Under the pieces are notes generated by a model, which did not search any database, was not told the origin of the DNA, and saw nothing but the letters and a program-made list of their open reading frames with translations. Below are positions 1-13,318 of a DNA stretch of 13,318 nt, in pieces (the stretch's first letter is position 1; the number at the start of each line of letters is the position of its first letter). A program made the position numbers and the translations under genes. This stretch comes from Leptospiraceae bacterium (GTDB lineage Bacteria > Spirochaetota > Leptospiria > Leptospirales > Leptospiraceae). The stretch covers positions 1 through 13,318 of the forward strand of contig JAGPCV010000036.1 of assembly GCA_018057905.1 (NCBI GenBank). The letters run 5' to 3'.

Positions 1-50
1 AATTTGACTATTTAAAGCCCATTATCAAAAATCCAAAAGGACAGGAGATT

Positions 51-3000
51 TTGACAGATGCAATGCAGACTCGCTCCGAGTTTATCAAAGCGCAAGACTC
101 TTTTATTTCCGCAATCGAAAGGGATGATAAAGACGAAGCTTACAATATATTAATCAAAGACTTCCGTCCTATTCAATTAAAATACATCGGTCACTTAGAC
201 AAGCTATTAGAATTTCAAGCCACCTTTGCTCAAAATGAAGCAAACCTGTCTGTAGGAAATATAATCGAAGTTACCAATAGAATAACATGGATTTCTATTC
301 TATTTGGAATACTCGTAGCTTATCTTGGTTATACAATCGTAACCTCCATTCTCAATTCCCTCCACAACTTGGAAAAAAATGTCAATGAAATCGGGAAAGA
401 AGGTAACTTTGACACAAGAATAGAAACCGATTCTACAGATGAAATCGGAATATTTGCCTTAAGCTTTAAAGAGATGATGAAAGGTATGAAGGACATGCTC
501 GCAGATGCCAACATGCTTTCCCGCGCTGCCGTTGAAGGAAGACTTGCAACTAGAGCAGACGCATCTAAATACAAAGGTGATATGCGTAAGATTGTAGAAG
601 GGGTTAATCAGACATTAGACGCTGTCATTGGTCCTCTTAACGTTGCTGCTGATTATGTTGATAAAATCTCTCGTGGGGCTATTCCTGCAAAAATTTCCGA
701 CACTTACAACGGAGACTTTAACACAATCAAGAACAACTTGAACAATGCTATTGATAATGTAAACGCACTTGTGGCTGATGCCAGTATGCTTGCGAAAGCA
801 GCAGTAGAAGGTAAACTTGCAACTCGCGCTGATGCTACTAAACACCAAGGTGACTATCGTAAGATTGTAGAAGGGGTTAACCAGACATTAGACTCTGTAA
901 TCAATCCTCTCAATGTTGCGGCTGATTATGTTGATAAAATCTCCCGTGGTGCTATCCCTGCTAAGATTTCCGATACATACAACGGGGACTTCAATGTCAT
1001 CAAGAACAATTTAAACAATGCTATTGATAATGTGAACGCTCTTGTGGCTGACGCCGGTATGCTTGCGAAAGCGGCTATTGAAGGGAAACTCGCAACCCGT
1101 GCCGATGCAACCAAGCACCAAGGCGACTATCGTAAGATTGTAGAAGGGGTTAACCAGACGTTAGACTCTGTGATTGGTCCTCTCAATGTTGCTGCTGATT
1201 ATGTTGATAAAATCTCACGCGGTGCTATTCCCGCTAAGATTTCCGACACTTACAACGGTGACTTCAATGTTATCAAGAACAACTTAAACAACGCGATTGA
1301 TAATGTGAACGCTCTTGTGGCTGATGCTGGTATGCTTGCGAAAGCGGCTATTGAAGGGAAATTGGCAACCCGTGCGGATGCAACCAAACACCAGGGCGAC
1401 TATCGTAAGATCGTGGAAGGGGTTAATCAGACGTTAGACTCTGTAATCAATCCTCTTAACGTTGCCGCTGATTACGTTGATAAAATTTCCCGTGGAGCAA
1501 TCCCTGCAAAGATTACTGACACTTACAACGGGGACTTTAACACAATCAAGAACAATTTAAACAACGCGATTGATAATGTAAACGCACTTGTGGCTGATGC
1601 TGGAATGCTCGCGAAAGCGGCTATTGAAGGTAAGCTCGCAACCCGTGCGGATGCAACCAAACACCAGGGTGACTATCGTAAGATCGTGGAAGGGGTTAAT
1701 CAGACGTTAGACTCTGTTATCAATCCTCTTAACGTAGCTGCTGATTATGTAGATAAAATCTCACGCGGTGCTATTCCATTGAAGATTACTGATACATACA
1801 ACGGTGACTTCAATGTTCTAAAGAATAACTTGAACAACGCAATTGATAATGTAAACGCACTTGTGGCTGACGCTGGAATGCTTGCGAAAGCGGCTATTGA
1901 AGGTAAGCTTGCAACACGTGCTGATGCAACCAAACACCAGGGAGACTATCGTAAGATCGTGGAAGGGGTTAATCAGACGTTAGACTCTGTGATTGGTCCT
2001 CTCAATGTTGCGGCAGATTATGTAGATAAAATCTCTCGCGGGGCAATTCCAAATCAAATTACTGATACTTACAATGGGGATTTCAATACTCTCAAGAACA
2101 ATCTCAATCGTTGTATTGAAAACGTAAATGCACTTGTGGCTGACGCCGGTATGCTTGCGAAAGCGGCTATTGACGGTAAGCTTGCAACACGTGCCGATGC
2201 AACTAAACACCAAGGAGATTTCCGTAAGATTGTAGATGGGGTTAACAACACATTAGACGCTGTGATTCTTCCAGTTCAGGAAGCTTCTTCTGTATTACTT
2301 GAACTCTCTAAAGGTAATTTAAAAGCTAGAATGCTCGGTGATTACAAAGGAGATCATGCTACTATTAAGACAGCTCTTAATACAAGCCTTGTAACTTTAA
2401 ATGACTATGTGGGGGAAATCTCGCGTATCCTATCTTCCATGTCTGCCGGAGACTTATCAGTTGATGTAACAAAAGACTTCATGGGAGACTTTGCTGAAAT
2501 TAAAAAAGCGTTAACTCTCATCGTTGATTCCTTTAATGAACTCATTGGAGAAATCATCAACGCTTCGGATCAAATCCTCATTAGCTCAAGACAAGTCGCT
2601 GACTCAAGTCAATCTCTCTCGCAAGGATCGAACGAGCAAGCTAGTAGTGTTGAAGAGATTACCGCTACGTTAGCCGTCATAGAGCTCAAGGCTAAGGATA
2701 ATGCGAAGAATGCGAAGGACGCAAGTGATCAGGCTATGAACGTGAAAGATCAGGCTGTTTCTAGTAACAACGAAATGAAAGGTATGCTCAAAGCAATGGA
2801 AGAAATCAGCGAAACATCTGAAAATATTGCTAAGATCATCAAAGAAATTGATGCTATCGCATTCCAGACAAACATACTCGCGTTAAACGCCGCTGTAGAA
2901 GCTGCCCGTGCGGGACAACATGGTAAAGGATTTAACGTGGTCGCAGAAGAGGTTCGTAACCTTGCTTCTCGTAGTGCGAACGCAGCGAAAGAAACTACCA

Positions 3001-3368
3001 AGATGATTGAAGGATCTATCAAAACAGTTCGCTCTGGTATGGACATTGCGGGAAGAACTGCAAACGAATTGAATAAGATGACAGCTGGTGTTGTAGATGT
3101 TACAGATCTCGTGAAAGACATTGCGAGTGCATCGATTGAGCAGTCTTCGTCGGTAGTAGAGACTACAACCGGTATCAATCAGATTTCACAGGTGACAATG
3201 AGTGCAGCAGCTACAGCAGAAGAAAGCTCAGCAGCTAGTCTTGAGTTGTCTAGCCAAGCAGAAGCGTTCCAGGCAATGGTGAAGAGATTTCAAATTAAGA
3301 AATCAAAAGATGACAGAAAGAGAGAGCAACAGTCATCCTCGAATAAGAAAAAAATTGATTTGAAGTAA
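51..3368 (+). CDS. Methyl-accepting chemotaxis protein with a poly-HAMP array (about 14 HAMP-like units) and a C-terminal MCP signalling domain. The 5' end is uncertain because the frame is open back to the window start.
   Basis: Translation shows one hydrophobic TM segment ([24 protein letters not shown]), then a canonical HAMP ([17 protein letters not shown]), then 91-aa tandem repeats that each split into two HAMP-like halves (…[31 protein letters not shown]… and …[30 protein letters not shown]…). The highly conserved MCP signalling core follows ([40 protein letters not shown]). Candidate starts are TTG at 51 or ATG at 63, with an AGGAG at 43-47. No stop codon lies upstream in frame within the window. 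Confidence 0.9.
501..2270 (+). repeat. Intragenic tandem repeat: six full and one partial, diverged copies of a 273-bp (91-aa) unit inside the MCP gene
   Basis: The GCT-GA(C/T)-GC(N) (Ala-Asp-Ala) unit boundary recurs at 501, 774, 1047, 1320, 1593, 1866 and 2139, an exact 273-nt period. Units 2-6 are nearly identical at protein level. Unit 1 is slightly diverged, and unit 7 diverges after about 40 codons. Confidence 0.9.
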
Positions 3369-3372
3369 GGAG
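3367..3372 (+). promoter_or_regulatory. Shine-Dalgarno (AAGGAG) for cheW, 8 nt upstream of the ATG and overlapping the mcp stop codon
   Basis: AAGGAG is read directly at 3367-3372, the ATG lies at 3381, and the mcp TAA lies at 3366-3368. Confidence 0.6.
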
Positions 3373-3380
3373 TAAAGTGT

Positions 3381-3869
3381 ATGGCAACGACATTTGAAGA
3401 AGAACAATTAGAAGAATCTGAAGATACTATGGAGGATCTCTATATCATCTTTTTCATCGATGGAAGAGAGTATGGTATAGAGATTCGTTACTTGATTGAA
3501 ATCATTGCGTTTCAACCTGTGACTTTTGTTCCAAACTTACCAGAATATGTTAAGGGAGTAATTAACCTTCGTGGGAAGATTATTCCCGTCATTGATGTGC
3601 GGCTAAGATTCGGTTTACCCAAGATAGACTATACCGAATTCACCTGCATATTGATTATGAATTTTAACAATCTAAGTGCAGGGCTTATCGTCGATGGAGT
3701 CAAAGAAGTTTTAAAAATTCCAAAAGATTGTATTGAGCCCTCACCAGGATTTGAAGAAGCAAATATGGAGCGATTCGTCGATTCCATTGGAAAGTCAGGC
3801 GATACATTGAAAATATTGATCGACCTGAATAAGTTTATTCATGAGAAAGATGTAAAAGGAATTGCTTAG
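3381..3869 (+). CDS. cheW: Chemotaxis coupling protein CheW
   Basis: 162 aa, the typical single CheW-domain size. It has CheW-like motifs (FFIDGREYGIEIRYLIEII…PNLPEYVKGVINLRGKIIPVIDVRLRFGL). It sits between the mcp and cheA. Confidence 0.9.
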   Translation: MATTFEEEQLEESEDTMEDLYIIFFIDGREYGIEIRYLIEIIAFQPVTFVPNLPEYVKGVINLRGKIIPVIDVRLRFGLPKIDYTEFTCILIMNFNNLSAGLIVDGVKEVLKIPKDCIEPSPGFEEANMERFVDSIGKSGDTLKILIDLNKFIHEKDVKGIA

Positions 3870-3877
3870 GTTCTACA

Positions 3878-5758
3878 ATGCTTGGAGAAAATGAACTTTC
3901 AGACCTTGTGCTTGATTCACAAGAGATATTGGATAAAGCAGAAGCAATTCTGATCCAATTGGAAAAAAGTTTAACTGAGTCAACGGTTGACGCAGATAAG
4001 GTAAATTCATTATTCCGCTATTTCCATACACTCAAAGGAAATGCGGGATTTTTCAATTTCAATGTGATAGTAAACCTATCGCATTCAGCAGAATCATTAT
4101 TAGAGATTGTAAGAAATGACAATTCTCTTCTTGATCAAAAAATGATTCAGCTCTTCATGGAAGCAAGAGATACTCTATACGAAATATTCACAAATTTAAA
4201 CGAAAACAAAACAGATACAATGTATAAAGAGAAGGCGGATACTTTAATTCCCCGACTCTTCTATATAAAAGAAAATCTAAAAGCAGAGTCTTCAGAGCCA
4301 AAGAAAGAAGAGCCTAGGTTTGGAATCTTCAAAAAGAAAATTGTGCTTTCTGATACTCCAATAACAGAAGAGGATAATAAGGAGTTGCCAGTTTCGAATG
4401 AACCTGCCCCTACTCCGGAAAATTCAGAATCTGATAAGTTAGATAAACATATTACAGAGAGAGCCACGCAAGAAAATCCTGTTTTAGAAAAAAAGATTCA
4501 AAATACTATAGAGGCAAATAACGGTAATTCGAATGGACAAGCTACAGTAAAAAGAGACATTCGAATCGAAACAGAGAAATTAGATTACCTACTAGACATG
4601 ATTGGTGAGCTAGTGATAGCTGAATCTCTTGTAACTCAAAATCCAGACATCAAAGAACTAGATCTTCCGAACTTTTCTATTCAATCTTCCTATTTACGTA
4701 AAGTAGTCCGTAATCTACAAGAAGTATCCTTGCAGCTAAGGATGATTACCCTCGAAGGTTTGTTTAATAAAATGGAACGACTTGTTCGAGACTTAGCACA
4801 AAAAACAGGAAAGAAAGTGGGTCTTCAAGTTACGGGAAAAGAAACAGAAATTGATAAGAATGCCCTTGAAATATTAACAGATCCACTAGTTCATATTATC
4901 CGCAACTGTATCGATCATGGATTGGAAACAGGCAAAGAGAGATTAGCTAAAGGCAAAGTAGAATCCGGTCATATCAAGATTGAAGCAATGCATTCAGGAA
5001 ATGAAGTATGGATTATTATTTCTGATGATGGTGCAGGCTTAGATAGAGATAGAATTTTGAAAAAAGCAATGGCTCGCGGATTAATCAAAGAAGGAGAAGA
5101 CGAAAATCTAAAAGACGAAAGAATTTGGGATTTTATTTTTCAACCTGGATTCTCGACTAGTGATAGAGTAACTGATATTTCAGGACGCGGAGTAGGACTT
5201 GATATAGTTCGCAGAAATATAGCAAAGATCAACGGCGATGTTGAAATCAAGACGAAAAAAGACCAGGGAGCATCGTTCATTCTAAAGCTACCTCTTACAA
5301 TTGCTATCATTGAAGGTATGGTGGTAATCTACAACGGGGTATTCTATATTATCCCCACAATAGACGTAAAAGAAACACTGAATTTGGCAGAATCGAAAAT
5401 CGACTATATCGATCAGGACAAAAAAGTAATTCGCTTCCGAGAGCAGCTAATACCCGTTGTCTCCGTAGAGAGATTACTCAATCACGATTCAAGTGACAAG
5501 GACTCTAACTACGAAAATTCTTTATATGTAATTATTGTGGAGTATAAGAATAATTCGCTAGCCCTAGTATTTGATGGAATTGTAGGAAATCAATCGGTTG
5601 TAATTAAACCAATTCCAGATTATTTAAAAGGAACAAAGGGCTTTTCAGGTTGCACAATCCTGGGAAGTGGGAATATTGGAATGATTCTAGACATTAGATT
5701 CTTTATTAATAATTACTACAAGGAAAACAAAGAATCCGAAGCAGCACATGGACAATAA
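3878..5758 (+). CDS. cheA: Chemotaxis histidine kinase CheA with P1/HPt, P3, P4/HATPase and P5/CheW-like domains and no recognisable P2
   Basis: HPt motif with the phospho-His (FRYFHTLKGNAGFF). Dimerisation region (IRIETEKLDYLLDMIGELVIAESLV). GHKL N-box (HIIRNCIDHGLE), DDGAGLD, and a G-box (GRGVGLDIV). C-terminal CheW-like domain (IIEGMVVIYNGVFYIIPTIDV…). A roughly 90-aa low-complexity acidic/Pro-rich linker between P1 and P3 replaces a recognisable P2. Confidence 0.9.
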   Translation: MLGENELSDLVLDSQEILDKAEAILIQLEKSLTESTVDADKVNSLFRYFHTLKGNAGFFNFNVIVNLSHSAESLLEIVRNDNSLLDQKMIQLFMEARDTLYEIFTNLNENKTDTMYKEKADTLIPRLFYIKENLKAESSEPKKEEPRFGIFKKKIVLSDTPITEEDNKELPVSNEPAPTPENSESDKLDKHITERATQENPVLEKKIQNTIEANNGNSNGQATVKRDIRIETEKLDYLLDMIGELVIAESLVTQNPDIKELDLPNFSIQSSYLRKVVRNLQEVSLQLRMITLEGLFNKMERLVRDLAQKTGKKVGLQVTGKETEIDKNALEILTDPLVHIIRNCIDHGLETGKERLAKGKVESGHIKIEAMHSGNEVWIIISDDGAGLDRDRILKKAMARGLIKEGEDENLKDERIWDFIFQPGFSTSDRVTDISGRGVGLDIVRRNIAKINGDVEIKTKKDQGASFILKLPLTIAIIEGMVVIYNGVFYIIPTIDVKETLNLAESKIDYIDQDKKVIRFREQLIPVVSVERLLNHDSSDKDSNYENSLYVIIVEYKNNSLALVFDGIVGNQSVVIKPIPDYLKGTKGFSGCTILGSGNIGMILDIRFFINNYYKENKESEAAHGQ

Positions 5759-6827
5759 CAAAAAAATTAAAGTATTTATTGTGGACGACCAAAGAGTCGT
5801 TCGAAATGTTATTCGAAAAATGATAACGACCGATCCGCGCATTGAAGTGGTAGGAGAAGCTTCAAATCCTTTTGAAGCAAGCGAGCTGATTCCAGAAAAA
5901 GAGCCCGATGTTTTAACTCTAGATGTAGAAATGCCTCGCATGGATGGAGTGGAATTTTTGCGAAAGCTTATGCCTCAGTATCCAATCCCTGTGATCATGG
6001 TCAGTAGCACAACTGAGGAAGGTTCAGAGAAAGCAATTTTAGCAATGCAATATGGTGCAGTTGACTTTGTCACAAAGCCAGATGGTGGAGCGATTACTCT
6101 CGAATCAACGCAAGCAGAATTAATTCAAAAGATTAAAACAGCATCTACGATCAATATTGATAGATGGCTCAAGCAATTAAAATATAAATCCATGCCACTC
6201 ATGAATAATCCTATGGCAGGTAAAAATGGAAAGAGTAAATACAATCTTATTGCTATTGGTGCATCAACTGGTGGAGTGACTGCAATACGTCAGGTGCTAT
6301 CTACAGTGCCTAGAGATTTTCCATGCATTGTGATTACTCAGCATATGCCGCCAGGATTTACGGCTACTTTTTCAAAGGGAGTTTCTAAAGATTTCGGACT
6401 TGATGTGCGAGAAGCAAAAGATCAAGATATAATTCAGACAGGAAGAATTTACGTTGCACCGGGAGACTTTCATTTAGTGGTAAATAAAAGAAATGGAATT
6501 AATCACACGGTTGGCTTAAATCGTGCCGAGAAAGTTAACGGACATAGACCATCTGTGGATGTTCTATTTCATTCCATTGTTGATAATAAACTTGCCAGTG
6601 AGACAATTGGCGTTATTTTGACAGGCATGGGAATGGACGGAGCAAAAGGGTTACTAGCAATGCGAGAAGCTGGATCGAGAACCATTGGCGAAAGTGAACA
6701 GTCGGCACTCATATACGGAATGCCGAAAGTTGCTTACGAAATCGGCGGTGTGGAAGAGCAACTTCCCCTTTCTCAAATGGTGAATAAGATAAAAAATTAT
6801 TTAAACTACTCGGGCCAATATGTCTGA
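5748..6827 (+). CDS. cheB: Protein-glutamate methylesterase CheB (N-terminal receiver plus C-terminal methylesterase)
   Basis: Receiver motifs (KVFIVDDQRVVRNVI…DVLTLDVEMPRMDG…VIMVSS…VDFVTKP). Methylesterase motifs (IAIGASTGGVTAIRQVL…CIVITQHMPPGFTATFSK…GMGMDGAKG). The start overlaps the cheA stop by 11 nt. Confidence 0.9.
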   Translation: MDNNKKIKVFIVDDQRVVRNVIRKMITTDPRIEVVGEASNPFEASELIPEKEPDVLTLDVEMPRMDGVEFLRKLMPQYPIPVIMVSSTTEEGSEKAILAMQYGAVDFVTKPDGGAITLESTQAELIQKIKTASTINIDRWLKQLKYKSMPLMNNPMAGKNGKSKYNLIAIGASTGGVTAIRQVLSTVPRDFPCIVITQHMPPGFTATFSKGVSKDFGLDVREAKDQDIIQTGRIYVAPGDFHLVVNKRNGINHTVGLNRAEKVNGHRPSVDVLFHSIVDNKLASETIGVILTGMGMDGAKGLLAMREAGSRTIGESEQSALIYGMPKVAYEIGGVEEQLPLSQMVNKIKNYLNYSGQYV

Positions 6828-8067
6828 TAAAATATTACTCTATACTCAAAACAAAGAAATAACAGAGCAGGTGAAAACCTACGTTGATGATCTTACTTAC
6901 GCTTTCAACGTAGCGGATAATATGGATAATCTCACAAGTTATCTTAAATCAGATGACACATGGCTACTCGTTTATGATTTTCTTGACACGAGTAGCGAAA
7001 ATCAAAAAAATCTTGGAAATATTCTTTCCGAATATCCATTTCAATTGGTTATTCTATTAATCAATCGAGAGGAAGGAGACAAGTTTCTACAAATGATGGA
7101 AAACTATCATGTGTATGATATTATCTCCTACCCAATTTATAAATTCAATTTTCATTTTGCGATAACAAAGGCTATCACCTACGGAAAGGTGATGTCCAAG
7201 ATTTCTGATTTTAAATCAAACGAGAAACAAGTTTTCGAATCCATGATTAAAGTATTTGATTGGAGAAAAGAACTTGATACTAGAAAAGTCGAATCTCTTG
7301 CAAATGAATTAATACACCAAATCAATATTAGCTTCTTCCATGGAAGTGGTCTCGGATCACTTATTAGCACACTGAGTATTTTATTTTCAAAAGCTAAATT
7401 AGATGAAGAGAAAAAAGTTTACTTAGTTCATGAAAAAATTTATCACCTATTAAAAGACAACTACGACGAAATTCTAAAACTAAGTGATAGTTTAACTAAA
7501 ACACAAGCCATATTAGCGGAAAAGGATTTTTATATAGGGAAATTAACCCTGAAAGATTTCTATGCTGCATTAACCGAAATGGTAAAAGGTATGAAACCAG
7601 TTGCTGGAATTAAAAATCAGAAGATAGTTATGGGTGATTTTCCAAGAGACCTAGCCGGAAGATCAATTACTGCCAGCCCAGAAAATTTGAAGCTAGTCTT
7701 TGATGAATTATTAACAAATGCAATTAAATACTCGGAAGATGGAGATACAATCTATATTCTATTTTCACATGATAAAACGGATTTTGGAATCAGAATCCTG
7801 AATCCCGCCTACAAGAATTCAGACGGAACAGTGGGGATAACGGAGAGTAATGCGCATAAAATCTTTGAACCATTTTTTCGATTGACTAATGTTGTAGATG
7901 ATAGATTCATGCAGGAAACATTTCGATTTGGTCTGGGTTTGACAGTTGTAAATAAAATTATTGATTTACACAAAGGGAGTATTTCGTTTTATACAACAGA
8001 CAATAATATGAGACGAGAAAACAATATGAAAGATGTATGCGTTTGGGTTCGATTTCCAATTTTATAA
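6820..8067 (+). CDS. Atypical signalling protein: degenerate (pseudo-)receiver N-domain, a roughly 150-aa middle region of unclear type, and a C-terminal histidine-kinase-like (GHKL) ATPase domain
   Basis: The N-terminal 120 aa have receiver-like beta/alpha periodicity (KILLYTQN…WLLVYDFLDTSS…QLVILLINRE…YDIISYP). They lack the acidic DD pair and the conserved Lys. The C-terminus has an N-box (LVFDELLTNAIKYS), a G1-like box (HDKTDFGI), an F-box (FEPFFR) and a G2 box (RFGLGLTVV). No canonical H-box was seen; the nearest is ELIHQINISF. It overlaps the cheB stop by 8 nt (ATGTCTGA), so it is translationally coupled. Confidence 0.6.
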   Translation: MSDKILLYTQNKEITEQVKTYVDDLTYAFNVADNMDNLTSYLKSDDTWLLVYDFLDTSSENQKNLGNILSEYPFQLVILLINREEGDKFLQMMENYHVYDIISYPIYKFNFHFAITKAITYGKVMSKISDFKSNEKQVFESMIKVFDWRKELDTRKVESLANELIHQINISFFHGSGLGSLISTLSILFSKAKLDEEKKVYLVHEKIYHLLKDNYDEILKLSDSLTKTQAILAEKDFYIGKLTLKDFYAALTEMVKGMKPVAGIKNQKIVMGDFPRDLAGRSITASPENLKLVFDELLTNAIKYSEDGDTIYILFSHDKTDFGIRILNPAYKNSDGTVGITESNAHKIFEPFFRLTNVVDDRFMQETFRFGLGLTVVNKIIDLHKGSISFYTTDNNMRRENNMKDVCVWVRFPIL

Positions 8068-8075
8068 AAAAGGCA

Positions 8076-8081
8076 AGGAAG
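8076..8081 (+). promoter_or_regulatory. Shine-Dalgarno-like AGGAAG, 4 nt upstream of the cheY ATG
   Basis: Read directly at 8076-8081. The ATG lies at 8086. Confidence 0.45.
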
Positions 8082-8085
8082 TATT

Positions 8086-8445
8086 ATGAAAAAAGTTCTT
8101 ATAGTTGATGATTCTCCAATGGTTTTGAATATAATTGAGACTGCCCTAAGCCTCGAAGATTATGATGTAGTTAGAGCGTCTAATGCCGATGAGGCGCTAA
8201 AAAAAATTGAAGAAGGAAAATTCGATTTTGGAATATTCGACGTAAATATGCCTGGCAAGACTGGAATCGAACTTGTCCCACTAGTTTTAAATCATCCCAA
8301 CGGCAAATCAATGAAGATTGTAATTTTGACCACCGAGTCTAGTGCTGAGATTCGTAAAAAAGGAGAAGACGCAGGAGCATCTGCCTGGATGGTAAAACCA
8401 TTTAAAAATGCTGAAATGATTGACCTGCTAAAACAATTAGAGTAG
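8086..8445 (+). CDS. cheY: Single-domain response regulator of CheY type
   Basis: 119 aa. All receiver signature residues are present: DD (KVLIVDDSP), phospho-Asp (GIFDVNMPG), Thr (VILTTES) and Lys (WMVKPF). It is the last gene of the che cluster. Confidence 0.85.
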   Translation: MKKVLIVDDSPMVLNIIETALSLEDYDVVRASNADEALKKIEEGKFDFGIFDVNMPGKTGIELVPLVLNHPNGKSMKIVILTTESSAEIRKKGEDAGASAWMVKPFKNAEMIDLLKQLE

Positions 8446-8530
8446 TCACTCAAAGTAAAAAATAAAACGAATATTTTTCTACTTGCTTGTTCTATTATTC
8501 AAATTAAGATTTGCAGAATAAACTATTAGC

Positions 8531-13318: not shown

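Follow-up and report, generated by a model that had tools for sequence, protein, structure and literature searches.

Gene organization of the locus

The analysed stretch of DNA (13,318 nucleotides, referred to below as the window) belongs to a Leptospiraceae MAG and is a short-read contig that ends inside a gene for a methyl-accepting chemotaxis protein (MCP). This gene, truncated at its 5′ end, occupies positions 3-3368 of the forward strand and is followed on the same strand by cheW (3381-3869; Pfam CheW), cheA (3878-5758; Pfam Hpt, H-kinase_dim, HATPase_c and CheW) and cheB (5748-6827; Pfam Response_reg and CheB_methylest). The gene order receptor-cheW-cheA-cheB recurs in all six related loci (6/6). 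The receptor presumably controls the CheW/CheA kinase complex, with CheB presumably acting on the receptor as the demethylating adaptation enzyme; no CheR gene is found in the window, and an Rfam scan of the window gave no match. The operon also includes a kinase and a response regulator beyond CheW, CheA and CheB.

With receptor residue 1 placed at window base 3, the MCP reading frame is open to that base without an upstream stop, and an identical database protein (P0008, 100%) carries the NCBI annotation 'partial'. Alignment equates residue 1 with residue 98 of the 1477-residue full-length orthologue found in L002/L004, which contains a PF12729 (4HB_MCP_1) domain and hydrophobic segments at residues 9-33 and 184-218. 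Judged from these sequences, the contig stops short of the 5′ end of the MCP gene, and approximately 97 codons, including those of TM1, are absent from the window. The earlier note had left two options for the short N-terminus, a gene that continues upstream or a single-TM, cytoplasm-facing receptor. The first of these stands; the second is ruled out by the open frame, the 'partial' record and the orthologues with TM1 and a 4HB_MCP sensor.

Domain architecture of the receptor

The receptor starts with the 3′ part of a periplasmic four-helix-bundle sensor of the 4HB_MCP type (positions 3-281), identified by alignment to the full-length orthologues. It is followed by a transmembrane helix of 24 residues (282-353), the only hydrophobic segment of the window protein in a Kyte-Doolittle scan (19-residue scan), which matches TM2 of the full-length orthologues. 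The membrane-proximal HAMP domain, HAMP0 (354-500), is canonical, as had been proposed from the sequence; it matches Pfam PF00672 over residues 114-160 (E=3.7e-17, 62.8 bits; 32.5 bits when scanned alone) in the same open reading frame as an MCPsignal domain. Its connector/AS2 junction carries a DExG motif (TDEIG), the mark of membrane-coupled canonical HAMPs (PMC3570549). Behind HAMP0 lie a regular poly-HAMP array of 13 units, A1 B1 to A6 B6 and A7 (501-2270; Tandem Repeats Finder, HMMs, HAMP_2, AlphaFold2 and Foldseek), a degenerate B-type HAMP, B7' (2271-2411), and a terminal degenerate HAMP (2412-2546), so that HAMP0, the 13 regular units and the two degenerate ones make up 16 consecutive HAMPs spanning residues 114-848.

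The remainder of the gene (2547-3368) encodes the MCPsignal kinase-control hairpin and a short basic C-terminal tail, and includes the stop codon. The MCPsignal domain matches PF00015 over residues 908-1065 (E=5.7e-44, 150 bits), and residues 811-1102 align with residues 230-521 of Escherichia coli Tsr without gaps (292 residues in each; E=2.6e-44), the tip motif included. With no heptad insertions or deletions relative to Tsr and a conserved tip, the hairpin can on this alignment be assigned to the Tsr-length class of MCPs, which we take to be the 36-heptad class of the Alexander and Zhulin classification.

The poly-HAMP array

Tandem Repeats Finder reports a single array at positions 532-2267 with a period of 273, 6.4 copies, 86% matches, 0% indels and a score of 2145, far beyond chance. 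The earlier note had described an exact 273-nt period with about six and a half tandem 91-residue units and approximately 590 residues of repeats, both of which are borne out, positions 501-2270 corresponding to residues 167-756 (590 residues). The array consists of seven A units of 44 residues, which are non-canonical, and six B units of 47 residues, which are canonical-like, such that one di-HAMP module comprises 91 residues, 273 nt and 13 heptads. The division of each module into HAMP-like halves of 45-46 residues is recovered as well, since the spacing from one GD[YF] to the next alternates between 45 and 46 residues. A motif that had been proposed as common to both halves fits A2-A7 exactly, whereas B1-B5 fit it only with a connector that is one residue shorter. 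The regular part counts 13 HAMP units rather than roughly 14, and the three to four degenerate units expected behind it reduce to two, on the evidence of our own HMMs and the AlphaFold2 models.

Separate HMMs for A and B units recover the proposed alternation of two HAMP types. The final models were rebuilt in three rounds on a set of 127 proteins and, unlike HMMs made from the window units alone, they detect both degenerate HAMPs at the end of the array as well as the divergent HAMPs in the middle of L001/L002. Each regular unit scores 77-86 bits, and the unit order in the window reads ABABABABABABABB, with the orthologues ending alike. B7' covers columns 23-66 of the Pfam model HAMP_2 (38 bits) and scores 52.5 bits with the B-HMM versus 18.1 bits with the A-HMM, while the terminal HAMP covers columns 26-66 (30.8 bits) and scores 48.3 versus 17.4 bits. 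The array thus ends in two B-like units in succession, a departure from strict A/B alternation.

HAMP_2 (PF18947) matches the whole protein with 709.1 bits (E=5.1e-219) in eight stretches, against a gathering cut-off of 24.3 bits, so that the repeat halves are indeed recognized by a HAMP profile. Columns 23-67 of this model represent one B unit, which taken alone scores 66 bits, and columns 1-22 represent the AS2 helix of an A unit; the AS1 helix and connector of the A units are covered by no Pfam model. A literature search on PF18947/HAMP_2 by name returned only papers on hepcidin (Hamp2).

The motifs E-G-K, Q-G-D-Y, R-G-A and N-G-D-F are present throughout the units, and the columns of the helix-cap glycines and of GD[YF] are at least 90% conserved among 88 homologues. 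Hydrophobic heptad positions a and d(e) continue across both types of junction, with the strongest hydrophobic period at 3.5 residues. The check on heptad register across unit boundaries that had been suggested thus finds the hydrophobic heptads unbroken at both junction kinds.

Predicted structure of the array

AlphaFold2 models were made of two fragments, as monomers: residues 108-439 (HAMP units only) and residues 575-1121 (including the signalling hairpin). The first has a pLDDT of 90.7 and shows eight helices of ~31 residues joined by connectors of 13-14 residues; its first 40 residues have a lower pLDDT (63-76), probably because MAFFT aligned HAMP0 to B units of the homologues. Neighbouring HAMPs share these helices, each of ~31 residues acting as AS2 for one HAMP and as AS1 for the one after it, and the heptad register is unbroken. 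In the second model (pLDDT 83.8) a single helix, residues 256-395 of the fragment, extends without interruption from the terminal HAMP into the signalling domain, the AS2 helix of the terminal HAMP running directly into the first MA helix, so that the array adjoins the signalling domain.

A Foldseek search with the model of residues 108-439 ranks three crystal structures of the Aer2 poly-HAMP first (4i3m, 4i44 and 3lnr; probability 1.0, TM(target) 0.56-0.58), followed by the Af1503 HAMP (TM 0.83, rmsd 1.2 Å). With E-values of 4e-3 to 2e-2 the matches of this HAMP-only fragment are modest, as would be expected of simple helical repeats. With the model of residues 575-1121 the HAMP-Tsr fusion 3zx6 is found (E=1e-13, TM(target) 0.81), the Af1503 HAMP of which also aligns with the terminal HAMP; MCP matches dominate this search and Aer2 appears at rank 28, so that the HAMP-only model was needed. 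The comparison with Aer2 crystals put forward in the earlier note thus yields helical models (pLDDT 84-91) with the Aer2 poly-HAMP on top, and not the disordered or non-helical repeats that were named there as evidence against a HAMP array. The copy of the PDB searched with Foldseek extends to April 2026, and the AskA entries 9trk and 9trj were not returned; AskA was found by sequence search alone, the array matching the AskA poly-HAMP crystal 9trk with E=5.8e-10 over 210 residues. The receptor sequence gives a weak match to the Aer2 structure 3vol (E=0.04). Both the helix and connector geometry of these monomer models and the structures matched by Foldseek would be consistent with the packing described for the class (PMC13446029), in which every HAMP is a dimeric parallel four-helix bundle and x-da and da-x packing alternate in a zig-zag from unit to unit.

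Comparison with known HAMP systems

The receptor belongs to an already described and widespread family of poly-HAMP proteins, in which it is long rather than exceptional. Its earlier description as exceptionally long is overstated: by our own unit counts homologues reach 29-34 units, and the class has been published, as HAMP groups A and B by Coles et al. 2026 (PMC13446029) and as families G1/F6 by Dunin-Horkawicz & Lupas 2010 and Winski et al. 2024 (PMC10731501). The poly-HAMP class and a model of alternating rotation are described in PMC13446029, PMC10731501 and PMC3570549. Taken alone, the receptor is of little consequence, being a further uncharacterised protein in a family that Pfam HAMP_2 covers, that was the subject of its own study in 2026 and for which crystal structures of related arrays exist.

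As in the class of Coles et al., near-identical di-HAMP modules alternate between non-canonical and canonical-like units directly upstream of the methyl-accepting domain, the junction glycines are conserved, an aromatic residue (F/Y) follows GD, and the first and last HAMPs are unlike the uniform middle ones. Different from that class, the window array ends in two B-like units by our own HMMs, and synonymous divergence between its units is close to saturation. Unlike the soluble chemoreceptors in the abstract of Coles et al., the window receptor is anchored in the membrane, its array being preceded by a periplasmic 4HB sensor and a DExG HAMP. Many HAMP_2 homologues carry 4HB or Cache sensors according to their Pfam annotation, and solubility was therefore not treated as defining.

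With Aer2 of Pseudomonas aeruginosa (3LNR, 4I3M, 4I44 and 3VOL) the receptor shares concatenated bundles, in which AS2 continues as the next AS1, and an MCP signalling output. Aer2 differs in being soluble, with 3+2 dissimilar HAMPs that are split by a haem-PAS domain and lack 91-residue repeats. An assignment as an Aer2-type receptor was rejected, since the NCBIfam Aer2 model NF041847 scores 517.5 bits against a cut-off of 1200, Pfam gives no PAS hit in the window receptor, and a TM helix is present. Long arrays of ~90-residue di-HAMPs also occur in Myxococcus AskA (9TRK/9TRJ) and in the hybrid histidine kinases of fungal group III (Nik1/Os-1/Bos1/TcsC), with HAMP types that likewise alternate and a spacing between HAMPs equal to that of the receptor. 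These kinase-type arrays are soluble and have GAF, histidine kinase and receiver domains as output instead of an MCP hairpin; they constitute groups C/D, which originated independently of the chemoreceptor groups A/B (PMC13446029).

At both ends the receptor resembles E. coli Tsr and Tar: a four-helix bundle in the periplasm is followed by TM2 and a DExG HAMP, and the hairpin aligns with that of Tsr; the EQ/EE methylation-site motifs, as read from the alignment, are kept. Unlike Tsr and Tar, it has 15 extra HAMPs (residues 167-848) that separate the signalling domain from the input HAMP, and it lacks a C-terminal pentapeptide of the NWETF type.

Variation and selection

The comparison of repeat number between orthologues that had been suggested shows that counts differ between alleles: by our own HMMs the window and L003 have 15 units each, P0002 has 21 and L005 has at least 18. 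L003, an independent assembly, has the same array of seven A and six B units, combined with a different periplasmic sensor. For units 2-6 of L003 and the window, the positional partners are also the best matches, with 86-89% identity on the diagonal. The window and its nearest relative, L005, are 98-100% identical from cheW onward and just 78-92% identical within the MCP.

Within the window array, the units are 84-98% identical in protein sequence, while their bases differ at 11-22% of positions. Comparisons between units give dS values of 0.63-1.27 and dN/dS ratios of 0.02-0.09, and every array unit is under strong purifying selection. The near-saturated synonymous divergence between units implies that, relative to the divergence of these strains, for which dS was compared over cheW and the C-terminus of the MCP, the amplification is not recent; the array units are not recent copies. 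Near-identical units can thus be old (dS ~1) and be held alike by selection, a caution against the usual reading of such units as recently amplified. Across phyla, the consensus of the homologues shows the di-HAMP sequence to be very highly conserved.

Proposed mode of signal transmission

These features make it very probable that the region forms the stalk, on the cytoplasmic side, of a Tsr-like chemoreceptor with two TM helices, in which the poly-HAMP array relays a ligand signal to the kinase-control domain. Extrapolating from published HAMP work, the receptor would be a homodimer in which each HAMP forms a parallel four-helix bundle, and binding of a ligand to the periplasmic four-helix-bundle sensor would displace TM2. 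HAMP0 would turn this displacement into a helix rotation or a change in packing, and the signal would then pass down a stiff, zig-zag rod of alternating HAMP types to the kinase-control tip, which would regulate the CheW and CheA encoded next door. Adaptation would be provided by CheB together with a CheR encoded elsewhere. From ~31-residue helices per two HAMPs and a Tsr-length hairpin, the kinase layer is estimated to lie ~55-60 nm from the membrane, versus ~23 nm, which may be a by-product or possibly the purpose of the array. According to Coles et al. (PMC13446029), AlphaFold2 models of chemoreceptor arrays lack the clear alternative conformations seen for kinase arrays, so that active rotation through such arrays stands as a hypothesis. 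The receptor offers a clean, natural, membrane-anchored case, in which a 4HB sensor and a DExG HAMP feed 15 further HAMPs, and as such is a good substrate for asking whether a transmembrane signal passes many alternating HAMPs.

The array may instead be mainly a rigid spacer or ruler that sets the distance between membrane and baseplate, with trivial transmission and no HAMP-by-HAMP switching, its length segregating the pathway of the receptor from arrays of shorter receptors. The absence of distinct alternative states from the stable chemoreceptor-type arrays predicted in AlphaFold2 surveys (PMC13446029) agrees with such a role, as do the differing unit numbers of related alleles, the presence of a dedicated CheW and CheA at the locus, and cryo-tomograms in which extra HAMP/PAS domains give taller arrays (35-40 nm versus 24 nm; PMC7184735). 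Against this, two alternating types of unit, and not a single plain coiled coil, are strictly conserved (dN/dS 0.02-0.09), which suggests a function beyond that of a rod, and poly-HAMP units propagate opposite signals in Aer2-Tar chimeras (PMC3570549). In addition, with a periplasmic sensor and a C-terminal kinase-control tip, any signal must cross all 16 HAMPs. A pure spacer role thus has a low, though appreciable, probability. Unlikely, too, is the proposal that array length itself is a selected trait, which would place the CheA/CheW layer ~55-60 nm deep as a physically separate signalling array serving the CheW, CheA, CheB, kinase and response regulator of the operon. Cells of Leptospiraceae are ~100-150 nm wide; if the proposal holds, the layer would sit close to the cell axis, and alleles that have exchanged sensors and differ in unit number (15, at least 18 or 21) could tune or diversify it by recombination between repeats kept apart by synonymous divergence.

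It is quite improbable that the array itself acts as a sensor, whether of physical conditions or of a cue in the cytoplasm (for example a small molecule, temperature or osmolarity), a role that has been proposed for the poly-HAMP region of the fungal group III histidine kinases. The conservation of the di-HAMP sequence across phyla and the different periplasmic sensor borne by the same array in L003 would suit such a function, but the kinase-type C/D arrays arose independently of the chemoreceptor A/B type, a packed four-helix bundle shows no evident ligand pocket, and the complete periplasmic 4HB sensor with its DExG input HAMP argues for conventional transmembrane input.

That copy number and unit order are an artefact of repeats collapsed, expanded or chimerically joined in a metagenome contig is very improbable. 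The copy number does come from a short-read contig that, like L005 and L006, starts within the MCP gene or close to it, which indicates that assemblies break there, and identity to L005 drops within the MCP. On the other hand, the units differ at 11-22% of bases, so that most reads and k-mers are unique; over 1.7 kb there is neither an indel nor a break in the frame; and the independent assembly L003 has the same array with units 2-6 matched by position. The alleles of related strains, with their differing unit numbers and sensors, constitute natural variants for relating array length to signalling.

Receptor gene and domain organization

The receptor is encoded by a single long ORF on the + strand, which ends at position 3368 and is open upstream as far as base 3 of the window, so that the gene is cut at its 5' end. 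Residues are numbered here from base 3 (aa 1), and 1121 codons are present. An identical database protein (P0008) is titled 'MAG: methyl-accepting chemotaxis protein, partial [Leptospiraceae bacterium]'. Six related contigs were retrieved by a look-up of the neighbouring CheW; in two of these, L002 and L004, the orthologous receptor comprises 1477 aa, and its aa 98 aligns with aa 1 of the window. In the full-length orthologue two hydrophobic segments (aa 9-33 and 184-218) flank a 4HB_MCP_1 domain, and the receptor is therefore a two-TM MCP of conventional design, whose periplasmic sensor is a four-helix bundle. The earlier note offered two alternatives: the correct one is continuation of the gene upstream, in agreement with the open frame, the partial record and the 1477-aa orthologues, and a single-TM, cytoplasm-facing receptor is rejected.

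Pfam assigns a canonical HAMP (PF00672) to aa 114-160, HAMP_2 (PF18947) to eight stretches (E=5e-219, 709 bits) and MCPsignal to aa 908-1065. The membrane-proximal HAMP0 carries the DExG motif (TDEIG) that is typical of membrane-coupled HAMPs (PMC3570549). The signalling domain retains EQ/EE methylation-type motifs and aligns without gaps to Tsr 230-521, and thus has the length of that of Tsr.

Structure of the repeat array

Tandem Repeats Finder detects one array, at 532-2267, with a period of 273, 6.4 copies, 86% matches, no indels and a score of 2145. Slicing the translation every 91 codons yields six complete, near-identical units and a seventh that diverges past residue ∼34. The regular poly-HAMP array occupies 501-2270 (+), exactly aa 167-756, and consists of seven non-canonical 44-aa A units alternating with six canonical-like 47-aa B units, A and B together forming a 91-aa di-HAMP module. 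The 273-nt repeat reported earlier for this region is thereby borne out, both by Tandem Repeats Finder and by the A/B cut of the translation. The motif proposed for both repeat halves describes the A units as written, and the B units only if the connector is one residue shorter; because of this shorter connector, the GD-to-GD spacing alternates between 45 and 46 along the array. The strongest hydrophobic periodicity is 3.5 residues, 91 residues correspond to 13 heptads, and the hydrophobic a/d(e) positions run uninterrupted across B-to-A and A-to-B junctions alike, so that the heptad register is continuous at both junction types.

Scanning of single pieces of the receptor was used to map the 67-column HAMP_2 model. 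Columns 23-67 take in an entire B unit, and columns 1-22 match AS2 (second helix) of the A unit before it; no Pfam model extends to the first helix or the connector of A. A poly-HAMP type described as 'divergent/non-canonical' is expected to behave in this way, and the repeat halves are matched by a HAMP profile.

Two AlphaFold2 monomer models were calculated from an alignment of 88 sequences. In the model of aa 108-439 (pLDDT 90.7), eight helices of ∼31 residues are linked by connectors of 13-14 residues; the model of aa 575-1121 (pLDDT 83.8) shows the same pattern, followed by a long MCP hairpin. A Foldseek search of the PDB with the HAMP-only model ranks the Aer2 poly-HAMP crystal structures 4i3m, 4i44 and 3lnr on top (probability 1.0, TM(target) 0.56-0.58, ∼155 columns), followed by single Af1503 HAMP structures (TM 0.83, rmsd 1.2 Å). 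The aa 575-1121 model matches the Af1503-HAMP/Tsr fusion 3zx6 (E=1e-13). By sequence, the repeat matches the AskA poly-HAMP crystal structure 9trk (E=5.8e-10), with a weaker match to Aer2 (3vol). The repeats are thus predicted to be helical rather than disordered, and the description of the protein as a poly-HAMP MCP built from di-HAMP units is upheld by Pfam, the heptad pattern, AlphaFold2 and Foldseek.

Where the earlier note counted three to four degenerate HAMP-like units after the array, HMMs and the AlphaFold2 model reveal only two (2271-2546): B7' (aa 757-803) and a terminal HAMP (aa 804-848), whose second helix is continuous with the signalling domain. Each is assigned to the B type by its scores (B7', 52.5 bits with the B and 18.1 bits with the A HMM; terminal HAMP, 48.3 and 17.4 bits), so that the array ends in A-B-B instead of strict alternation. 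The orthologues share this ending, as do some distant homologues, e.g. P0001 and P0022. Including HAMP0, the receptor contains 16 consecutive HAMPs.

Age of the units and variation among related loci

Between units, identity is 78-89% for DNA and 84-98% for protein, with pairwise dS of 0.63-1.27 and dN/dS of 0.02-0.09; arrays in related loci are alike (mean dS 0.9-1.06). By comparison, the MCP C-terminus has a dS of 0.64 between the window and other strains, and cheW one of 0.03-0.16. These substitution rates indicate that the units are old relative to the strains and are kept alike by purifying selection. Neither a very recent amplification nor ongoing homogenisation accounts for their likeness. 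Across several phyla, represented by 88 homologues, the di-HAMP consensus shows striking conservation.

An assembly artefact as the source of the array is made less likely by L003, an independent assembly with the identical 7A+6B makeup, in which units 2-6 each find their best match in the positional counterpart (86-89%). L003 (6341-9988) also shares the C-terminus with the window, whereas its periplasmic sensor, TM helices and HAMP0 are unrelated; window 3-500 has no BLASTN match in this region. The sensor appears to have been swapped naturally where HAMP0 meets A1. Unit number varies as well: the L005 allele has at least 18 units and the P0002 allele has 21.

The nearest relative, L005, is 98-100% identical to the window over ∼3100-8700 (cheW to response regulator), but only 78-92% inside the MCP (2100-3100) and 84-96% inside the MVP-like gene (8700-11300); for this pair, dS is 0.64 in the MCP C-terminus versus 0.03 in cheW. 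Such mosaic identity suggests allelic replacement by recombination at the two genes; a chimeric MAG contig is a less likely source.

Directly upstream of the orthologous receptor, L001 (1-5246) and L002 (1984-5245) contain extra HAMP_2 poly-HAMP MCPs, two in L001 and one in the L002 portion, one of them with PAS domains, together with a second cheW. In L003 this place is taken by unrelated genes (PfkB, cytidylyltransferase). The tandem MCP paralogues could serve as donors for array mosaics between alleles.

Three independent metagenome contigs open inside or just before the MCP array (window 1, L005 1, L006 3). Poly-HAMP repeats are evidently places where short-read assemblies are prone to break, so that long arrays are probably undercounted in databases.

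Occurrence of long poly-HAMP arrays

Poly-HAMP arrays of alternating canonical and non-canonical di-HAMP modules were defined in 2010 and modelled in 2024 as families G1/F6, whose middle units share >90% identity (PMC10731501). A 2026 study places groups A/B upstream of methyl-accepting domains and counts, in NR90, 723 chemoreceptors in which five or more HAMPs follow one another, noting that arrays 'can comprise dozens' of HAMPs (PMC13446029). In our homology search with the receptor, at least 7986 of 8000 candidates are significant. The best 120 of these have a median of 20 A/B units and at most 34, and 118 of them have 15 or more; the hits belong to Methylomonas, Limnobacter, Bryobacteraceae, Methanolobus and other taxa. 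Searched against representatives at 50% identity, a single di-HAMP unit matches at least 7990 proteins (2061 at E≤1e-30); in each of the best 150, 3-16 di-HAMP stretches are present, and 29 of the 147 newly returned representatives have 15 or more units (maximum 29). With its 15 A/B units, the window array thus ranks among roughly the longest 1-2% of representatives, within the long tail and well inside the known range. The earlier view of the array as exceptionally long cannot be maintained, given a published class and homologues with up to 34 units; the observation itself is real and was correctly interpreted, and the receptor is an uncharacterised new member of the known chemoreceptor-type poly-HAMP family. 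Its remaining interest lies in the old but near-identical units, the A-B-B ending, and the unit-number and sensor alleles among close relatives.

Proposed signalling mechanism

The proposed mechanism draws on established HAMP work, i.e., the gearbox and dynamic-bundle models, Aer2-Tar chimeras and AskA structures. The receptor dimer would form 16 stacked parallel four-helix bundles. Periplasmic ligand binding would shift TM2, and HAMP0, with its DExG motif, would turn this shift into a helix rotation, the sense of which would be reversed at every following HAMP. The signal would arrive at the kinase-control tip and control CheW (3381-3869) and CheA (3878-5758), encoded immediately downstream. 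Adaptation would involve CheB (5748-6827), which is present in the window; no cheR gene is found within it.

In the models, helices of ∼31 residues spanning two HAMPs correspond to an estimated ∼2.3 nm per HAMP, so that the fifteen extra HAMPs would lengthen a Tsr-like receptor by ∼35 nm. Array length itself may be functional, as a spacer or ruler; taller arrays have been seen in cryo-tomography of other receptors with extra HAMP or PAS domains (PMC7184735).

Other genes of the cluster

The gene following cheB (6820-8067, +), whose start overlaps the cheB stop by 8 nt, encodes a 415-aa protein with HATPase_c as its only Pfam domain, no Pfam HisKA domain and weak histidine-kinase matches in NCBIfam. 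It is followed by a gene for a single-domain response regulator (8086-8445, +). Judged from these two genes, the chemosensory cluster may feed a second two-component step instead of, or besides, the flagellar motor.

A bacterial protein of 830 aa that is homologous to the eukaryotic major vault protein (MVP) is encoded in the same gene string, at 8542-11034 (+). NCBIfam gives no match for this protein; Pfam identifies Vault_3 (aa 470-510), MVP_shoulder (aa 514-617) and Band_7. PDB MVP chains 7pkz and 4hl8 are matched over aa 456-594 (E=1.3e-11), and no domain is assigned to the N-terminal 455 residues. In each of the six related loci, too, the gene immediately follows that of the response regulator.

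Follow-up and report, generated by a model that had tools for sequence, protein, structure and literature searches.

Silent divergence of near-identical di-HAMP modules in a Leptospiraceae chemoreceptor points to probable module birth-and-death under purifying selection

Why do the tandem repeat units of a single gene encode almost the same protein and yet differ at about 14% of their nucleotides? This question is raised by contig JAGPCV010000036.1 of a metagenome-assembled Leptospiraceae bacterium (GCA_018057905.1), of which a stretch of 13,318 nucleotides (positions 1 to 13,318 of the forward strand), here called the window, was analysed. The repeats lie in a long open reading frame (3..3368, + strand), which its translation and Pfam domains (HAMP, eight HAMP_2 stretches and MCPsignal) identify as a gene for a methyl-accepting chemotaxis protein (MCP). 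The 5' end of the gene is truncated by the contig edge, and its product is a 100% match to the partial MCP P0006 of 1121 aa (NCBI 'MAG: Leptospiraceae bacterium'). An N-terminal 4HB_MCP sensor is present in the orthologues and absent from this truncated MCP. Judging from its sequence and its position relative to the sensor of the orthologues, a stretch of 24 hydrophobic residues (282..353, + strand) is probably the transmembrane helix TM2 of the receptor, accompanied by a classical membrane-proximal HAMP domain (PF00672; 342..482, + strand; residues 98-144 of the ORF starting at 51, E = 3e-17). The signalling or kinase-control domain (PF00015; 2724..3197, + strand; residues 892-1049, E = 6e-44) lies downstream of the repeats. 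The genes cheW (3381-3869), cheA (3878-5758) and cheB (5748-6827), assigned by Pfam and synteny, occupy 3381..6827 on the same strand, and their order is kept in all close relatives (L081, L083, L084, L086, L087).

TRF reported a single tandem array (532-2267) with a period of 273, 6.4 copies, 86% matches and 0% indels. In the register of the original prediction for this locus, the units start at 501, 774, 1047, 1320, 1593 and 1866, with a degenerate seventh at 2139, and every unit is in frame with the long + strand ORF. Unit 1 (501..773) is the most divergent full unit and carries a KYKGDM motif; the interior units 2 (774..1046), 3 (1047..1319), 4 (1320..1592) and 5 (1593..1865) are followed by unit 6 (1866..2138), the last full unit, with its NQ...RC..E variant. 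The degenerate seventh unit (2139..2411) combines a repeat match in its first half with a diverged HAMP in its second, has a unit-HMM score of 98 compared to approximately 190 for full units, and forms the terminus of the array in all relatives. A weak HAMP-like segment (2436..2546, + strand), found as a weak unit-HMM match (model positions 55-91) and as the eighth HAMP_2 stretch in Pfam, joins the array to the signalling domain.

With 91 aa each, the units are most probably di-HAMP modules, and together they make up the poly-HAMP array of a transmembrane MCP from a Leptospiraceae MAG. HAMP_2 (PF18947) matched over eight stretches (E = 4e-219), a single unit reached 113 bits against a cut-off of 24.3, and in unit 3 the domain covers unit residues 23-89. 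An alignment with AskA, a poly-HAMP protein of solved structure (9trk), extends over two and one third periods (E = 1.4e-10). The motif pattern contains two helix-connector-helix halves per unit, and consecutive unit-HMM matches adjoin with a gap of 0, i.e. modules of constant length follow each other without a linker. Motif comparison, read together with the published di-HAMP organisation (PMC13446029), suggests that residues 1-44 of unit 3 (1047-1178) form a non-canonical and residues 45-91 (1179-1319) a canonical HAMP. Glycine is invariant at unit positions 13, 26, 34, 59 and 71; at the putative HAMP-HAMP junctions, where poly-HAMP chemoreceptors are described to have a conserved Gly, it is present in four of six units at position 4 (N, S, G, G, G, G), compared to three of six at position 44 (G, N, G, N, N, G). 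The bulky aromatic at unit position 28 (Y, F or M) aligns with the interface Trp of kinase arrays. HAMP domains are obligate dimers, and for that reason an AF2 monomer model of two units was uninformative: it gave two long helices per unit that collapsed into an intramolecular four-helix bundle (pLDDT 64). This single-chain model and a Foldseek search against the PDB, which matched designed bundles and inhibitor proteins, were set aside.

Strong purifying selection acts on each unit. For units 3 (1047-1319) and 4 (1320-1592), the original prediction had counted about 38 differences in 273 nucleotides, three amino acid changes and roughly 29 synonymous codons; the actual number is 37 (86.4% identity), practically the same figure, of which 31 fall on third codon positions, and the recount returned 29 synonymous and three non-synonymous codons (G>N at unit position 44, S>T at 66 and V>T at 75). 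With NG86 this pair has a dS of 0.80, a dN of 0.029 and an omega of 0.036, while omega was 0.040 with LWL85, 0.097 with YN00 and 0.038 with ML; synonymous and non-synonymous changes per site differ at p = 1e-17 (Fisher). Across all 15 pairs among the six full units, omega was 0.025-0.095, and thus not near 1, at a dS of 0.68-1.66, and the pooled omega of the interior units 2-5 was 0.033 (codon-bootstrap 95% CI 0.011-0.063). All omega estimates from the four methods are far below 1, where the YN00 values (Biopython) cover nine of the 15 pairs, i.e. none of the five with unit 1 nor u2-u3, and ML dS is unstable in four of the five unit 1 pairs. Overall, the units are 74-88% identical in DNA and 95-97% in protein, and 67 of the 96 variable sites are third positions. 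Units 1 and 6 carry the bulk of the amino acid variation; units 2-5 differ at only seven positions. Compared with orthologues, the vertical omega of the same gene is 0.021-0.025 for the MCP C-terminus and 0.015 for the last unit, and it is low for the edge units in general, so that the horizontal omega of the interior units is about as low as the vertical one. The claim that each unit is under purifying selection was therefore borne out.

Within the array, none of the alternative reading frames of the two strands stays open beyond 90 codons, and Rfam and tRNA searches gave no matches, which rules out an overlapping gene or RNA as cause of the pattern. A universal silent-site constraint inside the unit was rejected as well, as the averaged profile of 18 other arrays was flat. 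As a separate observation, codon identity is raised at unit codons 29-41 in the window array.

The slippage-prone intragenic repeats known from adhesins and contingency loci hardly differ at the DNA level and vary in copy number within populations. The window array shares with them that its in-frame intragenic tandem repeats differ in copy number among relatives, but the longest exact repeat within its 1.9 kb is 47 bp, most unit pairs share no more than 35 bp, and the DNA identity between units given above is far from complete. A contingency locus or slippage repeat was rejected on these grounds, and since neighbouring units are separated by a dS of 0.7-1.0, it was correctly foreseen that the units did not arise by recent slippage. 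Are they, then, of great age? Between interior units pS is 0.45-0.56, compared to 0.79-0.82 expected for random codons in a simulation and to 0.8-0.95 between arrays of distant lineages, and the mean within-array pS (0.38-0.59) is below the between-lineage pS in every comparison. In addition, 20 of the 71 degenerate invariant columns keep a single codon across all six units, and distance grows with separation along the array (Mantel r = 0.82-0.88, p = 0.003). The simulation and the between-lineage comparisons rule out that codons were randomised by great age; synonymous sites are unsaturated and the units are not ancient fixed entities. The statement that the repeats are old and each functionally constrained thus stands as far as strong selection and the lack of recent duplication are concerned, but not in the sense of ancient, individually fixed units, against which the unsaturated pS and the turnover of interior units speak.

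This turnover became apparent in a phylogeny of the units, whose outcome was mixed. The last full unit has positional orthologues, as unit 6 of the window groups with L084 u6, L081 u9 and L083 u7 (NJ bootstrap 0.98-0.99), with 89-90% nucleotide identity and a dS of 0.59-0.66 to L084 u6 and L081 u9. The grouping of unit 1 with its first-position counterparts in L083 and L084 has a bootstrap below 50% (84% nucleotide identity to L084 u1), and between these two relatives some specialised units form pairs. The interior units have no one-to-one partners in relatives, and those of the more distant relatives L001 and L037 cluster by lineage without exception (bootstrap 1.0 and 0.99). The array of L081 has nine units, of which u3-u5 are 93-95% identical in DNA, and in L084/L086, which judged by their flanking genes are the closest relatives (CheW dS 0.16), the array is interrupted by other modules. 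Two or three paralogous receptors occur in relatives, and their units are very similar; the final two units of L081/L082 have 100% DNA identity to those of the upstream paralogous receptor. Synonymous divergence is not proportional along the locus: compared with L084, dS is 0.63 at the MCP 3' end and 0.16 in CheW, and compared with L081 it is 0.76 at the MCP 3' end and >2 in CheA. The history of the locus therefore includes recombination or paralogue exchange, which a simple model of duplication and drift omits. L081 (P0004, 95% identical) was rejected as orthologue, since its N-terminal sensor is unrelated and the true N-terminal relatives are of the P0011/P0020 types; it shows that domains are shuffled among paralogous receptors.

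We consider birth-and-death of whole modules under strong and uniform purifying selection to be the best model, and a likely one. What it entails is seen at this locus: omega is low at considerable dS, six units stand beside nine or interrupted arrays in relatives, and old units occur together with young ones. The array leads from the membrane-proximal HAMP through six full 91-residue modules and a degenerate one, without spacers, to the kinase-control domain, the part of the receptor coupled to CheW and CheA. Following the published model, each module would consist of a non-canonical and then a canonical HAMP, with an output helix running directly into the input helix of the next HAMP. Since in this model a di-HAMP reverses helix rotation twice, it would act as a self-contained toggle, and modules of exactly 273 bp could therefore be gained or lost without change of signal sign or helical register. 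Duplication of whole modules probably occurred moderately long ago, as the dS of approximately 0.7-1.0 and the closeness of neighbours indicate, and was followed by drift at silent sites. Nearly every residue may either belong to the core of the bundle or touch the identical module next to it, a structural rationale that, like the toggle, we draw from the literature; all copies would thus be under the same strong selection and would keep their protein identity, whereas their silent sites diverge because only amino acid changes are removed. Gain and loss of modules appear to be ongoing in the lineage, and the two edge modules, which touch non-repeat parts, are presumably the only ones to keep stable counterparts in relatives.

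Could the six units instead be ancient and individually fixed, each with its own role and conserved since before the relatives diverged? Positional orthologues of the last unit in four lineages (bootstrap 0.98) would fit such a scenario, as would the weakly supported grouping of first units, the specialised pairs between L083 and L084 and the low vertical omega of the edge units. Yet the interior units lack one-to-one partners, unit number differs and arrays are interrupted even in the closest relatives, units cluster by lineage in L001 and L037, and pS within arrays stays below that between lineages throughout; moreover, only seven variable residues among the interior units leave little sign of individual specialisation, and we regard this explanation as unlikely. 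A different proposal is that ongoing concerted evolution of the DNA, by short-tract gene conversion or unequal exchange, and not purifying selection alone, keeps the proteins similar. Conversion would homogenise silent sites, yet these are not homogenised within the array, given the preponderance of third-position differences and the dS between neighbours. The greater likeness of neighbours (Mantel p = 0.003) agrees with such exchange but is equally expected from stepwise duplication (PMC5120217), and although concordant runs exceed their expected length in the pairs 3-4 and 5-6 (p = 0.006-0.007, uncorrected), these tract tests fail correction for 15 pairs. Given the 47-bp tract that is identical in units 4-6, some short-tract conversion between units may take place, and the exact sharing of two units between paralogues in L081/L082 also speaks for exchange; as the cause of protein similarity, however, concerted evolution is quite improbable.

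Silent-site divergence might also be favoured itself, if recoded arrays resist RecA-mediated deletion and slippage and are hence enriched among survivors. The shortness of the longest exact repeat in an array of near-identical protein modules is compatible with this idea, and so is the similar within-array pS of 0.4-0.6 in many arrays across phyla, a range that is biased because the arrays were sampled for their resemblance to the query. There is, however, no excess of silent change, as pS is below saturation and matches that of the non-repeat C-terminus against orthologues; further, arrays with units of 96-100% identical DNA exist (L026, L016, L043, L065), L081 has young duplicates, and we judge this scenario very improbable. 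Finally, the array could be an artefact, i.e. a short-read chimera or collapse that mixes strains or paralogous receptors. The window is a metagenome-assembled contig that ends inside the MCP gene, many related contigs break at such arrays, the relatives hold paralogous receptors with very similar units, and the copy number of six units rests on a single assembly, as an exact 30-mer scan of metagenome contigs and an exact-protein lookup found no second assembly of this very array. On the other hand, the frame is intact across 6.4 units without an indel, an ordered gradient of similarity with separation is unexpected from a random chimera, and differences of 14% are too large for sequencing error. 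The same signature is present in isolate genomes and in arrays of relatives that were reproduced at 99.8-100% identity in independent samples (L081 vs L082, 0 differences in 4467 nt; L083 vs L089, 99.9%; L086 vs L091, 99.84%), one of them on a 420-kb contig, which makes an artefact the least credible of these explanations and a highly improbable one.

How does the array compare to known systems? Poly-HAMP arrays of chemoreceptors (HAMP types A and B; HAMP_2, PF18947) have been described (Dunin-Horkawicz & Lupas 2010; Coles et al. 2026, PMC13446029), and arrays of nearly identical di-HAMP modules as well as the di-HAMP toggle model are already published (Coles et al. 2026, PMC13446029). The window array shares with them the head-to-tail arrangement of probable di-HAMPs without linker upstream of a methyl-accepting domain, the near-identity of modules within an array and a module number that differs among related arrays. 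The published family is described as soluble (PMC13446029), whereas the window receptor has a probable transmembrane helix and the membrane-proximal PF00672 HAMP, and a 4HB sensor is part of its orthologues. The same transmembrane poly-HAMP MCP architecture occurs in many database homologues, and we treat the receptor as a transmembrane variant of the poly-HAMP chemoreceptors that is not excluded from the family. A further difference concerns the evidence: 'intragenic amplification' was deduced there from protein identity only (PMC13446029), while at the DNA level the window array reveals a non-recent amplification and an identity kept up by selection. A literature search for silent-site analyses of HAMP repeats returned nothing relevant. 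The array is thus real but largely ordinary for its family and does not reveal a new kind of system, and the DNA-level analysis adds modestly to published knowledge.

Kinase-associated arrays (Myxococcus AskA, PDB 9trk and 9trj; the fungal group III hybrid histidine kinases Nik1/Os-1/Bos1) have a similar di-HAMP period of approximately 91-92 residues, alignable over more than two periods in the case of AskA, and their module number also varies among relatives. They differ in their output, a histidine kinase in place of an MCP domain, and in their HAMP types C and D, which are said to have arisen independently. In fungal kinases, the poly-HAMP modules are much more diverged from each other. A closer evolutionary parallel is found outside signal transduction. 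Polyubiquitin and similar families reportedly evolve by birth-and-death under strong purifying selection, a view associated with Nei and co-workers. The tandem units of polyubiquitin are identical or near-identical in protein and silently diverged, their number varies by lineage, and they often group by lineage, all of which is shared by the window array. Polyubiquitin units, however, are cleaved into separate proteins, whereas the units of the window would form one continuous coiled-coil rod in which they contact each other, and the constraint on them would therefore include the packing of unit against unit.

Protein tandem repeats in general are under purifying selection (dN/dS < 1), their evolutionary distance correlates with physical distance, and repeats of one protein diverge markedly faster than orthologous repeats (Persi, Wolf & Koonin 2016, PMC5120217). 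The window units follow the first two rules and depart from the third, as their horizontal dN/dS is similar to the vertical one (0.033 vs 0.015-0.025). The assertion that most intragenic repeats show the opposite pattern hence agrees with that survey (PMC5120217), but within the HAMP domain family the pattern is common and not exceptional: a low omega with a pS of 0.4-0.6, a range biased by the selection of arrays for similarity to the query, recurs widely among approximately 80 arrays surveyed, in many bacterial and archaeal lineages, isolate genomes included, and arrays with units of 96-100% identical DNA mark the young end. We tentatively put forward, as a conceivable though rather doubtful generalisation, that poly-HAMP arrays are a systematic exception to the faster divergence within proteins, in which near-identity is actively maintained over long times (dS of approximately 0.5-1) and is not the trace of recent amplification. 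If true, modules would be interchangeable parts of one transmission rod with length as the tuned variable, and the loss of DNA identity may be what lets long arrays persist.

What long poly-HAMP arrays do is, according to the 2026 structural paper (PMC13446029), an unanswered question. Three results from the DNA bear on it, namely the lasting protein identity, a selection between modules that resembles that between species, and the positional stability of the edge modules only. They argue that interior modules are equivalent, exchangeable spacers or relays and not specialised sensors, and suggest that array length is what evolution adjusts. Addition or removal of whole modules is accordingly predicted to tune signalling rather than to break it. 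On the practical side, a word of warning is due for those who work with metagenomes, as poly-HAMP genes fragment the assemblies.

The repeat array lies in an open reading frame (3-3368, + strand) that encodes a methyl-accepting chemotaxis protein (MCP), in which Pfam recognises a membrane-proximal HAMP domain, eight HAMP_2 (PF18947) stretches (E = 4e-219) and the MCP signalling domain. A hydrophobic helix is found upstream of the first HAMP, and orthologues carry a 4HB_MCP sensor upstream; here, the 5' end of the gene is lost at the contig edge, as the window starts inside the receptor (1-3). The encoded protein is identical to P0006, an NCBI partial MCP of a Leptospiraceae MAG. Tandem Repeats Finder detected one array only, at 532-2267, with a period of 273, 6.4 copies, 86% matches and 0 indels. 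In the frame of the ORF, and in the register used by the original prediction, full units start at 501, 774, 1047, 1320, 1593 and 1866 (+ strand), followed by a degenerate seventh unit from 2139 (+), in frame with the long ORF ending at 3368. On either strand of the array, open stretches in alternative frames never exceed 90 codons, and Rfam and tRNA searches gave zero matches. Among units 2-5, only residue positions 4, 11, 44, 63, 66, 75 and 76 are variable, while units 1 and 6 hold most of the amino-acid variation.

Units 3 and 4 had been described as diverged at silent sites and nearly identical in protein, and the counts were correct: 37 of 273 nucleotides differ, 31 of these at third codon positions, and the differing codons comprise 29 synonymous and 3 residue-changing ones (G>N, S>T, V>T). 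For this pair we obtained dS 0.80, dN 0.029 and omega 0.036 (Nei-Gojobori), with omega values of 0.040 (LWL85), 0.097 (YN00) and 0.038 (ML) by other methods. Comparison of all six units confirmed the proposed purifying selection on every unit, since all 15 of 15 pairs were far from 1 (dS 0.68-1.66, omega 0.025-0.095). Pooling gave an omega of 0.033 over the interior units (codon-bootstrap CI 0.011-0.063) and of 0.067 over all six. Between orthologues, omega was 0.021-0.025 for the non-repeat C-terminus of the receptor against the related loci L081, L084 and L086, and 0.015 for the last unit. Omega between interior units is thus about the same as between orthologues, so that a special mechanism is not needed; every module is under strong purifying selection equal to that on the rest of the protein. 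This contrasts with the accelerated within-protein divergence described by Persi et al. 2016 (PMC5120217), who found that repeats within one protein generally diverge faster than orthologous repeats.

The array belongs to a known family. Against HAMP_2, a single unit of 91 residues reaches 113 bits, and two and a third periods align to 9trk, the crystal structure of the AskA poly-HAMP segment (E = 1.4e-10). Poly-HAMP arrays consist of tightly packed di-HAMP modules, each with one non-canonical and one canonical HAMP; the modules of one array are nearly identical, and module number varies among related arrays (Coles et al. 2026, PMC13446029). Nucleotide or silent-site analysis is absent from that study; the DNA-level signature is a modest refinement and apparently unpublished. 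Our survey covered the arrays of about 80 loci, drawn from many lineages of bacteria and archaea but picked by similarity to the query and hence biased; they span a continuum from units 96-100% identical in DNA (L026, L016, L043, L065) to 45-55% protein identity. Many of them (e.g. L015, L067, L037, L001, L008) combine protein identity of at least 90% with pS of 0.4-0.56 and omega of 0.04-0.13, and isolate genomes (Methylomonas, Methanolobus) showed equally low omega, with protein identity somewhat reduced. Within this similarity-chosen sample, the window array lies at the conserved end of a pattern that is common.

How old, then, are the units? Random codon draws, with usage taken either from the array or from its neighbouring genes, gave an expected pS of 0.79-0.82 (first percentile about 0.63-0.66), and arrays of distant lineages reached 0.8-0.95 against each other. 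Interior units of the window lie at 0.45-0.56, and a single codon is kept across all six units in 20 of 71 degenerate invariant columns; the units are thus diverged, yet unsaturated, and still share DNA ancestry. Unit distance grows with separation (Mantel r = 0.82, third positions 0.88, exact p = 0.003), as stepwise duplication of adjacent units would produce and as reported to be general among repeats (PMC5120217).

We compared the orthologous loci L081/L082, L083/L089, L084/L085, L086/L091 and L087/L088, plus more distant arrays, by neighbour-joining unit trees with codon bootstrap. L084 and L086 are the nearest relatives by flanking genes (CheW dS 0.16, CheA dS 0.41-0.44), and their array differs: two units are followed by an insert of about 96 residues, then by diverged units, three clean units and the degenerate terminus; L081 has nine full units, of which u3-u5 are 93-95% identical in DNA. 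Clustering of units by position across species, proposed as a sign of ancient origin, held for the last full unit, which forms a positional clade over four lineages (support 0.98 for all sites, 0.61 for third positions only), and the first unit joined other first units with less than 50% support. It failed for the interior units of the window, which had no partner elsewhere; units of L001 and of L037 cluster by lineage (support 1.0 and 0.99). Within arrays, silent divergence averaged 0.38-0.59 and was below the between-lineage value in every comparison, by a small gap for the nearest relatives (0.51 within, 0.55-0.57 between). Together with the unit trees, this comparison indicates that the interior modules arose at about the time when these Leptospiraceae lineages split; they are therefore younger than the split from more distant lineages, and modules have been gained and lost since. 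The observation underlying the original prediction is real and was accurately described. Given unsaturated pS, unpaired interior units and the differing arrays of relatives, its reading of the units as ancient and individually conserved should give way to a birth-and-death model, in which the di-HAMP modules are interchangeable and the constraint on them is strong and uniform.

For the step from anatomy to function we lean on the published model, in which canonical and non-canonical HAMP rotate oppositely and each di-HAMP acts as a self-contained toggle, handing the signal on unchanged (PMC13446029); our predicted single-chain structure was of poor quality, with the chain doubled back on itself. 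Such a toggle would account for the arrays varying by whole 273-bp steps, free of indels. As interior modules would all build one kind of bundle, packed against neighbours identical to themselves, all of them would face one sequence optimum. Edge modules would touch other partners, in keeping with their distinct sequences and the stability of their orthology.

Selection for silent divergence itself is not required, as silent change shows no excess and young identical units occur. Some short-tract gene conversion among units is possible: tract tests were marginal, and units 4, 5 and 6 exactly share a 47-bp tract (1398-1444, 1671-1717, 1944-1990), an identity that a short stretch of conversion or coincidence could account for. 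Protein identity combined with silent divergence, however, cannot come from conversion. At unit codons 29-41, this array shows a local rise in codon identity that the average over 18 other arrays lacks. That the array is an assembly chimera is unlikely, although a second assembly of it was not found and the unit count comes from one contig: the reading frame is unbroken, unit similarity falls in an ordered gradient along the array, and relatives' arrays recur at 99.8-100% identity in independent samples. Related database contigs often start or end in or beside arrays (L001, L006, L013, L027, L046, L069, L073); short-read assemblies seem to break at poly-HAMP genes, and MAG copy numbers thus need care.

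On the same strand, the receptor is followed by genes assigned by Pfam as cheW, cheA, cheB, histidine kinase and response regulator. The order MCP-cheW-cheA-cheB is common to every close relative retrieved, and relatives hold two or three tandem MCP-cheW modules (L081/L082, L083/L089). Silent divergence along the locus (window 2139-5758) is disproportionate: against L084, dS is 0.16 for CheW, 0.41 for CheA and 0.63 for the MCP C-terminus, and against L081 it exceeds 2 for CheA and is 0.76 for the MCP C-terminus. Such unevenness suggests that the locus is a mosaic, the 3' part of the receptor having recombined or been exchanged between paralogues. In relatives, paralogous receptors show shuffling of their N-termini; in L081/L082, the two paralogous receptors match at 100% DNA identity over their last two full units, and L083/L089, set against L081/L082, is 97.8% identical downstream, with a receptor at that position whose front two-thirds are different.

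Codon usage of the array (501-2138) is unlike that of its neighbours (3381-11034), with Arg CGT at 67% vs 15%, Gln CAG at 75% vs 23%, Gly GGG at 35% vs 8%, Pro CCT at 75% vs 29%, and a GC3 of 0.39 vs 0.29-0.35. Either a founder effect, with the usage inherited from a single ancestral unit, or foreign origin could account for this offset. Directly after cheB, 6820-8445 (+) encodes a 415-aa histidine kinase, in which HATPase_c is the sole domain detected, and a single-domain response regulator; the window ORFs scanned yielded no recognisable cheR or cheY-like gene. Just downstream, an 830-aa protein (8542-11034, +) carries a Major Vault Protein shoulder (PF11978, E = 6e-24), Vault_3 and SPFH/Band_7, had no NCBIfam match and, as a bacterial MVP-like protein beside a che cluster, may merit separate study. 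The long ORF at 11302-13317 (+), open at its 3' end, has a multi-pass membrane N-terminus and a C-terminal part matching sensor histidine kinases (TorS/BarA-like, E = 1e-74).

Follow-up and report, generated by a model that had tools for sequence, protein, structure and literature searches.

What does a protein do that joins a receiver-like domain to a histidine-kinase-type ATPase and is encoded between cheB and cheY? The question is raised by a chemotaxis cluster of a Leptospiraceae bacterium that lies in the window analysed here (a stretch of 13,318 nucleotides, contig JAGPCV010000036.1 of assembly GCA_018057905.1), in which a preliminary description had singled out an unusual gene translationally coupled to cheB. 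The reading frame is real, lies on the plus strand and encodes a 415-residue protein, called X here, and a reading of the sequence confirmed that its ATG overlaps the cheB stop codon (Table 1); the sequence upstream of this ATG holds no Shine-Dalgarno-like motif. Pfam bears out the reported lack of CheR, CheD, CheC and CheX genes in the window, where CheZ is absent too. CheZ, CheX and CheC are likewise missing from the annotated loci of the same operon type (type A, below), and genes for CheX, CheC or CheZ could lie elsewhere in these genomes. A promoter and terminator scan of positions 3300-8700 gave no enrichment (17 promoter-like sites versus 19.9 expected); it did not point to internal transcription units and tells us nothing beyond that. 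The X gene is predicted to be co-transcribed with those of CheA and CheB, and it stands immediately upstream of a cheY.

Table 1. Genes of the che cluster and features of X, in positions of the window.
Feature	Position	Strand	Basis or detail
MCP with poly-HAMP array, first gene of the cluster	51..3368	+	Pfam HAMP_2 x8 + MCPsignal
CheW	3381..3869	+	Pfam
CheA (Hpt, dimerisation, HATPase_c and CheW-like domains)	3878..5758	+	Pfam
CheB (REC + methylesterase), directly upstream of X	5748..6827	+	Pfam
Overlap of X start and cheB stop, ATGTCTGA	6820..6827	+	ATG at 6820, cheB TGA at 6825-6827; sequence read
Gene for X, 415-aa pseudo-Rec-HK protein	6820..8067, stop codon included	+	ORF list
Pseudo-receiver domain, aa 1-125	6820..7194	+	T9/Q10, D53 (codon 6976-6978), N82, Y104
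Signalling-helix linker, aa 126-158, with FDW motif (F146 D147 W148)	7195..7293	+	
Divergent DHp, aa 159-240	7294..7539	+	helix 156-191, hairpin 193-202, helix 205-233
Vestigial H-box, H166-Q167-I168-N169-I170	7315..7329	+	H166 (codon 7315-7317) in phospho-His column
Family-specific H/Q-G-x-G-x-G motif, H174-G179	7339..7356	+	insertion relative to HisKA helix 1
CA (HATPase_c) domain, aa 241-415	7540..8064	+	Pfam PF02518 E 1.3e-14, residues 287-413
N box, residues 296-305 (E296 N300 K303)	7705-7734	+	
N328	7801-7803	+	
F box, residues 349-354	7864-7881	+	
G2 box, residues 371-375	7930-7944	+	
CheY, canonical single-domain, proposed partner of X	8086..8445	+	18 nt downstream of X; Pfam Response_reg E 3.5e-24

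The overlap with cheB had been read as implying that X and the methylesterase are co-expressed stoichiometrically. Among X orthologues, overlaps of 1-8 nt with the gene upstream are found repeatedly, but where cheB is absent the X gene overlaps cheA (locus L015) or abuts it (L014). Because coupling to cheB is not conserved and the near-invariant neighbour is the downstream cheY, co-expression with CheB is not a specific inference, and CheB-specific translational coupling was rejected as a functional clue. X had also been suspected to be a lineage-specific chemotaxis component, and this holds because its orthologues are tightly che-linked. When co-occurrence with che clusters was checked as had been suggested, each of the 16 tagged type-A loci had a cheY directly downstream of the X gene and, directly upstream of it, either cheA or a cheB that follows cheA; X identities in these loci reach as low as about 32%. 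The saprophytes L. levettii and L. yanagawae (loci L003 and L017) are among the carriers of a type-A orthologue.

In addition to 37 full-length homologues of X, a profile search with the middle domain retrieved 368 cluster representatives, 315 of them at E <= 1e-10 and nearly always with the same layout. The family thus comprises at least 315 clusters at 50% identity, and the residue counts given below come from 158 members. Its traits are a length of about 410-430 aa, an FDW-like motif, Q/H-G-x-G-x-G, N or S at position 328 and invariant N, F and G2 boxes; X has all of these and scores at the top of the middle-domain profile. Named members all belong to the Leptospirales or Spirochaetota, and three paralogous clades (A, B and C) correspond to three che operon types, usually adjoining cheY. 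Both X and CheY are represented by a separate paralogue in each type of che cluster. The cheY gene directly follows X in all complete type-A and type-C members examined, with two CheY genes after X in the type-A clusters of Leptospira. The type-B tail copy comes directly after cheY, and clade B copies at the operon head lie beside cheW and an MCP gene rather than cheY. Clade C is genus-wide, L. interrogans included; the locus scan used a clade A pattern and under-samples clades B and C, and pathogenic Leptospira do carry the family. This uncharacterised family is tied to che operons across Leptospira and its relatives.

The N-terminal domain had been described as receiver-like, and it is a true pseudo-receiver rather than a normal receiver misread by eye. 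With the family profile, the receiver of NtrC1 is matched at E 4e-28 and those of CheY proteins at about 3e-21; Pfam assigns PF00072 to full-length relatives, and the domain has a (beta-alpha)5 fold homologous to CheY; X itself gives no Pfam match to PF00072 (Response_reg) or to HisKA at E <= 0.1. T9/Q10 occupy the columns of the Asp-Asp pair, N82 that of the Thr/Ser and Y104 that of the Lys. From the active-site quintet (D, D, D, T/S, K) only D53 is left, in the phospho-acceptor column, where the single Asp had been placed before. Since the metal-binding pair and the Lys are missing from its sequence, the pseudo-receiver of X probably cannot be phosphorylated. Other family members mostly keep a phosphorylatable Rec (D10 in 112/158, D53 in 135/158 and K104 in 125/158).

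For the middle region, the preliminary description had found neither H-box nor DHp domain. A divergent DHp is nevertheless present, and it carries H166 at the canonical site. In a profile-profile comparison with HisKA+HATPase kinases, residues 158-415 align at Prob 99.8% (E 5e-29), with H166 (IHQINIS) placed opposite the phospho-His of SHELRTPL. This register is recovered when the middle region is compared by itself (Prob 62%, E 8e-5), and against PDB sequences its best E is 0.15, with matches to de novo helical bundles only. X has the order of a HisKA kinase, a DHp helical hairpin and then a CA domain. The preceding linker is 100% identical in amino acids to orthologues that are 86-88% identical overall, despite saturated synonymous sites, and position 148 is W, Y or F in 145/158 members. 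The H/Q-G-x-G-x-G motif appears as a 6-residue insertion in hhalign against HisKA kinases, with G175 present in 149/158 members and both G177 and G179 in 156/158.

The H-box is indeed non-canonical, reading H-Q-I-N-I versus the H-E-x-x-T/N of HisKA, in which an acidic residue at H+1 is required for kinase activity and Thr/Asn at H+4 exclusively for phosphatase activity (PMC3510030). Position H+1 of X is Q167, which is not acidic; this column holds N, Q or S in 142/158 members and D in 2, with no E among the residues listed. At H+4, X and all of clade A have I170 rather than Thr/Asn, and clades B and C have Thr. The search for a conserved His in an alignment of orthologues, which had been recommended, gave a column without consensus: H 45, E 19, Y 17, S 15, R 11 and others among the 158 members, or by clade H/R/K in A, P in B and L/F/Y/E in C. 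H166 is kept in all close orthologues and most of clade A, including all degenerate-receiver members; His has been replaced by Arg twice and by Lys once in clade A orthologues that occupy the same operon position.

N, G1-like, F and G2 boxes had all been read in the C-terminal domain, and three of them stand. E296, N300, P351, G371 and G373 are invariant (158/158), position 303 is K in 154 members and R354 is found in 157. The G1-like SDGTVGI does not stand, as the family does not conserve it. Position 328, where the strand before it ends, is N in 138 and S in 20 of the 158 members and never D, and positions 327 and 335 are variable. Two hhalign runs disagree on the register, with the canonical G1 Asp opposite D335 in one and opposite residue 327 in the other, and our claim is therefore limited to the lack of a conserved Asp and the invariance of N328 (N/S, as counted above) at the strand end. 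A conserved G1 Asp, the adenine-binding Asp of DxGxG, is found in no register across the family.

Against orthologues that are 86-88% identical, dN/dS is about 0.05-0.06 for the whole gene, 0.02-0.05 for DHp and CA and 0.10-0.14 for the pseudo-REC; these ratios come from L001 and L010 only (L013 was left out, as an indel breaks the ungapped codon comparison) and are rough because dS is saturated against both. The function of X is retained, given this low dN/dS and the five CA residues that are invariant in 158/158 members.

X is probably not an autokinase, because H+1 is Q167, there is no conserved G1 Asp and the His column is unconserved in 158 members; a kinase acting on CheY or CheB, as had been envisaged, is unlikely. 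We propose instead, with evenly balanced confidence, that X is a degenerate Rec-controlled histidine kinase, a non-kinase accessory to which CheY or CheY~P docks and which tunes CheY signalling. The dimeric DHp would dock the co-encoded CheY, most likely as CheY~P, in the way that histidine kinase DHp domains dock response regulators, and docking would change the lifetime or availability of CheY~P, with X dephosphorylating it, sequestering it or sensing its phosphorylated state in the manner of DivL. An allosteric or partner-binding module would be formed by the pseudo-receiver together with the linker helix, whose conservation is extreme, and residue 166, which is basic in the clade (H, R or K), would contact the phosphoryl group without becoming its acceptor. 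Where sister clades have an intact receiver, its phosphorylation by CheA would turn the activity on or off.

Among these modes of action, DivL-like binding of phosphorylated CheY through the DHp is a candidate role to which the position of the gene next to cheY points. For dephosphorylation, clade C (120 sequences) may offer a precedent inside the family, since it has Thr at H+4 in 119/120 sequences, together with an intact REC in 118-120/120 and His in 3/120. By the canonical HisKA rule, the Ile at H+4 in the clade of X implies that X should lack phosphatase activity too; one might speculate that the invariant N169 (H+3) takes the role of the phosphatase Thr/Asn.

A working kinase or His-phosphotransferase that uses H166 would read the same features differently, either as a dead-receiver Rec-HK that phosphorylates the downstream CheY or as a relay or phosphate sink of the Spo0B/ChpT kind that draws its phosphate from CheY~P. 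The exact alignment of H166 with the phospho-His, its presence in all close orthologues and most of clade A and the intact N, F and G2 boxes favour this, and a His kept in all degenerate-receiver members also fits a phosphotransfer role. The two CheY genes after X in Leptospira would suit a relay, and there is precedent in CheS3, a Rec-HK in a che cluster that is the sole phosphodonor of its CheY (PMC3868531). The Gln at H+1 replaces the acid required for autophosphorylation, however (PMC3510030), and the G1 Asp is missing. His, moreover, has given way to Arg or Lys at the same operon position and is unconserved family-wide, so that we consider this reading unlikely. Its Spo0B/ChpT-like form also has to contend with the degenerate CA domains of those proteins, as opposed to the invariant N, F and G2 boxes of the X family. 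An ordinary hybrid sensor histidine kinase/response regulator, misjudged through divergence, is what the annotations of relatives would suggest ('sensor histidine kinase', 'hybrid sensor histidine kinase/response regulator', 'ATP-binding response regulator'). This is very improbable and conflicts with the residues found: X has neither the Asp-Asp pair nor the Lys, the acid at H+1, the Thr/Asn at H+4 and the G1 Asp are missing as well, the Pfam scan gave X neither a HisKA nor a Response_reg match, and no NCBIfam model reaches its cut-off (best 57.6 bits vs a cut-off of 342). The protein is unusual, as first described, with the catalytic residues of its receiver and kinase parts mostly lost. Such losses might also be expected of a gene decaying without function, but this is scarcely credible, being contradicted by a frame that is intact in all relatives examined, the low dN/dS, a linker fully conserved at saturated dS and synteny kept down to 32% identity.

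A further alternative leaves CheY uninvolved and makes X a nucleotide-dependent scaffold or regulator of the array or the adaptation branch (CheA, CheB, receptors), whose pseudo-receiver mimics the docking of CheB or CheY on CheA. It would account for the overlap of the X start codon with cheB, or with cheA where cheB is absent, for the purifying selection on the pseudo-receiver, for the clade B copies beside cheW and an MCP gene and for a cluster that has CheB and no CheR. The upstream neighbour, however, is CheB in some loci and CheA in others, and it is the downstream CheY that stays the same in types A and C. DHp, linker and CA are better conserved than the pseudo-receiver, and a DHp is generally a docking module for response regulators; we regard the array reading as distinctly unlikely.

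The proposed CheY-docking accessory can be set beside several known systems. The top Foldseek match of X is PDB 8vc9 (E 6e-17), the structure of LvrB from pathogenic Leptospira, which is the prototype for histidine kinases under Rec control (PMC13269768). The order Rec, signalling helix, DHp and CA is found in X too (AF2 secondary structure), the lengths are similar (378 aa for LvrB and 415 aa for X), and so is the spacing of the key residues (D56/H161 in LvrB, D53/H166 in X). LvrB, however, has a phosphorylatable Rec, autophosphorylates H161 and hands the phosphate on to LvrC, which is a Rec-anti-sigma protein, and it has no link to che genes (PMC13269768). X, which has the QGxGxG insertion, is without the Asp-Asp pair, the Lys, an acid at H+1 and the G1 Asp. 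CheS3 of Rhodospirillum centenum resembles X as a receiver-containing histidine kinase in a che-like cluster that adjoins a single-domain CheY, and phosphorylation of its receiver by CheA as a control makes it a good analogy for the family members with intact receivers (PMC3868531). It differs as a true kinase and the only donor to CheY3 (PMC3868531), whereas the X family is without the residues for kinase activity.

DivL of Caulobacter is a pseudo-histidine kinase that senses DivK~P (PMC4211667). X would share with it a histidine-kinase-like DHp-CA core whose phospho-acceptor role is lost and a DHp that reads the phosphorylation state of a single-domain response regulator. The H-box of DivL is normal except that its His is a Tyr, and DivL carries N-terminal PAS domains; unlike X, it signals to CckA and has neither a receiver domain nor a che context. 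Spo0B and ChpT likewise combine a His-bearing, DHp-like helical hairpin with a CA-like domain that does not drive autophosphorylation. Their CA-like domains are without nucleotide-binding boxes and their His is essential and conserved, whereas the N, F and G2 boxes of the X family are invariant and the His is R or K in some X orthologues. The pseudo-receivers of CikA and ShkA are also receiver folds without phospho-acceptor chemistry that serve as regulatory or ligand-binding modules on a histidine kinase core; both belong to active kinases, and that of ShkA binds c-di-GMP. With the CheY-P phosphatases CheZ, CheC, CheX and FliY, each of which presents an amide residue from a helix (PMC3510030), X would have in common signal termination at CheY~P, but it is derived from a histidine kinase and has no sequence or fold relationship to them: the Pfam scan gives HATPase-type families only, with no homology to PF04344 or PF04509 (CheZ / CheC-CheX-FliY).

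A broader reading, which we put forward tentatively and think more doubtful than the docking proposal, is that receiver-controlled, His-less HisKA derivatives with a QGxGxG insertion in the DHp and Asn for the adenine-binding Asp form an unrecognised, Leptospirales-wide class of chemotaxis auxiliaries. Every leptospiral che operon, the main one of L. interrogans among them, would have its own paralogue, which would serve that pathway specifically as CheY~P phosphatase or as feedback module; the Bergerat-fold domain may sense some nucleotide that is not ATP, and X would be a further-derived member that has lost the receiver switch.

In searches of the Leptospira chemotaxis literature we found no account of what ends the CheY~P signal in these pathways and no paper that describes the X family. 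To call its members 'sensor histidine kinase' or 'response regulator' is misleading. The invariant Asn at the G1 Asp position, together with intact phosphate-binding boxes, raises the question of what the Bergerat-fold domain binds. The family is also a natural experiment on the determinants of kinase versus phosphatase activity, since one clade lacks both the His and the acid and keeps the phosphatase Thr, and the clade of X keeps the His without either catalytic helper. For Leptospira itself, the family is a candidate component in each of the three che operon types, and one of its paralogues is present genus-wide, pathogens included.

Despite the lack of a Pfam match there, the N-terminal third of the query X, a 415-aa protein in which Pfam recognizes only HATPase_c (residues 287-413, E 1.3e-14), is a receiver homologue. 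PF00072 is matched by the more distant of about 37 full-length relatives (410-450 aa), and the family profile aligns with the NtrC1 receiver (E 4e-28) and with CheY receivers (about 3e-21). The preliminary description rightly called this domain a pseudo-receiver: T9/Q10 occupy the Asp-Asp columns, N82 the Thr/Ser column and Y104 the Lys column, which leaves D53, in the acceptor column, as the sole active-site residue.

That description found no DHp domain or H-box, which proved mistaken. The receiver is followed by predicted helices at 108-150 (long) and 156-191, a short hairpin, a helix at 205-233 and then the CA domain. When the family profile was compared with one built from 22 HisKA+HATPase kinases, residues 158-415 matched (Prob 99.8%, E 5e-29): H166, within L-I-H-Q-I-N-I-S-F, aligns with the phospho-acceptor His of S-H-E-L-R-T-P-L, and six residues inserted relative to HisKA (HGSGLG) come next; the H166 register is unchanged when the middle region alone is compared with HisKA (Prob 62%, E 8e-5). 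The best Foldseek match is LvrB of Leptospira, a Rec-DHp-CA protein with D56 and H161 on which the class of "Rec-controlled histidine kinases" was defined (PMC13269768). Together these matches thus assign the same architecture to X, with D53 and H166 as counterparts. The HisKA motif is H-E/D-x-x-T/N, where the acidic H+1 residue is needed for kinase activity only and the H+4 Thr/Asn for phosphatase activity only (Willett & Kirby 2012, PMC3510030). The query H-box reads H166-Q167-I168-N169-I170 and therefore lacks both helpers.

The N box (E296, N300, K303), F box (P351, R354) and G2 box (G371, G373) are present in the CA domain, as first described; E296, N300, P351, G371 and G373 are invariant among 158 family members, and K303 and R354 have few exceptions each. 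The proposed G1-like box, SDGTVGI, turned out to be clade-specific. The canonical G1 Asp falls opposite D335 or residue 327 in two profile alignments, and both columns vary across the family; N328 alone is invariant where that strand closes (138 members have N, 20 have S and none has D). In GHKL proteins the G1 Asp hydrogen-bonds adenine N6. Judged from these alignments, this Asp is systematically absent though the phosphate- and Mg-binding boxes are intact. The data directly support this architecture, with a degenerate receiver, a divergent DHp domain bearing a non-canonical H-box, and a CA domain without the G1 Asp.

Features of the window and of related loci (L-numbers); all annotated window genes lie on the + strand
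Feature	Position	Strand
MCP with eight HAMP_2 domains (Pfam)	51-3368	+
273-nt tandem repeat encoding the HAMP array (6.4 copies, 86% matches)	532-2267	
CheW	3381-3869	+
CheA (Hpt, dimerisation, HATPase_c, CheW-like)	3878-5758	+
CheB	5748-6827	+
X, 415 aa	6820-8067	+
Canonical single-domain CheY	8086-8445	+
Major-vault-protein (MVP)-like protein, 830 aa	8542-11034	+
96-aa ORF	10982-11272	+
Truncated MASE1-PAS_3-HisKA-HATPase_c sensor kinase (runs off window 3' end)	11350-13317	+
L023 (Leptonemataceae), CheR gene between cheA and cheB, type A	4717-5670	
L026, type-B paralogues	4457-5806; 6653-7915	
L032, type-B paralogues	6872-8140; 13621-14868	
L038, type-C X'''	7508-8866	
L064 (L. interrogans), type-C X'''	3924-5186	

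The ATG of X (6820) overlaps the cheB TGA (6825-6827) in ATGTCTGA, bearing out the initial reading. No Shine-Dalgarno-like motif was seen upstream of it, unlike cheY, which is preceded by AAGGAAG. Within the cluster, promoter-like and terminator-like matches are no more numerous than expected from shuffling, and this lack of an excess is consistent with a single operon. As also reported before, the window encodes no CheR, CheD, CheC or CheX; CheZ is absent too. The MCP orthologues of 1033 aa (L010) and 1490 aa (L001) suggest that HAMP repeat number varies rapidly. The protein encoded directly 3' of cheY is a bacterial homologue of eukaryotic major vault protein (Pfam MVP_shoulder 6e-24, Vault_3 1.7e-8, Band_7 9e-6; phmmer E 1.3e-11 against rat and human MVP structures); its residues 456-594 align with MVP 462-607, overall lengths are similar, and the gene is syntenic in four loci (L001, L010-L012; 88-93% identity). 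The 96-aa ORF overlapping its 3' end has a hydrophobic N terminus, is Cys-rich and has no Pfam match; L001 has a 149-aa gene at this position. The truncated kinase has a full-length orthologue of 818 aa in L001, which also has a C-terminal receiver.

A middle-domain profile (residues 128-290) searched against 1.84 billion cluster representatives matched 368 proteins at E <= 1e-3, of which 315 reach E <= 1e-10 and 56 reach E <= 1e-30; almost all are 405-430 aa long and have this domain at about 129-290. All organism-named members are Leptospira, Leptospiraceae, Leptonemataceae, Leptospirales or "Spirochaetota". Neither Pfam nor NCBIfam has a model for the domain, and no paper describing the family was found in the searched literature on Leptospira chemotaxis. 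Among 158 full-length members the Q/H-G-x-G-x-G motif is nearly invariant and receivers mostly look phosphorylatable (D10 in 112, D53 in 135, K104 in 125). The conserved His of a standard HisKA, an option raised in the preliminary description, is found in 45 of the 158; the column has no consensus (E 19, Y 17, S 15, R 11, Q 10, D 10, T 7).

BLASTP searches with the window proteins served to tag neighbours in 63 loci and, with Pfam-annotated contigs, revealed three che-linked arrangements. Type A, that of the query, is MCP-CheW-CheA-(CheR)-(CheB)-X-CheY (Leptospiraceae MAGs, L. levettii, L. yanagawae, L. ilyithenensis, L. jelokensis and one Leptonemataceae genome), an order kept down to 32% identity. 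The missing cheR of the window is lineage-specific, not a type-A property, because the L023 type-A cluster has it. Type B is X'-CheW-MCP-CheA-CheB-CheY, at times followed by X'' (L026-L030, L032). In saprophytic Leptospira a pseudo-receiver paralogue heads the type-B operon, with a tandem duplicate in L. ilyithenensis, and the second paralogue, after cheY, has an intact receiver. Type C, PAS HK-X'''-CheY-STAS-CheA-MCP-CheW-CheD-CheB (L037, L038, L046, L054, L064), is genus-wide in Leptospira (L. biflexa Patoc and L. interrogans both have it); LytB precedes the PAS HK in this order, and the X''' paralogue is named merely "response regulator" in databases. The suggested che linkage holds for these three types and not for members that are orphan or lie amid other two-component genes (L005, L009, L016, L019, L024). 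Several types can co-occur in one species, with separate X and CheY paralogues for each type; L. ilyithenensis has all three, and both clade A and clade C are represented on a 5.16-Mb contig of a close relative of the query.

Neighbour-joining analysis of the linker-DHp-CA region recovers clade A, which includes the query, as monophyletic (motif x-Q-x-N-I). Its ancestral residue was probably His, with two later changes to Arg and one to Lys; every Arg-bearing lineage has an intact DD-D-K receiver, and among the His-bearing lineages, the query's included, receiver degeneration occurred on several independent occasions. That H166 is replaced solely by Arg or Lys suggests an electrostatic phosphoryl contact, not phospho-acceptance. 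The sister clade B has a pseudo-receiver and the motif P-N-L-N-T. In clade C the receiver is canonical (118-120/120), H+4 is Thr (119/120) and the His column holds L, F, Y or E (His in 3/120), and the clade's H-box is therefore x-N-L-K-T-S-L, as against H-E-L-R-T-P-L in HisKA. This loss of kinase residues with retention of the phosphatase residue is the strongest internal hint at the family's chemistry, and for clade C a fairly specific prediction is that of a phosphatase under receiver control. The prediction is weaker for the query's clade, given its Ile at H+4; N169, invariant at H+3, might substitute for the missing Thr/Asn, or this clade may instead work through binding or sensing, by analogy with DivL.

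Docking of the co-encoded CheY or CheY~P by a dimeric DHp domain is the most likely role of X, and would alter the lifetime or availability of CheY~P; we infer that X is not an autokinase. H166-dependent phosphotransfer or kinase activity, which the HisKA register would allow, is unlikely given an H-box without the acidic helper. That X acts on CheA, CheB or the receptor array is rather improbable: X overlaps cheB and, where cheB is absent, overlaps (L015) or abuts (L014) cheA, and the neighbour that does not change is cheY, both in types A and C and beside the type-B tail copy, with spacing that varies between a 4-nt overlap and about 27 nt.

An ordinary hybrid kinase, as database names of relatives suggest, is very improbable in view of the degenerate receiver, the H-box lacking both helpers and the missing G1 Asp, and gene decay, to which the lost catalytic residues might point, is scarcely credible. 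In comparisons with orthologues 86-88% identical, dN/dS is about 0.10-0.14 over the pseudo-receiver and 0.02-0.05 over DHp and CA, rough ratios since synonymous sites are saturated; despite this saturation, all 33 linker residues (126-158) are identical. Every domain is functional and the linker is under most constraint; purifying selection is supported, as are family membership and che-operon linkage. The linker constraint would fit allosteric coupling like that demonstrated for the LvrB signalling helix (PMC13269768).

Precedents exist for every single element of X: LvrB and PhcR for the Rec-HK architecture, DivL for a pseudokinase, CikA and ShkA for pseudo-receivers, and CheS3 for a receiver-kinase within a che cluster. 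Their combination in a sizeable family restricted to one lineage, with a His-less, HisKA-derived DHp domain that has a QGxGxG insertion, Asn for the G1 Asp and one paralogue per che operon, was not found described in the searched literature. X is a concrete candidate for an unrecognized accessory protein of chemotaxis in Leptospira, acting by a mechanism that we infer.
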